Below are positions 1 to 64,000 of a stretch of 64,000 bases of DNA, piece after piece. Position 1 is the first letter of the stretch, and every line of letters starts with the position of its first letter. The translations under genes were made by a program, and so were the position numbers. Location of the stretch: positions 9,895-73,894 of the IMG/VR virus record IMGVR_UViG_3300032061_000001; one strand, given 5' to 3'. Under the pieces are notes generated by a model, which ran no database searches, was not told the origin of the DNA, and was given only the letters and a program-made list of their open reading frames with translations. This DNA comes from a virus.

Positions 1-85
1 TGAGATTTATTATCTACCATATATTCAACTTGAATTGAATACCAGAATCTTCTTCCTGTTTTAAGGCATAGCCATCTGATCATAT

Positions 86-1171
86 TTATCCTTTAATTTG
101 TAGATAAGCCTGTTCCCTATCGCATTGGTAATTGACGTCTTCAATCAGCTGGGGAATCTTAAATTCCATCAACCGTTTTACACCCGGGATAATCACATCA
201 ACCAAAACATCTACATTCTTCGTTATTTCTAGTGTTGTTTGGAAGTTTTTTGCCATGCGATCCGATAGTTCTTGTGCATTTTTCAGATCCTGGATCTCTT
301 TTTCTTTCTTTGAGAGATACCCATTAGTACCGGTATACTCATCCAGCAATTTGTTTATATCGGACTTTTGCATGGATATTCTATGGAAGCTTTTATTAAG
401 TTCAATGATGGCATTTGTTATTTTTTCTTTAATTGCAGTCGTATCCCCGAATAAATGCTCATATTGTCTAAGCTTTTCCAGATCATCGTTGTGAAGTCTG
501 ATCTGTTTTTCGATGCGATCTTTGGTAGAATCGAGACGCGAATTGATCTTCTTGATGGTTTCGGTATATGCAGTTTTGAGGTAAAGGAGTTTGTCTGATT
601 CGGTAATCATCTTATTATTTTTTTTGTTGAAATGTTCTTTTATGGTCCGTATCGATATCCAAGTTACCCATCCTAAAAAAATGGACAAACTAATAGGGAA
701 TAATAAATACGAAACGATACCTTCCATATATTTTAATGCAACAAACATGGCGACCGGAGAAATTGCTAATACGGATATATCATCATAGCTGATGTTTATT
801 TGGAATGACTTTGATTTCTTCAGCCATTTCTCATATGACTCTTTTATTTTTGATTCAATGCCGGCTGCATCTGAACATTCCATGATGAGTTCATCAAATG
901 ATTCGATTTGATTTTCCATTTTTAATTTGGGTTGTTTATCGTCCAATGAATAATGTGTTCCATACGAAGAAAATCCTCTATATTTCCCATTAGATTTTAC
1001 AATCGTTTCCTCCGAACTTTTTAGGCCATATGAATAATTACATAAGTTATTGTCATATGGACTACGCGTTTTACACCAACAATGCTCACAATCATAAATA
1101 GACCGCGAGCATGAATGACATGATGCATGGTAAATAACTTCTTGACGCGGATATCCATTATTATAAGCCAT
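86..1171 (-). CDS. hypothetical membrane protein (Cys/His-rich N-terminus, two TM helices, coiled-coil C-terminus)
   Basis: 361-aa ORF; CHSC/CEHCWC cluster, two hydrophobic stretches, heptad-rich tail; AAAGGAG RBS upstream. Confidence 0.6.
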   Translation of the reverse strand: MAYNNGYPRQEVIYHASCHSCSRSIYDCEHCWCKTRSPYDNNLCNYSYGLKSSEETIVKSNGKYRGFSSYGTHYSLDDKQPKLKMENQIESFDELIMECSDAAGIESKIKESYEKWLKKSKSFQINISYDDISVLAISPVAMFVALKYMEGIVSYLLFPISLSIFLGWVTWISIRTIKEHFNKKNNKMITESDKLLYLKTAYTETIKKINSRLDSTKDRIEKQIRLHNDDLEKLRQYEHLFGDTTAIKEKITNAIIELNKSFHRISMQKSDINKLLDEYTGTNGYLSKKEKEIQDLKNAQELSDRMAKNFQTTLEITKNVDVLVDVIIPGVKRLMEFKIPQLIEDVNYQCDREQAYLQIKG

Positions 1172-1200
1172 TTATTTACTCCTTTTAATCGTTTCTCTTT

Positions 1201-1229
1201 TTTATACTTTATTAACTTATAGCTGTCAA
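1201..1229 (-). promoter_or_regulatory. sigma70-like promoter for 86..1171
   Basis: minus strand TTGACA-17 nt-TATAAA with an AATAAAGTA box like the other early promoters. Confidence 0.6.
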
Positions 1230-1317
1230 TCTTTTTCTTCTCTTAAAAATATAAATTAAAAATGGCATCAATTAAGACTGCAAGATAACTATTTATAGCT
1301 TCCTATGGGTTTATTGA

Positions 1318-1361
1318 TGAAATCTAATTATTAGCTAATAGTTAGCCAATAATAAACTAAT
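1318..1361. repeat. degenerate 11-bp tandem array (TATTAGCTAAT-type)
   Basis: tgaaatctaat/tattagctaat/agttagccaat/aataaactaat; same unit as 11429-11483. Confidence 0.6.
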
Positions 1362-1544
1362 TATTAAAATATGATCTTGACTATCTTAGCCGCGCCGTCA
1401 TTAGCATTGCGTCGTTAGATCAATTTACTTTTCTTCTACTTCGAACCTATAAAAGCTTTTAATATAACTAGATTTCCTTTTCCGCTTGATATTCTTTTGC
1501 AATATCTTTACGATAATATCTAAACAACCTAAATAGGAGACAAA

Positions 1545-2288
1545 ATGAGCATATTTAAACGATTTATGGCATGGTTTAGAAATGAAACTAAGGTTGCGCA
1601 GCTTGAAACTAAACTAATCAATTTGCAAACGAAAACAAATGAGGATTATGCGGTATTTCATAAAAAAGTTAATTCTTTGGAAATGGATCTGGAAGAAAAA
1701 ATCAAGGCTACCAAAAAGGCTGGAGAAAATACGGATCATGGAATTGACATTTGGACAAAAGAATTCAGGAAAGAATTCGAAAAACTAAGAGAGCGGATTG
1801 GTAAAAATGAACTTATGCATGTCGAAGTCAATAAGAGCGCCCAAGATACATATGCTCGTTCGATGGCATCAATAACGGCTCAAGTATCTTCTTTTTCTCA
1901 ATATGCGCTGGAATTAATAGAGCGAATAGTTAGCGCTAAATATTCACCGGTTTCCGAACAACAGGCAAATCTTGAATTTGGGAAGGAAGACGATAAAGCG
2001 GATTATGGGGAAGTTGATGCATTTTTAGATGAATTAGCCAACGCAGAAGATGATGATACTCCCCCTATGTTTAGAATTAAAATAAACGGTGAACAGAACA
2101 CTTGGATCGGTAAAAAGATATTCTACGATGACATCGTTCAAAATGTTTTCGGACCTTCCTGGGAACAAAACAACGTTAAATACTCAGTATTCTGGAAGGA
2201 TGCAAAGAAAGCACATAGTAGCGAGATCTTTAAGGGAGAATCAGTAAGCGTGAAAGATGGTCTTGAATTTTTCGTGTTGCTGAGATAG
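1545..2288 (+). CDS. coiled-coil protein with C-terminal ubiquitin-like (Multi_ubiq-type beta-grasp) domain
   Basis: C-terminal FRIKINGEQ...IFYDDIV...YSVFW...GESVSVKDGLEFFV fits the multi-ubiquitin domain pattern; AGGAG RBS. Confidence 0.6.
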   Translation: MSIFKRFMAWFRNETKVAQLETKLINLQTKTNEDYAVFHKKVNSLEMDLEEKIKATKKAGENTDHGIDIWTKEFRKEFEKLRERIGKNELMHVEVNKSAQDTYARSMASITAQVSSFSQYALELIERIVSAKYSPVSEQQANLEFGKEDDKADYGEVDAFLDELANAEDDDTPPMFRIKINGEQNTWIGKKIFYDDIVQNVFGPSWEQNNVKYSVFWKDAKKAHSSEIFKGESVSVKDGLEFFVLLR

Positions 2289-2328
2289 TAACTGGCGGCT
2301 AAGATGTTTAATATCTTGTGGAGGGAAT

Positions 2329-2685
2329 ATGGCAGACGTTAAAAGCATCGCTCTGGTGATCTTGAGAAAAAGAAGAATGGACGTTAATACTGATACCATT
2401 GATGAGATGATTACCGAACTTGAATCATGCATGAAAGGAAGGAAGGTGCAGATCCTTTTGATCCTGGAGAAAGAAATCAGGTTGACAGCTCAAGAGTTGG
2501 CCAATGCAATGAAGATTCTTGATACTAACCTGGCTGTTTTAACCAACCGTCTAAAAAGGAATCTATTGATCGATAAATATGATGAATCGGATTTCAAATC
2601 AGGGGATGACCCGATTAATTTGAAACCGATTTATCATTCAATTACCGATCTCGGAAGGCAGCTGATCACCGATTTAGGGAAATAG
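2329..2685 (+). CDS. winged-helix (MarR-like) DNA-binding protein
   Basis: QILLILE..LTAQELANAM..LTNRLKRNLLI..YHSITDLGRQL pattern. Confidence 0.65.
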   Translation: MADVKSIALVILRKRRMDVNTDTIDEMITELESCMKGRKVQILLILEKEIRLTAQELANAMKILDTNLAVLTNRLKRNLLIDKYDESDFKSGDDPINLKPIYHSITDLGRQLITDLGK

Positions 2686-2690
2686 ACGCC

Positions 2691-2999
2691 TTATTTTACG
2701 ATAACCTTCTTTATCTCTTCTTTGGAGAATTTCCTTATTTCATCCGGGGTTGGTAGATGAATATAGAATGACTGTTTTGGGGCTATTTTTTCAACCTTCT
2801 CGGAAAGCATATCAATTTGGGATTGGAGATCCGCTTTGGATTTAATTTCTTCAAGCTCCGGTTTCGTCCCAAAATGAAATGCTTTTACCTCATTACCCAA
2901 TACTTCCTGAGTGTTCATCACATTCTCAATTTGTTTCAGATAGTCCGCCATTGGTGTGAATTCACCGAATGTACCATTTCTAAACTCTGTCATTCCCAT
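2691..2999 (-). CDS. hypothetical protein
   Basis: 102-aa ORF with GGAGG RBS, last gene of the minus-strand operon. Confidence 0.6.
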   Translation of the reverse strand: MGMTEFRNGTFGEFTPMADYLKQIENVMNTQEVLGNEVKAFHFGTKPELEEIKSKADLQSQIDMLSEKVEKIAPKQSFYIHLPTPDEIRKFSKEEIKKVIVK

Positions 3000-3009
3000 C
3001 TTTTCCTCC

Positions 3010-3267
3010 TTATTGGAATTTTGAACGGACGAGCGCTATTGTTTTTTCCAGTTCTCTTATGATTACTTCTTTTGAAGTTGTTGTGAATCCACCTTTTGTT
3101 ATTCTAATACCAGATTTTTGATGTTTTATTTCTATTTCTGAAATATAAATATCATCCGAATGATCCCGGCAATTATGACATAACCAGTTATCGTTTTGAT
3201 GGGTCGATTTTACTACCGTCCTACAGTTTTTACATTGTATTTCATAGCTCAATTCTTTGCTATTCAT
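3010..3267 (-). CDS. small Zn-ribbon protein
   Basis: CKNC..CHNC; start reset to MNSKELS behind AAAGGAGACG. Confidence 0.55.
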   Translation of the reverse strand: MNSKELSYEIQCKNCRTVVKSTHQNDNWLCHNCRDHSDDIYISEIEIKHQKSGIRITKGGFTTTSKEVIIRELEKTIALVRSKFQ

Positions 3268-3280
3268 TTCCGTCTCCTTT

Positions 3281-4018
3281 TTAGTATCCAAATGGACCTC
3301 CTTTTTTACCTCTGCCCCGGCCATTTAAAAAATCTTTCATAAGGTCATTAAAGGAAGAGGCATTACCCCTTCCAAATGGATCATATCTATTCAGACCGCC
3401 AAGATTTGGCCATGAATCATCTTTGGGTTTTTCTTTTTCTGCGGGATAATCTTTCTTGATAACGTCAAATGCTTTCTTATGAACCAGCAATTCTAATTCG
3501 AGCTGCTGAAGAGATGTGCTTGATAGTTTTGTTTTAAGCTCTTTTATTTCATCATCGATCGCAAGTTCGAGGTGAACCATTCCCTTTCTTACCTTTTTCT
3601 GTTTTATCGAATACAATTCTTTGATTCTGGAATTGATATTCTTTATTCGATTCTGCTCTTTTTCTTTCTCGAATTCCAGCTTCTCGATAACATCTCCTAA
3701 AGCATCTTTGGCAATGCAAAACATTTCGTCTACATTACACCTTGTCTTCAGAATTCCTCTGAAAACCTCATTCACTTTGGCATGTGCTCGTTGATCAATA
3801 TTGACATTCGAAGCGATCCCGGTTTCGTCATAAAATGCTCTTTTCTTAGCATCTCCAAGAATCGAATAGGCTTCATTGATAGCTGCCTGTCTTTGTTCGG
3901 AATCCTTTTCCAGGGATTTATCCGGATGGTTTTCTTTGGAAAGAATTCGATAAGCCTTTTTGATCTCTTCTTGGCTTGCCGTTTCTTCTACCCCTAAAGT
4001 TTGGTAATATGGTTTCAT
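3281..4018 (-). CDS. J-domain (DnaJ-like) protein with coiled coil
   Basis: PYYQTLGV..EIKKAYR..HPDK..INEAYSILGD..RAFYD. Confidence 0.9.
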   Translation of the reverse strand: MKPYYQTLGVEETASQEEIKKAYRILSKENHPDKSLEKDSEQRQAAINEAYSILGDAKKRAFYDETGIASNVNIDQRAHAKVNEVFRGILKTRCNVDEMFCIAKDALGDVIEKLEFEKEKEQNRIKNINSRIKELYSIKQKKVRKGMVHLELAIDDEIKELKTKLSSTSLQQLELELLVHKKAFDVIKKDYPAEKEKPKDDSWPNLGGLNRYDPFGRGNASSFNDLMKDFLNGRGRGKKGGPFGY

Positions 4019-4368
4019 TGAAGCTCTCTCCTCTTACCCACTATTTCTTTTGCCATCTGTCTTGCCCCGCTTAAAACGATTATATGAAAAAGATACGCTC
4101 CTCCAAGCCAAAAATAGCTATTATAAATGAACGAAAAAACAACCCCGATATCAAATGAGATATCAAACCAATTTGGCACAGTAGGATTAATTAACTTATC
4201 CGCTATCGATTCAATAAAAGATTTTCTGAGAAAAAAAATTGATGTGGCCGCCGTAAACCATCCTATGAACAATGCTACATTCAGATATCCATCTATCTTT
4301 TCCCATAAGCCATAATAAATCGAAACGGCAAATATGCCATTAAGTAAAAAATATCTAAGCGTTTTCAT
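4015..4368 (-). CDS. small multi-pass membrane protein
   Basis: four hydrophobic segments; RBS AAAGGGGACG. Confidence 0.6.
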   Translation of the reverse strand: MKTLRYFLLNGIFAVSIYYGLWEKIDGYLNVALFIGWFTAATSIFFLRKSFIESIADKLINPTVPNWFDISFDIGVVFSFIYNSYFWLGGAYLFHIIVLSGARQMAKEIVGKRRELQ

Positions 4369-4386
4369 TCGTCCCCTTTTTAACTG

Positions 4387-4569
4387 TTAAATTGGTACCA
4401 CTTTATAACGTATGAAGGTTGCCGTTATCAGATAACCAAAGGCAATGGAATAGATTATCTCATTATCATCCGGCATTCTCATGATTTTGCCCTTTCTTGT
4501 TATAACGATGGTCAAGATAAAGAAAGTGAAAGTGACCCAATAGAAATATATTAAGAATAAAGTTCTCAA
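4387..4569 (-). CDS. small membrane protein
   Basis: two hydrophobic segments; GAGGA RBS before TTG. Confidence 0.45.
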   Translation of the reverse strand: MRTLFLIYFYWVTFTFFILTIVITRKGKIMRMPDDNEIIYSIAFGYLITATFIRYKVVPI

Positions 4570-4584
4570 TCGGATCCTCTTTAG

Positions 4585-5055
4585 CTAATAGCCCTTTGAA
4601 GATTGAATGGATGGGAATGTTGATCCCCAAAGTTGGTCCGATACTTCCGCAACCGGTTTCCAAAGTTTGGTATGATAGGCGAACGTCTCCGGTCCTAGAA
4701 CATCGTTTTCATATTCGGCAACGAAACAATCCACCAGATAATTCCATCTCGCGAAGAAAAATCCTTTGCCATTATGCAGCCCGACGACAATTTCCATTAA
4801 AATGGATACTTCTTTATTGTCTGGATCCTGGAATTCTTTCCCGGGCTGTTCGTCTTTCAATAATTTCCATGGGCCTTGGATCTTTAGTTTTGATGCTGCG
4901 CATTGACATTGATTCCATCCGCCATAAAGGATTTCATCGGCTGCTCGTTTGCACATGAAATCAGCTGCATTTGCTTTTTTCATTCTTTCTTCTTCTCGTT
5001 TTGCGGCTTCTTCAACACCTTTGCAGGTACATTTCAGTTTTGGTTCTTTTGCCAT
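4585..5055 (-). CDS. hypothetical protein
   Basis: 156-aa ORF tightly packed in the operon. Confidence 0.55.
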   Translation of the reverse strand: MAKEPKLKCTCKGVEEAAKREEERMKKANAADFMCKRAADEILYGGWNQCQCAASKLKIQGPWKLLKDEQPGKEFQDPDNKEVSILMEIVVGLHNGKGFFFARWNYLVDCFVAEYENDVLGPETFAYHTKLWKPVAEVSDQLWGSTFPSIQSSKGY

Positions 5056-5058
5056 TGT

Positions 5059-5373
5059 TTATCCTTGGATTGAGAGTTCGATTCGTGCTTGTTCATTAGC
5101 CTCAGCCAGTTCAGATTTCTTATTAGCAATATGAGCTTTGATCACCGATTCAGCCAAGGAAGGATTCACTTTGAATAATCTATGCCCATTATCGCCCATT
5201 GGAATTCCAAATTCAAAGTCCTTCCTTCTCCCGAATGCATCCGACAATGATGGAGCGTTTTTATCAATGCCGTTCTTCTTCTTTATCTCTTGAAGTTCAT
5301 TCAAAAGATTTTCTGCTGTTTCGATTTCTCGATATGCATTCCAAATCTTTGCGGCCGTGTCTCTTGTAATCAT
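5059..5373 (-). CDS. hypothetical phage protein
   Basis: 104-aa ORF overlapping the upstream stop; AAGGAG RBS. Confidence 0.6.
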   Translation of the reverse strand: MITRDTAAKIWNAYREIETAENLLNELQEIKKKNGIDKNAPSLSDAFGRRKDFEFGIPMGDNGHRLFKVNPSLAESVIKAHIANKKSELAEANEQARIELSIQG

Positions 5374-6044
5374 TCCATCTCCTTTAATGTGTTTTTAAAA
5401 TTTTCAATCTCTTCATCGAGCAAAAGAGCGATCGTGTAGTCGGGAAAATATGCACAATTCCCACTATTGGTATCAACAAAGTTATCCAAAGCTTCTTGCA
5501 GTTTATCAATTCCGTCAACCTTCCAATCATGCTCAGTACCCAATCTATCTATATCATTTTCATAGATTGCCCATGCATCCTTTGGTTTGATGTATGGCTC
5601 AAATTTGGTAGCCCACACATATTTTGGATATGAATCAAAATCATTTCCGAATTCTTCAAATTGTTCATCGAGATAATCCGATATCTCCGCTTGATAATTG
5701 TCTCCATCGAAGAATTGGTCTCCTTCCCAATCTGAGAATTTTATCTTCTTGGCTTTCTCAAATCTGGATTTATTATGCCCTAATTCTATCCAATTCCAGA
5801 CCCGCCTTTGTTCATCCTCTGTAAAATAAGCATGGTGGCCAGTGACATAAAATCCAGATAGCCCACAGAATAAATTCCCGGTTTTCTTACATCTCAACAA
5901 CTGTTTTGACTCGTTTCCGATATTCCTAACTATTACCGGACTCCCATCCTCAAAGAATAGAAAATCATATTGATCTGCCATCCTCTGTTTTAATGTTTCC
6001 TGAAGATCTTCCGGGATACCGGGTATTTTGAATTCTTTATCCAT
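5370..6044 (-). CDS. hypothetical acidic protein
   Basis: 224-aa ORF behind AAAGGAGACG. Confidence 0.65.
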   Translation of the reverse strand: MDKEFKIPGIPEDLQETLKQRMADQYDFLFFEDGSPVIVRNIGNESKQLLRCKKTGNLFCGLSGFYVTGHHAYFTEDEQRRVWNWIELGHNKSRFEKAKKIKFSDWEGDQFFDGDNYQAEISDYLDEQFEEFGNDFDSYPKYVWATKFEPYIKPKDAWAIYENDIDRLGTEHDWKVDGIDKLQEALDNFVDTNSGNCAYFPDYTIALLLDEEIENFKNTLKEME

Positions 6045-6056
6045 TTATCGTCTCCT

Positions 6057-6227
6057 TTATTTGTAGAATGTTTTAAAACCGGATCCTTTCCAAGTTTTTT
6101 GATTATGCCTCATAGGGCCGATGAGTTTTATTTCTGCTTTTTCGAGATCTTCCTTATCAATCTTCGTTACTTTACCTCCTGCTTTAAAATATTCTTCTTT
6201 TGCTTTTTGGATTTCTTCGTTAGTCAA
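6057..6227 (-). CDS. small SutA-like (RNAP-binding motif) protein
   Basis: EIQKAKEEYFKAGGKVTKI resembles the SutA EEFL.RGGKV motif; probable TTG start at 6227 after GAGG. Confidence 0.5.
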   Translation of the reverse strand: MTNEEIQKAKEEYFKAGGKVTKIDKEDLEKAEIKLIGPMRHNQKTWKGSGFKTFYK

Positions 6228-7437
6228 GGTTAACCTCATCAAATATTGTCACTTGGTTTAGCGTATGCTCTACCCGGTTGATTGTCATATCCAAATATTT
6301 TGGATTGATATCAATACCAATATAATTTCTCCCCAATTCCCGGGCGACAAGTCCGGTTGTTCCGGATCCGTTAAATGGATCCAAAACAATATCCCTTTCC
6401 CGGGTACTCGCTTTGATGCAAATTTTTGGTAATTCCGGTGGAAAAGTTGCAAAATGCGCTTCTTTAAATGGTTTGGATGATATTCCCCATACATCCGGTA
6501 TTGTCTTCAGATATTCATCAAGCAGATCCGGATATGCAGTCGATAACCATTGAATTAGGGAATTATGATCTTCGACTGTCCAAACCGATCGCTTGTTTCT
6601 GGTACCTGAATATTTGATATCTTCCCTGTCTTCTCTATGTTGTTTTGGTGATCCTGGTTTTCCTTCCTCGGCCGTCTTTCTACTAAAAGAATAAGCTGAA
6701 TTATTATATCTTCCTTCTTTTTTATCGTGTCCCCCAGGTCCCGAATCCCACCCGGCCGGTATTTTTTTTATGCGGGGCCTATTTCTTTCATCGGCATCAG
6801 AGCCATATCCAAAACCGACGCCGGTGCCTCTATTTTGATTATCAATCATCCATTGGGCTTGCTCTTTGATCGCTTCACTATCGAAATAATATTTTGCTTT
6901 TTTTGTCAGAAGAAAAATATACTCGTGTGACTTCGTGCAACGATCCTTTACTGATTCAGGCATTGGCGATGGTTTTGACCAAATGATATCTTGCCTTAGA
7001 TAATAACCTGATTCTTGGAGGGCGAACGCAATTCTCCACGGGATCCCGAGAAGTTCTTTTCTTTTCATTCCTAGTTTACCTGGTGTTCGATATGAATTTC
7101 CGGCGCATCCTTTGTTCGTTTTGTTTTTACCGGAAAGTTTATCACCACCATTATTACTGGAATACGTATCTCCGAGATTCATCCAAACCACTCCGTCATC
7201 TCTTAATACCCGGGAAACTTCATTGAAAATATCAACCATTTTCAGGACATAATCATGAAAATGCTTTTCTAGACCGATTTGACCTTTCACTCCATAATCT
7301 CTCAATCCCCAATAAGGTGGAGAAGTAACGACGCACTGGACAGATCCGGAATCAAGCGTCTTTAATCCTTCGAGTGCATCAGCCAAAATTAATCTGAATC
7401 CATTGTTTGAATAATAATCAGTCAAAATTGACCTCAT
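6220..7437 (-). CDS. DNA methyltransferase, N4-C/N6-A beta class
   Basis: VTSPPYW catalytic motif, HFATFP, VLDPFNGSGTT SAM-binding motif; real start ATG 7437 or TTG 7425. Confidence 0.95.
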   Translation of the reverse strand: MRSILTDYYSNNGFRLILADALEGLKTLDSGSVQCVVTSPPYWGLRDYGVKGQIGLEKHFHDYVLKMVDIFNEVSRVLRDDGVVWMNLGDTYSSNNGGDKLSGKNKTNKGCAGNSYRTPGKLGMKRKELLGIPWRIAFALQESGYYLRQDIIWSKPSPMPESVKDRCTKSHEYIFLLTKKAKYYFDSEAIKEQAQWMIDNQNRGTGVGFGYGSDADERNRPRIKKIPAGWDSGPGGHDKKEGRYNNSAYSFSRKTAEEGKPGSPKQHREDREDIKYSGTRNKRSVWTVEDHNSLIQWLSTAYPDLLDEYLKTIPDVWGISSKPFKEAHFATFPPELPKICIKASTRERDIVLDPFNGSGTTGLVARELGRNYIGIDINPKYLDMTINRVEHTLNQVTIFDEVNLD

Positions 7438-7621
7438 CTTCAAGATTATAATCAAAATCACCATCAATATCTTCACGATACCCTTGTTCACAATATTTAC
7501 AATCACAATCCTTCTCATGATAATCCTCAATATCATTACTACCACAATAGGGGCAAAGATCCGATCTGAAGCTCCAGATTGAGGAACAATCGCTGCAAAC
7601 TTTTTTATGGGTATAGGGCAT
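7418..7621 (-). CDS. small Cys-rich Zn-finger protein
   Basis: CSDC, CPYC, CDCKYC; AAAGGAGACG RBS. Confidence 0.65.
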   Translation of the reverse strand: MPYTHKKVCSDCSSIWSFRSDLCPYCGSNDIEDYHEKDCDCKYCEQGYREDIDGDFDYNLEDEVNFD

Positions 7622-7635
7622 GGTTCGTCTCCTTT

Positions 7636-9000
7636 TTAAGGTCTTTGTGGTGGTTCCAGTTTTGAAAGACTGGCGAATTTTGTATATTTCCCGGAAAATG
7701 CAAGTTCAATCATTCCAAGAGGTCCATTACGATGTTTACCGATGATGATTTCAGCTGTACCTTTTTTGTCGGTATCCGGATTGTAAATCTCATCTCGATA
7801 GATAAATAGAATAAGGTCCGCATCTTGTTCGATCGACCCAGATTCTCTTAAATCAGAAAGCCTTGGGCGTTTGTCAGTCCTATTTTCAAGTTGCCGGTTC
7901 AGTTGAGAAAGAGCAATTACAGGAACTTTTAATTCCTTCGCCAACTGCTTTGCTCCTCTTGATATTTCACTTATTTCTTGTTCCCTATTTCCAGCCTTTG
8001 ATCCACCTTTCATTAATTGTAAATAATCGATGACGATAATAGAAACGCCATGTTGGAATTCCCGATTCAATTTTTTTGATATAGCTCTTACTTCGGCAAT
8101 GGATAAGGGGTCATCGTTTATATAGATAGGTGCTACTGACAATCTGTCCGTTGCCCCTGCAAGTCCATCCCAATCATCGTGATCAAAATTACCAGATCTG
8201 AATTTTTTTGAATCTACTCTTGATTCAGATGTTAACATGCGAACGGTAACTTGTTCTGTTGACATTTCCATACTGAAAATTAAAACGGCTCCTCTGAAAT
8301 CAGATCGTGTTGCCACATAAGTGCCAATATTGAGTGACAAAGCTGTTTTCCCCATAGATGGCCTAGCAGCAATTATGATCAAATCTGAAGGTTGAAGTCC
8401 GGACGTAATTCTGTCCAGATCCATATATCCAGTAGGGATCCCGGTAATCTCACTTTTGTTTTTTGATATCTCTTCCAGCCTGTCGAATGTTCTAATGCAA
8501 GCATCCTTCATTACGACATAATCTTTTTTGACAGCCTTATTTCTTATCTGGAACAGTTTTTCATCGGCCTCATTTAGTAATTCTGCGATGCTCTGTTCTG
8601 GATCCCTTCCTTTTCTGCTAATGTCAGCTGCAGTTGTAATTAAATCCCTTAAAAGTCCGTCCTCCTGGATTATTCTTGCATAAAAAACAATATTGCCTGC
8701 AACCGGAGAACAATCGGTTAATTCTGCAAGATATGCATACCCACCAATCTCCTCTAACTTTCCATATTCATTCAATTTATCACCGAGCAATATCTCGTCT
8801 ATCGGACTTGATATTGCTTCCAGTTCAAGCACTGCCCGATAAATATGCTTATGACCTTCAGTATGAAAGTCTGAAATATTGAGAATTCCGATTATATCAT
8901 TTAGTAAACTATTTTCCGTTATTATGGCACCTAACACGGCTTGTTCTGCCTCGAAGTCGTGAGGTATTGTCATTACAGACTTATTTTCTTTAATCGTCAT
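7636..9000 (-). CDS. dnaB: replicative DNA helicase DnaB
   Basis: PHDFEAEQAVLG, AARPSMGKT, FSMEM, IDYLQL, LSQLNR, DLRESGSIEQDAD, KHRNG. Confidence 0.98.
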   Translation of the reverse strand: MTIKENKSVMTIPHDFEAEQAVLGAIITENSLLNDIIGILNISDFHTEGHKHIYRAVLELEAISSPIDEILLGDKLNEYGKLEEIGGYAYLAELTDCSPVAGNIVFYARIIQEDGLLRDLITTAADISRKGRDPEQSIAELLNEADEKLFQIRNKAVKKDYVVMKDACIRTFDRLEEISKNKSEITGIPTGYMDLDRITSGLQPSDLIIIAARPSMGKTALSLNIGTYVATRSDFRGAVLIFSMEMSTEQVTVRMLTSESRVDSKKFRSGNFDHDDWDGLAGATDRLSVAPIYINDDPLSIAEVRAISKKLNREFQHGVSIIVIDYLQLMKGGSKAGNREQEISEISRGAKQLAKELKVPVIALSQLNRQLENRTDKRPRLSDLRESGSIEQDADLILFIYRDEIYNPDTDKKGTAEIIIGKHRNGPLGMIELAFSGKYTKFASLSKLEPPQRP

Positions 9001-9004
9001 ATTG

Positions 9005-9697
9005 TCAAAAGGATAACTGATTTTGAGCTTGTTTCAATCTTTTCCCTGAAAATTCAAAAAATTGATTTTCTTTTTCAATTCCTGTAAATTTTCTATTAAA
9101 TCGAATGGCGGCTTCACCTGTTGTTCCGGAACCCATAAAAGGGTCAAGTATTGATTCTCCTTCTTTGGTATAGTTTGCTATTATCAATTCCATGAGAGGC
9201 AGAGGCTTTTGATTCGGATGAACTCGTTTTTCTTTAAACCTCATATTCCCCTGTAACATACCATTCCATCGATATTTAAATATTCTTACAGCAGTTTTAA
9301 AAGAGGTCCATGCTAGTTCACAATCTGCAAAATCAGAGTCTCCATTTTCTTTATCCCAGACAATCCAACAACTGGAAGCATATAAAAGATCAGCAAAATA
9401 ATTGCCACCGAATATTATTTGATTTTTGGAAACCCTTAACATTTCATCAAAATAAATTGGTTCTGGTCTTTTATCGTCCCATGTCATATTTCCAAAATCC
9501 GTTGATGGTACACCTACTCCTGTCGTATTTCTTGTTTCTTTCCATTTGTTAGAATCGGCAGTGCTTCCTCTTGTTTTATTTTTACCCGCGGCTTCTCCTA
9601 TCCCGTAAGGAGGGTCAGTCACGACATAATCAAATTGATTATCTTTGAATTGTTTTAGATAATCCAAGCAGTCACCTTGATATATTTCTATTGACAT
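9005..9697 (-). CDS. DNA methyltransferase (N6-A/N4-C, beta class)
   Basis: VTDPPYG, HPNQKP, ILDPFMGSGTT. Confidence 0.95.
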   Translation of the reverse strand: MSIEIYQGDCLDYLKQFKDNQFDYVVTDPPYGIGEAAGKNKTRGSTADSNKWKETRNTTGVGVPSTDFGNMTWDDKRPEPIYFDEMLRVSKNQIIFGGNYFADLLYASSCWIVWDKENGDSDFADCELAWTSFKTAVRIFKYRWNGMLQGNMRFKEKRVHPNQKPLPLMELIIANYTKEGESILDPFMGSGTTGEAAIRFNRKFTGIEKENQFFEFSGKRLKQAQNQLSF

Positions 9698-9699
9698 AA

Positions 9700-10098
9700 C
9701 TAATCCTTCCTTGTCGGATCGTCAGACTGGAAATTTTTCTTCAGTCGCTCAATGATTGTTTTTAATTTTTCTGGCATTTCTGCCGTTTCTGTTCCTTCTT
9801 CTTCTCGGTTGGACTTTAGTTTTTCTGTTCTCTTTCTGCTTGCTTTGGCGTCTTTGCATGCCGTTTTTATTTCGTTGAACTTCAGTGGATACGTTGTATC
9901 CCTGTCTTCAAGTGATTTTAGACAAGATCTTAGATCTTCGTTGGAATATGCGCTTAAATCTTCCAGGAAATTAAACAGAATGTAGTCTGTCAGAGGAAAG
10001 GCATAATAAGCATTTAGCTTCACGATAAAATCGTGCATTTCTTGACATCTGTCTTTCCCGTATAGTTTGGCAGCTGTTTTTTTATCCGTGGTCGTCAC
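9700..10098 (-). CDS. putative helicase loader / replication accessory protein
   Basis: sits between the initiator and dnaB; helical with a YP..NEIK motif. Confidence 0.4.
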   Translation of the reverse strand: MTTTDKKTAAKLYGKDRCQEMHDFIVKLNAYYAFPLTDYILFNFLEDLSAYSNEDLRSCLKSLEDRDTTYPLKFNEIKTACKDAKASRKRTEKLKSNREEEGTETAEMPEKLKTIIERLKKNFQSDDPTRKD

Positions 10099-11090
10099 TT
10101 GAATTCCTCTGGCATTTCATAAAGCGGATTGCTGTACATTGTCGAATTTTTGATATCGCTCTCTTCGAGTTGCAATAGTTTACTCTTATGATCAGGGTTT
10201 AGGAGATATTTTACATTCAAAAGCTCTTTTTCGAAATCTTTTTTGACTGCCCCTTGAATCATTTTCAATAAGTCATCTTTCGTCAGAAAATATCGATTAT
10301 CTGGGAATAGCCAATGCTCAATCAGTAGATCTATTTCACGTCTTTCCGGGGGGAGTTTTGAGTTCGGATTTTTTGCTTTTCTCATGCACCCGATCACTTC
10401 AACTGCATCTTTTTCAAGATCCGGTTCTGGATATTCCAAGAGATATTGGTCGATTCTTATCATTCCATCTCTTAGTTTTTCTAATAAAAGTATTTTCCTA
10501 TCCGGGACTTCGATACCCGAATCTTCATTGGGATCATTTTCAGATTCATCTGTTACTTTACTTTCCTTTACTTTACTTTCCTTTACTTTACTTTGTGTAC
10601 CAGCGTTAACATTTTCTTCATTATTGTTAACATTTTCTTCTTCAATGTGCACATTTAACAATGAAATGGTTACTGTTGTATATTTCTTATTGTATTTTGG
10701 TAATACATCAATCAAAATGTATTCCTTTATAAAATTCACCTTTTTTCTTCTTTCTGTCCCTGAACAATAGTTGTTTTGCGATCTTATGGATGTTAAGATC
10801 GAAAATTTATCAAATAGTTCTTTATCGAACAGACCATACTTAATGCAATCATTTAAGATTGAGATGTATACATTTAAATCTAAATTGTTATCATGACAAA
10901 ATAAAAGATTGAAGTCTTCGTCAATCCTCAAAAAATAACCATCTTCGCGGTAAAGCTCCTCTAAAAGCATATTAAATACCGCATACCCTACTACGCCATG
11001 CTTTGCCATCAATAGCTTTGTTTTTTTATCAGATCTCATATCGACATCATGGCTATAGTAATCAATTCCAGGCTTTGTTTCCCGAGACAT
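10095..11090 (-). CDS. phage replication initiator (DUF4373/Lin1244-like N-terminus)
   Basis: GIDYYSHDVD..DKK..L..HG..GY...LLE..Y...GY..LTS..Q; KVKES repeats in the linker. Confidence 0.8.
   Translation of the reverse strand: MSRETKPGIDYYSHDVDMRSDKKTKLLMAKHGVVGYAVFNMLLEELYREDGYFLRIDEDFNLLFCHDNNLDLNVYISILNDCIKYGLFDKELFDKFSILTSIRSQNNYCSGTERRKKVNFIKEYILIDVLPKYNKKYTTVTISLLNVHIEEENVNNNEENVNAGTQSKVKESKVKESKVTDESENDPNEDSGIEVPDRKILLLEKLRDGMIRIDQYLLEYPEPDLEKDAVEVIGCMRKAKNPNSKLPPERREIDLLIEHWLFPDNRYFLTKDDLLKMIQGAVKKDFEKELLNVKYLLNPDHKSKLLQLEESDIKNSTMYSNPLYEMPEEFK
10554..10660. repeat. iteron-like repeats inside the initiator gene (putative origin)
   Basis: TACTTTACTTTCCTT x2.7 at 10554-10594; GTTAACATTTTCTTC at 10605 and 10626 (21-bp period) with a degenerate third copy near 10647. 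Confidence 0.6.
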
Positions 11091-11115
11091 AGCAATTCAT
11101 CTTCTGAAAAGATTA

Positions 11116-11313
11116 TCAATCAGCCAAATAGTTGTTAATGGCTTCTCTTAATTCGTGAGACATAACAGTTAATTCCTGACCTTTAGCCTGTTTGTAAAGG
11201 GTGTTATAGCTAAGCTTGCATCCAGACAGATAGTTCCTATGAAACCATGCAAAACTTCTATCTTTCTCTTTTATTTTGGACCAGAATTCTTCTCTCTTCT
11301 TTGCATCATTCAT
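11116..11313 (-). CDS. small putative HTH protein
   Basis: SFAWF..LSYNTLYKQAKG helix-turn-helix-like; TTGACT box upstream. Confidence 0.45.
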   Translation of the reverse strand: MNDAKKREEFWSKIKEKDRSFAWFHRNYLSGCKLSYNTLYKQAKGQELTVMSHELREAINNYLAD

Positions 11314-11428
11314 AATATATTTTATTATTATACTGTTAACAAAAAGTCAAATGTCTATAAAAAATAAATAGCACAATCACTGCCATCTATTATATCGTAG
11401 ATGATTACAGACAGTTTTCCATTTTAAA

Positions 11429-11483
11429 TATTAGCTAATTATTAGCTAATTATTAGCTAACTATTAACCAATAATTGCCTAAT
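11429..11483. repeat. five tandem 11-bp units with a palindromic ATTAGCTAAT core
   Basis: tattagctaat x2, tattagctaac, tattaaccaat, aattgcctaat. Confidence 0.75.
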
Positions 11484-11957
11484 ATTTAAACTCAGTTCAA
11501 CGAGCCGATCAGGCAATATTACTCGATACATAGAAATATCCCTTTTTAAGTTTTCTGATTTTTCGATTAATTGTTCGATGGCGGGTTGATTGTATTCCCA
11601 ATACTGATCCCAGAAATGAGATCTTTTCATAGCATGGTAATCGTTCAAAATGGACCGGATTACGACTTTTGGGTTCCCGATCTTGTTGTACCTCAATCTA
11701 TTTTTCATCCAAATTAGGTGGTATTTTGAATCGAATTCAACGTTCTTTTTCAATTCTTCTTGAATCATTCGTTTGACTTCCGCTCTTTCGATCCCGGTAC
11801 CATCTTCGATTGATTTGTAGGTATAGGGATAAATACCGCTTTCGGTTACCGCTTTGTTTGTGAGCAAATGAATAAAAATCAGCTTACCTTCCGGGGTGAA
11901 TTCTTGAAAATCTGGGTCATCCCATATACAGACATGGATAGGTCTTTGTTTCGCCAT
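11457..11957 (-). CDS. replication-initiator/replisome-organizer N-terminal-domain protein
   Basis: R.I...IWDDP...TPE.KL.FI.LLTN....SGIY pattern. Confidence 0.7.
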   Translation of the reverse strand: MAKQRPIHVCIWDDPDFQEFTPEGKLIFIHLLTNKAVTESGIYPYTYKSIEDGTGIERAEVKRMIQEELKKNVEFDSKYHLIWMKNRLRYNKIGNPKVVIRSILNDYHAMKRSHFWDQYWEYNQPAIEQLIEKSENLKRDISMYRVILPDRLVELSLNIRQLLVNS

Positions 11958-12683
11958 CTAAATGACCTTTTCATTGAAATAATCGCGCAGTCTTTTCTCA
12001 ATATAAATCTGCCCCTTCCCTGTTACCAAAACTTTGGTGGCTACTCTATCTTTTCCCTTGCTATCGGTATAAGAATATTCTTCGATTTCAAACCATTTAT
12101 TATCGAGAGCATATTGATAAGGTTTTTGTGTATTGATCAGGAGATTTAATCCGTTTTTATCTTTAAGGATTTTGAATAACCTATTTCTCCCAATCTCAAT
12201 TCCTTTTTTGCATAATACATTTGATAGCGTACCGACTTCTATCGTATCGTCCGATCGCTCAATATTCTCTGCGAATTCTACTTTTGGTTTCTGTTGTTCG
12301 ATTATTTTTGCTTGATCAGCGGCAAGTTGAAGCGCCTCCGCGTAGGTTTGAGGAATTTTTGGCTGGTTTTTTGTCTTATAAAAAAAATATGAATCTGTTA
12401 ACTTTTGTTTGAGATCGACTGCTTTCTCACTATTTCTGGATAATGTTACCAAGAATGTGGCTTGTTGTTCATTTAAAAAACAAACAGTCATGTTCTGGCA
12501 ACTTTCTGTATTTAAAGAAGGTGCCGTTTTAAACGCTACCTTTCCATATCGTAAAAACCGTTCTTCATATTTCCTAATAACCTCAAGAGTATTCTTGTGT
12601 TCAACATTAAGTTCTTGAGAAATTAAACGAGAATCAACTCTAAATTCTCCGTCTATATTCACTAAATTTAATAGTTCACCCAT
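11958..12683 (-). CDS. Rha-family regulator fused to KilA-C/ANT antirepressor domain
   Basis: VDSRLIS..HKN..LNEQQATFL..; IPQTYAEALQLAAD..KPKVEF..IGRNRLF..VTGKGQIY. Confidence 0.9.
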   Translation of the reverse strand: MGELLNLVNIDGEFRVDSRLISQELNVEHKNTLEVIRKYEERFLRYGKVAFKTAPSLNTESCQNMTVCFLNEQQATFLVTLSRNSEKAVDLKQKLTDSYFFYKTKNQPKIPQTYAEALQLAADQAKIIEQQKPKVEFAENIERSDDTIEVGTLSNVLCKKGIEIGRNRLFKILKDKNGLNLLINTQKPYQYALDNKWFEIEEYSYTDSKGKDRVATKVLVTGKGQIYIEKRLRDYFNEKVI

Positions 12684-12690
12684 ATTAACT

Positions 12691-12900
12691 TTATTTTTCT
12701 AGGTTTGCGGAGATACCTTCCGGATTAATTTGTTTTGTTTTTGGAATGACAATAGATTCACTCTTTGCAATTGATTCTTCTAGTTCAAAACAAATAAGCA
12801 TGTGCTCAGAGACACTTCTATCAAGACTTTGCGCTCGTTTTTGGATACGTTCTTTCCGTAGTGTTGATAATCTGATATGGATTTGATCGTCTTTTGGCAT
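12691..12900 (-). CDS. ribbon-helix-helix (Arc/CopG-like) regulator
   Basis: QIHIRLS...KERI..RA....RSVSE; start reset to MPKDDQ. Confidence 0.55.
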   Translation of the reverse strand: MPKDDQIHIRLSTLRKERIQKRAQSLDRSVSEHMLICFELEESIAKSESIVIPKTKQINPEGISANLEK

Positions 12901-12914
12901 GGGTAGTGTATAAT

Positions 12915-12934
12915 ATGTGTACTTGTGTTCACAT
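12915..12934. promoter_or_regulatory. inverted-repeat operator upstream of the RHH gene
   Basis: ATGTGTAC-TTGT-GTTCACAT (7/8 symmetric). Confidence 0.4.
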
Positions 12935-13013
12935 AAAAAAACAGCACTAAGGCTGTCGGTAGCCAACCAGTTGGAAAAGGAGAAAAGAACCAGTCGGCTA
13001 CCAGGGAACGAAT
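12935..13013 (-). ncRNA. putative sRNA: 15-bp hairpin with anti-SD loop, then intrinsic terminator
   Basis: promoter TTGACA(13047-13042)-16-TAGTCT with TG; stem GGUAGCCGACUGGUU/AACUGGUUGGCUACC; loop CUUUUCUCCUUUUCC; terminator ACAGC-CUUAGU-GCUGU-U6. Confidence 0.55.
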
Positions 13014-13085
13014 GTTACTAGACTATCAAATCGGAAATTTATGTCAACTGTTTTAACAGTTATATACAATATGTTTTTTAATCCT

Positions 13086-13289
13086 TTACAATCCTTCAGT
13101 AAAGAAATCGTTGGCGGCATATTCTGGAGACTGGATAAATTGCTTGAACATATCTTCAGTCAAAACAACTTTTGTGATTTTACCGCCTGATTTCAGAAAA
13201 TCTTCAACCGCTTCCGCGATGAAAGAATGATCCGGTTTAAATTTCGATCTGTCTTTCTTTCTTCTTTTTGCGAACATATTCTTATTCAT
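13086..13289 (-). CDS. small SutA-like protein (second copy)
   Basis: IAEAVEDFLKSGGKITKV; start MNKNMF behind AAAGGAGACG. Confidence 0.55.
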   Translation of the reverse strand: MNKNMFAKRRKKDRSKFKPDHSFIAEAVEDFLKSGGKITKVVLTEDMFKQFIQSPEYAANDFFTEGL

Positions 13290-13310
13290 TTTCGTCTCCT
13301 TTTGATTATT

Positions 13311-13340
13311 AAAAAGTGGCGACAACTGGTGCCGCCACTT
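13311..13340 (-). terminator. intrinsic terminator-like hairpin
   Basis: AAGTGGCGGCA-CCAGT-TGTCGCCACTT-TTT. Confidence 0.5.
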
Positions 13341-13358
13341 ACCTCAAATCTATTCTGT

Positions 13359-13529
13359 TTATCCAAATGACCATAAAAGGCTGCAGGCCCATATATTGGC
13401 CACAACAATACGGTTCCCGCTGATCGGCATTTTTATGGTTTCGATATATTTTGTCCCGTCTCTTGCGGGAGGTAAACCTATCCAATCAAGCAGCCTTGTT
13501 GATGGATAGGGGAAATAGGATAAATCCAT
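13359..13529 (-). CDS. 56-aa hypothetical protein (below ORF-track cutoff)
   Basis: MDLSYFPYPSTRLLDW..LLWSFG fills the gap 3 nt after the upstream stop. Confidence 0.4.
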   Translation of the reverse strand: MDLSYFPYPSTRLLDWIGLPPARDGTKYIETIKMPISGNRIVVANIWACSLLWSFG

Positions 13530-13532
13530 TTT

Positions 13533-14453
13533 TTAAATATGACAGTCAAAAATAGTCAATAACGTTTCTTCTGGAAGCGGTTTTATTACATTATCATAAA
13601 ATCCAAGCTCCCATAATACGGCTTCTTCATCCGACTCTCCAGATAACCCAAACCAACCCATCTCGCCCTTTTCGAACCATTTACCATTTTTCACATATGC
13701 CCACACGGTAAAATTCGATTCGCATTCTGCAAATATTTTCGCGGTTTTATATCGATCCAAATAGAATTCTTTTTTATACCAGTCCCATTTTAGTTCTTCT
13801 ACTTCCTCCTTATTAACGGGATGATCCCCATTAACTTTCATTTCCCAAAATCGTATCTCTTTGGAATATTTTTCTTTGGTTTGATGGCATTTAGACCAGT
13901 CAATTGAGAACTTAGTTGCTTGGTCAACTCGTGGCTGTGAGCATATATTTATAATTTCTTTCACTCCCCACCCCCACGAAAAATTTGGTGGTGATAATTT
14001 CGCAACATATTTGTATTTATCTTTCAATACTAGCCGCCCTGGATAACGACCCCCCAATTCATACCAATCCCATTTGGCGTTGGGATTAGCATGATATCCA
14101 TATCGGCCGTTCTCGTTTCTTGTTTCACCATGATATGATTCAACAAATTCATCGAGCGACGCAAATCTGTTTTTATGATAAACATCGATTTTTGGGAGAA
14201 GTTCTTTCGGAATCTCGGTTTGATTTCTAAAAATACCTTCTTCTCCAGTTTTGGATTTAAACATTTCATCCCATGGATAAACCAATGACCCATCAGGGAG
14301 CCTAATCATTTTACTAGACTCCCATTCATATTGACGCTCATATTCGTCGGTAATATCTATGAATTCTAGATATTTTTCTTGGCAATCTTCTTCAAAAGGT
14401 TCTAATTGTTTCCGTGGATTTTCACCAATTACCAACACGCAGAAATGCGACAT
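13533..14453 (-). CDS. hypothetical phage protein
   Basis: MSHFCVLVIG..NPNAKWDWYELGGR..GKWFEKGEMGWFG..DCHI, a motif set I recognise from phage proteins of unknown function. Confidence 0.75.
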   Translation of the reverse strand: MSHFCVLVIGENPRKQLEPFEEDCQEKYLEFIDITDEYERQYEWESSKMIRLPDGSLVYPWDEMFKSKTGEEGIFRNQTEIPKELLPKIDVYHKNRFASLDEFVESYHGETRNENGRYGYHANPNAKWDWYELGGRYPGRLVLKDKYKYVAKLSPPNFSWGWGVKEIINICSQPRVDQATKFSIDWSKCHQTKEKYSKEIRFWEMKVNGDHPVNKEEVEELKWDWYKKEFYLDRYKTAKIFAECESNFTVWAYVKNGKWFEKGEMGWFGLSGESDEEAVLWELGFYDNVIKPLPEETLLTIFDCHI

Positions 14454-14465
14454 TTCGTCTCCTTT

Positions 14466-16058
14466 TTAAAATTCGTAATTAAGTATCTTGGAGGCAACTC
14501 CCGCCTCGTCAACAAAAATTCTCTTAGGATTTATCATCTTTGATCGGAATCCACCACCGAAGAAATTAAGGATATCGAAAGGAAGATCTTCCCCCAAGTG
14601 CATTTTTAGCCAGCCTATTCCTTCAGTATCAAACAGGATTTCCTTTGTAAACTTTTTTGTTCCGCAATAGTAATGAGCTACAATCGCTGATTTATTTTTT
14701 GATGGCGCGCAATGCAATCTTGTTACGTTAAACCACTGCGGTTCTGAAATAACGGATGCTTTCGCGGCATACGGATTGGTGTTTTCTTCCGCCTCTGAAA
14801 TATAACTTGGGAATGGCCAGCCGCAATATGGACAGATTTTCATTCTGGCATGGCAGGGCATTCCGCATCGTTCGCATTGTTTATGTGGTTTTTTGGATGC
14901 TTCTTTTTCGCCTTCTCCATCATCGTCCGGCTCAACTTGATCAACCGGGCCGTGCAACCCGATATTCCCAGCGAAGTCTAACACCAGGAACGTTGTTTTA
15001 CCGATGGCAGGACAAAGGCGGAAACCACGTCCATACATCTGAACATAGCGTCCTTTTGAAAGTGTCGGCTTTATGTCAACGAGAGCCTTAATATTGGGAC
15101 AATCGAAACCTTCCACAAACATATTCACGCTGATCAAAAACCGGATCTCCTGCTTCTCGAAAGCAGCAATCAACGTATCGTCATCCTCTTCTGATTTTGA
15201 GTGAATGACGGCAACCGATTCTCCCCTGGATCTCAATTCTGAAGCGATATTCTCAGCGTGATTAATACTGACAGCAAACACAGCGATTGATTTCAATCCC
15301 TGGCATTTGTCCAGTGTCTCCGTCATTTGGGTCTTGATCAGACTGCTGACATTGACCTTTTTATCCAGATCAGCATCGACATATTCTTTGTTCTTGATCC
15401 GAACACCGGTTTTATCGATCCTGTTTTCTTTATCGATTCCTGGAGTGATTGGTCTGGCCAGATAACCCTGGGCCATCAATTCTTTGGTATTGGCCTTATA
15501 AACTAGGTCATCGAAGAGAAGATCACTTGACGGTCCGTAAATCAAACCAGAATTCATCCGGAAGGGAGTAGCTGTTAGACCACATACCCGCATGTTCGGA
15601 TTGAGATCCAGCATATCTTTTATAAATCGTTTATACTGCACAGAGGTCTTGAGGTTCACCCGCTGTGCTTCATCGATGATAAGGAAATTTACTGGGCCAA
15701 TCTCTTTGGCGCTTTTGAAAATGCTCTGAATCCCGGCGAAAATAACTTGCTGTTTGGTATCCCGTCTCCCTAATCCTTCCGAGTTTATCCCGAATAGTGC
15801 TTTCCCTTCAGGCCACAACCTGCATGTCGAATCGTAATCTTGCTGGACAAGTTTTTTAGAATGGGTTACCAGCATTACCCTGGCTTTTAATTCCCCGGCA
15901 TATCGTTTAATCTGATCCGCCATGACATACGATTTCCCGGAAGCAGTAGGCATGACGATAACACCGTTCCCCTTTTTGTTTTTCTTGAGATATTTATCAT
16001 ATGCCTTAACTGCTTCATTTTGAAAATATCTCAAGGTGATTAATGATTCAGCTCCCAT
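14466..16058 (-). CDS. SF2 DEAD/DEAH helicase (RadD/YejH-like) with C-terminal Zn finger
   Basis: PTASGKS, IIDEAQ, GLTATP, EGFDCP, QMYGRGFR, CERC..CPYC. Confidence 0.93.
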   Translation of the reverse strand: MGAESLITLRYFQNEAVKAYDKYLKKNKKGNGVIVMPTASGKSYVMADQIKRYAGELKARVMLVTHSKKLVQQDYDSTCRLWPEGKALFGINSEGLGRRDTKQQVIFAGIQSIFKSAKEIGPVNFLIIDEAQRVNLKTSVQYKRFIKDMLDLNPNMRVCGLTATPFRMNSGLIYGPSSDLLFDDLVYKANTKELMAQGYLARPITPGIDKENRIDKTGVRIKNKEYVDADLDKKVNVSSLIKTQMTETLDKCQGLKSIAVFAVSINHAENIASELRSRGESVAVIHSKSEEDDDTLIAAFEKQEIRFLISVNMFVEGFDCPNIKALVDIKPTLSKGRYVQMYGRGFRLCPAIGKTTFLVLDFAGNIGLHGPVDQVEPDDDGEGEKEASKKPHKQCERCGMPCHARMKICPYCGWPFPSYISEAEENTNPYAAKASVISEPQWFNVTRLHCAPSKNKSAIVAHYYCGTKKFTKEILFDTEGIGWLKMHLGEDLPFDILNFFGGGFRSKMINPKRIFVDEAGVASKILNYEF

Positions 16059-16067
16059 AGCTCCTTT

Positions 16068-17831
16068 CTACCAGGTTATTTCTGATTTTTTGATAACTGG
16101 TTCTTTGACAGTTTCTACTGGTTTTTCTTCCGTTAGTCTTTTCGGAATGACACTTTTTACATTCCCAGCTTCAATCAACACGGCTCCAGGTTCTTCTGTC
16201 GTGATCGTTTCAAGTATTACAGTATAGCCATGTTCTTCTGCAACTTCAAAAATAACATGCTGACTTTTCATGCTCAACGCATGTCCCTGACGGACAACGA
16301 TAACATTTAATGGACCGGTATTACCAGCTATTAGGATATTCGTACAGATCCGCATTTGCTCACCCTCTGATCTGTCCAATATCGTCTGCTTTCCTCTCCC
16401 ATCCCCGGAATCATACCAGACCGTATTTTCATCAATCGTCAGTCCTTCCATTGGGAATTTTACACCAGACCCGGCTTTAGATTTTGCCTTCTGATTGGTA
16501 TCTCGTTTTGCATCAATGTTTTTTATGGACTGCCTAACTAGCGCAATCCCTTTTTCTGATGCTATGTATTTCTCGCGGTTTTTTACCTGCTCATTGTCGC
16601 GTTCAATGTTTGTCATCCGCTCTTGAACTGAGGCGAGTTGTCTTTTCAGATACTCAGAAAGATTTTCATCTGGTTCTTGAATCGGTAATTGATACTTGAA
16701 GAAGACTTCACTTGCTTTCCCCATATTTGTTTTATGAGAATGTTCGGCAAATGTTTTCTCGGATGTTTTCTTTGTAATCAACTCATTTTTTATTATCAGC
16801 TCATTTTGAGCATTCGCGAGACGTTCGGTATCTCGTTCTATTTCTCTTTCCTTTGCCTGAATAGACTCTTTCTTTTCCTGTTCTCTCTTCTCATGAACTC
16901 GGAATAGAGAAAGCTCTTCGGTGAGCTTCCGGATCTTGTCTTCAATATCAGTAGTTCCTGTCCAGATAACCGGTTTGTTTATTTCTCTGAAAGTTTCGAG
17001 ATTGGATTTTTCTTCATCTAAAAGTTCTTGACGGTTTGAAATGGACTCTGCAAGGGCATCACGATCTTGAATCGACTCGTTGATTGCGGATTCAATTTGT
17101 ATAAGTTCCTTCTTTGATTGAATCAACTCTGATTGTACTGCCGTTAAGTCCTGCAATTGTTTTGAGATTGCCGCAGGATCGACAAATTCTTTTGCCCAAT
17201 CATCTTGCGGAACATCAAGAGACGCGAACTCCCCTAATTGGCGTTTCAGTTCGATGTTCTCGGCTTGTTTTTGCGCGAAGAGTTCTTGTTCAAGCAGGAT
17301 GTACGGTTTGAAATCTACGCCGACCATTGCCGCTACTTTTTCTGCCAGATTTCTGTCTCCATGCGGGTCTTCGAGTGTTTTCGCGAGATCAACCGGGTCA
17401 ATGAAAAGACCCAATAGATTTTTGATCTTTTCTCTTGAAGGAGTTTTATCGACTTCCCCGGTAATGGCATCCGTGAGGGTCATATTGACGGTTCCTTTTT
17501 CGGTCTCACTGAAGTTTACATAGAATTTATCAATTGTTTTTCCGTTTAGTTCAATCACTCCTTTATCACATTCGATACCGAGTTGAACTTTTGCTTTTTT
17601 AATGGCTTCTGTCGAATAAGGGCCGACCAGATTATTGTATTTGATCGGTATCTTTTTCTTATCCAAGGCGGCATAGATGGCAAGAATAACGGCGGTTTTA
17701 CCGGCTCCATTTTCACCATAGACGGTGAGCGGTTTTCCTTTCTCGAATTTGTACGCGAATACTTCTATCCCTTTAAGATTGTGGATTACCATCTCAAAGA
17801 TTGTTGCATTTAATTTATTCTGTGTTTGCAT
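16068..17831 (-). CDS. SMC/Rad50-like ATPase
   Basis: N-terminal GENGAGKT, long coiled coil, C-terminal RSEGEQ signature. Confidence 0.8.
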   Translation of the reverse strand: MQTQNKLNATIFEMVIHNLKGIEVFAYKFEKGKPLTVYGENGAGKTAVILAIYAALDKKKIPIKYNNLVGPYSTEAIKKAKVQLGIECDKGVIELNGKTIDKFYVNFSETEKGTVNMTLTDAITGEVDKTPSREKIKNLLGLFIDPVDLAKTLEDPHGDRNLAEKVAAMVGVDFKPYILLEQELFAQKQAENIELKRQLGEFASLDVPQDDWAKEFVDPAAISKQLQDLTAVQSELIQSKKELIQIESAINESIQDRDALAESISNRQELLDEEKSNLETFREINKPVIWTGTTDIEDKIRKLTEELSLFRVHEKREQEKKESIQAKEREIERDTERLANAQNELIIKNELITKKTSEKTFAEHSHKTNMGKASEVFFKYQLPIQEPDENLSEYLKRQLASVQERMTNIERDNEQVKNREKYIASEKGIALVRQSIKNIDAKRDTNQKAKSKAGSGVKFPMEGLTIDENTVWYDSGDGRGKQTILDRSEGEQMRICTNILIAGNTGPLNVIVVRQGHALSMKSQHVIFEVAEEHGYTVILETITTEEPGAVLIEAGNVKSVIPKRLTEEKPVETVKEPVIKKSEITW

Positions 17832-17954
17832 CTTTCTCCTTTTGCTTATGTTTTAATTGGTCCCCACGAGATCATTTTCATGATTCTTTCCTTTCGGTTT
17901 TGTATCTCTAACTATAGAGTCATGGATATTTTGATGGGTAGTGGACAGGATTTT

Positions 17955-18173
17955 TTACCAATCACCGCCATCATTTGAAATATCAATGGTAGTAATGACA
18001 TAATTTGGATCAACCCCACCACTATTCGTATTCATTTGTTCTTGATTATGTCCATGTTTCATGACACATAGAGTACCGCTTGCAGAATAAAGCCATAAGC
18101 TTTTGGGCCATATCTTAGCCACCCTTTTTAACGCTTTGATGGCTTTTTCTTCTTCCCTGGATAATTCAATCAT
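17955..18173 (-). CDS. hypothetical phage protein
   Basis: WPKSLWLYSASG...DGGDW; 72 aa. Confidence 0.6.
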   Translation of the reverse strand: MIELSREEEKAIKALKRVAKIWPKSLWLYSASGTLCVMKHGHNQEQMNTNSGGVDPNYVITTIDISNDGGDW

Positions 18174-18191
18174 AACTTTTCTATTAAATGA

Positions 18192-18293
18192 TGAGAGCGG
18201 GCAGGATTCTTACCTGCAACAGCTATACGCTGATTTATGACACTGTAACGATTGAGTACGTACTTGGTGTATGTCTTTTCCACCACCGCTCCC
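18192..18293 (-). ncRNA. tRNA-like element / pseudo-tRNA
   Basis: acceptor GGGAGCGG/CCGCUCUC, D-arm GUG-GAAAAGACAUA-CAC, variable hairpin CAGC-GUAUA-GCUG, T-arm GCAGG-UAAGAAU-CCUGC; no canonical anticodon arm. Confidence 0.55.
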
Positions 18294-18296
18294 ATG

Positions 18297-19295
18297 TTAC
18301 TTTTTCTTTTCTGAATCAAGAAACCCTTTGTACTGCTCAATCAGCTCATAAGTCAATTGAGCTTCTTTTTCGTTCCTTGTCCGGAGAGCATTCTGTTTTT
18401 CATCCGGTTTTGGGATCTTTTTCTCCGAGATAAGTGTTTTGATTGCTTCCTGATATTCCGGATCGTCAATAACTGTCCCAAGCTTTTCAACAAAAGATAT
18501 CTTTGGTTTAGAGGTGTCCGCCATGATGTTTTTACCACCGGTGACCACTTCTCCTTCAACTGGTTTTTCATCCGGTACAGGGATATCTCCTTCAATGACT
18601 AGCTTACCTGATATTCTGGTTAATACCCGGGAAAAGAGTTTGCTTTCTGCCAGACCAACCAGCTTGTCGATGCCAGAATATTGGTCAAACTCGACATGAA
18701 TGACGCAAACATCATCACCATATCCAATCGATTGTTCAACCCCGTTATTAAACCACTTTGCCTGACATCTCATCATCGCCACGGTGCCGTCTTTTTTTGG
18801 TCCCCCGACTGTATGAGTAAACTTCTTTACGAGATCATTAATCTTCCGGTGTTTACCATTCTTGACCGGCATCCCTTTTCCATTAATAATGTTGATCTCA
18901 TTACCGGTGAATCGGTATCCTTCCAGCATAGGAGGGATCAAAGCCTCCACAATGTCTTCATAGGTATAAGGATGCTTTTGCCATTGCGGGGATGATTGTT
19001 TGGCATTGTATTTTGCCAATGATTCAGGCGATCGGTCCGTCAAAAAACCCAACGTCGAATCCTGCATTGTCTCAACGAGTTTTTTGACGTCTGGATTTTG
19101 AAAGAATTGTCTCAGCGAATTAAGCCCATTGGCGATTATCAAGGAGTCCTGAAGCGTTTGAACTGCTTTTGCGGTTGCTGGTACACAAGAATCTATTGTC
19201 GCCTGCATGGCATTTAATGTTTCTTCCGGAATGGTTATCGGCCCGGGTATTTCTCTTTGTTGCGTTTTTTGAATTGATTTGTTTACCATATTCAT
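18297..19295 (-). CDS. putative ssDNA-annealing/recombination protein
   Basis: immediately downstream of the RecE-like nuclease; start reset to MNMVNK behind GAGG; function inferred from synteny only. Confidence 0.4.
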   Translation of the reverse strand: MNMVNKSIQKTQQREIPGPITIPEETLNAMQATIDSCVPATAKAVQTLQDSLIIANGLNSLRQFFQNPDVKKLVETMQDSTLGFLTDRSPESLAKYNAKQSSPQWQKHPYTYEDIVEALIPPMLEGYRFTGNEINIINGKGMPVKNGKHRKINDLVKKFTHTVGGPKKDGTVAMMRCQAKWFNNGVEQSIGYGDDVCVIHVEFDQYSGIDKLVGLAESKLFSRVLTRISGKLVIEGDIPVPDEKPVEGEVVTGGKNIMADTSKPKISFVEKLGTVIDDPEYQEAIKTLISEKKIPKPDEKQNALRTRNEKEAQLTYELIEQYKGFLDSEKKK

Positions 19296-19305
19296 TTGAT
19301 TATCC

Positions 19306-20331
19306 TCAATAGGTTTCCGGTTTCCGCATTGCAATGGTGTCAATGCCTGTTTCGGGGATCTCATAACCAGTCCAGATTGAATTATCTCTCATCCATCTCG
19401 CTTTGTTCTCTAAAGCTTTGCGGTAATCATACCAACCAGCTTCCATATCCCAATCAGGGAGTTGAATCACCCTAACCTTTTCTTTCGCAGGTTTTATCGT
19501 TTCCGCGAATATCAGCCTAAAATAAACAGGCTTAAGAGTGAACCTAGACACAACAGACTGATACATAGCGGCCTGGATGTCATAGCGCCACTTCCAGCAA
19601 GCTTTTTTAATGTTGCTATCGGTTGCCACATCTCCGATTGATTTCCAATCGTTTATCCAGATTTCATCCTCGAATTCAATTAATTCATCCGGACGGACTC
19701 TTACTTTGACGGGGACGGTAACTCCATCAATATCGACATCAACGGTCGAAAAGAATGAAAGTTCTGCATGTCCCTTATAGCCAAGCAATCGACTTGTCAC
19801 CGGATTTCCACGTATGGCTTCAACCATTGCTTGTGAATTGTTATAATTCTCAGTCGTCACTTTTTGCTTTCCATCCAGAAATATTTCTTCAAGTTGGTTG
19901 GCAAGCTCATGAAGCTCATCACGCGAGGTTGCTTTTGCCGTCATTAATGCCATATCCTTTTCGTATTCTTTTCCATATACAATAGGATAATACTTAAGAA
20001 TAAAACTGGCTGCATCTGACTTATCTCGTTTTCCCCAATTATCAACTACGCGGGAAAACTCTGAGAGATCTTTTCCTGTTCGCAAGGCTTCCATAGAATC
20101 ATGAAAAAGCGTACCGAATGCCATAGCATCCGTTGACTTCTTTTCCATATCAAGCCAATGTTTGATCGTAATGAGAAGCAGTTTGACTGTTGTGCTGCTC
20201 TCAGATTCTGAAAATGAATGATATTGCTCATTCGGCAATCCGGAATAGATCTTCCCATATTCCGGTTTGAATGTAGCAAGATCGGAAGGTTGTAAATGAA
20301 TTACCTGATCACTGATTGATTTCAAATCCAA
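19306..20331 (-). CDS. RecE/exonuclease VIII-like PD-(D/E)XK nuclease (DUF3799)
   Basis: NEQYH..SST..AMAFGTLFH..E..RVRPD..INDWKS..YDIQAAMY. Confidence 0.88.
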   Translation of the reverse strand: MDLKSISDQVIHLQPSDLATFKPEYGKIYSGLPNEQYHSFSESESSTTVKLLLITIKHWLDMEKKSTDAMAFGTLFHDSMEALRTGKDLSEFSRVVDNWGKRDKSDAASFILKYYPIVYGKEYEKDMALMTAKATSRDELHELANQLEEIFLDGKQKVTTENYNNSQAMVEAIRGNPVTSRLLGYKGHAELSFFSTVDVDIDGVTVPVKVRVRPDELIEFEDEIWINDWKSIGDVATDSNIKKACWKWRYDIQAAMYQSVVSRFTLKPVYFRLIFAETIKPAKEKVRVIQLPDWDMEAGWYDYRKALENKARWMRDNSIWTGYEIPETGIDTIAMRKPETY

Positions 20332-20357
20332 ATTTAACTCCTATATTAAAGTTTTGT

Positions 20358-20388
20358 TTATAATCTATTACTTTATTAAGAACGTCAA
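20358..20388 (-). promoter_or_regulatory. early promoter/operator
   Basis: TTGACG plus a 19-nt box identical to 22291-22309. Confidence 0.55.
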
Positions 20389-20396
20389 CAAAAAAG

Positions 20397-21008
20397 TTAA
20401 GCCATAAGATATTTATTCTCTATGATTAATCGCGACCATGCCACTTCATAGCGCAGATGAACTATTTCTTCATCATCTTTTTTAGGTTGTACCGATAATT
20501 CAGTCCCGCATTTGTGGTGTGCCCAAACTGTTAATCGATCATCAATCTTTATTGCCGTCCCGGAACCATATTTCATCTTATAATATGGAACTTCACAATG
20601 ATGAAAATAACAAGTTCCATCATCAGGAAGGGCACATATCCAACATTTTTTTTCATCGGGTATTTGAAGGTCGTGTAAGCGAGGTCTTGAATTATGTATT
20701 TTGGACGTTTTTGGTTTATCGCCAGGCTTTCCTGTTTTTCTTGGGGATAAGATATCAATAGATCTGGGCCATGTAGGTTTACGGAGATAATTTGCATCGG
20801 GACCCGGATCATTCCCCACAATCGACAACATTTCATCTGGATCTATTTTCAATGACCGTGACAGGATAACTATTTCGTAATTTGTAGGAAACATATCGTT
20901 GCAAAGTGAATCTATTCTATTTTTTGGTAGTTTAGATTCTTTGGAAATGTCTCTTCTAGTTTTACCAGAATCACGGATCTTCTCTTGGAACCATTCATGA
21001 AACTGCAT
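20397..21008 (-). CDS. XRE-HTH fused to DUF968/DUF1364-like HNH/Zn domain
   Basis: N-terminal HTH; C-terminal CWIC..HH..GSGTAIKIDD..AHHKC. Confidence 0.55.
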   Translation of the reverse strand: MQFHEWFQEKIRDSGKTRRDISKESKLPKNRIDSLCNDMFPTNYEIVILSRSLKIDPDEMLSIVGNDPGPDANYLRKPTWPRSIDILSPRKTGKPGDKPKTSKIHNSRPRLHDLQIPDEKKCWICALPDDGTCYFHHCEVPYYKMKYGSGTAIKIDDRLTVWAHHKCGTELSVQPKKDDEEIVHLRYEVAWSRLIIENKYLMA

Positions 21009-21321
21009 TTAATTTCTCCTTTTCGGATTCCATGAAAAAAACGAGAGCACTTTCAAAATCAAGTTTAATATCTTCCCCTGGTTCTTCGATTTCATATTCT
21101 TTATTCGGTGACCATAGGAACCATTCATAATCCAGCACCTTCTTAAACAAGATTTCGCCTGAGTCATCAGATGCAACCATACAATCTTCTTTTTCATAGA
21201 CAGAGAGATTATGTTTCTTGACCAACGTTTTAAATTTCCGATCGAGAAAAGATCTTTGTTTGTGACGTTTTGCTGTCCAAATTTCATGACTTTCGGGACC
21301 AAACAATGTTATCAATTTCAT
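20995..21321 (-). CDS. hypothetical protein
   Basis: 108-aa ORF with TAATG coupling to the upstream gene. Confidence 0.5.
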   Translation of the reverse strand: MKLITLFGPESHEIWTAKRHKQRSFLDRKFKTLVKKHNLSVYEKEDCMVASDDSGEILFKKVLDYEWFLWSPNKEYEIEEPGEDIKLDFESALVFFMESEKEKLNAVS

Positions 21322-21761
21322 TAAACAAACTGTAATATACGTTCTACCTGGATATTGAATTCAGCCTCAGACATTCCAGGCAACAAAATATCAAGATGAG
21401 CAAGCATATGATCTACCGTTCTTGAGAATAGTTTTGTGAATTTAGGTTCTGACATTGATCTGAATGATATCGATTCCGGAAATTCTCTGATCTTCCCCTC
21501 ATAATCCCTTCCAATTTCAACACTCCCGATATCCATTTGGATCAGTTTGATTAAATAATGAGCTGATTTCCAATTGCGATTTCGATACACAACTAAATTG
21601 ATAAGAGCGAAATATTTTTTTAAGAACCCATAATTACGCTCTTTCCAGGGAATGACTTCGAACTTCTGCCCAATCTTAAATGAATCAAAAATTCTCTTTG
21701 CGTCATCATCTATTGGTTGAGCGTATCCTGGTGTTTTCTCAAGAAATATTACATCTGACAA
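21321..21761 (-). CDS. DUF1367 / NinB-like protein
   Basis: RNYGFLKKYFAL..SISFRSMSEPKF..LF. Confidence 0.75.
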   Translation of the reverse strand: MSDVIFLEKTPGYAQPIDDDAKRIFDSFKIGQKFEVIPWKERNYGFLKKYFALINLVVYRNRNWKSAHYLIKLIQMDIGSVEIGRDYEGKIREFPESISFRSMSEPKFTKLFSRTVDHMLAHLDILLPGMSEAEFNIQVERILQFV

Positions 21762-22012
21762 GCTGTTTCCTTCTTTTTAAACCGTTTTGAGATTTCCCAA
21801 ATTGCCATTATAGCAATCAATCCAATGACCGTCAGAGCGTTTTTCATACACTTATACCAATCTTTTCCAAATACCTTTTATTTTAGCTTTTAGAATTCCC
21901 CTGGTAAGCTTTTCTTTGGAAAGTGTCGGCTTACCATCTTTCCCAGATTGTACTTTTACTTGTAATGCCTCTTTGAGAAAAGGGGATGATGGTTTTAACT
22001 TTTTATCATCCA

Positions 22013-22255
22013 TTATTCTTTTCCCCATACTTCTTTCATAGACTTTCCAATTATTTCGCAGATCCGTTGTTGAATCCTGCGTGACGTTTGACGTCTATGA
22101 ATTACTTGGTTTACAGCCGATTGTCGAACTGGCGGATCAAGATTATCCGCGATATCCGTCTGGGTTACTTTTGCGAGTTCGAGAAGTTCCTTAATTTTAT
22201 CCGCTGACATTCCCGGAATTAAAGTTGATTTATAAGTTTCTGTTTCTGTATGCAT
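22013..22255 (-). CDS. Cro/Ner-like HTH regulator
   Basis: IK.LL....TQTDIA....VRQSAVNQVI...SRRIQ..I...IG...EVW. Confidence 0.8.
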   Translation of the reverse strand: MHTETETYKSTLIPGMSADKIKELLELAKVTQTDIADNLDPPVRQSAVNQVIHRRQTSRRIQQRICEIIGKSMKEVWGKE

Positions 22256-22289
22256 GGCTCCTCTTATTATTTTAATAGTGTTTTCTATA

Positions 22290-22319
22290 CTTATAATCTA
22301 TTACTTTATAGACTGTCAA
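22290..22319 (-). promoter_or_regulatory. early promoter/operator
   Basis: TTGACA-18-TATAAG overlapping the 19-nt box shared with 20358-20376. Confidence 0.65.
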
Positions 22320-22336
22320 CAATAAAAATTGAATGA

Positions 22337-22717
22337 TCACTTCATTTTGTAAAATTCAAGATCTGTCATATTAGGGAAATTCTGATCAATGTATGCTTGA
22401 TAGCTTGCTTCTCCGATGTATCCATATCCGCGATCGATCTTTTTAAGATCTCTTATTTTGTAAATTTTTTCTTCGACTTGGTCGATAATACCGACCTGGA
22501 CAATATCATCCTTCGTTAATTGATAAATATAATAAATACTTCTTCCATTTTGATCGATGGAAACCCAAAGCCGCTTATGAATTATTTTAGGGGATTCGGG
22601 GACATTCTGCTCTTTTGTCTCTTCGATGGCTGGCTTATCTTTTGTGAATGGAATCCAACCAGCCATACAAAATCCGGGGATAATTAATAAAATAACTAGT
22701 ATGATTGATTTCCTCAT
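22337..22717 (-). CDS. exported hypothetical protein
   Basis: N-terminal signal peptide MRKSIILVILLIIPGFCMA. Confidence 0.55.
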   Translation of the reverse strand: MRKSIILVILLIIPGFCMAGWIPFTKDKPAIEETKEQNVPESPKIIHKRLWVSIDQNGRSIYYIYQLTKDDIVQVGIIDQVEEKIYKIRDLKKIDRGYGYIGEASYQAYIDQNFPNMTDLEFYKMK

Positions 22718-22719
22718 TA

Positions 22720-23391
22720 TCAATCACCCCAATTCAAAGGAACCGAGAATGAAATTGAAACAACAGAAAAAGATCCGTCTCCCTGTATTTTTGAGATGTC
22801 TTTACTGTCTTGCCCTTTCAATTTAGCGTCAATAAACCGATATCCCAAGACGATCTTATTTTTACCGATGGGGACATCGACCGATATTCCCCTCTCAACC
22901 GCAACATCCAAATCCGGTTCTTCACCATTTTCGTTTTTGAGGAATATCTTCCCTCCCCCTGCAAAAACAGCAACCGTTGGCATCACATAAACACCAATCC
23001 CTCCAAAAATCATCTGCGAAGACCATTTCGGGTCATAAGCTGATCCATAAACTTTTGCCTTATCAGCGGCTCGGACCCCATACCAAATATATGCATATAA
23101 TGTGGATGACAGATTATGTTTTAATTCCAAATCATAATTATCCGTCCTTACCGCATAGCTTCCTCCAGATGGAGAATCGAGTATTCCCATCCTGAAATCA
23201 ATCTCGAAATCGGGACGCTGGATTAATTCCCTTGGAGTATCTGCATATACCGGGCATACGTCTTTCTTTGGATTGATAATCTTTGTAACTTTTGTTTCGA
23301 CTGTATTATATGCGTTCCCAACAGCACTCATTTGAGCAAATGCTGGAAATGATAAGAACAATGCTATTAACAAAATAATGAATTGCTTCAT
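22720..23391 (-). CDS. putative outer-membrane beta-barrel protein
   Basis: signal peptide ending AFA; alternating amphipathic strands (YAYIWYG, FGGIGVY, VLGYRF, VSISFSVP). Confidence 0.55.
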   Translation of the reverse strand: MKQFIILLIALFLSFPAFAQMSAVGNAYNTVETKVTKIINPKKDVCPVYADTPRELIQRPDFEIDFRMGILDSPSGGSYAVRTDNYDLELKHNLSSTLYAYIWYGVRAADKAKVYGSAYDPKWSSQMIFGGIGVYVMPTVAVFAGGGKIFLKNENGEEPDLDVAVERGISVDVPIGKNKIVLGYRFIDAKLKGQDSKDISKIQGDGSFSVVSISFSVPLNWGD

Positions 23392-23455
23392 TGGTCTCCT
23401 TTTTTGAGTTTAAAAAGTTACGAGATTATCACATGTTGATTCTAATTGTTATTTC

Positions 23456-24646
23456 TTAATGGAGAGGGGTTAGTGAATTGCAAGCCGATTCTACCTCTGT
23501 CGTGTCTGGTGTGGCATCAGCATTGTCAATCTGAACTATCACAGGGGTGCTGTCGGAATAACGGGTTCCGCAAAAAATTACCACATCGCTTGTTGAATCG
23601 GTATAGGCTGCAAGATGTGTAATATTATTACCAGAATTTATTTGTGTCGCTGTAGGGCCAATTATATCAATTCTCCATAAACCTTTTGGATATAAAGATG
23701 CTGTACTAGATGACGCATATAATTTTGAATCTGAATTTGACAGTCTAAAATTAGTTGCGCTCATCGGAACCGGGAAAACAAATTTTTCAGCATCTGTTGA
23801 TTCGTCCCCCGTTGAATAAATATTTTTTTCATTGCAGACAAAATACCCATTCGATGACAATTCCATACTGCGACAGCTTGACGCATTGCTTAGTTCTCCA
23901 AGATATATATCATATGCGCTACCAGAATGGGTACAATACCACGCTATATATGCATTTAATTTAGCAGGAATCCCGTGGATATTCCCGTCTTTCATATACC
24001 ATTTTTGAAAATCGCCCCAAGACGATTGGGGAGTTCCGACCATAAATCCGCTCTCCCATTCAAAAACAAATTTTCTTACACTAGCATCAGCATTGATATA
24101 CGTATCTGTACAATAAGGATTATAATCAGAAGAATTAAAATCATAATTATCATTAAGTGAATGCAACGTTCCGTTTGTTTCTCGATAATTAACAGAATTT
24201 CCATAAATGATGACCATTTCACCGTTTTGGTTAATGGCAAATTGATCGGCATTGGTGAAAAAGTTATCTGAATATGTATCATTTGGGTTGATAACCAGCG
24301 CCCGCATTTCATTCGATTGATTTCGGTAATAAATCGTTGAACCGATCTGTCGAAAATAGGGAGAATCAATCATTGAAGATGATGGATAAGCCCTCAATGG
24401 CAATTCAACCGCTGAGTCATCAGGACGTACAAATGCTGTTGTTGTATCTCCACTTGCATCGATAAATTCAACAGCTGCAACAAAATCGGATGAATATTGA
24501 ATCCTGTAACCTGCTACTGCTGTTTTTCCTTCTCCACCTGTAATAGGAACTTCGGAAAGCTCCCAGCCAGTCAACGTAAATAAACCCTGCGAATATGCTG
24601 GAATTGAAAGCAGCAATGCTACTAAAAAAATAAATAACTTTTTCAT
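23456..24646 (-). CDS. exported beta-rich (propeller-like) protein
   Basis: signal peptide ending AYS; Ser/Thr/Asn/Tyr-rich short strands, several Cys. Confidence 0.5.
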   Translation of the reverse strand: MKKLFIFLVALLLSIPAYSQGLFTLTGWELSEVPITGGEGKTAVAGYRIQYSSDFVAAVEFIDASGDTTTAFVRPDDSAVELPLRAYPSSSMIDSPYFRQIGSTIYYRNQSNEMRALVINPNDTYSDNFFTNADQFAINQNGEMVIIYGNSVNYRETNGTLHSLNDNYDFNSSDYNPYCTDTYINADASVRKFVFEWESGFMVGTPQSSWGDFQKWYMKDGNIHGIPAKLNAYIAWYCTHSGSAYDIYLGELSNASSCRSMELSSNGYFVCNEKNIYSTGDESTDAEKFVFPVPMSATNFRLSNSDSKLYASSSTASLYPKGLWRIDIIGPTATQINSGNNITHLAAYTDSTSDVVIFCGTRYSDSTPVIVQIDNADATPDTTEVESACNSLTPLH

Positions 24647-24654
24647 AGTCCCCT

Positions 24655-24834
24655 CTATTTGAAAACCAGATTATTTTTCCCCGATAATTCAATTCTTGTG
24701 ATCGGGTTTTTAACAGTTGTGTATTGAGCTTCTGTTGTCCCGTTCTCGTTATTCCCGCTATCAGAATTTGAATCAGCGCAAGAATACAGAAACAAAAAGG
24801 CCATTATTGCCAAGGCAATCAATAGTTTTTTCAT
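24655..24834 (-). CDS. 59-aa lipoprotein (below ORF-track cutoff)
   Basis: MKKLLIALAIMAFLFLYS-C lipobox; AGGAGG RBS. Confidence 0.6.
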   Translation of the reverse strand: MKKLLIALAIMAFLFLYSCADSNSDSGNNENGTTEAQYTTVKNPITRIELSGKNNLVFK

Positions 24835-24863
24835 GCTTCCTCCTATGTTTTAATTTATTTGTA

Positions 24864-25349
24864 TTATGGGGTAGCATTTGATATTTTGTCAATTATTTCC
24901 TGCAATTTTGCTAATCTGCCATTATTGAAAGCAATGAATTCGTCCGGTGTTATCTCTTCTAAATCACGCCTTGAAAGCTGGAAGGCCAGTTCTGATTTTG
25001 GGTATCCATTATCAGTCATGTAATTGTCTTTCAATTGCTTTGCAAGGTTTTTGTTTGTTTTTGCTGCAAACAGCTTTTGATTATACTCGGCTTCTTTTGC
25101 TTTCTTTCGTTCTTCGGCTTCTTCGGAGTCGATTTGTTCTTTAGTTCGTTCGTCAAATTCAAATCCTTCTCTGATTGCCTGCTCTAACCAAGGATATTTG
25201 ATTGTCATTTTTGATGATTTTAGAGCGGCTCCATTGACTCTATTTGCATGCTGATTGATCAGATCTTTGTATTGATCTATTACCGACTGAATTTGTTCTG
25301 CTGTATCGAATCCTTGGTATTGTCCTGAGTATATTTTCATTGTTTCCAT
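24864..25349 (-). CDS. putative tail fibre assembly protein
   Basis: overlaps the 3' end of the fibre gene; helical; synteny only. Confidence 0.4.
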   Translation of the reverse strand: METMKIYSGQYQGFDTAEQIQSVIDQYKDLINQHANRVNGAALKSSKMTIKYPWLEQAIREGFEFDERTKEQIDSEEAEERKKAKEAEYNQKLFAAKTNKNLAKQLKDNYMTDNGYPKSELAFQLSRRDLEEITPDEFIAFNNGRLAKLQEIIDKISNATP

Positions 25350-27523
25350 GCTCCAAAACGGTTAACACTTATTGGCTGTGTTTGTGATCCTGCTCTTGGG
25401 GTTCCATTTGTGCCATCATCAAATGGATATAATCCACTTGAAGATCCTTGTGACCCCGTACTGAGTTTTGAGATTGCATAACCACTCTGAGTATTACCTG
25501 AATTTACGTTTCCAGGATCAGCCCCCACCCCATAATATACCGTTGACGCCACATTAGCTCCAATCTGAAATTGCTGAAATGCATCAACAGCATAACTAAT
25601 ACCAGTATTCCCACCCCAATCAATCGTAAGATCACCGCTTGAAGTTACAGAAACAGGATCACGGCTTTCTGAATCAATCAGGAAAATACTATTGTCGTCT
25701 GTATCATTGTGAACTATTTTTGAGATGACGGTTGTTTTCGGGGTTCCACTTCCATATTGTGGTATATTTTCGCCAGCATCGTATACTCTGCACCCAACTT
25801 TAACTTTTAAAATATCTGCATCTGATATTCCTGAAATTTCAGCACTTGCAGATGACGTATAAGTTGATATAGTTGTTGCAGATCCTAGTGTTAATGGATG
25901 TGTCCTTGTATGAGGATTAGGGTCTACGGTTCCGTCTCCAAGAGAAACGGGTCTGATAAAACGACCACCGTCCGCCGCTGTTGTAAGATATTTCCAGTTT
26001 GATGGTGAATCTAATGGGTTCCAGCAAGGGCCTATCTGTAAAGTTTGGCTACCTCCAAGATATTTCCACATGTCACAAAAACAGTTCTCGCCATCGTTAG
26101 AACCTAAATCCGGAATCCCATTATTCCAGTTTCCATTCTCATAAAGAATGTAAGGATCTCTTAGTTCAACCGGAGTAAAAAAGAAAGTTGGGACATCCCC
26201 GGAAAAGATAAGCTTTCTATTTAGCCAGATTCTATTTTTGAAACCTCTGTTTTTGATGTAACGCCATTGCTCAAGTGTTGCGTCATCAAGGGTTGATGGG
26301 AGAGGCATTGATGAAAAATCTTGATCCGTTATTAGATCAATTTCACCATTATTCCCATGAATGATTATTGGATATGGGACTCCGCCACCCTGATCGCCAA
26401 GTGGTATTACAAAATGGCGATCCACATCGATTTTTGGTCTAAGGTAAGTATCTGGAAATTCCAGATTTGCGGTTAGTTCTTCGATTGATTTTATCTTGGT
26501 CCAATCCCCCGTTATTGGCGTTCTGATAACGTCCCCTTTAGTTTTAAAAAGCTTTGTCGCCGGATCATAACTGACATATTTTTCAGATTCGCTATAATTA
26601 GCAAGCTCTGATGTCGTCATGACCACCATATCTGGCTGATCCAAATATTGGATGTCTTGCCCCTTTAAATGCAAGTTTCCATTATCAAAATAGGATCCGG
26701 AAAAGCTCGCTCCCTCTTCAATTATAAAACCAGTTCCCTTAATCACAAGCGCATGGCAGACACCATTCAGAATTAGGCTACCAGTACCGGTCAGATATAA
26801 ATCGCCGGAAGATTCTCCTGATAATGTCAGATCATATGCTCCAATGTCTATTTCCGTATCTGGATTATCCATATAGAATTTGACATCGGTTGTGATTTCT
26901 CTGCTTGCCGTTAATCCAACTCCATCAATGAATAATAATTTGTCACCATCGGCAAGAGCAGCAATAAATGTTGTTTCAAGATTTGTTACCCTTTGATTCG
27001 TTAATGAGGGTCCGACAACAATATCGGGATGGATATGTTCTGTTTTTCCGAAAAGAGACGATTCCGTTTCTGAAATAGTATTGTAGAAACTGATTATATA
27101 GAGCACACCATTTCCCAGTAGACTATAGCCAATAATGATAGCATCTTCAGGAGTTACTGCCCCCTGTACCGTTGAATTTGATAGGTATCCATGTACTATT
27201 GCGCCACCGCTGGTTATATATGACACATACCATCCATCATCCGATAAGGCATATGGGCCTGCTGCCGAAATAGTAACTTTTGTTCCATTGACATATACAA
27301 CACCCGAAGATGTATTAATGGCATTATTCCCCCCATCTTGGGAAATGACACATCCGGATATAACACCATTATTTTCGGCATGATTCTTTTCCAGAAAATC
27401 ATCAATATATTCTTCGAACCATTGATGATTAAAATAATTTGGCAATAAGGGGAGATGCCTAGCACGACCCCTAAAAGTGGTTCTAGTTGTTCCTGTCGGA
27501 TTATAATAAGAATAGTCTACCAT
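25337..27523 (-). CDS. tail fibre protein
   Basis: follows the baseplate genes; N-terminal GVISGC..SSGVVYVNG anchor; collar-like GRFIR and C-terminal DAFQ..GTPR...TQP. Confidence 0.75.
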   Translation of the reverse strand: MVDYSYYNPTGTTRTTFRGRARHLPLLPNYFNHQWFEEYIDDFLEKNHAENNGVISGCVISQDGGNNAINTSSGVVYVNGTKVTISAAGPYALSDDGWYVSYITSGGAIVHGYLSNSTVQGAVTPEDAIIIGYSLLGNGVLYIISFYNTISETESSLFGKTEHIHPDIVVGPSLTNQRVTNLETTFIAALADGDKLLFIDGVGLTASREITTDVKFYMDNPDTEIDIGAYDLTLSGESSGDLYLTGTGSLILNGVCHALVIKGTGFIIEEGASFSGSYFDNGNLHLKGQDIQYLDQPDMVVMTTSELANYSESEKYVSYDPATKLFKTKGDVIRTPITGDWTKIKSIEELTANLEFPDTYLRPKIDVDRHFVIPLGDQGGGVPYPIIIHGNNGEIDLITDQDFSSMPLPSTLDDATLEQWRYIKNRGFKNRIWLNRKLIFSGDVPTFFFTPVELRDPYILYENGNWNNGIPDLGSNDGENCFCDMWKYLGGSQTLQIGPCWNPLDSPSNWKYLTTAADGGRFIRPVSLGDGTVDPNPHTRTHPLTLGSATTISTYTSSASAEISGISDADILKVKVGCRVYDAGENIPQYGSGTPKTTVISKIVHNDTDDNSIFLIDSESRDPVSVTSSGDLTIDWGGNTGISYAVDAFQQFQIGANVASTVYYGVGADPGNVNSGNTQSGYAISKLSTGSQGSSSGLYPFDDGTNGTPRAGSQTQPISVNRFGAWKQ

Positions 27524-27526
27524 TGT

Positions 27527-28414
27527 TTATCCACCATAAAATGCGCCATAAGAAGCACCATATCCAGCACCCTCTGTTCCATATCCTGGAATAAATGGAG
27601 GGGGGATGACATAATCAGTATTCGTTTCAGAAGAATTTCCAAAGTTTAAGCAATATTCATCATGATTTGGAGCCGGACAAAAAATAAATAATCGTTTCCC
27701 GGCCAACGCGATATTGAAGAATATTTGATTGATGAACGATATTTTTTCGTAGTCTTTTGCTTCCAGATATAGATTAATGGAATCAGATTCTGATTTGGTA
27801 TTCCATTTGAAGGTGTCTTTCCTGGAATCTTCGAGAGTGAAATTGGTTAATCCATATTTGGCGAGTGTTTTTCGTAATGCGATTAAAGATGAACTTTGCC
27901 CAAACAATCCAGTAATGGCCCTCGCCATATACTCCGAATCCGTTTCGGGAATGCCATTAATAATCAATCGTTGGCTTTGAAATATAGCCTCCCAGAAATA
28001 TAATAGACCGTCAACTGTTGCCAACCATGGATTTGTCTCAGTTAAAAATTGGTTTCTCCTCCTATCCAATTTCTGTAGAATGGCAGCAATTGCATCCAGC
28101 ATGATAATATTTGGATTGGTATAGATTAAAACATTATCTTCATCATCGATTTGTTCTATCATGTCGATGGTACAAGCATCATAGTTACCTGTCCCGACAA
28201 TTCCCAACTCGGATTTTAATTCTGCAAAAGTCCATTCATCTTTCTGATATTCGATATCATCAATGACAATAGATTCCAATTTATCAAGATAACTGTACCC
28301 GGCCAATGAAAAATAGGATAATAGATCAAGCTCTTTTGTGATCATCCACGGCGGCATTTGATCGATTAATATTTTTCGATATTCTTTGATTGATAAATTG
28401 ATTCCGTCTGCCAT
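27527..28414 (-). CDS. baseplate wedge protein (gpI-like)
   Basis: TA.G.L.FWE..F..R...ETDSEY..R motif after baseplate J. Confidence 0.6.
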   Translation of the reverse strand: MADGINLSIKEYRKILIDQMPPWMITKELDLLSYFSLAGYSYLDKLESIVIDDIEYQKDEWTFAELKSELGIVGTGNYDACTIDMIEQIDDEDNVLIYTNPNIIMLDAIAAILQKLDRRRNQFLTETNPWLATVDGLLYFWEAIFQSQRLIINGIPETDSEYMARAITGLFGQSSSLIALRKTLAKYGLTNFTLEDSRKDTFKWNTKSESDSINLYLEAKDYEKISFINQIFFNIALAGKRLFIFCPAPNHDEYCLNFGNSSETNTDYVIPPPFIPGYGTEGAGYGASYGAFYGG

Positions 28415-28415
28415 T

Positions 28416-29567
28416 TTATGGTATCGCCAATTTTGTGACTACGATATTTGTTATATTCCAAATACTCGTTGATGCAATCGTTTGCACCGTTGAGGGTGAC
28501 AATGTTTCTTCATCATAATAATCCACATTATCTGGTTGATTATCGCCAGAAATCGCAGCTTGCCATTCAGTAGGTATGATTGATTCCCCTTGAACCAAAT
28601 TATAAACATAAGTCGTTATTTTCGATTGAATCTCTAATTCGACGGCTGCTTCCTCTTCAACTGACAATATTTTGGTTGGAACATAATCAACCGAAAACGC
28701 TATATCTTCTGTTGTTACCGCTTGAATTACTACATTTTGACCGGCCCCCTGCTTTCCATCCAGCTCATCGTTTCCGGTTAATTCTAATTGTATGGCATCA
28801 ATAAGTTCTATAGATGGAACTCCCAGACTCGACTGGATAGACATAATGATTTCGCCATAGCGATCCGGGTCTAATAATTCGGGGTCAGTATGTTTCCATG
28901 GGAATGACATCAGGACATCTTTGACACTTTCAATGATTGCCCCATTAATATCAGTAAGAGTCACATTCTCTGCTGCTGTTTTTAATGCAGGCGCTGTCCC
29001 ATGTGCTTTAGCTTTTAATGCCCCTTCAATTCTTAATGTTCTGGCATAATCAGTCTCTTCATCCGTACCATTATTGATTATTAATGGATTACTCCCGGAT
29101 TGATAACTGGCCGTTAGAAATAAAGTATCGACAGAAAAAGATATATCCGCTCCAGAGTTATCCGCCAAGATTTGCACATTTTTTGTCTCGATATTTGTAA
29201 AGGTTACTTCTGCAACAACTTCTGCTACTTTATTACCCGTCTCACTGGAATATACAGGTTCTCCGATGGGGATTACAATTGATTGTGTTGAGGTAATATT
29301 CAAATTACCAGAAGCTCTACTGGCTGGAATTGGTTCCACGCCAGCCAGTAAAAACATCGTCTCTCGTGCTTGTTTTTTTACTTCTGCTTCAAGAGTATCT
29401 TGAGAAATTGCGGCAACATCGCATAATCCCTCTCCTAGACTTCTTAATGGTGCTGCAATGGTGAAATCAAATCCCTCTTCATTCTGAATATCTGACGGGG
29501 TCCTGGCGGTAAGAGCCTCTATAAACTTCTGCAGGAAATCATCTTTTGTTTTTAGATTTGTCGCCAT
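28416..29567 (-). CDS. baseplate J-like protein
   Basis: DF......RSL.E, A.RASG, NGTDEETD...R....L....GT..AL. Confidence 0.85.
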   Translation of the reverse strand: MATNLKTKDDFLQKFIEALTARTPSDIQNEEGFDFTIAAPLRSLGEGLCDVAAISQDTLEAEVKKQARETMFLLAGVEPIPASRASGNLNITSTQSIVIPIGEPVYSSETGNKVAEVVAEVTFTNIETKNVQILADNSGADISFSVDTLFLTASYQSGSNPLIINNGTDEETDYARTLRIEGALKAKAHGTAPALKTAAENVTLTDINGAIIESVKDVLMSFPWKHTDPELLDPDRYGEIIMSIQSSLGVPSIELIDAIQLELTGNDELDGKQGAGQNVVIQAVTTEDIAFSVDYVPTKILSVEEEAAVELEIQSKITTYVYNLVQGESIIPTEWQAAISGDNQPDNVDYYDEETLSPSTVQTIASTSIWNITNIVVTKLAIP

Positions 29568-29929
29568 TAGCTCGTAAATGTTTCTGTGATTGAACCACCG
29601 TCTGCTTTAATAAGAGAATAGTTGAACGTCAAAATCCCTTTTTCGACAACGATTGATGCCTGATCTACAATGCAATCTATAAATCTTCCATCTTGCAATG
29701 TGCATTGTTTCATATCTGCCTGGATCCTCATATTACGTTCCGTTTCGCTGATTTCGGCGGTTAACGTATCTACAAATGGATTCCCATATTCTGGATATAA
29801 GCGATATGTTACCTGCATGGAATGTGCTCTCGCTTCATGATCCTGAGCCAATAGAGCATCCCCATATATTAATGGCTTCCACCATTGAATTCGCCCATCG
29901 ATAATCTCGAAATTTGCTCCCGTTGCCAT
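29567..29929 (-). CDS. gp25/gpW-like baseplate protein
   Basis: G...L.Q......YPEYG..LQDGR; upstream of J. Confidence 0.65.
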   Translation of the reverse strand: MATGANFEIIDGRIQWWKPLIYGDALLAQDHEARAHSMQVTYRLYPEYGNPFVDTLTAEISETERNMRIQADMKQCTLQDGRFIDCIVDQASIVVEKGILTFNYSLIKADGGSITETFTS

Positions 29930-30315
29930 TATTTGAACTGTTTTGTCGAATGCTTTAAATCATTACAACTTGATCCGGGGAAGGTTAGTTTATCGAAATT
30001 GACGACATAATAGGTTTCACCATTGATGTTAATATTTCCTATCCTGAACTGCCGTTCTAATTTAATTCCCTCGCGTTTTTCGTAAGTATATTTTACAATC
30101 AAAGGATCCGGATCATTGCCATTTTTGAAATAATTGATAAGATCTGCCTTGTTTTGAATGTCATAATTGATGGATTTTGAATCGCATGCGATAATATCTT
30201 TGACGTATTCCGCCTGGTCAGAAGTTAATCGTTCTTCGGAAAACATTGAAAACGGAGAACAAGAAACTAGCAAAGAACTAATAAATAAAGCGAAACAAAT
30301 AAAGAAGTATTTCAT
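29929..30315 (-). CDS. lipoprotein
   Basis: MKYFFICFALFISSLLVS-C lipobox. Confidence 0.55.
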   Translation of the reverse strand: MKYFFICFALFISSLLVSCSPFSMFSEERLTSDQAEYVKDIIACDSKSINYDIQNKADLINYFKNGNDPDPLIVKYTYEKREGIKLERQFRIGNININGETYYVVNFDKLTFPGSSCNDLKHSTKQFK

Positions 30316-30322
30316 ATTTTTC

Positions 30323-31219
30323 CTATTTCGGTATTTTTATAAATTCCCCGGGGGATAATACATAACCATCTATATATTGATAAATTTGTACCACATGATT
30401 AGGCGAGATATCAAATAGCAGTGCATCTTTAAGTTGTATAGTTTTTAAATCCTCGGATATCCAAAGTATTTCCGTCTTTTGCTGCTCCAAATTATTTAAA
30501 TCTCTGGCGTTATTTGTTATTAAGATTTTTCCACCGGCCTTCACCCCTGTGGCTCCGACTTGTTTTGTAATACCGGTATATATTATAGATGATTCCCCCG
30601 CCAATGAAGAGCTTCCAATAACTGTGGCTTGCAATATGCTCGGAATATGAAATCTTTCAGTAATATAGGGATAGAGCAATTTATTAATAGCGATAATAGT
30701 TAATTTCCCAACCCCTACTCTTGCAATGAAATTATCAAGGCTCGTGTCTGTTGAAACAAGTCTGATTTCGCGAGTGTTAGCTGAGAACGAAACATCTTCT
30801 ATGGAAGCTGCGGATACAAATTTAGTAAAATTATTTATGAATGCAAGCAATTCATCGGTTGTAGGAATAGTAATGTCATTGATAATGTCTTTTATATCAG
30901 ATTGTAATTTTGCTAAATCAGTATCGGACATTGTTAAAGGATCCGCAGATGCAAGGAAATTATCAATTCTTGTTATGGTTTCATCCGGAATATCAATGGG
31001 GGGCTTCAATCCAGCTGCAGAAATTCCGGCATCCGAAGCAATGGTTTTAACAGCATCCGATTGCAAAAAATCATCAATTGCGTTTGGATATTTTTCTTCA
31101 AAATTTGTTGATCTTGCCAATTGATAAAACCCGGATCCCATTTGAATCGTTTGCTGGTTTAGCTTATTGACGGTGTCTACAAATTCAGACCCGAGAAGTA
31201 ATTCTTCGGTATCGGCCAT
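30323..31219 (-). CDS. baseplate-region structural protein
   Basis: position; IIAINKLLYPYI and C-terminal LSPGEFIKIP resemble a split LysM/tail-X-like motif. Confidence 0.45.
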   Translation of the reverse strand: MADTEELLLGSEFVDTVNKLNQQTIQMGSGFYQLARSTNFEEKYPNAIDDFLQSDAVKTIASDAGISAAGLKPPIDIPDETITRIDNFLASADPLTMSDTDLAKLQSDIKDIINDITIPTTDELLAFINNFTKFVSAASIEDVSFSANTREIRLVSTDTSLDNFIARVGVGKLTIIAINKLLYPYITERFHIPSILQATVIGSSSLAGESSIIYTGITKQVGATGVKAGGKILITNNARDLNNLEQQKTEILWISEDLKTIQLKDALLFDISPNHVVQIYQYIDGYVLSPGEFIKIPK

Positions 31220-32211
31220 TAGAATTGAGCGATTCTTTGTATTTTATTGAGAGTATTATTGTTTGAAGCGACAAAAGCATTCAAATCCTGTACAACCGAA
31301 TTTGGAAACGTTTTGTAAGTCAAAACTGTGTTCATCATTTGGTTTATACTATTTGAAATATTGACCAGTTTATTTGTGAAAGTGGAAAGCGGTCCTACTA
31401 CCGGTAATTCATCGAGGGTTGGTAACCTAAAAGAAGCTGCAAGCTGCAAAATATCATCAGGGATCTCTTTGAAATTCGCATCGAGTTTATCTTCTATTAC
31501 AGTTGCATTTATGCGCCATCCATAAGTGTAAGGAGCTTCTTTACTTATAAATAGTTGGAGATCTTTTGGCTGAATAGATAGAATAGATTTTGCCAATTCA
31601 TCGACGACTATAAATTCATATCCTGCTTTATTGGGGATGCCACCATATCCTATTTTTGGTTTTGATCCGTCCCCTCCTCCTATCAACAAACTTATTAACC
31701 CATTTATGTTTAGCTTCGTCTCTTGATAATATCCCTTGGTTACCCAGATTTGAGAATATGGATCTTTTAAATCAAAATATAATTTAAAAAATCTCTCTAA
31801 ATTGTCTGCCCAATCTTTCGGAGAGTATTTCGTCAGGGAGCTTTCTAGATCTAATGCGGTAGATAAAATGACATTGCGATCGGCTGCGGTCGGGAAGATT
31901 CCAGTCATTGAAATATCTTTCAATCCAACGCCATAGGCTTCGGAAGAGATACCCGCGATAGCATTAACAGTTGATTGTCGCCCTGTAATCGTAGAACTAT
32001 ATTGTTGATAATAGAACGTTCTTCCCTCGAAATTAATAGGAAATTTGAATTCAGCGACTTGGGTTTGTTCTGCTACTGTCTTTTTCTGAGTATCAAAACG
32101 ATCTGATAACTTTGGGACAGACCCCTGATCCTTATTGGTAGAAGATCTTCCAAGGTCTTTTTTTTCGAGGATACGTAAAATTAGGTTGGGATATCCGAAT
32201 TCGATGGCCAT
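31219..32211 (-). CDS. putative tail tube initiator / baseplate protein
   Basis: position; FPINFE..Q..G...ISMTG pattern. Confidence 0.45.
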   Translation of the reverse strand: MAIEFGYPNLILRILEKKDLGRSSTNKDQGSVPKLSDRFDTQKKTVAEQTQVAEFKFPINFEGRTFYYQQYSSTITGRQSTVNAIAGISSEAYGVGLKDISMTGIFPTAADRNVILSTALDLESSLTKYSPKDWADNLERFFKLYFDLKDPYSQIWVTKGYYQETKLNINGLISLLIGGGDGSKPKIGYGGIPNKAGYEFIVVDELAKSILSIQPKDLQLFISKEAPYTYGWRINATVIEDKLDANFKEIPDDILQLAASFRLPTLDELPVVGPLSTFTNKLVNISNSINQMMNTVLTYKTFPNSVVQDLNAFVASNNNTLNKIQRIAQF

Positions 32212-32287
32212 TGCAAAACCGATTGATGTTTGTAATATCTATCATTATTCGGTTTTGCTGAGGGAGAGTCAAAGGGAAGCTTTTAGA

Positions 32288-32599
32288 TTAATAGAATGGA
32301 TGCTCTTTTAACCAGTCCTCATATCTCCAATTTTTGCTGAAGTCTTCCTGATATCTCTTTTCATAAAACTTCAGATCAATTTCCAGAATTCTGACATTTC
32401 TGGAAATAGCGTCAGAATATGGATTCTCTCTTCTCGGATCTCCCCGATAATTTCTGGATGCCCTTCTAAGATCATTAACATATTCCATCTGGAGGAATAT
32501 TTCATCGACCAATTTAAGTTTATCCCAGTCAGTTGTTTGAGACAAAACAGAAGTTGCCGAAAGCAATAAAACAATAAGGAGTATAATCAACTTTTTCAT
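32288..32599 (-). CDS. exported hypothetical protein
   Basis: signal peptide; part of the inserted island. Confidence 0.55.
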   Translation of the reverse strand: MKKLIILLIVLLLSATSVLSQTTDWDKLKLVDEIFLQMEYVNDLRRASRNYRGDPRRENPYSDAISRNVRILEIDLKFYEKRYQEDFSKNWRYEDWLKEHPFY

Positions 32600-32613
32600 A
32601 TTTACCTTTGGTT

Positions 32614-32991
32614 TTAATTCGGGGGGTCAATCCAAGAAATATAGGGCCCCACCTTTATTCCATATACTAAAATTTCACGATTAGGGGAAAAAACGGTCAC
32701 CCTATAATGATCCTGCTTGAATATCTCTTCACAAATATTAACAAATTCTTTTCCATAAACTATTGCTTTATGTAACCTGGTTGATCTCGGCATAATGATA
32801 ACGAGAGATAATTCTTTTTCATGCTCAAAAACAGCGATTTCGAATAACCCAGTATATGCTGTCATTCTTGCAAGCGCCAGCATTTTTTCGGGGGTCCTTG
32901 GTTCCTCAATATGGTTGATAATGACCTTTCTATATTGTGGATCTCGGCCGCATGCTGACAATAATAAAATTAAAAGAATTAACTTTTTCAT
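32614..32991 (-). CDS. lipoprotein
   Basis: MKKLILLILLLSA-C lipobox; GAGGAGG RBS. Confidence 0.6.
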   Translation of the reverse strand: MKKLILLILLLSACGRDPQYRKVIINHIEEPRTPEKMLALARMTAYTGLFEIAVFEHEKELSLVIIMPRSTRLHKAIVYGKEFVNICEEIFKQDHYRVTVFSPNREILVYGIKVGPYISWIDPPN

Positions 32992-33002
32992 CTTATTCCT
33001 CC

Positions 33003-33314
33003 TCATCTGAATAGTTCTATTTGTTTTCGGATTGTAGTTTCTTCTTCATCGGTTTCGATAATGAACGCGTTAATCGATTCCCCGAATTTTGGATCGATTT
33101 CGCGTGCTCTGACAGCCGACCAATATTCGAAATAACCATTGATTAGAATATAAGATTCGAATCCTGATCTCCTGACAATCAGCGGATTGATGACACATTG
33201 TGCAACCAATATCAAACGGGCTGCATGGTCCAATTTTAACTCAGAAAAAGTTGTTCTGGATATATGGCATTGGACGTTCTCGACTAGGATTATCGATGGT
33301 AGTATTCGTCTCAT
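33003..33314 (-). CDS. ParB/Srx N-terminal-domain-only protein
   Basis: INPLIVRR....Y..ING.FEY..AVRAREIDP..GE.INAFI. Confidence 0.7.
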   Translation of the reverse strand: MRRILPSIILVENVQCHISRTTFSELKLDHAARLILVAQCVINPLIVRRSGFESYILINGYFEYWSAVRAREIDPKFGESINAFIIETDEEETTIRKQIELFR

Positions 33315-33417
33315 ATTATTTCCTTTTTGTAACATACTGGCAGCACTTTGAATTCACAGGACCGATTACTCTGGTTTATATCGGCTTTGCCAGTTTGTGC
33401 CACCGATATGCAGGGAG

Positions 33418-33618
33418 TTACTTTTTATTCAATATCTCAATAACATCATCACAGCTAATAATTGAAACTGTTTCAGAGCATTCCATACAACCGAGATAAA
33501 AAAATGTTTGTACATCATTTGTGTTCAACCTTCCCTGGACAACTCCATTTGAAATCGTATTTCCATAACCCCATTCTGATTTATTACTTCCACAGTTAGG
33601 GCATTTTATTTTTTCCAT
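33418..33618 (-). CDS. small Zn-ribbon protein
   Basis: CPNC..CMECSET. Confidence 0.55.
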   Translation of the reverse strand: MEKIKCPNCGSNKSEWGYGNTISNGVVQGRLNTNDVQTFFYLGCMECSETVSIISCDDVIEILNKK

Positions 33619-33635
33619 CTCGCATCCTGTTAGTT

Positions 33636-33869
33636 TTATTCCCAATTCATCAAAGAAATTAGGAATTCGTTAGCAGTGCTCATCAATTCGCGTTCTGAAT
33701 TGATCTGTTCGAGAACGCGCCTATAATCGGATGAACCAACCACATTGATGAAATCTGTGTTGGTTTCCATCGAATCCATGATTATTTTTAGAAAAGAAAG
33801 CCTTGATCGTGCCTGATCAATAGCCTTCTTCATATTGTCGTAGAGCTGTTGCTTGCTTGGTTTAGACAT
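33636..33869 (-). CDS. hypothetical helical protein
   Basis: start reset to MSKPSK behind AAAGGAAAA. Confidence 0.55.
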   Translation of the reverse strand: MSKPSKQQLYDNMKKAIDQARSRLSFLKIIMDSMETNTDFINVVGSSDYRRVLEQINSERELMSTANEFLISLMNWE

Positions 33870-33886
33870 TGTTTTCCTTTTTTGAA

Positions 33887-34093
33887 ACACACCGGCAACC
33901 ATGCGGGGAATCGAACCCATGCCGACTCGAACGGCTTTGGTTGCTACCAGCACCCCACGATGCCTTGGTTTTACCCAAGCTGCGCCTACAGATGCATAGC
34001 TGCCGGTGTGTATTGTTATTGAATATCATCAGAGCACACAGATTTTACATTGCTGTCTGGCTATGTGCTTAGATGATAGCCGGATTGCTCCGG
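33887..34093 (-). ncRNA. putative structured ncRNA with two T-loop hairpins
   Basis: 18-bp closing stem enclosing six hairpins, plus an upstream stem domain and GCAA tetraloops; see findings. Confidence 0.65.
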
Positions 34094-34100
34094 GTGGCTG

Positions 34101-34328
34101 TTAGTGTCCCACAGGAATTGCTTTCAATTCCTGTGCGGTAAAAATTACCTGCTTCATCAGAGTCTCACCTACGGGAAGGTAAGCCCCATATATCAATTCT
34201 GCTCCAAACTCTTTGCTGACGGATCTCAGAGTCCTGTTATATTCGGATTCTGATATTTTCCCTGACTTCAACAGTTTGGCTGCATCCATCAGGGTTTGTT
34301 CCATATGCATTGTTTTCGTGTATTCCAT
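34101..34328 (-). CDS. hypothetical protein, first gene of the inserted island
   Basis: start reset to MEYTKT; the upstream part of the ORF is promoter sequence. Confidence 0.5.
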   Translation of the reverse strand: MEYTKTMHMEQTLMDAAKLLKSGKISESEYNRTLRSVSKEFGAELIYGAYLPVGETLMKQVIFTAQELKAIPVGH

Positions 34329-34359
34329 CTTTTTTCTCTCTGTTGAGACTTGTTTGACT

Positions 34360-34411
34360 AATGTAATTATAGAATACTTTAATACTTTATAATATGTCAA
34401 TAAAATAATGC
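34360..34411 (-). promoter_or_regulatory. sigma70-like promoter cassette, twin of 50730-50781
   Basis: TTGACA-18-TATTCT with tandem TAAAGTAT boxes. Confidence 0.75.
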
Positions 34412-34428
34412 ACTCATTATAAAAAATT

Positions 34429-35190
34429 TTATACTAATATGGGATGATTGAATATCTGATAGATCTTATCAATCACTTCGGCTTTAGCTGCTCTTTCTAT
34501 CCCTTCTTTAATATAGGGTTCCGCATAGTTTACTGTCGCACCGATCACATCATTCGCCTGAACTCCGGGATGCCACCATGATGATGGGTCTGAATTTTCT
34601 GAGATAACTCTGAATGTTCTGAATTGGGAATGTCTTCCTTTTTCATCCCTTGCGTTCGTCATTCCAGCATAGGGTCCATTCTGCCATTCATATCCTCGAG
34701 AATTCACTAATCCAAAATCGCTCGGATCTTCTTTTGTTCCCATCTGATCGGTGAACTTTACTCCACTTTTCGCCATCGCTGCTTTATGAACAGAAGGCGA
34801 CATGACTTTACCGATGTTTCCTGAAGTACCAGGAATTGTATGGCGGAAGGGGATAATAAAATATTTTTTGCCGCTTTTTCCGGTCCTGGCTTTATCATTT
34901 TTCAAAAATCCAGGTTTCATATCGAAAGGTCCATAGCCATTTTGGATTCTTAACGCTTCTTCAATTCCCTGAGATCCCATAGAAATAATTGCTTGTAATG
35001 GAATCCCTGAAAACAGGCTTCCACCGATCATTTCTATTACATCACCCTGCAATCCAAGAAAGGATTGTAATCCAGTATTGTTTATCTGTCTGGACATTCC
35101 GGAAAGCATACCGCCATTATAACAAGAAGCCCAAACGTTTCTTACTGCATTGGCTAATCTTTCGAGTTCATCATAGGTATAATTTTGCAT
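34429..35190 (-). CDS. neck/tail-completion virion morphogenesis protein
   Basis: G..PFDMKPG..YFIIPFRH..FRTFRVISENSDPSSWWHPG motif of myovirus neck-region proteins. Confidence 0.6.
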   Translation of the reverse strand: MQNYTYDELERLANAVRNVWASCYNGGMLSGMSRQINNTGLQSFLGLQGDVIEMIGGSLFSGIPLQAIISMGSQGIEEALRIQNGYGPFDMKPGFLKNDKARTGKSGKKYFIIPFRHTIPGTSGNIGKVMSPSVHKAAMAKSGVKFTDQMGTKEDPSDFGLVNSRGYEWQNGPYAGMTNARDEKGRHSQFRTFRVISENSDPSSWWHPGVQANDVIGATVNYAEPYIKEGIERAAKAEVIDKIYQIFNHPILV

Positions 35191-35192
35191 AA

Positions 35193-36371
35193 TTAATTTG
35201 GACCTAATGTAGTACCAGATTCCCCTTCTGCCGGTGCCGTAAAATTATGAGTATGATCAGATACCGGCTCTGACATTGCCCCAACATTTTTAAGATCCAT
35301 ACCATGCAAATCCGCTATATTTGTTCCGGAATCATAGGATGGGGAAGATCCGGGACCTGGTGTTCCTGCTGATGCTCCTGGTAATGGTTTGCTTGTATTG
35401 TATCCAAGATCTCCAAGCGTGAGATGATTAATTAATGAAATAGCTGTGGTCATCCAATCCGCGATAATATCTCCTACAGCTTCGATCATCCCACCTATCG
35501 TCAAGTTACCTGTCATTTCCGATTCCGGGGAATCAACATAGAAAAAAGATGATGCATTTTCTTCTATATCAGGGGAAGTATCTTTTATTTTGGTTGTTGC
35601 ATCTGAATTTATATTATTGGCTTCAAGATTAATATTTCCTATTGCTGATAAATTTATGTCTTCAGCACTTACAATGTTAATGGTACCCGCCGCGGTATAT
35701 TCTGAATAAGAGCCTGAAGGATGCTCAAGTCTAGCAACGATTTCACCGCCATAATCAATTGAATTCTTTTCATGCGTTGGAAAAGGAATATCCAGGTCCA
35801 TATCATTAAGAGTTTTTCCTGCTCTCAATTTTAATCCGGATGGATGCCTGAACTGAATGTTTCCATCAGCATCATGGATATAATATGAGCCGTCATCATG
35901 GCGAACTATTTTTCTACCAGGTTTCGAATTGTTTAAAAGAACTGAGCTTGGATTCAAAAATCTAAAGGAGCTTGCTGCAAATCCATATCCATTTCCAACC
36001 GATATTTTATAAACCAGGGCCTCGATATGATTGTCCAAAACATAATTATCGGAGGTTGGGTCGGCATTGCTTGAATTCGGGTTTCTTATTGTTGTGATAT
36101 CCTGAATCTTCTTTTCGGTTGCTATTTTTGGCGTCTGAATGGTACCGGTTTCTTCGAAAAAGTTTCCATAAACAACAACCCCCTGATATTCAATTAATCC
36201 ATTTGATATTGGTCTGGAGACATCCATCGTCTGTGATTTTGGATACCATGCGGTTACAAGAGCTGGAAAAGGGTGATCTTCATCTATTCTTCCAAGGTAT
36301 CCTTCTTCCATCCGTGATCTTGATTTAAAATTCCCTTTCTCATCAGTTCGTGCTCTATGAAATATTTGCAT
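35193..36371 (-). CDS. baseplate central spike (gp5/gpV-like)
   Basis: repeated HPSG beta-helix units; C-terminal HTH metal-binding apex. Confidence 0.75.
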   Translation of the reverse strand: MQIFHRARTDEKGNFKSRSRMEEGYLGRIDEDHPFPALVTAWYPKSQTMDVSRPISNGLIEYQGVVVYGNFFEETGTIQTPKIATEKKIQDITTIRNPNSSNADPTSDNYVLDNHIEALVYKISVGNGYGFAASSFRFLNPSSVLLNNSKPGRKIVRHDDGSYYIHDADGNIQFRHPSGLKLRAGKTLNDMDLDIPFPTHEKNSIDYGGEIVARLEHPSGSYSEYTAAGTINIVSAEDINLSAIGNINLEANNINSDATTKIKDTSPDIEENASSFFYVDSPESEMTGNLTIGGMIEAVGDIIADWMTTAISLINHLTLGDLGYNTSKPLPGASAGTPGPGSSPSYDSGTNIADLHGMDLKNVGAMSEPVSDHTHNFTAPAEGESGTTLGPN

Positions 36372-37930
36372 TAAATATTCCTGTCTTTAGCGCTAATCAT
36401 ATATCGTTTGCGTTCAAATCCGCGATCCCATTCAATGACAGTCGTAGGATTTTCAGGATCAAGATACCAGGTAATTTGATTGACGTTGATCCAGAAACTA
36501 TCTTCCTCTTGATTCCTGACAATCCGGTAATCATCCGCAATAGTCACATGTAAGTTTGTTTGGAAAGTGTCCTGTCCATTGCTTGCATTCTGAATATTGC
36601 GATACATTGAAGCGGCATATTCAGAATATTCAGAAAGGAATTTACCGATATTGGTATAATTTGCATCTTCGGTATCGAACCGATTATCCTTTATTGTTTT
36701 ACTGAATGCTTCCTGATCCATATATTGGGGGATAAAAGGAAGCTTGAGAGTAATTGGTTTATAGCCATGCCGAATAATTGAATTAAGATCAAGAATATTC
36801 TTTGCACTATTTTCGTCATATCGCGTTTGAGCTATGACCATTGCCGGGACATTATCTTTGATATCCATTGTGGCCGGATATAGATAGATAGCGTTTACAA
36901 CATCATCATTCGTGCGATTGATGTTTTCGCTAATCGGACCCTTATAAAACTTTTCAAACGCATAATCACTCCCCTGCGCTGCCGGACTCTTTTTTGTTGA
37001 TGAAAATATTTGTGCCGGATTGGTATAAATTGAAACTAAATTCTGTGGATACCCGGCATATTCTCTCATACATAATTCGCCTGTATAGTCTCTCCATCTA
37101 CTATTTCTCCATCTAAATATAGATCCATAAGATGTTTCGGTGAGAAACATCTCACAAAAAGGGCTTCCCTGATATTGTTTCAATATATCGAGAATACTTC
37201 CTTCCATCTCTGAAAGCTTGTCCGGGATAAAGATGTCATTCTTTTCAACTTGCGATTCCGTAATATAAGAGATCGGTTTTATTGCTTTTGAGTTGTCATA
37301 CCAGTCTTTCTTTAATAGATTTATTCTGACGTTTCCTATCTTATTGATAAGTGTTTCCAGCAATTCGGATGGTTTTTTAATTCGTTCAATTTGTAGGTCA
37401 TCCCATTTATTTGTTAGATTGCCACCCTGAAGCCAACCATAACGTGTTTTAATTGGGTCAAAAAAATTAGTTGGGGCTTGCCCTCTTGCAATGATTAGTG
37501 GATGCAAATAATAGATTGCATTATCTCCTAATACCCATCCGCAAGCATTTTCAAGCATTAATGTGACTCGTTTTTGATTACCCTGCTCACTTAAGGAAAC
37601 GTGGTTTAGCACTCCCCTGAAGAAGCACCATTCATCATTACTATCCGCCGTATCCCAGATTTCAAAATAGTCATTCGTCTGAAAAACATATTTAGTTAAT
37701 TCTCCAAAACAATGCCATTTAAAAATTAGGGATGCCGTACTGGCTATTGTCGCTTTTGTAGTGACACATTGCCCATTAATTAGACTAGGATCCTCAATCG
37801 ATATTTTATAAGTTCCACGAAATTGTTCATCAGTCCCTTTCGTAGTTTCGAATTTTATATCATTGATAGGGATCCTCCCTATTTCTCTTACATCTGGTGT
37901 AAAATATACAACTATTTTTGATGCTGGCAT
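36371..37930 (-). CDS. baseplate hub protein
   Basis: between tape measure and spike; PFCEMF motif. Confidence 0.6.
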   Translation of the reverse strand: MPASKIVVYFTPDVREIGRIPINDIKFETTKGTDEQFRGTYKISIEDPSLINGQCVTTKATIASTASLIFKWHCFGELTKYVFQTNDYFEIWDTADSNDEWCFFRGVLNHVSLSEQGNQKRVTLMLENACGWVLGDNAIYYLHPLIIARGQAPTNFFDPIKTRYGWLQGGNLTNKWDDLQIERIKKPSELLETLINKIGNVRINLLKKDWYDNSKAIKPISYITESQVEKNDIFIPDKLSEMEGSILDILKQYQGSPFCEMFLTETSYGSIFRWRNSRWRDYTGELCMREYAGYPQNLVSIYTNPAQIFSSTKKSPAAQGSDYAFEKFYKGPISENINRTNDDVVNAIYLYPATMDIKDNVPAMVIAQTRYDENSAKNILDLNSIIRHGYKPITLKLPFIPQYMDQEAFSKTIKDNRFDTEDANYTNIGKFLSEYSEYAASMYRNIQNASNGQDTFQTNLHVTIADDYRIVRNQEEDSFWINVNQITWYLDPENPTTVIEWDRGFERKRYMISAKDRNI

Positions 37931-37938
37931 AGATATGA

Positions 37939-40083
37939 TTAATGTGGTTTTAACGCGATCGTTCCGGATTCAGGGGGGAAATTGAACTGTATATCTTCAA
38001 ATCCTTTCTTGATTGCTTCTACGATTGGAGCCAACAAACCAAATTTTGGATCTAGCCCTGGAATAGTTGGAATTTTCCTATCATCAGGGAAATCAGAGGC
38101 AGTTCTATTAGCGTCATAATATTTGGATGAATATGGTGAAATTCCAGAAATTTCTTCATGGAATTTCATTTTCCCCATTGGGAGTATAAAATCCAGTAAT
38201 TTATTGCCGGTTGTCCATTTATTAAAAGATTTTGATGATCCCGCCATTTCATAATCTTTCGCCGATAATCCCATTCCCAAATCCTTGAGGCTCGAAATTG
38301 CGATATTCTTCTTTTGTTCTGGGGACCCCCAATTTGATAATACTACTTTTGCCATTTCAGGCAACCACTCCTTTAGCATTTCCGCTGCAGGACCAATAAT
38401 ATCGGTAATAACGGGCTTTATTTTATCAATTGCGTCACGAATTCCTTGCGCAATGGAAATCATGGATTCCTGATTTTTTGATCTGGCTTCAAAAAATTGG
38501 TCCAGCCCCTTTTGCCCTCCCGATTTATATGATTCATATGCACTGGCATATTCACCTGCACCAAGTTTTCCGCTTTTTGCTCTTGCCATGAAGTTCCTAT
38601 CCTTAATTGCTTCTCCGATTACACCAATATCAGTTGGAGAAACCCCCATGGACCGTGCCATTTGCATTTGCATGAAAAATTTCCTGCCACTATTTTCGCC
38701 AGCTCCGAAACTTCCGGAATATACATCAAATAGCCTTTCAATGTTCATTTTGTTCATACCGCCATTACCGCCATACATCTTATTAATATAAGCTTCAGAG
38801 CCCTTATCGGACACGCCCATTCCTTTCATGGCTTTCATTAAATCTTGGGGGGTCGCGAATGCTCCCAATTCTTTCATCATATCGGCCATCAGTTGATCAT
38901 AAGCACCCGATCCCCAATTGGTTTTACCTCCCTTTCCACCAATTCCTGCTAATCTAGCATTTCTGGATTGAAAAGCAGGATTAAGAGCTAGTGTCTGCAT
39001 ATATTGAAAGCTCTCATCCCCCCCGCTTCTAAATGCCTGATCGATTCTTAATGCAGCATTTGACCCACCGGACCCCCAATAAGTTCTATTTTTAGATGAA
39101 TTCAGAGTATCCAAGAGATTAAAAATACCAAAGGCACCGACCCCTTGGGTGCCGTGTGTTGCTCCTGATAAAACTTGAGACATGGCCTGTAAAGATTCTG
39201 AAGATCGATACATTATGTTTTGATTAAACATCAGCATTTTAATCATATCGGAATTGCCACCGCCTAAACCTTTTATATTTCCATGCTGGATAGCTCCTGA
39301 TAATAGTTCGTCAATAATGCCGGTATCAACTCCAAGACTTTTGCCGATATTTGCAATACTGACAAGACCCTTGGCTCCTCCTTTGGAAAAATCTGCCAAG
39401 TCTTTGGCCGTATTTAAAAGAGGGAGCATGTCTTTTGACGTCATGTATGCCGTTTGTCCCAATTCTTCTATGATCTTTTGGACCTCAAAAAATGGTTTCT
39501 TCGTCGAGTAATCCATCCCTTGTCTATTACGGGTAGAAGATAAAGCAGTTGCATAGGAAAGATTTCGTTCGTCAACCCCTCCAAGCTCACTTCCGACATT
39601 GGAAAAAATTGAATAAACGCCAGCAAGACCTAAAACCGCCCCCCCATATCTAGCAGCCTTCCTGCCAACAAATCTTCCTGTCCTGCCAAGCCTGGAACTA
39701 ATATCTCCCATTAAATCCTGCCGTTCTCTTCTCGCATCCAACGCATCTCTATTTTCGCGTTGTAAAACATCTCGTTGTAAATTTGTTATTTCGAGATCCT
39801 TTTGCATCTTCTTAAAACTTTCATTCGGCTGATTCCCGGTAATCGCCATGTCTAATTTAGAGGATGCTATTTTGCGTTCTAAATCTCTTCCTTTTTGATC
39901 AAGATCCGCCATTTTACGATCAAAAGCCTGCCTATCAGCTGCCATCTGCATAGGGGAATGTCTTTGCATCGCCTGATATGCCTGCTTCGATTTTTGGATA
40001 AGATTTTGATACCCATTCTCAATAGTCTTTAATCCAGTTACATCACCTGTTTGAGCATTTAACTTAATATTTACATCTGTCAT
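37939..40083 (-). CDS. tape measure protein
   Basis: 714-aa Gly/Ala/Met-rich helical protein after the tail chaperones. Confidence 0.8.
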   Translation of the reverse strand: MTDVNIKLNAQTGDVTGLKTIENGYQNLIQKSKQAYQAMQRHSPMQMAADRQAFDRKMADLDQKGRDLERKIASSKLDMAITGNQPNESFKKMQKDLEITNLQRDVLQRENRDALDARRERQDLMGDISSRLGRTGRFVGRKAARYGGAVLGLAGVYSIFSNVGSELGGVDERNLSYATALSSTRNRQGMDYSTKKPFFEVQKIIEELGQTAYMTSKDMLPLLNTAKDLADFSKGGAKGLVSIANIGKSLGVDTGIIDELLSGAIQHGNIKGLGGGNSDMIKMLMFNQNIMYRSSESLQAMSQVLSGATHGTQGVGAFGIFNLLDTLNSSKNRTYWGSGGSNAALRIDQAFRSGGDESFQYMQTLALNPAFQSRNARLAGIGGKGGKTNWGSGAYDQLMADMMKELGAFATPQDLMKAMKGMGVSDKGSEAYINKMYGGNGGMNKMNIERLFDVYSGSFGAGENSGRKFFMQMQMARSMGVSPTDIGVIGEAIKDRNFMARAKSGKLGAGEYASAYESYKSGGQKGLDQFFEARSKNQESMISIAQGIRDAIDKIKPVITDIIGPAAEMLKEWLPEMAKVVLSNWGSPEQKKNIAISSLKDLGMGLSAKDYEMAGSSKSFNKWTTGNKLLDFILPMGKMKFHEEISGISPYSSKYYDANRTASDFPDDRKIPTIPGLDPKFGLLAPIVEAIKKGFEDIQFNFPPESGTIALKPH

Positions 40084-40097
40084 ATTTGGTCCGAAAT

Positions 40098-40164
40098 AAA
40101 AAAAGCCTAAATATCAGCATAACTAATATCTAGGCTCAAATCTGTTATGTGATGTCAACAGATT
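40098..40164 (-). terminator. double hairpin ending in an intrinsic terminator just upstream of the TMP gene
   Basis: AATCTGTT..AACAGATT, then AGCCTAGATATTAG-TTATG-CTGATATTTAGGCT-T6. Confidence 0.6.
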
Positions 40165-40195
40165 ATCAATCCAATCCAATAAAGTAAAAGGCATA

Positions 40196-40848
40196 TTATT
40201 TCTTCTGCCATTTTTCGGGATTATCAAAGTCAGGAATGCCGGTAGCCTGTTTGTTATCCGGAAAAGGAGACGAATCCGAAACCGGATCAACTACCGGCAT
40301 TCCCTTTAGTTCTTTTAGACATTCATCATGATAATCAACCAATGCATTGTGATATTTTTTCTTTTCATCAATTGGTAATTTGGTAAATTTTTCATATGGT
40401 ATCGTTAGCTTTATCCATTCATCATATTTACCGATTCCCCGCAAAACATTAAGATAATGGGAAACGCGAATAATAATGAAATTTGTAACTGCTTGTTCGC
40501 TAATCTCCCTAGCCTTATCGCTCATTTTCCCGGTGACGGCCGAGAATAGTAACTCTTTTTGCTCTTGTATATTTAGAGAATTGAACTTTTTTGACTTCTC
40601 AAAAAGAACTTCTCCCGGGTATTTATCAGCCAATTCTTTAGGACTTATAGATTCATCTCCGGGATCTAATCCCTCCGATAAATTATGCAATTTTGTATTT
40701 GCTATCCTGGTATGATGCCATAATTCGATATCATAATCCGTGGCCGCTAAATATTCAGGGCTGTGAACTGTCAATCCAAAATGGTCGCAATATTGCCATC
40801 TGATCGAAAAGACATTATCAATCGATTGTTCTATGATACTTTTTTTTT
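40196..40848 (-). CDS. tail assembly chaperone, -1 frameshift extension (gpGT-like)
   Basis: entered from 40831..41328 through the A9 run (plus-strand T9 at 40840-40848). Confidence 0.7.
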
Positions 40849-41328
40849 CCGGTCCATGAATTCGACCTCGCACCATTGGATTTGATATCCGAGGTTGAAT
40901 TGTTCGACATCGTTTAGATTTTCGATATTGAAATCCTTGGGGGCCTCATCTAACAAAACAGCTGTATGTGTCAGAACTTTCGCCGTCACAATCAAATCAA
41001 GGTCCTTACTGTCCATGATCTCATCCGTCGAAAATCGTAACCCCGTCTTTGGAATAGTTGTGACCCTTGAAAGAAGCAATTTTATTTTTACTTTGTCTTC
41101 GATATTCGGAATTCTGAAGATAAACCGATCGCCATTAAAGACGAATGAATATCGTCTCTCGTCCTCTTCTCTGAAATCCCATTCTTTGTATTTTTCCTGC
41201 AGAAATTCTTTGAACTTTTTCTCGGCCTCTGCTTTCTCTTTTTCTTCTTGCTCAACCTTTTGTTTTTCTATTTCTGCCGGGGATAGTTCCTTTGTTTCTT
41301 GGGTAGGTTCGGTTGGTGCGGTTTCCAT
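40831..41328 (-). CDS. tail assembly chaperone (gpG-like)
   Basis: between tube and TMP; ends CGG AAA AAA AAA GTA TCA TAG. Confidence 0.75.
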   Translation of the reverse strand: METAPTEPTQETKELSPAEIEKQKVEQEEKEKAEAEKKFKEFLQEKYKEWDFREEDERRYSFVFNGDRFIFRIPNIEDKVKIKLLLSRVTTIPKTGLRFSTDEIMDSKDLDLIVTAKVLTHTAVLLDEAPKDFNIENLNDVEQFNLGYQIQWCEVEFMDRKKKVS

Positions 41329-41370
41329 GCTTTTCGTCTCCTTATTTTTTGTGTAAATCTTGTGTAAATA

Positions 41371-41925
41371 TTATACGGCAAGCTTATTAAAGTCTTTCAA
41401 TACATCCCAATCCCGTTCCATGATTGTTCCTACAGCCGTGAAGGCATCTTTTAACATGGCATTGGGGTTTACGGTAATGCTTGATCCGGTATTAACGCAA
41501 TTGCGAACAGTAATGAATGGTTCGGTCTGGATGTCAGCCGGATCAGATTTTGTCCGATCAATCATGATGATATCAATGTCGAATACCCGATTGATATTAG
41601 CAATAATATCAGCTTCATTTTTGGGATAAAATCCACTGTCCTTCAGGGACATTGCCACATTTAATGTGATCTGTCCACTGATATTGACGGTGACCCCGTT
41701 GACATCAAATCCGACCGGGGCAATTGATCCGACCATATAGATTGGTGAGCGGTTAACAGATTGGCTGATTGTCAGGTTTTCGAGAAGAAAGATTGGGACG
41801 CTTCCTAATTTTATAACAGCCGCACTAGCATGTAAGTATCGCAAGTCCCCGGCTTCGTCTGCCCCCTGAAAAGCATCTTGAATATTTTGTGGGGGAGAAT
41901 AAAGTTTTTGTGTATAATCTGCCAT
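41371..41925 (-). CDS. tail tube protein
   Basis: 184 aa directly after the sheath; beta-rich. Confidence 0.8.
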   Translation of the reverse strand: MADYTQKLYSPPQNIQDAFQGADEAGDLRYLHASAAVIKLGSVPIFLLENLTISQSVNRSPIYMVGSIAPVGFDVNGVTVNISGQITLNVAMSLKDSGFYPKNEADIIANINRVFDIDIIMIDRTKSDPADIQTEPFITVRNCVNTGSSITVNPNAMLKDAFTAVGTIMERDWDVLKDFNKLAV

Positions 41926-41941
41926 TTTTACCTGCTAGATT

Positions 41942-43678
41942 TTAGGTGTTTAGAAATTCAGTGGTACCAAACCCGAATTCAGGAATTGCAGGAACGACCA
42001 AATTGTGAACAGTATAATCGAATGTGATCCCCGAGGTAGAAAATTCAATATCACCCCAATCAGTGACCCAATAAACTGATTTATTAGCCTGCGATTCCAG
42101 CACTCTTCTAATATAAGTCTTTCCTTCAGCATTAAAAGGAGCCACACCACTTTGCTGAAATCCAGACATCCAGCTCTCAAGCTTTCTGGCGATATCATTA
42201 TCAGAAAGCATCGCACAACGAACGCGAGAAGGAACTGTCATCATTGGTTCAATAGATGACTTTTTGGTCGTAAAAAATTGCCGTATTCGGGTAGTGGTAT
42301 CTGTAATTGCGAAGATAACGGATGCCTGATGCAGTTTTTTACGGTCAGCTTCACTATAAGAAGTGGATGCCTTAATTGCCGTTACTGTTTGGTTAGTCAA
42401 TACACGACTTGCCAGGCCACCCAAGAACATGGATGCAGCTCTTACCGCAAAATAACATGGCAATTGAGAACGCTCTATTCCCTGTTGATTAATGGCATCC
42501 AGACCATCACCAAAGAATTGAGAATATTCCGAATCATGAGTATTTGAGATCGTCACAATTGCATCGGCATCTGACGGTTTGGCAATAAACCCTCCATTCC
42601 ATCCATAACCACCATGGGCTGAAATAAATGATTGCCTCCTCTTGCCACGCTTATCCGGTTGATTCATTTTGACAGCATGTTGCTCATCCAGAACCATAAT
42701 AGCGGCTGTTAAAGTAGCATCATAGGGAGCGGGGATACCATCTGCGATTGGACAGGTGACTGCAAGAAACTGTTTTTCGAGTTCGTCATAAACCTTACCC
42801 CATTGGGTCGCATCAGGATCAACTCCGGAAGTTCCGCCAGCGAGATAAAATTCGAAATCCTCCACCATGACTGTCGCGGTCGCGGCCAATGTTGCATCGA
42901 CGTCAACGATTTCTTTATCCAGAAAATCATAAAGTTGTTTCAGGTCCGCTTTGAGTATAAGTCCGGCTGTAATAGCATTCTCGCCAACCAAATGGTCGAA
43001 TAATCCTAACGTCGATTGGTTATCAGAAGTGGTTACATCTTTTACAATGGTGATCGTGTCATCACCATTTTCAATAGCGTTGATTAGGTCTATCAGCTTC
43101 GGATAATCACTGAATTTATAGTCAACCAATGCTCCGGTTAAACCGACCGATATTGTCGTCGCGGTAATTGTGACGAATCCAGAAGCCATCGTAATGGTCA
43201 TAATCGGGTTATCAATCGTTTTTGTATATGTATCGGGGGACCATGGGAATGTTACAGTTGCGAGTTTCGATGCTAGACTTACTTTAATGCCGTTACCAGC
43301 CGGGCCATAGATTTTACTACCTAATGTTATTGCTGATACTCCTCCGAGCGCTGTTGTTTTAATGATTCCAGTTGCCTGAACTAATGCGCGGGGATTAAAA
43401 AACCTGACATCTTGGGCAGGAGAAAGAGATGGGGATGGATTAAATGCCCCATATGCTGCCTCAACCACTGGCCCCTGGTCACCAAATACTTTCTGGACTT
43501 CGGAAACATTTGTCGCCGCGACATATTCTCCAAATGCAGGTCCGTTAATGCCCTCAGCAATAATCATTAGCGCATTGACGCCAGATGGATTCGGGTTTGC
43601 ATTTCCTACCGTTACGACTTTGGAATATACGCCAGGATCGAAAATGTCTTTTCCATAAAAACTATAAATCTGAGCCAT
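41942..43678 (-). CDS. tail sheath protein
   Basis: F.GK.I..PGVY N-terminus, LAGGTSG; start at 43678 (TAATG coupling). Confidence 0.88.
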   Translation of the reverse strand: MAQIYSFYGKDIFDPGVYSKVVTVGNANPNPSGVNALMIIAEGINGPAFGEYVAATNVSEVQKVFGDQGPVVEAAYGAFNPSPSLSPAQDVRFFNPRALVQATGIIKTTALGGVSAITLGSKIYGPAGNGIKVSLASKLATVTFPWSPDTYTKTIDNPIMTITMASGFVTITATTISVGLTGALVDYKFSDYPKLIDLINAIENGDDTITIVKDVTTSDNQSTLGLFDHLVGENAITAGLILKADLKQLYDFLDKEIVDVDATLAATATVMVEDFEFYLAGGTSGVDPDATQWGKVYDELEKQFLAVTCPIADGIPAPYDATLTAAIMVLDEQHAVKMNQPDKRGKRRQSFISAHGGYGWNGGFIAKPSDADAIVTISNTHDSEYSQFFGDGLDAINQQGIERSQLPCYFAVRAASMFLGGLASRVLTNQTVTAIKASTSYSEADRKKLHQASVIFAITDTTTRIRQFFTTKKSSIEPMMTVPSRVRCAMLSDNDIARKLESWMSGFQQSGVAPFNAEGKTYIRRVLESQANKSVYWVTDWGDIEFSTSGITFDYTVHNLVVPAIPEFGFGTTEFLNT

Positions 43679-43938
43679 TATTTTCTCCTGAAGGTTGTAT
43701 CCCAAACTTTACGATAATTTTCTTCGGTGTCAACGGGAGGAACAACTTTTGGGAAAGCGGTAAATACCCCCGCATGTATATCAATTCCCCTCAATTCCTC
43801 TTTTATTTTTTTGATAAAGATTCTGGATGAAATCTTTGGGGGCTCTTGTTTGGATACTTTTTTTTCCTCACCTGTCCCAAAGAATTCTTTTACATCTCCA
43901 ATTACTTCATCAACTTTTGTAGTCGTTTGTTTTGCCAT
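43678..43938 (-). CDS. small hypothetical protein
   Basis: 86 aa, coupled to the sheath gene. Confidence 0.55.
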   Translation of the reverse strand: MAKQTTTKVDEVIGDVKEFFGTGEEKKVSKQEPPKISSRIFIKKIKEELRGIDIHAGVFTAFPKVVPPVDTEENYRKVWDTTFRRK

Positions 43939-43945
43939 TTTTTTC

Positions 43946-44533
43946 TCAACGTGGTGTTACAATTCCACTTCGATAAGATTCATAATTGATAGTCGTCGTT
44001 CTGATTGCTATTCCGTTCTGTCTTGATAATTGTTCATCAGCGGTATATGGTGTTTCTGCAACGGTTGGGCTATCGAGAAAATTCATGATAAAAAATTGTC
44101 TCCCCGCTAATAATAAAGAGGTGACTAAAGTCTGAAAGATGCTCACTTCTGCCATATTTTGAGTGTGCCCTTTTGTCAGACCTGTAATTGCCAATTGCGT
44201 TGCTGATTTCCCATTGTATATGTTGTCACCGATTGTAGATGTAGTCTGTTGCCAGCCACCTTCAATAAAATATATAGTCCCCGGCTGTATGGTTTCTTTG
44301 TCATTAATCGGGTACCCAGTACCAAATTTAACAGGATGTAGAATTACTCTTTTAAGAACCTCTACTTCATCATCTGAATATTCCGGTCGTCCCTGAAGAT
44401 CAACAAATTGGCTAATGAACATGGGGAAATTATCTTCGGTTAATGGCGGTCTCTTAGTAATGCCAAGGGACTCAACCTTTTCAGGTTTTAACCACGCCAT
44501 TAACCAATTTTTGATGATAACTTCCGCTTTCAT
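43946..44533 (-). CDS. putative tail terminator / head completion protein
   Basis: position between capsid and sheath. Confidence 0.45.
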   Translation of the reverse strand: MKAEVIIKNWLMAWLKPEKVESLGITKRPPLTEDNFPMFISQFVDLQGRPEYSDDEVEVLKRVILHPVKFGTGYPINDKETIQPGTIYFIEGGWQQTTSTIGDNIYNGKSATQLAITGLTKGHTQNMAEVSIFQTLVTSLLLAGRQFFIMNFLDSPTVAETPYTADEQLSRQNGIAIRTTTINYESYRSGIVTPR

Positions 44534-44547
44534 TAGTCAATTATCAA

Positions 44548-46473
44548 TTAAAGACTGAATCCGGGAACGTTACGAACAATAAAATTACGTTGTGGTGCCC
44601 AGACTGCCAGACCTGCTATATCTACAATTGCCCATTGGCGAGTCGTCCCATAATTGATGTCATACAGCGGGACTTCAAATGCCGGTGTCAATGAGATGTG
44701 CGCAATATCCAGCGGGTTGTTTGAAATGAAAAACATATCCGAAGTTCCAGGAATTTTCTGGTTGTAGTCGGTATATACAGTATCATCGGTTCCATTGATC
44801 GGAACTTTGGCAATACATTTTAATGCTGAATCAGCGGTTTCCCCGGCATTTCCACGATAGATCAGAAAATATCTGGCGGGAGAGACAGTATAACCACCGA
44901 CCGTGCCACCAGCGAATGCAGCATCATAGGGGATGGTAATATCGACTACTTCAGTCGCGCCGACTGGATCTGGGGTAGTACCTTCAGATGTTGTCACAAG
45001 AGAATCTGAAACATCACTCTCACCGTGATCGTTTACAACTGATACTCGATATGTATAAGATCCTACCGGAGTATTCTTTGCTTCATCCACAGTTGCCCTA
45101 GCAATTGCTGTCACATCGGTGGCGGCAAGAGGCCAGGTTATCGCATTTTTGGAAACATCTGCGGCCGGTGTCCATGTGTCATTGGCGGTCAAATTGATTG
45201 TTTTTGAACGCTTGAACATGAACGTTCCAAGATCAGTCACGAACCCGGAAAAGTTCTGACCATAATAGAGGGCCGCTTGTTCATATTTTTCGATCATAAC
45301 CCGTTGTTTACCATCAACAACAGTGCTGATATTGTTGGCAACGCCGTAATCCATCAACACGGAATATTTACCGGTGATGACACCCCCGGGAATATGACCG
45401 TTGACAATCAGTTTCTCGGCTACTTCACGGAAGATGTTCAGAGGATCAGCTGAATCGCTGAACGCTACCCCATTCCAATCAATAACATGATCCGGATAAC
45501 CAGTTGTGGCATCCAGCATTTGGTTTAACATGCCCTGGACTTCAAGAACAGTTGTGCCGTCTTTATTAATCAGGGAATCTCCATAAAGAAGATTGTGGTT
45601 CTTCCCTAGGTTGAATTCCAGAATGCGAAGTTCTCGTTCCAATGCCAGCGGGTTAAGATTGATCAATTTCTGCTTATTGGCCAGCAACATTTCAGTTACA
45701 GCGCATCGAATACCACGCTGTACCAATGTATTTGTCAACCGGTCCATCAATTGACCACCACCATATACCGGAGTTTTACCTTCCCCGAATCCCATGGTAT
45801 GCTTTCCATAACCGACACCATAAGTTTTTAACCGGGGGACTTCAGGTACGATATTTGGCGTTATCGCCGTGGGTATCGATTGTAGTGCGGTTGCGTCATC
45901 ATTCGACAACATGATACGCTGAATTTTTTGGGATAGGTTTTCCTCTAAGAAATTGTAAAATGCTCCGGGATCTCCGGGAGCTGCAGATGTTCCCAAAATG
46001 GATTTTGCCATATCGGCATATTGCTGATATTCACCATCCGTCCAGGATTTCATTAATTTCTTATACTTCGGGTCTTCCGGGTTCTTCTGTTGTTGCATTT
46101 GCTCTGCGGATAGCAGAGATTTCATCATGCTGCCAATTGCTGGCTGCAGGGACCCGGGTCCATATTTGGCATTGTAAAGGCTTTCGCTCGCTAAACCGAG
46201 ATGAATTCTCAAAGCTTCATCGAGAGATTTCCCGGGATAACTTTCTTCAAGAAGATCGTCAAATGATTTCACAAATGGTTCTACCGGCCCCAAAAAGTTA
46301 GGGGGAAGTTCCGCTTTTCGCTGATTAGCTTCCAGAACGCTAATTTTATTTTCCATTCGGGCTGTCTTTAGTCTAACAGCCTCGTCAATCGACTTTTTCA
46401 GCAAGGTCATGTTCTTTTCTAATTGAACATCCATGCTTTCTGTAGTCGGTTTTCCATCTAATTTATCAGCCAT
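44548..46473 (-). CDS. major capsid protein with long pro-region and Ig/FN3-like insertion
   Basis: follows protease and scaffold; ENL, LLYGDS..I, EVQG; YTYRVSVVNDHGES..YFLIYRG insertion as in Herelleviridae-like capsids. Confidence 0.85.
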   Translation of the reverse strand: MADKLDGKPTTESMDVQLEKNMTLLKKSIDEAVRLKTARMENKISVLEANQRKAELPPNFLGPVEPFVKSFDDLLEESYPGKSLDEALRIHLGLASESLYNAKYGPGSLQPAIGSMMKSLLSAEQMQQQKNPEDPKYKKLMKSWTDGEYQQYADMAKSILGTSAAPGDPGAFYNFLEENLSQKIQRIMLSNDDATALQSIPTAITPNIVPEVPRLKTYGVGYGKHTMGFGEGKTPVYGGGQLMDRLTNTLVQRGIRCAVTEMLLANKQKLINLNPLALERELRILEFNLGKNHNLLYGDSLINKDGTTVLEVQGMLNQMLDATTGYPDHVIDWNGVAFSDSADPLNIFREVAEKLIVNGHIPGGVITGKYSVLMDYGVANNISTVVDGKQRVMIEKYEQAALYYGQNFSGFVTDLGTFMFKRSKTINLTANDTWTPAADVSKNAITWPLAATDVTAIARATVDEAKNTPVGSYTYRVSVVNDHGESDVSDSLVTTSEGTTPDPVGATEVVDITIPYDAAFAGGTVGGYTVSPARYFLIYRGNAGETADSALKCIAKVPINGTDDTVYTDYNQKIPGTSDMFFISNNPLDIAHISLTPAFEVPLYDINYGTTRQWAIVDIAGLAVWAPQRNFIVRNVPGFSL

Positions 46474-46517
46474 TTTTTTCCTGTGCTGTGAGAGTTAAAG
46501 AAAGCCCCGAAATGGTG

Positions 46518-47360
46518 CTAACTAAGAATATGGTTCCGAATCAGTTCCCCATCTTCTTCGTTCATCCGAGTAATTTGAGCCAACGCATCTTCGGGATCAA
46601 ATTTATTGATGATCTCGGAATATTCGTAATATTTTTTCAGCTGAGCCGCATCATTTCTGGACTTACTGAAAAAATTGCTTTTGATTGATTTTTGCAAGTC
46701 GCCGCGGACAAATCCTTTTGAAAGATTTGATTGCGTGTCCAGTTCGGATAATGGATCACTGGCGTCAAGAGTTGGAAGCTTTAATTCATCATCTCCTTTG
46801 GGAGGATCGGCCTTATCCTTTTCCGTATCGCCTTCTTTTCCGTTTTCCTTGGTCATGGATTTTTGTAATTCGGCATGCATATCCGAAACTGATTTGGCGA
46901 GAGTTGCGATTGTCTGAAGGATGACAGCATCTTTTACGGCATTGCGCTCATTAGTTTCCTGGATTGAATACACAATCCCGGCCAGATATTTTTCACTCTG
47001 AGTTTCAGCTTCTTGGAGTGATTTCAGCATTTCGTCACTGATAAATCGATCACCATCCGGGGAAAACATTTCTTGAGGATTAACGCCGCATGCTTCCGTC
47101 AATTCTTTGATGAAGTCTTTCGCTTTTTCCAGATCTGCTCCGAATGATTTTGCCATTTCTGCAGCATCCACTTTGGAAAAATCGATTGGTTCTGTTTCCG
47201 GTTCTTGCTCCTCAACTTTCTTTTCGACATGTGATTTCAAAAGCTCGGTAACACCGGTCAATTGATCCCCAATTTTATCCAAACTTGATTTTTCTTTCCC
47301 GGCTTCCTCTGCGAGTTTTGCCGCTTTATCTTTTTCTTCTTGTGTCAGCTCTGCGCCCAT
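46518..47360 (-). CDS. capsid scaffolding protein
   Basis: acidic helical protein between protease and MCP; nine KS dipeptides; start reset to MGAEL. Confidence 0.75.
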   Translation of the reverse strand: MGAELTQEEKDKAAKLAEEAGKEKSSLDKIGDQLTGVTELLKSHVEKKVEEQEPETEPIDFSKVDAAEMAKSFGADLEKAKDFIKELTEACGVNPQEMFSPDGDRFISDEMLKSLQEAETQSEKYLAGIVYSIQETNERNAVKDAVILQTIATLAKSVSDMHAELQKSMTKENGKEGDTEKDKADPPKGDDELKLPTLDASDPLSELDTQSNLSKGFVRGDLQKSIKSNFFSKSRNDAAQLKKYYEYSEIINKFDPEDALAQITRMNEEDGELIRNHILS

Positions 47361-48061
47361 TATAAACCTCGTATTTTTTGGCATAGATTAACGGTTAGAT
47401 CGACTGGTATGCCGATGCTTTTGCAAAATGAAAACAATCCCTCAAAGTCTTTGACTTGATTTAAATTATGCATAATTTCTTCGCTAGACAAACCGCTATT
47501 GATAGCCATTGTTTGAGAAATTTCTGTTTTGGTTAATTCTCGCAAAGATTTTGCCAATGCTCTCACGGTGCATTCATTCGGATTAACGGCTTTATCAGTA
47601 AGAGCAACATCAGTCACAATTGATTTGACAATCATATTGCCTTGATTCATCTTTTTGCCCTGAACTGACCAGGCAAGTGGAGGAACACCTTCCGGATCAG
47701 CCATATGCCTTAATGAATGATCCCACGCCCAATCCGCTATATCCATTGCCTGGATTGTATCCGGATGAGAACCAACAAACTCGGATCTGTCCGCTAGCAT
47801 TCCCTTGACATATAATCCTTTTTCTAGCAGTGCGACCTGAAGTGGTTTCCCAATAATTAGTCGATCATTATGATCCCAATTTATTTTCCCCTGACGGCTT
47901 GATAGATAAGCGAAATCCATCCCCTTCATTAAAAATTGCTCATCCTGGAAATCTTTGCTTGGCCCTGCGGCATAACCGCCAAGTATTCTCCTCTGCTTTC
48001 CGCCAATCGATTTTTCCAACGCTTCAGCAACGTCAATATGTAATGTCAGAAAATCATTCAT
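47360..48061 (-). CDS. prohead maturation protease
   Basis: GYA....DFQDE, INWDH (His), WSVQG (Ser), VALT..AVNP. Confidence 0.88.
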   Translation of the reverse strand: MNDFLTLHIDVAEALEKSIGGKQRRILGGYAAGPSKDFQDEQFLMKGMDFAYLSSRQGKINWDHNDRLIIGKPLQVALLEKGLYVKGMLADRSEFVGSHPDTIQAMDIADWAWDHSLRHMADPEGVPPLAWSVQGKKMNQGNMIVKSIVTDVALTDKAVNPNECTVRALAKSLRELTKTEISQTMAINSGLSSEEIMHNLNQVKDFEGLFSFCKSIGIPVDLTVNLCQKIRGL

Positions 48062-48761
48062 ATTTCATCCCTATGATTGCAGTACTCGATTTTTCATAGG
48101 ACCGTTCTTTGACATCACCCCCAATGGTGATTTTTCTAAGCGGTAATTCTTGAATCAATAATTGGCCTTGGCTTAATCTTGCAGGAGGAATTTCATCAAC
48201 AACAAAATCGGGGTAATAACCATATCTGGCTGAGAATTTTTCTTGATCTGCCGGAGGATCCACCAACCATTTTATCTGTTTTGAGAAGAGCGGGACCTTA
48301 CCATATAGTTCACGGTCTATTGTAAAATCTCCTGGATATCGATAATTTATTACACCATCAAATCCGATAAATGAAATTGCCACCCTTCTCGGATCAGTCG
48401 GAATAAATGTCAATTGGGAATCGGAAACCAGGGCTATCTCGTCAATCATTTCAAATTCTCTAATCCCGAATGGAATAACCCGGTCACCTTCTGATATCCG
48501 ATATCTTGCCTCGACCAATAATTTATAGGTCCCCATTCTTATAGTTGGCAGATTCGCATCCTTTTTCTTGCTATTCATTCCGGTTGTTAAAATTCCTCTG
48601 ATCGGTACCGGGTCATCAAAATACTTCATCGCCCCATTGCAATTTGGGCAATTGACACCATCACAAGGACAAACCCTAACAGCGTAATGAAGCAGTTTGA
48701 TTGCTTCATCTCTTACAAAATCCTGTTGTTCTCGTCTCGTAACCTTTGGTTGTCTGTTCAT
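48054..48761 (-). CDS. head closure / neck protein
   Basis: A..CPC....CPNCNG....Y motif of myovirus neck proteins. Confidence 0.6.
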   Translation of the reverse strand: MNRQPKVTRREQQDFVRDEAIKLLHYAVRVCPCDGVNCPNCNGAMKYFDDPVPIRGILTTGMNSKKKDANLPTIRMGTYKLLVEARYRISEGDRVIPFGIREFEMIDEIALVSDSQLTFIPTDPRRVAISFIGFDGVINYRYPGDFTIDRELYGKVPLFSKQIKWLVDPPADQEKFSARYGYYPDFVVDEIPPARLSQGQLLIQELPLRKITIGGDVKERSYEKSSTAIIGMKYE

Positions 48762-48863
48762 GTGTTAATTATATCTCTATTTGCCGTTTGATATTCAAAC
48801 AGAACAATGGATAGAATTGGTTATATATAATTTAAAATTTAAATTACTTTTAGAGGAATACCG

Positions 48864-49082
48864 ATGAAAGAAAGGACAGAGGCACAAAGAATGGCGTTTA
48901 GCGCAGCAGCGGATAAGAATAGATCACTAGAGGGTTTGACTAATGAAGCAATTTCAAGTGGAATATTTATGAAAGCTGGCAAGAATAATGGAAGTTATTC
49001 ATTGGCTTGGATATTAGGAAGATTACGTTTAAACGATGATAGGGTTTCCAAAAAACTAATAGAATTTGCAAACACTCTTTAA
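48864..49082 (+). CDS. hypothetical protein
   Basis: 72 aa with GAGGA RBS. Confidence 0.5.
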   Translation: MKERTEAQRMAFSAAADKNRSLEGLTNEAISSGIFMKAGKNNGSYSLAWILGRLRLNDDRVSKKLIEFANTL

Positions 49083-49095
49083 TTAATAAAACATC

Positions 49096-49788
49096 ATGAG
49101 ATATACTCTATCCGAATTGGAGACACTCCCAATTGCAGGACAATTCGGGATTGGTGATTCGGTGACAATCAAAATTTATAATGCTGAGACACAGATTGAA
49201 TTGCCAACTGATGATGCTGTTTGTTTAGATACCAATGGAAATGGATTTTTTTATTGGAACTTTTCAAACCTAACGGCACAACCAACTGCTTTCATGAGAT
49301 TGCATTGGATTATGACAAATGTTGCCCTTGATATCCAGTCTGGATTCATAGATGTTGGAGGCTGGGTGGAATTGATAGCAGCTCAAAAGACATTTTTGAT
49401 GATTCCTTTTTCCATTGATATTTCTAAACAAGGAGTGAATAAGGGAGATTCATGGGAACCCGAATTCAGGATCGATACTAACGTTTCGGGGTTAAAAGTT
49501 TCTGCAGAACTGACTGACCTGGCAACGGTAGATTATGATCAAACTATTGTTAGTAAAGCAACATCCAATATAACAGGGGGTGGAGATGATCAGCTTTTGT
49601 TAGTCGCCGAGGCTGACACCTTTAAGATATATAGAATTTATGTCACAGGAGACGAAACGGCTTCTTTTGGGTCAAGATTTTTTGATCTCACTATTACAGT
49701 TAAAACAGCTGATGACCAAACATTGACTACCATTATCAGGAAAATACAGTTTACTGAAACGCCCGCGATCAAATTTGACACAGCTTAA
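49096..49788 (+). CDS. beta-rich, virion-like two-domain protein
   Basis: 230 aa, Thr/Asp-rich; C-half resembles BppU-N/Ig-like strands (KGDSW...FDLTITV). Confidence 0.45.
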   Translation: MRYTLSELETLPIAGQFGIGDSVTIKIYNAETQIELPTDDAVCLDTNGNGFFYWNFSNLTAQPTAFMRLHWIMTNVALDIQSGFIDVGGWVELIAAQKTFLMIPFSIDISKQGVNKGDSWEPEFRIDTNVSGLKVSAELTDLATVDYDQTIVSKATSNITGGGDDQLLLVAEADTFKIYRIYVTGDETASFGSRFFDLTITVKTADDQTLTTIIRKIQFTETPAIKFDTA

Positions 49789-49875
49789 AAATAAATGTTG
49801 ACAATGTATATTAATCTATACGATACTTAGTTTTCGTAGTGAGCAAATGAAGGACTACCATTCCCCCGCTTTTGG

Positions 49876-50691
49876 TTAATTCTGAGAGCGGGGTTCAAGT
49901 AATCCAAATTCCTGCAATAATTTAACATCCCATTCCTTCAAGACATAAATTCTCGTAATTTCTCCTGGCTGTGTATATTCAACGTCGAAACCTGGATTGA
50001 TATTTAGAAATTCATCATAATCTATCATAAGTATAGATGAAATCCTTCGAAGGCTGTGCGATCCCCTTTTCAATTCGACAACCTCCAAACTTTCGTTCTC
50101 TTCTTTAATTTCATATCTTTTTGGATTTGAGACTATCTTTAAGATTGCATAGAATTTAGGAATGTAATCCATCGTTTCTTTTGATAGTACCAGATCCCAA
50201 TAATTATTTGACTTAGATTTTATTATCGCTGAATTTATGCTCGTTGGTCCGGCATTATAGGCCGCTATTGCCAAATTCCAATCCCCGAACAATTTATAAA
50301 GCGATAAAAGATAGTTCGAAGCCGCGATTGTTGATTTATGAAAATCATAGCGAGAATCTTTCCATGACCCCCTATTTAAACCATATGCATTCCCAGTAGA
50401 TTTTATAAATTGCCAACAACCGGCTGCATTTTTATTGCTATTTGAGGCACAATTGAATCCCGATTCAACTATCGGTAACCAAGAAATCTCTTCGGGTACC
50501 CCTTTTTCTCTGAAGATTTTGACAATCTCTTTGCGATATAGCCTGGATCTTAACAGGGATGCTTTTAAATGAGGTTTGAGTCTCCCAGTATATTCAGATA
50601 CCCAATGATCAATTCTCTTATTTGATGGTATTTCCATAGCATAAGAGGTACTGATAATTAGTATCTGGATTAGTATGAGTATTAGTTTCAT
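49876..50691 (-). CDS. MltD-like lytic transglycosylase with signal peptide
   Basis: LPIVESGF, AAGCWQFI, AIAAYNAG, ETMDYIPK; degenerate LysM-like C-terminus. Confidence 0.92.
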   Translation of the reverse strand: MKLILILIQILIISTSYAMEIPSNKRIDHWVSEYTGRLKPHLKASLLRSRLYRKEIVKIFREKGVPEEISWLPIVESGFNCASNSNKNAAGCWQFIKSTGNAYGLNRGSWKDSRYDFHKSTIAASNYLLSLYKLFGDWNLAIAAYNAGPTSINSAIIKSKSNNYWDLVLSKETMDYIPKFYAILKIVSNPKRYEIKEENESLEVVELKRGSHSLRRISSILMIDYDEFLNINPGFDVEYTQPGEITRIYVLKEWDVKLLQEFGLLEPRSQN

Positions 50692-50729
50692 GGTTTGAGA
50701 ATAGACTTTGATTTATTTTTGGTCAATAT

Positions 50730-50781
50730 GCATTATTTTGTTGACACATTATAAAGTATTAAAGTATATTTAATTTACATT
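50730..50781 (+). promoter_or_regulatory. sigma70-like promoter cassette, twin of 34360-34411
   Basis: TTGACA-18-TATATT with tandem TAAAGTAT boxes. Confidence 0.75.
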
Positions 50782-50810
50782 GATTAAATAACACTCAAAC
50801 AGGGACCAAA

Positions 50811-50996
50811 ATGAAAGAATTCAGTCTTAATCAAATAGTAAAGGGAAAATTTGCAGGAACTTTTGTGATTTTGGGGTTCAGAAAAATAGATGGGGTTGAA
50901 TATGTTCAGTTAAAACCGGTTAATCCGGATAATCATAGGCAACATGGAATTGGAGAAATAGCACTTCCGATAATTTCGATAGAAGAAATCGATTAA
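50811..50996 (+). CDS. small SH3/KOW-like beta protein
   Basis: 61 aa; first gene after the promoter. Confidence 0.5.
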   Translation: MKEFSLNQIVKGKFAGTFVILGFRKIDGVEYVQLKPVNPDNHRQHGIGEIALPIISIEEID

Positions 50997-51048
50997 AATA
51001 ATGCCGGGCCAACCAGGCTTACCATCTAACCTTAAATAGAGCTTAAAT

Positions 51049-51366
51049 ATGAAACAAAAACAAAAAGACATTGTACTTAATATTCTGATCCATTCCGCCG
51101 AAACTTATCTACAGCGCAATTACCAAACGCTGGCTAAACCACAGTTGGATTCGTATAAATATGATTGCCAGAGTCTAATCGATAGAGAACCAGGAACGGC
51201 AATCCGTTTATATTTTGGTTATATTGAATTGACCTTCAAAGAGGGCCAATTGTTTGTTGATCAGAGGATCCTGGATAAAATCCCGCATGAGGTATACGAT
51301 GATTTTCACTCTGATCATGTTCAGGCATGTCTGCTTGCCATAGAGGTTCTGCTTCTTTCTAATTGA
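51049..51366 (+). CDS. hypothetical protein
   Basis: 105-aa ORF in the plus-strand island. Confidence 0.55.
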   Translation: MKQKQKDIVLNILIHSAETYLQRNYQTLAKPQLDSYKYDCQSLIDREPGTAIRLYFGYIELTFKEGQLFVDQRILDKIPHEVYDDFHSDHVQACLLAIEVLLLSN

Positions 51367-51683
51367 TTAAATATCTCTGGAACAATACTGCGACCTGCGT
51401 TTTAGTTATCAATATCTCTTTGGTCTGGCTTCCAAAAACTGGAGTGATTGAATTTAGCGATGGAACAAATATGCTCCTTTTGTTTTTGCTCCCGTTCTTG
51501 CTTTTACTGGTAAGGATTGATTTCCTAGATAAAAAAATTGATAAGATCCCGGTAATTCATGTTTTTAAAGCCCCAGAAGATGGAGGGGCGGAAATTAAAG
51601 GATTTTTTGATGACTGGGAAAAACGAAAAGTTCATATTAGACCGGAACCGGAAGATGGACCTCCAACTTCAAGGACAAAATAG
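51363..51683 (+). CDS. small two-TM membrane protein
   Basis: two hydrophobic segments and a charged tail. Confidence 0.5.
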   Translation: MIKYLWNNTATCVLVINISLVWLPKTGVIEFSDGTNMLLLFLLPFLLLLVRIDFLDKKIDKIPVIHVFKAPEDGGAEIKGFFDDWEKRKVHIRPEPEDGPPTSRTK

Positions 51684-51685
51684 CA

Positions 51686-53161
51686 TTAATATTTAAAAAT
51701 CATGGATCCGCCCATAATCTTTTCAATTAGTCTGCTTATCAAACCTATTCGTTGCTGATCTTTAGTGGCTGTACCGCTGCCTAGTATTCTATGCAACTCA
51801 ATTATCGATGAACTCAGAAGGGAATTCTCAGCGGACTCGACTGTATTATAACTGCTGGATATTCCTCCAACGCTGAAACTTCTGCTTGCGATACCACCAG
51901 ATCTTCCCAATCCGCTTTGGACATAAATATCAATTGCTGCTATTTTAGAGATTACATCCAAAGCCATGGATTGTATTTCTGGATCGGTTATCCCAGCTAT
52001 CACAGTTCCATTCCAGAAGTTTTTGACCTTATTTCTGTCCCCATAATTGTTCTTTGAGTAGATTGTTCGATTCCAAATACCAGGTAACCCGAGAGTAACT
52101 GTATTTCCAGCAACTATCATCCCGAAGGGGAATCCCCGAACGACAACTTGACCGTCAGTACTAAATTCAACTCTTTGCATATCGATAGCTATCTTAGAAT
52201 CTCCTTGTCCGGTACCCTTATATTTTCCCCATAGTTCTATGATGCCCTGAAGCATATTTACCGGGAACTCAAAGGACATATCTGAAGTTTCTGAATACGG
52301 CTTGGGGATATCCATCACCGGGTTAAGATATTTGTAACCAAGCTTTACCAAATCTTTATCGCTGCTATAAAGTCTCGGTTCGATATCAGTCATTATTAAT
52401 GTCTCTGCGACAATTCTGAAGGCATTATTAATCCAATATTGATATTCGCTATTCTGATATTTTTTAATATCCACCAAGACAACTTCGACTTCGTTTTGAG
52501 CCGGTAGTAAATCCATATCTTCAATTGTGACCCTAATATAATCACCGCCTTCAACCGAAGGAGTTGTCATGTAATCGGTCAGAATATAATCTGTATAATC
52601 ATCACTGATAACAACTGGCTCCCCGTTATTCCATTGCAGAGTTTTGTTGGTGAAATTCCAGACAATTTCCATCGCCCCTACTGTAGTTTCTTTGCTAATT
52701 TCCGTAATCTCAACACCAGTTATTTTTCTAAGCTCTTGTTGGATTTGTAAAGTTGTGTTAGATACAAGATCAACTCCAAGTAAATATTGAGCTGTAATAT
52801 TGGCAACAGAAATCGGCACTACACTAAATTCGGCGGAGGCAGTTACCCCATTGATAGATACTTGCAATGTGTGTTTTCCAATATTAAGAGGTAGATCAAT
52901 ATCAACATTAGCTCCGAGGTCAAAGACAACATTATTCAGATCGTATTCTTTAGTCAGTTTTGTGGTTGAATCTGTAATCGTTTCTGTCCAGGTAGTGAGA
53001 TCATATTCCATACCAAGAAAGGTAATTATCTTGGCAGTGAAGATATTGTCCTGTAATACATCATAAATATCTATGATCTTAATTCTTACTTTGAGATCTT
53101 TATACGCAGTCTCAAACCGGCAAAATTCTGGTTTTAGGAACTTAATAGATAGTTCTGCCAT
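51686..53161 (-). CDS. head-tail adaptor/connector protein
   Basis: C-terminal GIASRSFSVGGISSSY..SAENS typical of myovirus adaptors; extended N-terminus. Confidence 0.65.
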   Translation of the reverse strand: MAELSIKFLKPEFCRFETAYKDLKVRIKIIDIYDVLQDNIFTAKIITFLGMEYDLTTWTETITDSTTKLTKEYDLNNVVFDLGANVDIDLPLNIGKHTLQVSINGVTASAEFSVVPISVANITAQYLLGVDLVSNTTLQIQQELRKITGVEITEISKETTVGAMEIVWNFTNKTLQWNNGEPVVISDDYTDYILTDYMTTPSVEGGDYIRVTIEDMDLLPAQNEVEVVLVDIKKYQNSEYQYWINNAFRIVAETLIMTDIEPRLYSSDKDLVKLGYKYLNPVMDIPKPYSETSDMSFEFPVNMLQGIIELWGKYKGTGQGDSKIAIDMQRVEFSTDGQVVVRGFPFGMIVAGNTVTLGLPGIWNRTIYSKNNYGDRNKVKNFWNGTVIAGITDPEIQSMALDVISKIAAIDIYVQSGLGRSGGIASRSFSVGGISSSYNTVESAENSLLSSSIIELHRILGSGTATKDQQRIGLISRLIEKIMGGSMIFKY

Positions 53162-53164
53162 TGG

Positions 53165-54922
53165 TTATCCTTTTTTACTTCTATGCTTTAGCTTTTGTTT
53201 TTTGGATATTTTTTTCTTATTCAATTGGATCAGTTTTTCTTTAGCCTGATTGATATAATTGCCATCCGGATAGAATCTGATATAAGCTTCATAATCTTCT
53301 ATTTTTCCATTTCTGTTTGCCCTGTCGAATGCCAGCTGGTCTTTTGCTTGGCTTATTAAATTCGATTTTATATCAGGCGATATGAATGCCTTATTCATAT
53401 TGTCTGAATTAGAATCAAATGTGCCTTGATTATTTACTGATTTTATTTGGTTAGAGTTAAAAACTGCTATTTCGCTCCCATATTTTACTCCATCATATCC
53501 AAGTCGTTGAGCTATGTTATTATCATATTCCTGAGCAAGAGCTAGAAGATTCTCATTGCTTGCCTTTTTTAGGCTTGCATTATCTACATAGGTTATATAA
53601 TATCCATTGTCTGCCATTTCTATATCTGGTTTTGATCGATCATGGTAATAATTTTTAGCTTCTTTTAATTTTTTCTCAAAAAAAGAACTCGCTTTATCTT
53701 TATCTGATTCACTGAAGAATTTCTTTTCCCTGCCACTAAATCCAGCTAATCTTTCCTTTGGTACTATCTTTTCGAGTTCCGATGAAATATGTCCTCGCTG
53801 TTTTTCCGTCAAATTACCCCAATCAAGAAGTTTTTCCGACTTTAAATAAACACTGTGTATATTTTTACCATATTGCTTGGCTTTATCTATATTTGGAGTA
53901 AAATAATACCCATAACCGAGAGCTGTTAGTTTTTCCCCTTTTTGATTAAATTCCGTAAATTTACCATTGGTACCATGATAGACAACCAATGGTTTCCCAG
54001 AACTATCGACAACTTTAGAATCGCCAAACCAATCTTTGAAGGCTTTGCTTTCGGTGCCGTTTTTCTTCCAGTCTTCGATTTTTGCTTGGTCTGTTTGTTT
54101 TTTCTCTTTTAATATTTCTGGCTTTTGTATCTTCTCGCTTTTTAATTTATTTTGTGTGGATTTTATTTCATTTTTTACGGTTATTTTTTTATTCTCTTTT
54201 GCATCTGGTTTTGATTCATTGAATTCTCCGGGATTAAATTTCCCCTTATGGATAATTTGAGGATCATGAACAGTTCCATCTTTGGCAATAGCTATATGAT
54301 GGATTTCTCCAGTTTCTTTGTGCTTTGCTTCAAGATAAATATGGTCTTTATCCTTCCCGGTTAAAACTTTTAGCGGTTCCAGGTTTGATTTTCTATCCTG
54401 GAATGCTTGGATGACCGCTTTGACTGAACTCTGTTGTTTCTCGGAGCTATCAGATATTTGATTTAATATTCTTGACTTATTCTGGCGGGATTCAACCTGG
54501 GATTTGTTAATCTGATACCGGTTTTTGATTAACTCTTGCTTGCGGGTATGATTGGCAATATGGGTTTCTTGATTTTTTATCTCGGCCTTAAGATGAGCTA
54601 GTTTTGTATCGTGCGATATTCCGCTTTTATCATCTTTTGAGGAACCTCTTTTTTTTAATTCATCATGGTATTTCTTTACCGCATCTAATATTGATTGATG
54701 TTCGGCTTTTTTTGATTCTAGTTCGGCATGAGCCTTATCGGCATCTTTATTATTCAAATCATGGAATCTTGTTTTGATATGCTTTTGCTGGACGATGGCC
54801 TGATTACGTTTATCGAAATGCTGTTGAATGACTGTACCATCTTTTCTGGTATAAGTTTTGACAAAACTTTTCAGAAATGAAGTGAGGACAATAAATCTCG
54901 GTATAGCATACATTCTTGCCAC
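53165..54922 (-). CDS. polyvalent protein with ART-PolyVal-like ADP-ribosyltransferase domain
   Basis: FKDWFGDSKVVD..GKPLVVYHGT..GYYFT...A..Y..VYL..GYDGV..EIAVF..NQIKS..N.GTF. Confidence 0.85.
   Translation of the reverse strand: MARMYAIPRFIVLTSFLKSFVKTYTRKDGTVIQQHFDKRNQAIVQQKHIKTRFHDLNNKDADKAHAELESKKAEHQSILDAVKKYHDELKKRGSSKDDKSGISHDTKLAHLKAEIKNQETHIANHTRKQELIKNRYQINKSQVESRQNKSRILNQISDSSEKQQSSVKAVIQAFQDRKSNLEPLKVLTGKDKDHIYLEAKHKETGEIHHIAIAKDGTVHDPQIIHKGKFNPGEFNESKPDAKENKKITVKNEIKSTQNKLKSEKIQKPEILKEKKQTDQAKIEDWKKNGTESKAFKDWFGDSKVVDSSGKPLVVYHGTNGKFTEFNQKGEKLTALGYGYYFTPNIDKAKQYGKNIHSVYLKSEKLLDWGNLTEKQRGHISSELEKIVPKERLAGFSGREKKFFSESDKDKASSFFEKKLKEAKNYYHDRSKPDIEMADNGYYITYVDNASLKKASNENLLALAQEYDNNIAQRLGYDGVKYGSEIAVFNSNQIKSVNNQGTFDSNSDNMNKAFISPDIKSNLISQAKDQLAFDRANRNGKIEDYEAYIRFYPDGNYINQAKEKLIQLNKKKISKKQKLKHRSKKG
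54010..54093. repeat. 84-bp dispersed repeat, copy 1
   Basis: 79/84 identical to 62734-62817. Confidence 0.9.
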
Positions 54923-54925
54923 CGT

Positions 54926-55207
54926 TTATGAGAACATTTTGTAAAGAGAAATGCAAAAAAATGTGGACCCCATAAACCATAATGAGTATTTGAGACAGAT
55001 TGTCGCTATTTGATTTAACTTAGTCTGGCTCATCCGCTGATTTTCTTTTTTCTGTTCCCAAGCTATGCGGTCCTGATATTCTTTTGGGGTAATTATTGAC
55101 TTCCAAGAAATCATCCCGAAAATCATAATAATCACAATTGGCACGATTGACCAATAGTTTAACATTCCCCATAGCGCAAGAGATCCCTTCCAGATCCAGT
55201 CGAACAT
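54926..55207 (-). CDS. small membrane protein
   Basis: two TM segments; GAGG RBS. Confidence 0.55.
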   Translation of the reverse strand: MFDWIWKGSLALWGMLNYWSIVPIVIIMIFGMISWKSIITPKEYQDRIAWEQKKENQRMSQTKLNQIATICLKYSLWFMGSTFFCISLYKMFS

Positions 55208-55208
55208 G

Positions 55209-55589
55209 TTATTTCCTCACTTCAAGAGTTACCTTATTTCCATCGCAATCTTCAAAAATATACGTTGTCAATCCCTTTTCCCGTTTTCTCTTAATCAGTC
55301 CGATGCATGCCTTATCATTTTGGGATAGAGAATTTAGGTCAAAACTTCCGGTTAAGATATAGCCATTATCATATTTAAGCTTCTCTTCTAATCCCGTGAT
55401 ATTTTCATCGAACATCTCTTTATCTTTGGTAACGAAACGTTCTTTTGGATATTGATAATTTGCTGTCTTTAATGGCTCCTGTTGGATATTCTGTTCATGT
55501 TTTATGATTACGATTTCCTTTTCTCCATCGCATGCATTTGCAAACAATATTATCAATATCAATGATATTAATATAAATGCTTCTTTCAT
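55209..55589 (-). CDS. lipoprotein
   Basis: IILFANA-C lipobox. Confidence 0.55.
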   Translation of the reverse strand: MKEAFILISLILIILFANACDGEKEIVIIKHEQNIQQEPLKTANYQYPKERFVTKDKEMFDENITGLEEKLKYDNGYILTGSFDLNSLSQNDKACIGLIKRKREKGLTTYIFEDCDGNKVTLEVRK

Positions 55590-56158
55590 GGTTTTCCTTT
55601 CTCCTTAATTTCCTCAATTGATTTTACAGCATACCCTCCGATCGCTCCCAGGATGACCCACATGATCGTATCTTTGGTAAAAGGGTACCGACAAACATCT
55701 GTTACAAACCATTTAAAAAAATGGCCATCCAAGGCAATCATCAGCATCATCCAGGCATGACCAACTGTATAGGCACTCACTAATTTTAGAATCGCGATGA
55801 ATGGCAGGCTCCCCTCCGGAATCATTAACAATGAAAGCCATACCAAATTGAGAAAGATCAAAACATAGACATATGCCGGGATGTCTATGTTTCCGGTGCA
55901 TTCATTGATTGAATATGCTAGAACAATTCCGAGCAGAATACAAAAGAGAATGACAAATTGCTCATTCTGCATTACCGAGATACGCAGACTATTGATCCGC
56001 TCCTGCCAATAGATAACCTTATCTTCGATTGTTTTTATGCCGTCGTCCAGCTTGGCAGACGTTCTTGTGATATTCTTTGAATCTCCTTTATTTTCTAAGA
56101 GATTCTTTTGTATCCCGTGAAGTCTGTCGTAGACATCTTCGGGTTTTAGATCTGACAT
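55586..56158 (-). CDS. four-TM membrane protein with N-terminal coiled coil
   Basis: start reset to MSDLKP behind AAAGGAGACG. Confidence 0.55.
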   Translation of the reverse strand: MSDLKPEDVYDRLHGIQKNLLENKGDSKNITRTSAKLDDGIKTIEDKVIYWQERINSLRISVMQNEQFVILFCILLGIVLAYSINECTGNIDIPAYVYVLIFLNLVWLSLLMIPEGSLPFIAILKLVSAYTVGHAWMMLMIALDGHFFKWFVTDVCRYPFTKDTIMWVILGAIGGYAVKSIEEIKEKGKP

Positions 56159-56180
56159 CCGTCTCCTTTTTTTTTGTAAA

Positions 56181-56858
56181 TTAAGTGAAATATCGGGTGT
56201 CGATGCAGACCCCCTTCTTAATCTTTGTCTGGAGATATACCACCGATTTATCATCCATAATTAGGCGATGGAGATCCGATTTTGTATCTTCGTTCAACTG
56301 GGTAGACGCCATCAAATGTGAAATTGCCACCTGGTGTTCTTTTGGCAATGGAATTTTCGGGAAAGACCCGGTTACCCTCTCCGTCTTTTTTGCTAAATTC
56401 TTGACCTGAATAGTCAAGTTATTTACTTCTTGCGTCTTTTTCTGTAATTCTTCATCTAGTCCGGAATGGTATTCAAGACTTCTTGTCAGCTTCTCATTCT
56501 TTTCTGCATGTTCCTTGATCTGTTTTCTCAGATTTTCATTATCCTTTTTCAGGATATCCATTTTATCTTCCCGTTCTTTCAGATCTTGTTTTAGACCGTC
56601 AGTTGTTGACCCAGTTTTCAGGAGCTTTTCATTTTCCTGCTGGTGGTTGCTGATTTCCTGGGATAGTTTCCGATTGGCATCATTGACTGTTTTGAACTTT
56701 TCTTTCAAATCTTTCAAATCTGCTTCGAGCTGGACAACTTTTTCGTTATCTTTTTCCAGTTTCTTATTCCCGGACTCCATCTCTTGATAAGCCGTTCGTA
56801 GAATTTTGAGAGAATTTTCGAGATCTTTAATTTTAATGTCTTTTTCATCTTTGGCCAT
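56181..56858 (-). CDS. long coiled-coil protein
   Basis: heptad K/E/L-rich over ~160 aa. Confidence 0.65.
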   Translation of the reverse strand: MAKDEKDIKIKDLENSLKILRTAYQEMESGNKKLEKDNEKVVQLEADLKDLKEKFKTVNDANRKLSQEISNHQQENEKLLKTGSTTDGLKQDLKEREDKMDILKKDNENLRKQIKEHAEKNEKLTRSLEYHSGLDEELQKKTQEVNNLTIQVKNLAKKTERVTGSFPKIPLPKEHQVAISHLMASTQLNEDTKSDLHRLIMDDKSVVYLQTKIKKGVCIDTRYFT

Positions 56859-56869
56859 TCTGCACCTCT

Positions 56870-57025
56870 TTAGAGATTTCTTCGGATGGTGCAGCCTACA
56901 TCAAGACCTACTGCACTCCTTAATTGAGTGACAAATGAATTGTCACTATAACATGTCCAACCGGATAGAGTATATAACCCGATTAAAACAAGAAACATAA
57001 TTATTAAGATTTTCACAGTTCCCAC
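56870..57025 (-). CDS. 51-aa signal-anchored peptide (below ORF-track cutoff)
   Basis: GTG start behind AAAGGAGACG; KILIIMFLVLIGLYTLSG, two Cys. Confidence 0.5.
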   Translation of the reverse strand: MGTVKILIIMFLVLIGLYTLSGWTCYSDNSFVTQLRSAVGLDVGCTIRRNL

Positions 57026-57036
57026 TTCGTCTCCTT

Positions 57037-57288
57037 TCACAATGATTGGAACTCTTCTTCCAACTCTTTGAGAGATTCCTTTATTTCTTTTAGCCTTTCC
57101 TCTAATAAAGAAATACCTATTTGATTATCTATTGGGAACATTAAGCCGTAAATTGTTATAATGTTCCCCATCTTGTTAAGCCCGTTTTTAACTTTGGCAA
57201 TAGTAGTTTCGATTTCATTAACGTTCTTTATTATAAGTTCTATCCTTTCAAATAGACTATTGGCTCTTTTTAATGTTTCGGCATGCAT
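57037..57288 (-). CDS. hypothetical coiled-coil protein
   Basis: 83 aa behind AAAGGAGACG. Confidence 0.6.
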   Translation of the reverse strand: MHAETLKRANSLFERIELIIKNVNEIETTIAKVKNGLNKMGNIITIYGLMFPIDNQIGISLLEERLKEIKESLKELEEEFQSL

Positions 57289-57309
57289 TTCGTCTCCTTT
57301 TGTAAATAG

Positions 57310-57477
57310 CTAATCGTCGCTTTCTTCATCTTCCCCTGCAATAACTCCAAAATATTTCTTCTGTTGATCCGTTAACGGATAACCATGAGCCGAATTGTCT
57401 TTCAGCATCTTTTTTGCCTTTTCAGGGGTAATATCCGTTGTTTCACTCGGCATTTTCTTTTTCTCTTCTGATTCCAT
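57310..57477 (-). CDS. 55-aa hypothetical protein (below ORF-track cutoff)
   Basis: MESEEKKK..TPEKAKKML..HGYPLTDQQKKYFG; RBS present. Confidence 0.5.
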   Translation of the reverse strand: MESEEKKKMPSETTDITPEKAKKMLKDNSAHGYPLTDQQKKYFGVIAGEDEESDD

Positions 57478-57491
57478 TTCCTACTTCTCCT

Positions 57492-58502
57492 TTATTCTAT
57501 AATGATTACACAATAACACCATGGGTGCCGTGGTGGAGGTTGAACAACATGATCTCCTGGTTTCTTTGACCAGTTTATATCTCTTGGTTGGTCTATAAAT
57601 TCCGAAATGAGAAATCGTTTGGGTCTGCCATCCTTATCCAGATACATATCTTTGCAAAGCCTGCAGGCAGTCGGACGGACTTTGACAAAGAAATATTTCG
57701 ACCCGCGATCCAATCCTCCAGATAAAATAGCATAGTTCTGAGAATAAGCTGTTTCGGTCTTAACAATCCTATCCAAATCCCTCATTACAAGAGCTTTATC
57801 TCTATTTATACTGTGGTATATGTCGCTGGTCAAGGACCGCCAAGCTTTTTGATCTAAATTTTGCAGGATGCCGGTTGTAACGTCTTTATTGAATTTGAGA
57901 AGATTTATCGCGGCATTATCTGTTTCTCGGCTGATCGCCTTATCCCAAAATAATCCGGATGTCTTTTGAATATATTCTATTCTGGCCTGATCAAATCGTG
58001 ATAAAGCTTTATTGGATATCTTCTTTCTCGCTTCCGAAAGGGAATCATTTTCAGTCAAATTCTTTGCAAACTTTCCGAATAAATAAGCCTCTCTCAATCC
58101 ATTATTGAGCAATTGCGTTTGGGGGAGATAATAGGCCTTGATCCCTTTCAGCATTTCCTGGATCTCATCATCAGTTAATCCATTCCACCATTCTTTTGGG
58201 TCGAATTTCCGGCCACTGAACTTTTTAAGTACATTCTCAATATGTTCTTTTTGGTTGCCGCGATTTAATCCGGATGTCATTTCTTCCAGGAGTTCGCGAA
58301 TATATTTATCAAAGGACTGTTCTCCTGTAATAATCGAACCATTAGATCCAATTACTACTGCCTTTTTCATATCATTGTAACTGACATCCGGTAAGTTCAA
58401 TCCTGGATAATAGGAATCCAAATGGTCATTATGAGATAGACCAGTCCGGACTCCTTCCGTGAATATTCCGATATGAGTTTCGTCATTGCAATGCTGGCAC
58501 AT
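57492..58502 (-). CDS. MuF/gp7-like minor head (head morphogenesis) protein
   Basis: RDLDRIVKTE, ACRLC, PPRHPWCYC. Confidence 0.85.
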   Translation of the reverse strand: MCQHCNDETHIGIFTEGVRTGLSHNDHLDSYYPGLNLPDVSYNDMKKAVVIGSNGSIITGEQSFDKYIRELLEEMTSGLNRGNQKEHIENVLKKFSGRKFDPKEWWNGLTDDEIQEMLKGIKAYYLPQTQLLNNGLREAYLFGKFAKNLTENDSLSEARKKISNKALSRFDQARIEYIQKTSGLFWDKAISRETDNAAINLLKFNKDVTTGILQNLDQKAWRSLTSDIYHSINRDKALVMRDLDRIVKTETAYSQNYAILSGGLDRGSKYFFVKVRPTACRLCKDMYLDKDGRPKRFLISEFIDQPRDINWSKKPGDHVVQPPPRHPWCYCVIIIE

Positions 58503-61500
58503 TAAACAACCTTTTTGAATATAATCTTTGGAATCCTAGCAGGGAACAAATGATAAAACGATTTACCAAAGTTCTCTTTTAAAGTAGCCTCAATCTGTGG
58601 CTTAACCATTTCATATTTTTCTTTTGTCCAATATCCATCCTTATTAAAATATGATGTATCATTATAATGGTTAACAGCCGCATATTGTTCTACCATTCTG
58701 GCAAATACTTCGCAAGATCTATTCCAATAACCACCAGGAGCCTGAGTCTTTTTTGAAGCTTTAGTAAACGTTTTTCTTCCAGTTATCGTAAGATGACCAA
58801 TTGACGTATTATTCAATTCGGAAGCATAACTTCCCCTCGCGGATTTAGTTGAATTCCCTAATTGATCGTCCATGAAATGGGCGAACTCGTGAGGAAGAAC
58901 AAATTGCATTTGCTTTCCTATAACGACTGTTGATTCAGTCGGAACATATAATCCCATTGCTTTTGTCAAATAAGCCATCTTCTCGCCAGAATAAGAAACC
59001 TTCAATTTTTTTGACTTCGCCATTTTGGATAACAGTTCTTTATTCCCGATTGCCTTATAGGTTTCGGATATAATCTTTTCCAGTTTTATTTTATCGGCAT
59101 CAGTCAATTTATCTCCATTCTGTCTTTTAATCATAACACCATAATCATCATAGATGTCATTTTCAACATTTGACGTCCCGAATGAGGTTTCTCGACCCTT
59201 CAAATATGCCTCATAATATGTACTCGATAAACGTTCCCTGCTCGCCGCCTGGTCAGCCCCAAATATCTCCAAGGCATCTTTAACGGATCGAGATAGATTC
59301 GCTTCTGGAACTACATATCCGCTAGAAAATCCCCTGTTTTGACCGGAATTATAGAATGATAACATCATTTTGAATCGCGATAATGGGAACGTCGCCTTTA
59401 TTTTATTTTGGTCTTTTCCAACCTCACTCTCGATCATGCCGGTATCTTCATTATATTCTGCTCTTTGAAAGAAATTGTGCGCGCTCCCCGCCCCGCCGAC
59501 ATTTTTGATATTTGCCAATAATGATTCGGTTGCATCGCTTTTATCATTAATTTGATTATAAACCTTGCGCTGAATTTCCATTTCAGCCTTCCATCCGCCC
59601 TTCATCTCGATCATTCCTTTATCACCCAATTGAACATCCGGGGAATAAATAAATGACTTTCTAATTTGTGGACGTTTTTCTGGTTCTGGTTTTTCTTTTG
59701 GATAGATATATTTGTCTTGTGAAACCGATGCTCTTAAAAACACCCGACCATCGACGATTTGATATCCGCCTTCAATTTTATATTCTCTCGGGTAGTATCT
59801 TTCCGAGGGTTCCCTTTCAAGCCGTTCACTTTTAATTAATGATGATTCAAATTCTTTGAAATCATTAAAGGCCCTTTTTACCAATTCATACCCCTTTCCT
59901 TCCTTCTCCAATTGGGTAAATTTAGTGAATCCTGCAGTAGTTAAATCAGGGAGAAGGAAGGCATGATCGTCCTTAGAGTAGTCATAATGTTTGCTATCTC
60001 CTATTTGTGTAATTTTTGGTTTAAATTCATCTTTTCGAACTTTTATTTCTCTTCCCGAATGAGATGCCTTATTCTTTGTCCAATATTCGGAAAGCAATTC
60101 ATCAAAGTTAGTATTAGGCTTGGAATAGAATGTCGATCCGCCATATTTATTGGAGATATATTTAGAAAATGCCATTGGCAAATCTTTTGCTTTGTCTTCA
60201 CTTATTCCTAATTTTTCTGCATATTCGCTTGTGCTTGTATTCTTTGCTGCATCGACTAGCCAATTTTTCTGATCTCCAATCAGATAATCTCTTTTATTTT
60301 TAATGCTCAATGGATATTTAGAATCGCTTAATCCCCTAATAAACTTCCCATGATTATCGCCATATTTATCAATTAAACCGCTGGTAACGTCCCGCCCGGC
60401 TTTCTCAAGACCGGGGAATGCCCCTATTACTGCATCTCTCTTTAGTTTATATAAATTCCTCTCGAAATCATTCTTTTCATTTGTTAATGCACTTGAATCA
60501 TCATAATACTTTTTGTATTCATTGGAATTTCTCCTTATCTTTCTTGCTCTCAAATCATTATAGGATTCATTTAGTTTTTTATTTCTTTCGATAAATGAAT
60601 CTATCGTTGGCTTCGATATCTGATCTATTGCATCTGCTAATTGCTTTGCCGTAGATCTTAAATTTTCGTATCCTTTTTCATCCAACTGCCCGAAATATTC
60701 CTCCTGTTGATCTTTTGACAACTTCATCAATTCATCAGGAGGAAGAATTTTAGGCTTTGGGAGTTCTTCTTTTGGTCCTCCTTTATAAGCATTTTTATTA
60801 CCAAGCATCGCATCGGATCTGTTTTTTGTTTTATCTGCCTCTGTTTTTTCCCGGTAATCAATATATGCATTGAGTAACAATTTTTCTTCCCCTATATCTC
60901 TAACAGCCTGAGCTGATACGGCTGCTCCTGTTCTTCTTCCTCCCATTTTATTGAATTCTCTCTCTGCTGCTTTTGCATGTTGAGCTATTTCGGATGACAT
61001 CATTTTTACTTTATCCTTAAGCTCATCAATGCTTTGTTTCCCATAAAGCTTATTTATTCTTTCAAATTCAGGATGTTGAGTTATGCTTATTTCCGTTTTC
61101 TTTTCCTCTTTTTGAGGGACAATACCAGAAGATTTTGCTGCATAGACAGAAACATCATCAGGGGTGGCATTGGCACCAACTATAGAAAATTTATCATCTG
61201 CATAAGCCCCTGTTACCTGTTTACCTTCTTTAAACCATGCCCACATATCGCTTTTATTCTTTTTCCATTCAAATCCAGCATTGTTCATCTTTTTAATAAT
61301 TAATTCGTTGGCATTTTCTTTTTTAGCATTCTGATTCCCTTTCATACTTTTAGAACGATTTTGCCTTTTCTCGGCTTCGATTTCTTCCTTAGTTTCCCCA
61401 GAATTGGCAGACATTTTTTCTTTATATTCTCGTGAAACTTTTAAAAATCCCTGTAATGTAGCATCCGGGTTATCTTTGAAATATTTATCCTGTGCTCTTT

Positions 61501-64000
61501 TGGCTATTGTTGCTTTCTGATCTTTAGAAGTGGCGGCATGGTATTCTTTGAAATAATCATCCAAGGTCTTTTCTTTTGCGGTACCATTAACTTTTGGCTT
61601 TCCAACTATTTCAGGTTCGCCTTTCATCTTCTTCAAAACAGCCAGAATATCTTCATCTAATGGTTTTCCTTCATGCTTGCCTTCTTTGATTAATTCATCT
61701 AGAGCTTTTTGTTTTTCTGCTTCTTTTGCCTTGCGTTCTTCTCGCTTTTTATCCCAATATGCTTGCTCGGTTTGATGCCGGTTCTCAATCTTATTTATGT
61801 TGTTTTGATGAGATTGTTTTTCATTGGTATGATGCTGAATATGATCATTTAGATCTTTTAGAACCTTTTCGACATCATGCTCTTTTTCTCCAACCTTATA
61901 GGTTTTATTTCCGGCTGCTTTGTGAGATTCAACCTTTTCTTTCATCTCTTTTGCGGCCTGAATATGGAGATCATGTTCATCTTGTTTCTTTTTTAATTCT
62001 GCGATCTTTGCATCGGCTTCTTTCTTCCCATAATCAACTCGGGTTTGTACTTGATGTCTTACCGGGGCAATCTTTTTTTCTTTGTCTGTAAAATAAGTAT
62101 AAGCCGCAACATGATGACCGTTTCTGGTATGGGATGGAACTTTGACAAAGGCTTTGTTCAAATCATTAGAGTTTTTGTCGAATGTTCCCTTATTGAATAC
62201 AGATTTGATTTGATCCGGCTCGAAAGCAATATAAACATCATTCAAAATCATTTTATTATTGGATGATTGTTCTGTAGCTCTTTTTAATATGACACCATCA
62301 TAACCATTCTCTTTCGCTATTTGAGCTATTCTTGAAGTTCCGCCTGTTTTAAAAGCAAGATCATATTTATGCACATCTCCAAATTTATAGTGGAGAAATA
62401 TTTCGCCGAATATATTTTTATCATAATCCGATTTTGAAACTCCCTTTAATTCATCCTTTGTTTCTGTTGATATTCCATTTACAGCATTTAATTTTCTTTC
62501 TGTCACAGTAGCTATTAGTGGATTTTTTAAACTTAGATATACTGGACTAATATTTGGCGACCCTTTAAACTTTTTAGCATAATGTTCGGCTACATCTGGT
62601 TTGTTAGTGAAATAAAATCCTTCGAAAGCCGATGGTGATTTTGTACTTGATCCCATTTTATCTTTATCGAAGCCATTATCTATTATTTTTGAACTGCCAT
62701 GATAGATAATCAGAGGGTTTCCTTTTTTATCAACAACTTTAGAATCGCCAAACCAGTCTTTAAAGGCTTTGCTTTCGGTCCCGTTTTTCTTCCAGTCTTC
62801 TATTTTTGATTGGTCTGAATTGATTTCTTTTGGATGGGTTAATACTTCTTGTTTTGTTCTGCTATCGTTATGAGCAATGACCGGCACCAACTTACCGCTT
62901 TTAAGATGACGAGTTGTCGCTTTGACGAAAGATTTATTCATTCCTTCTAATTCACTTTCTTTAAATATATATAATACTTCTGGATTTTTAATAATTGTCT
63001 CATTAGGATCGTTCCCCTCATGACTGTCATTCCCCCCTACAAGAATTACTTTTGATCCCTCAAACATATATTCTTTACAGTCCTTTAGATCGGATTCTAT
63101 ATTTTCGACATCAAAACCATCATATGACAAAGAGACACAACTTGTACCATCTAAATCAATTTCTTCCTCACTATATTTTCTCGTAGTCTCCTTACTATTC
63201 CACACCCTATCTCCTACTTTTATTCCGGGGGATACAACTTTGAGTCCAAAATGACTCAATCCTTTCTTTTCGGCTGATTCTACTAACTTTGTAATTTTTT
63301 CATTTAATTCTTTTTTTGATGGAATGTTCGCTTCCGAATTTTCTTTAATCCCACCAATATCTGATTCTTTAGATTGCTCATGTTTCATTCTTGAATCAGT
63401 ATGAGAACTAACAGGAACCAACTTACCTGATTTAAGATGGCGGGTTGTTGCTTTTACGAAGGATTTTTCTAGTTTATCAACCCATTTATCTGCCCTTTGC
63501 CCCAAATTTATTTTAGTTTCATACCATTCCGTTGAATATTTTTGCCTTCCATCTTCGTCAAGTTCTATTGGATGTACATATGCGTTTACAACTTCACCTT
63601 TATTGAATACAATTTCTTTTTCTTTTGGATAATTTTCGTTGGATATCTCTGTTGCCTCTACATTTTTTGGTGTTTCATTTTTATCAATATATATTTCAAT
63701 GGCATAATTTTTGTTTCTAGGAGTTACCCCCGATGAACCTCCACCTTTATGTTTATATGATAGATCTTCCGTAAAATGCACTCCGACATTGTTAAAATCA
63801 ACTTCATTTATATTATCGACAAGTATCGTTCTTTTAGCATATTTGTTGTAGTTTATCTTAGGAGTTTCTATTTTTTTTAAATTGCCTATTTTATTATCAT
63901 TTTTGGTCTTGGTCCGGCTATCAGTGTGAGCAATAACAGAGACTAACTTACCTGATTTAAGATGGCGGGTCGTGGCCTTAATGAAGGATTTATCCAGTTT
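58502..64000 (-). CDS. giant polyvalent protein, 5'-truncated by the window: repeated leaders, ART-like modules, coiled coil, C-terminal LPD1-like zincin
   Basis: frame stays open from 63781 to 64000 (KLDKSFIKATTRHLKSGKLV..NNVGVHFT); ART-PolyVal motifs; HEFAH..D..YW....EVFAR..EQY. Confidence 0.88.
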   Translation of the reverse strand, partial: KLDKSFIKATTRHLKSGKLVSVIAHTDSRTKTKNDNKIGNLKKIETPKINYNKYAKRTILVDNINEVDFNNVGVHFTEDLSYKHKGGGSSGVTPRNKNYAIEIYIDKNETPKNVEATEISNENYPKEKEIVFNKGEVVNAYVHPIELDEDGRQKYSTEWYETKINLGQRADKWVDKLEKSFVKATTRHLKSGKLVPVSSHTDSRMKHEQSKESDIGGIKENSEANIPSKKELNEKITKLVESAEKKGLSHFGLKVVSPGIKVGDRVWNSKETTRKYSEEEIDLDGTSCVSLSYDGFDVENIESDLKDCKEYMFEGSKVILVGGNDSHEGNDPNETIIKNPEVLYIFKESELEGMNKSFVKATTRHLKSGKLVPVIAHNDSRTKQEVLTHPKEINSDQSKIEDWKKNGTESKAFKDWFGDSKVVDKKGNPLIIYHGSSKIIDNGFDKDKMGSSTKSPSAFEGFYFTNKPDVAEHYAKKFKGSPNISPVYLSLKNPLIATVTERKLNAVNGISTETKDELKGVSKSDYDKNIFGEIFLHYKFGDVHKYDLAFKTGGTSRIAQIAKENGYDGVILKRATEQSSNNKMILNDVYIAFEPDQIKSVFNKGTFDKNSNDLNKAFVKVPSHTRNGHHVAAYTYFTDKEKKIAPVRHQVQTRVDYGKKEADAKIAELKKKQDEHDLHIQAAKEMKEKVESHKAAGNKTYKVGEKEHDVEKVLKDLNDHIQHHTNEKQSHQNNINKIENRHQTEQAYWDKKREERKAKEAEKQKALDELIKEGKHEGKPLDEDILAVLKKMKGEPEIVGKPKVNGTAKEKTLDDYFKEYHAATSKDQKATIAKRAQDKYFKDNPDATLQGFLKVSREYKEKMSANSGETKEEIEAEKRQNRSKSMKGNQNAKKENANELIIKKMNNAGFEWKKNKSDMWAWFKEGKQVTGAYADDKFSIVGANATPDDVSVYAAKSSGIVPQKEEKKTEISITQHPEFERINKLYGKQSIDELKDKVKMMSSEIAQHAKAAEREFNKMGGRRTGAAVSAQAVRDIGEEKLLLNAYIDYREKTEADKTKNRSDAMLGNKNAYKGGPKEELPKPKILPPDELMKLSKDQQEEYFGQLDEKGYENLRSTAKQLADAIDQISKPTIDSFIERNKKLNESYNDLRARKIRRNSNEYKKYYDDSSALTNEKNDFERNLYKLKRDAVIGAFPGLEKAGRDVTSGLIDKYGDNHGKFIRGLSDSKYPLSIKNKRDYLIGDQKNWLVDAAKNTSTSEYAEKLGISEDKAKDLPMAFSKYISNKYGGSTFYSKPNTNFDELLSEYWTKNKASHSGREIKVRKDEFKPKITQIGDSKHYDYSKDDHAFLLPDLTTAGFTKFTQLEKEGKGYELVKRAFNDFKEFESSLIKSERLEREPSERYYPREYKIEGGYQIVDGRVFLRASVSQDKYIYPKEKPEPEKRPQIRKSFIYSPDVQLGDKGMIEMKGGWKAEMEIQRKVYNQINDKSDATESLLANIKNVGGAGSAHNFFQRAEYNEDTGMIESEVGKDQNKIKATFPLSRFKMMLSFYNSGQNRGFSSGYVVPEANLSRSVKDALEIFGADQAASRERLSSTYYEAYLKGRETSFGTSNVENDIYDDYGVMIKRQNGDKLTDADKIKLEKIISETYKAIGNKELLSKMAKSKKLKVSYSGEKMAYLTKAMGLYVPTESTVVIGKQMQFVLPHEFAHFMDDQLGNSTKSARGSYASELNNTSIGHLTITGRKTFTKASKKTQAPGGYWNRSCEVFARMVEQYAAVNHYNDTSYFNKDGYWTKEKYEMVKPQIEATLKENFGKSFYHLFPARIPKIIFKKVV
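62734..62817. repeat. 84-bp dispersed repeat, copy 2
   Basis: 79/84 identical to 54010-54093. Confidence 0.9.
62852..64000 (-). repeat. three dispersed ~90-bp coding repeats (KSF[VI]KATTRHLKSGKLV.V..H.DSR)
   Basis: copies at about 62852-62941, 63383-63475 and 63908-64000. Confidence 0.9.

Follow-up and report, generated by a model that had tools for sequence, protein, structure and literature searches.

The minus strand at positions 33887-34011 of a 64-kb stretch of phage DNA encodes a densely folded RNA that is probably a non-decoding tRNA look-alike. In its predicted fold, an 18-bp stem closes around six hairpins, of which the last two are T-arms with tRNA-type loops and two others carry GG in their loops. 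The tandem arrangement of the T-loops led to a second finding, a family of RNAs that is called here the R1 family after its model, R1, and which is a large, covarying phage RNA family absent from Rfam 15. The R1 family is a more solid result than the functional reading of the RNA at 33887-34011, which is a singleton in the collections searched so far.

The stretch of DNA that was analysed (the window) covers 64 kb of an IMG/VR virus contig 73.9 kb long, whose completeness is estimated at ~64%. It is contained in one DNA sequencing run, a salt-marsh metagenome, which is the probable source sample; no RNA run containing 33887-34093 was listed. The genes that surround the RNA make up a contractile-tail module, all of it on the minus strand. 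The landmarks of the region are:

44548-46473, minus strand: major head protein
41942-43705, minus strand: tail sheath
35193-36371, minus strand: baseplate assembly protein
32212-34428, minus strand: accessory island of 2.2 kb between two conserved baseplate-region genes, with six small ORFs and the RNA
28416-29567, minus strand: baseplate wedge

An earlier, preliminary description of this DNA had the island inserted among tail genes. This is borne out by the tail/baseplate module around it and by the relatives L003, L004 and L008, which lack the island and in which the homologues of 34429-35190 and 31219-32211 are only 73-119 nt apart. In a further relative, L006, the same slot is occupied by an unrelated insert of 764 nt, headed by a similar promoter-like site. 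The ORFs of the island yielded one sub-threshold zinc-ribbon match and one sub-threshold ParB_N match, and two of them have N-termini that were read by eye, with no prediction tool, as those of a lipoprotein and of a secreted protein (signal peptide). Overall, the island looks like a typical phage accessory ("moron") slot. No candidate protein partner for the RNA was found in the island or in the contig.

The RNA region also stands out by composition, and here the statement that it is GC-rich in an AT-rich genome holds: its GC content is 0.50-0.52 versus ~0.37 in the surroundings, or ~14 points above the genome. There are no tRNA genes in the window or in the entire 73.9-kb contig. A complete relative has a single tRNA-Ala, which by eye is unrelated to the RNA of 33887-34011. 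The phage lineage is poor in tRNAs.

The fold of the RNA is an uninterrupted 18-bp stem around a multiloop of six contiguous hairpins. Its parts are:

33994-34011, minus strand: 5' strand of the closing stem, whose inner 7 nt, GCUAUGC, are read as acceptor-like (fold and sequence)
33980-33991, minus strand: hairpin 1, CUGU-AGGC-GCAG, with a GG loop, at the D-arm position (fold)
33964-33979, minus strand: hairpin 2, CUUGG-GUAAAA-CCAAG, with a 6-nt loop, at the anticodon-arm position (fold)
33950-33963, minus strand: hairpin 3, GCAUC-GUGG-GGUGC, with the second GG loop (fold)
33938-33949, minus strand: hairpin 4, UGGU-AGCA-ACCA (fold)
33921-33935, minus strand: T-arm 1, GCCG-UUCGAGU-CGGC, at the variable-arm position (fold and match to R1)
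33905-33918, minus strand: T-arm 2, GGG-UUCGAUU-CCC plus one C, set against the closing stem like a tRNA T-arm against its acceptor stem (fold and match to R1)
33887-33904, minus strand: 3' strand of the closing stem (fold)

In the closing stem, ACACACCGGCAGCUAUGC (34011-33994) pairs at 18 of 18 positions with GCAUGGUUGCCGGUGUGU (33904-33887), two G-U pairs included, and all 43 predicted pairs of the RNA are standard, with zero mismatches. The minimum-energy and centroid structures of the minus strand are identical. Their energy is -63.9 kcal/mol, compared with -44.3 +/- 3.8 for 200 dinucleotide shuffles (z -5.1), and none of the 200 was as good. The plus strand of the same interval reaches only -48.4 kcal/mol (z -3.25). 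As there are four G-U pairs in total and the plus strand is worse by 15.5 kcal/mol, the RNA strand is the minus strand. The structural core of the preliminary description thus stands: the 18-bp stem with two G-U pairs that set the strand is found both in the sequence and in the fold, all six of the hairpins that it listed are present in the minimum-energy and centroid structures, and the T-loop consensus in the last two hairpins and the GG in two other loops (AGGC and GUGG) can be read from the sequence.

Both T-loops fit the tRNA consensus U-U-C-G-A-N-U with a G-C closing pair, namely G-UUCGAGU-C and G-UUCGAUU-C. The 9-mer GTTCGANTC occurs in four copies in the window versus 1.85 expected. 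Two of these copies lie 16 nt apart in the RNA, on the same strand, and each caps a perfect stem. In addition, the first 10 nt of the 3' strand of the closing stem, GCAUGGUUGC, could form an alternative GCA-UGG-UGC mini-hairpin, an element that in the phage R1 family follows T-arm 2.

Upstream of the RNA is a second structured domain. The minus strand of 33880-34100, which comprises the RNA and the upstream part, folds with -95.5 kcal/mol (z -7.55), while 34020-34100 alone gives -31.1 kcal/mol (z -5.68). This domain and its neighbours are laid out as follows:

34371-34400, minus strand: promoter-like site, TTGACA-18-TATTCT, with TATAAT at 23 nt (consensus scan; putative)
34101-34328, minus strand: first island ORF, 75 aa, with its stop 7 nt before the first hairpin (sequence and ORF list)
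34080-34093, minus strand: hairpin CCGGA-GCAA-UCCGG with a GNRA tetraloop (fold)
34024-34078, minus strand: bipartite long hairpin of 7 bp, a 2x2 internal loop and 9 bp, with an inner ACA-GCAA-UGU (fold)
33636-33866, minus strand: next ORF, 76 aa, whose purine-rich ribosome site begins 8 nt past the stem

Both upstream elements that had been proposed, the hairpin with the GCAA loop and the second domain with the inner ACA-GCAA-UGU, were recovered in the folds. The proposed position directly behind a promoter was not. Here, the consensus scan gave 34400-34371 as the only promoter-like site on the minus strand; it is ~300 nt upstream of the RNA, and the 75-codon ORF lies between. The RNA and the upstream domain occupy a non-coding gap of 234 nt, from the stop of the 75-codon ORF (34101) to the start of the 76-codon ORF (33866). 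No terminator-like sites were found on the minus strand of 32100-34600, and the stem is followed by UUUCAAAAAAGG. As the sole promoter-like site precedes the 75-codon ORF and no terminator follows the RNA, the RNA is an internal, second element of an operon. An intrinsic terminator or simple attenuator, for which a U tract would follow a GC-rich hairpin, was rejected. The product of the first ORF belongs to no informative family (SHOCT_2, sub-threshold, E 0.0066, in Pfam and PHROGs searches with the longer 34101-34400 frame). For that of the 76-aa ORF, no family, no relatives in IMG/VR and no convincing Atlas neighbour (best score 0.78) were found.

The RNA was compared with known classes using ARAGORN and Rfam 15. 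ARAGORN reported zero tRNA or tmRNA genes in the window, and at the default threshold this did not change when introns were permitted. At thresholds of 70-80% its output was noise, and the RNA was called only at 70%, in a different and implausible register. Rfam 15 gave nothing at gathering score across the window and, for 33600-34400 with E values up to 10, nothing relevant, with tRNA, tRNA-Sec, tmRNA, YrlA, ROOL and GOLLD among the families covered. A match to SNORD74 within the same interval was due to chance and is on the opposite strand. The earlier failure to match the RNA to a known family is therefore upheld by a scan of Rfam 15 that has no relevant match even at E up to 10. Further candidates were set aside on the sequence alone: a retron ncRNA (no reverse transcriptase gene was recognised in the island, and every hairpin is short), type III antitoxin repeats (the hairpins do not repeat one another in sequence), an attP tRNA fragment (the stems are completely paired and the site is in the tail module) and a 55-codon ORF across the structure (it lacks a ribosome site, and the genes differ from it in GC).

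Homologues were sought as well. None was found by blastn in 50,697 GenBank phages, by exact and degenerate patterns in IMG/VR, by a degenerate pattern in prokaryote genomes (one for each species), or in the syntenic loci of relatives, which were searched with nhmmer and blastn. A single-sequence covariance model of the RNA, R2, detected no relative in 97 loci and had no match on three whole virus records (two relatives, one of them complete, and the L099 record, which is discussed below). As no homologue was found, the RNA's own helices are without covariation support.

Although no gene finder or family model calls the RNA a tRNA, its layout is that of a tRNA frame, which can be read as follows:

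Acceptor: GCUAUGC/GCAUGGU, the inner 7 bp of the long stem
Positions 8-9: A8 and U9
D position: CUGU-AGGC-GCAG
Anticodon position: CUUGG-GUAAAA-CCAAG, with a 6-nt loop
Variable region: hairpins 3 and 4 and T-arm 1
T-arm: GGG-UUCGAUU-CCC

With an acceptor-like helix next to a T-arm, a GG hairpin at the D position, another hairpin where the anticodon arm would be and a variable arm that resembles a T-arm, the RNA is most likely tRNA-derived. The preliminary verdict that it is "not a tRNA" thus holds for the absence of a call by ARAGORN or Rfam but not for the layout. The T-loop signature, U54-U55-C56-R57-A58 with a G53-C61 closing pair, is present twice. An anticodon loop of 7 nt with U33 is absent, the loop at this position being GUAAAA, 6 nt on a 5-bp stem. 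Likewise, no single-stranded 3' end (discriminator and CCA) comes after the 7-bp acceptor; what follows is U-GCC, which is paired, as the helix continues for 11 bp. Read in this way, the frame would be unable to decode and would be without an acceptor end.

A pattern of two T-loops 3-14 nt apart, taken from the RNA, was used to fish in IMG/VR and matched at least 116 contigs. About half of these matches are one family, the R1 family. Its plan begins with an outer helix, P1, which is followed by a GG-loop hairpin (mostly NCGGN) and by a helix, P2, around a core. Inside P2 come a joiner UGMRG, T-arm 1 (4 bp), AA, T-arm 2 (9 bp), a GCA-NGG-UGC mini-hairpin and a linker AAWA. The GG of the mini-hairpin is invariant. 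The loop of the first hairpin has GG in 47 of 54 by automated fold, and by eye GG is present in this segment in most of the other seven too. When 23 members were aligned with MAFFT, paired cells made up 83.7%, double-sided changes numbered 126 versus 49 in shuffled controls and the covariation score was 0.53 versus 0.10-0.15 with partners slid. The model-fitted alignment of 67 hits, which leans to structure, has 86.8% paired and 488 double-sided changes versus 161 shuffled. As two T-arms and two GG loops are always joined in this covarying family, the 2+2 design is selected in phages.

Members of the R1 family in IMG/VR loci number 48, at 40-86 bits. They lie mostly between the tRNA genes of phage tRNA clusters (L010, for instance, has a tRNA-Arg gene on either side) and are not called by ARAGORN or Rfam. 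A scan for a T-arm plus GGTGCAA in contigs of bacterial MAGs gave true members at 8 of 100 loci, most of the others being ordinary tRNAs. Among cultured phages, Caulobacter phage RW has a member (71.4 bits; MK929790, at about 56.81-56.89 kb), unannotated and 77 nt downstream of tRNA-Val. When ORFs within 3.5 kb of the 116 matches were clustered in search of a conserved protein partner, they grouped only among near-identical phages, and no shared partner emerged. A literature search found no paper describing tandem-T-arm phage RNAs. A 2023 catalogue of 10,006 candidate RNAs from IMG/VR (PMC10690425) has no description of the R1 family in its main text; the catalogue itself may contain it.

With filters off, R1 has one significant match in the window, at 33935-33895 (26.4 bits, E 5e-6), which is local and covers model positions 14-64. 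It takes in T-arm 1, T-arm 2 and GCAUGGuUGC, so that GCCGUUCGAGUCGGC-AU-GGGUUCGAUUCCC-C-GCAUGGuUGC is aligned with the core. The T-loop part of this match is not independent, because the R1 family was fished with a pattern from the RNA. In addition, the GCA-UGG-UGC element of the RNA is, in the minimum-energy fold, in the long stem and not in a mini-hairpin. For comparison, members score 40-86 bits at full length, non-member tandem-T-arm RNAs 23-37 and a lone T-arm 10-14. As its 26.4 bits come from the core only, the RNA is not an R1 member. What the two share is that they are phage-borne and have adjacent consensus T-arms followed by GCA-NGG-UGC and two GG loops for two T-loops. The RNA has no counterpart of the P2 register, the UGMRG joiner, the 9-bp stem of T-arm 2, the AAWA linker or the GG hairpin 5' of P2. 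It has, instead, four extra hairpins between the closing stem and T-arm 1, and it is not in a tRNA cluster.

The other matches to the tandem-T-loop pattern are a mixed set in which T-arm 2 directly precedes the 3' strand of a closing, acceptor-like helix and T-arm 1 takes the variable-arm position. Two of these, L015 tRNA-Leu and L045 tRNA-Ser, are true class II tRNAs with a T-arm-like variable arm. Others are tRNA-frame RNAs that gene finders miss (L043, L044, L060, L097, L099, L109 and L085, the last with three T-arms). Like the RNA, the two class II tRNAs and L044, L060, L099 and L109 have GG-loop hairpins 5' of their T-arms. The layout of L099 (IMGVR_UViG_3300022555_000024) is like that of the RNA: a closing stem, 2 nt, four hairpins, a spacer, two T-arms, 1 nt and the closing stem again, with GG loops in the first and third hairpins. 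A long hairpin precedes it, and there is no tRNA within its 7.9-kb locus. However, the likeness is one of layout only and from a single example, as L099 has no sequence similarity to the RNA (MAFFT) and is undetected by R2. It also has a possible 7-nt anticodon loop (UUGCCCA) versus 6 nt here, and the closing helix of L099-type tRNA-frame RNAs is 5-11 bp versus 18 bp in the RNA.

The explanation that we favour, tentatively and as a little short of an even chance, is that this is a tRNA-derived, non-decoding RNA with two T-loop/GG-loop elbows, which is made from the island operon, excised, and acts in trans on a protein with specificity for the elbow or T-arm of tRNA. The docking, transcription, processing and target in this account are what we infer. 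In tRNA, G18 and G19 dock on Psi55 and C56. By the same token, the inner 7 bp (GCUAUGC/GCAUGGU) and T-arm 2 would form the acceptor/T "top half", and hairpin 1 (AGGC), at the D position, would dock its GG on T-loop 2. Hairpin 2 would sit at the anticodon position, sealed by its 6-nt loop. The variable region would be expanded to three hairpins, the last of them T-arm 1, with hairpin 3 (GUGG) as the second GG partner. The product would be a compact RNA with two tRNA-like elbows and neither a decoding nor an acceptor end. It would be transcribed within the island operon and excised at two places, the 18-bp stem and the upstream bipartite hairpin, RNase III being the most plausible enzyme. It might then occupy an elbow- or T-arm-recognising protein of the host or the phage, as a decoy, a sponge or a scaffold.

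Several observations speak for this account. A single spacer nucleotide separates T-arm 2 from the closing helix, which is tRNA-like, and the RNA is in an accessory island that has its own promoter-like site and small lipoprotein-like and secreted-like ORFs. A double tRNA-elbow mimic is plausible, and by analogy the 2+2 make-up of the R1 family, which is common to the RNA, may be taken as indirect support. Against this, the GG loops are tight tetraloops, unlike D-loops of 7-11 nt, the stem of T-arm 2 is only 3 bp and the acceptor-like helix extends for 11 more bp with no free 3' end.

A further point against the elbow reading, that the RNA is internal to the operon with no promoter or terminator of its own, favours a cis-acting processing or stability element of the island mRNA. 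Here, cleavage of the RNase III or RNase P type at the long stems would separate the first ORF from the downstream ORFs, stable structured ends would protect the flanking messages, and the tRNA parts would only recruit the processing enzyme. We regard this as unlikely, though deserving of weight. The RNA begins 7 nt past a stop codon, and only 8 nt separate its end from the ribosome site that follows. Several other tandem-T-arm elements (the L016 type, L027, L100 and L107) are likewise closely followed by an ORF that has a ribosome site. Intergenic RNase III sites of phages such as T7 and lambda typically have long perfect stems, and the 18-bp stem may be seen as resembling these textbook examples. 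A processing site, however, could do without the six perfect hairpins, the two consensus T-loops and the two GG loops, and relatives express the flanking tail genes without the RNA. As the next ORF has its ribosome site beyond the structure, there is also no obvious translation control. The same tRNA-like parts, in an RNA that no model calls, might belong to a decaying or rearranged tRNA gene, such as one of class II whose arms were duplicated, that has no present function. That the RNA is a singleton and the island a variable slot would suit such a relic. Still, it is improbable, as an unselected relic in a phage of 37% GC should show mismatches, and the 43 pairs contain none; its structure is 20 kcal/mol better than shuffles, its GC is well above that of the genome and both T-loops are intact.

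The tRNA frame raises the question of a functional though aberrant tRNA whose variable region is expanded and whose anticodon loop has 6 or 8 nt, and which is processed and charged and used, for example, in frameshifting or recoding. The 7-bp acceptor-like segment, the T-arm and the GG hairpin at the D position are all there, and phage tRNA-frame RNAs missed by gene finders do exist, as do allo-tRNAs with short T-stems, longer acceptors and long variable arms (PMC5389517). Yet the GUAAAA loop has 6 nt and, with one pair opened, 8 nt without U33; A8 stands in place of U8, the T-stem is 3 bp plus a spacer, and there is neither CCA nor a single-stranded 3' end. With ARAGORN calling the RNA only at 70% in an implausible register and no Rfam tRNA match at E up to 10, a working tRNA is very unlikely. 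Hardly to be expected, finally, is a YrlA-type Y RNA that partners Ro60/Rsr, with the long stem as the Ro-binding stem and the hairpin cluster as the tRNA-like module. A long terminal stem bearing a tRNA-like module is indeed the YrlA plan (PMC4201824), but RF02553 gave no match at E up to 10, the order of the arms differs from that of YrlA, and the perfectly paired stem has neither a bulge nor a GNCGAA motif. In addition, TROVE (PF05731) is absent from the 73.9-kb contig, which is ~64% of the genome, while control genomes were positive.

Beyond the elbow reading of the single RNA, there is a broader and speculative proposal to which we give a low probability. The RNA and the R1 family would be one undescribed phage "double-elbow" class, each member of which would bind two copies or domains of an elbow-recognising factor and so protect phage translation; here, the module would have moved out of the tRNA cluster and taken a new form in an island as an RNA counter-defence gene. 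Candidate factors are a tRNA-cleaving defence nuclease, RNase P and a T-arm modification enzyme. Defence nucleases that target tRNA, and the counter-measures of phages, are an active field now, and non-decoding tRNA-like RNAs of phages are a long-standing loose end. If the proposal is true, an RNA that has two tRNA elbows but lacks an anticodon would represent a novel type of counter-measure or scaffold, one free of protein. As the R1 family offers dozens of covarying members and one in the cultured Caulobacter phage RW, the question can be approached at the bench.

To our knowledge, RNAC and RNAD of phage T4 have gone fifty years without a known function. Like the RNA described here, these T4 species (species 1 and 2, AF158101 70908-71171) are stable, non-decoding phage RNAs, and RNAC has a tRNA-like T-arm and acceptor-like end at its terminus. 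They differ in that they sit at the end of the T4 tRNA cluster and that RNAC has a single T-arm (R1, 13.7 bits). As relatives they were rejected, as R1 shows no relation and there is no similarity to the RNA.

YrlA (RF02553; Chen et al. 2014, PMC4201824) is a non-decoding RNA of bacteria and phages with a terminal stem and a tRNA-like module. Common to both is a terminal stem bearing a module with a T-arm and a GG (D-like) loop. YrlA has one T-arm in a permuted order (V, T, acceptor-like hairpin, D), while the RNA has two T-arms. YrlA also has a bulged Ro-binding stem with GNCGAA and an adjacent Ro60 gene, none of which is found here. Allo-tRNAs (Mukai et al., PMC5389517) occur in bacteria and phages and have 8/4 or 9/3 acceptor/T-stems. 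They decode, and have both a normal anticodon loop and an acceptor end that is free; the RNA has neither. What they share with it is a short (3-4 bp) T-stem that is offset by a longer acceptor helix, together with a long variable region.

The tandem T-loop pattern taken from the RNA under study (minus strand, 33887-34011) uncovered a large phage RNA family with two adjacent tRNA-type T-arms, represented by 48 IMG/VR loci (including L010, L019, L020, L054 and L056), covariance model R1 and alignments A3 and A4. Covariation in these alignments is strong and there is no Rfam 15 entry for the family, of which the RNA under study is not itself a member. The family RNAs are located between tRNA genes and share a common plan: a GG hairpin, which is followed by a helix that encloses two T-arms, the second one long, separated by AA. 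Within this helix, UGMRG precedes the first T-arm, and the second is followed by a GCA-NGG-UGC mini-hairpin and then AAWA. A full, unannotated member adjoins tRNA-Val in the cultured Caulobacter phages RW, KcrB, RLK and GB2A. Positions 18192-18293 of the window gave no match to R1. In addition, the phage tRNA clusters of two comparison loci, L098 and L032, contain both a ROOL RNA and family members.

L253:1518-1593, family member of phage RW (MK929790)
L098:2102-2714, ROOL RNA, 302 bits
L032:2902-3497, ROOL RNA, 274 bits

Tandem T-arms were also found in other settings.

L099:650-790 (IMGVR_UViG_3300022555_000024), six-hairpin RNA with a tRNA frame
L085:~560-640 (IMGVR_UViG_3300028832_000119), three tandem T-arms and nothing else within an 8-bp closing stem

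The L099 RNA, which is not called by ARAGORN, has a layout identical to that of the RNA under study. Here, an 11-bp stem closes a D-like arm with the loop AAUGGUU, two T-arms and two additional hairpins, one with a CGG loop; UUGCCCA is a possible anticodon loop, and a 15-bp hairpin lies 5' of the RNA. A further tandem-T-arm element, closed by GCUGGUG/CACCAGC, is common to a group of near-identical phages (L016, L033, L040, L048, L064, L072, L078, L080, L083, L113 and L122), where a 129-aa ORF that is conserved and has a ribosome site lies 36 nt downstream. Like the RNA under study, it is placed directly ahead of an ORF.

The island carrying the RNA under study (32212-34428, minus strand) and an unrelated insert in the related phage L006 (L006:4257-5019) occupy one intergenic slot between two baseplate-region genes. 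Both inserts are opened by a similar TTGACA...TATAAT promoter and are followed by similar sequence just ahead of the next conserved gene, and the slot looks like an accessory-gene hot spot.

33314-33417, second non-coding gap of the island
32614-32991, ORF starting MKKLILLILLLSACG
32288-32599, ORF starting MKKLIILLIVLLLSATSVLSQ

The gap contains the hairpin AUAUCGG...CCGAUAU, which precedes an ORF with a sub-threshold ParB_N match. From their sequences, the starts of the two ORFs, the last of the island, are read as a putative lipoprotein signal (32614-32991) and a putative signal peptide (32288-32599). So read, these starts would resemble those of accessory proteins of the superinfection-exclusion type.
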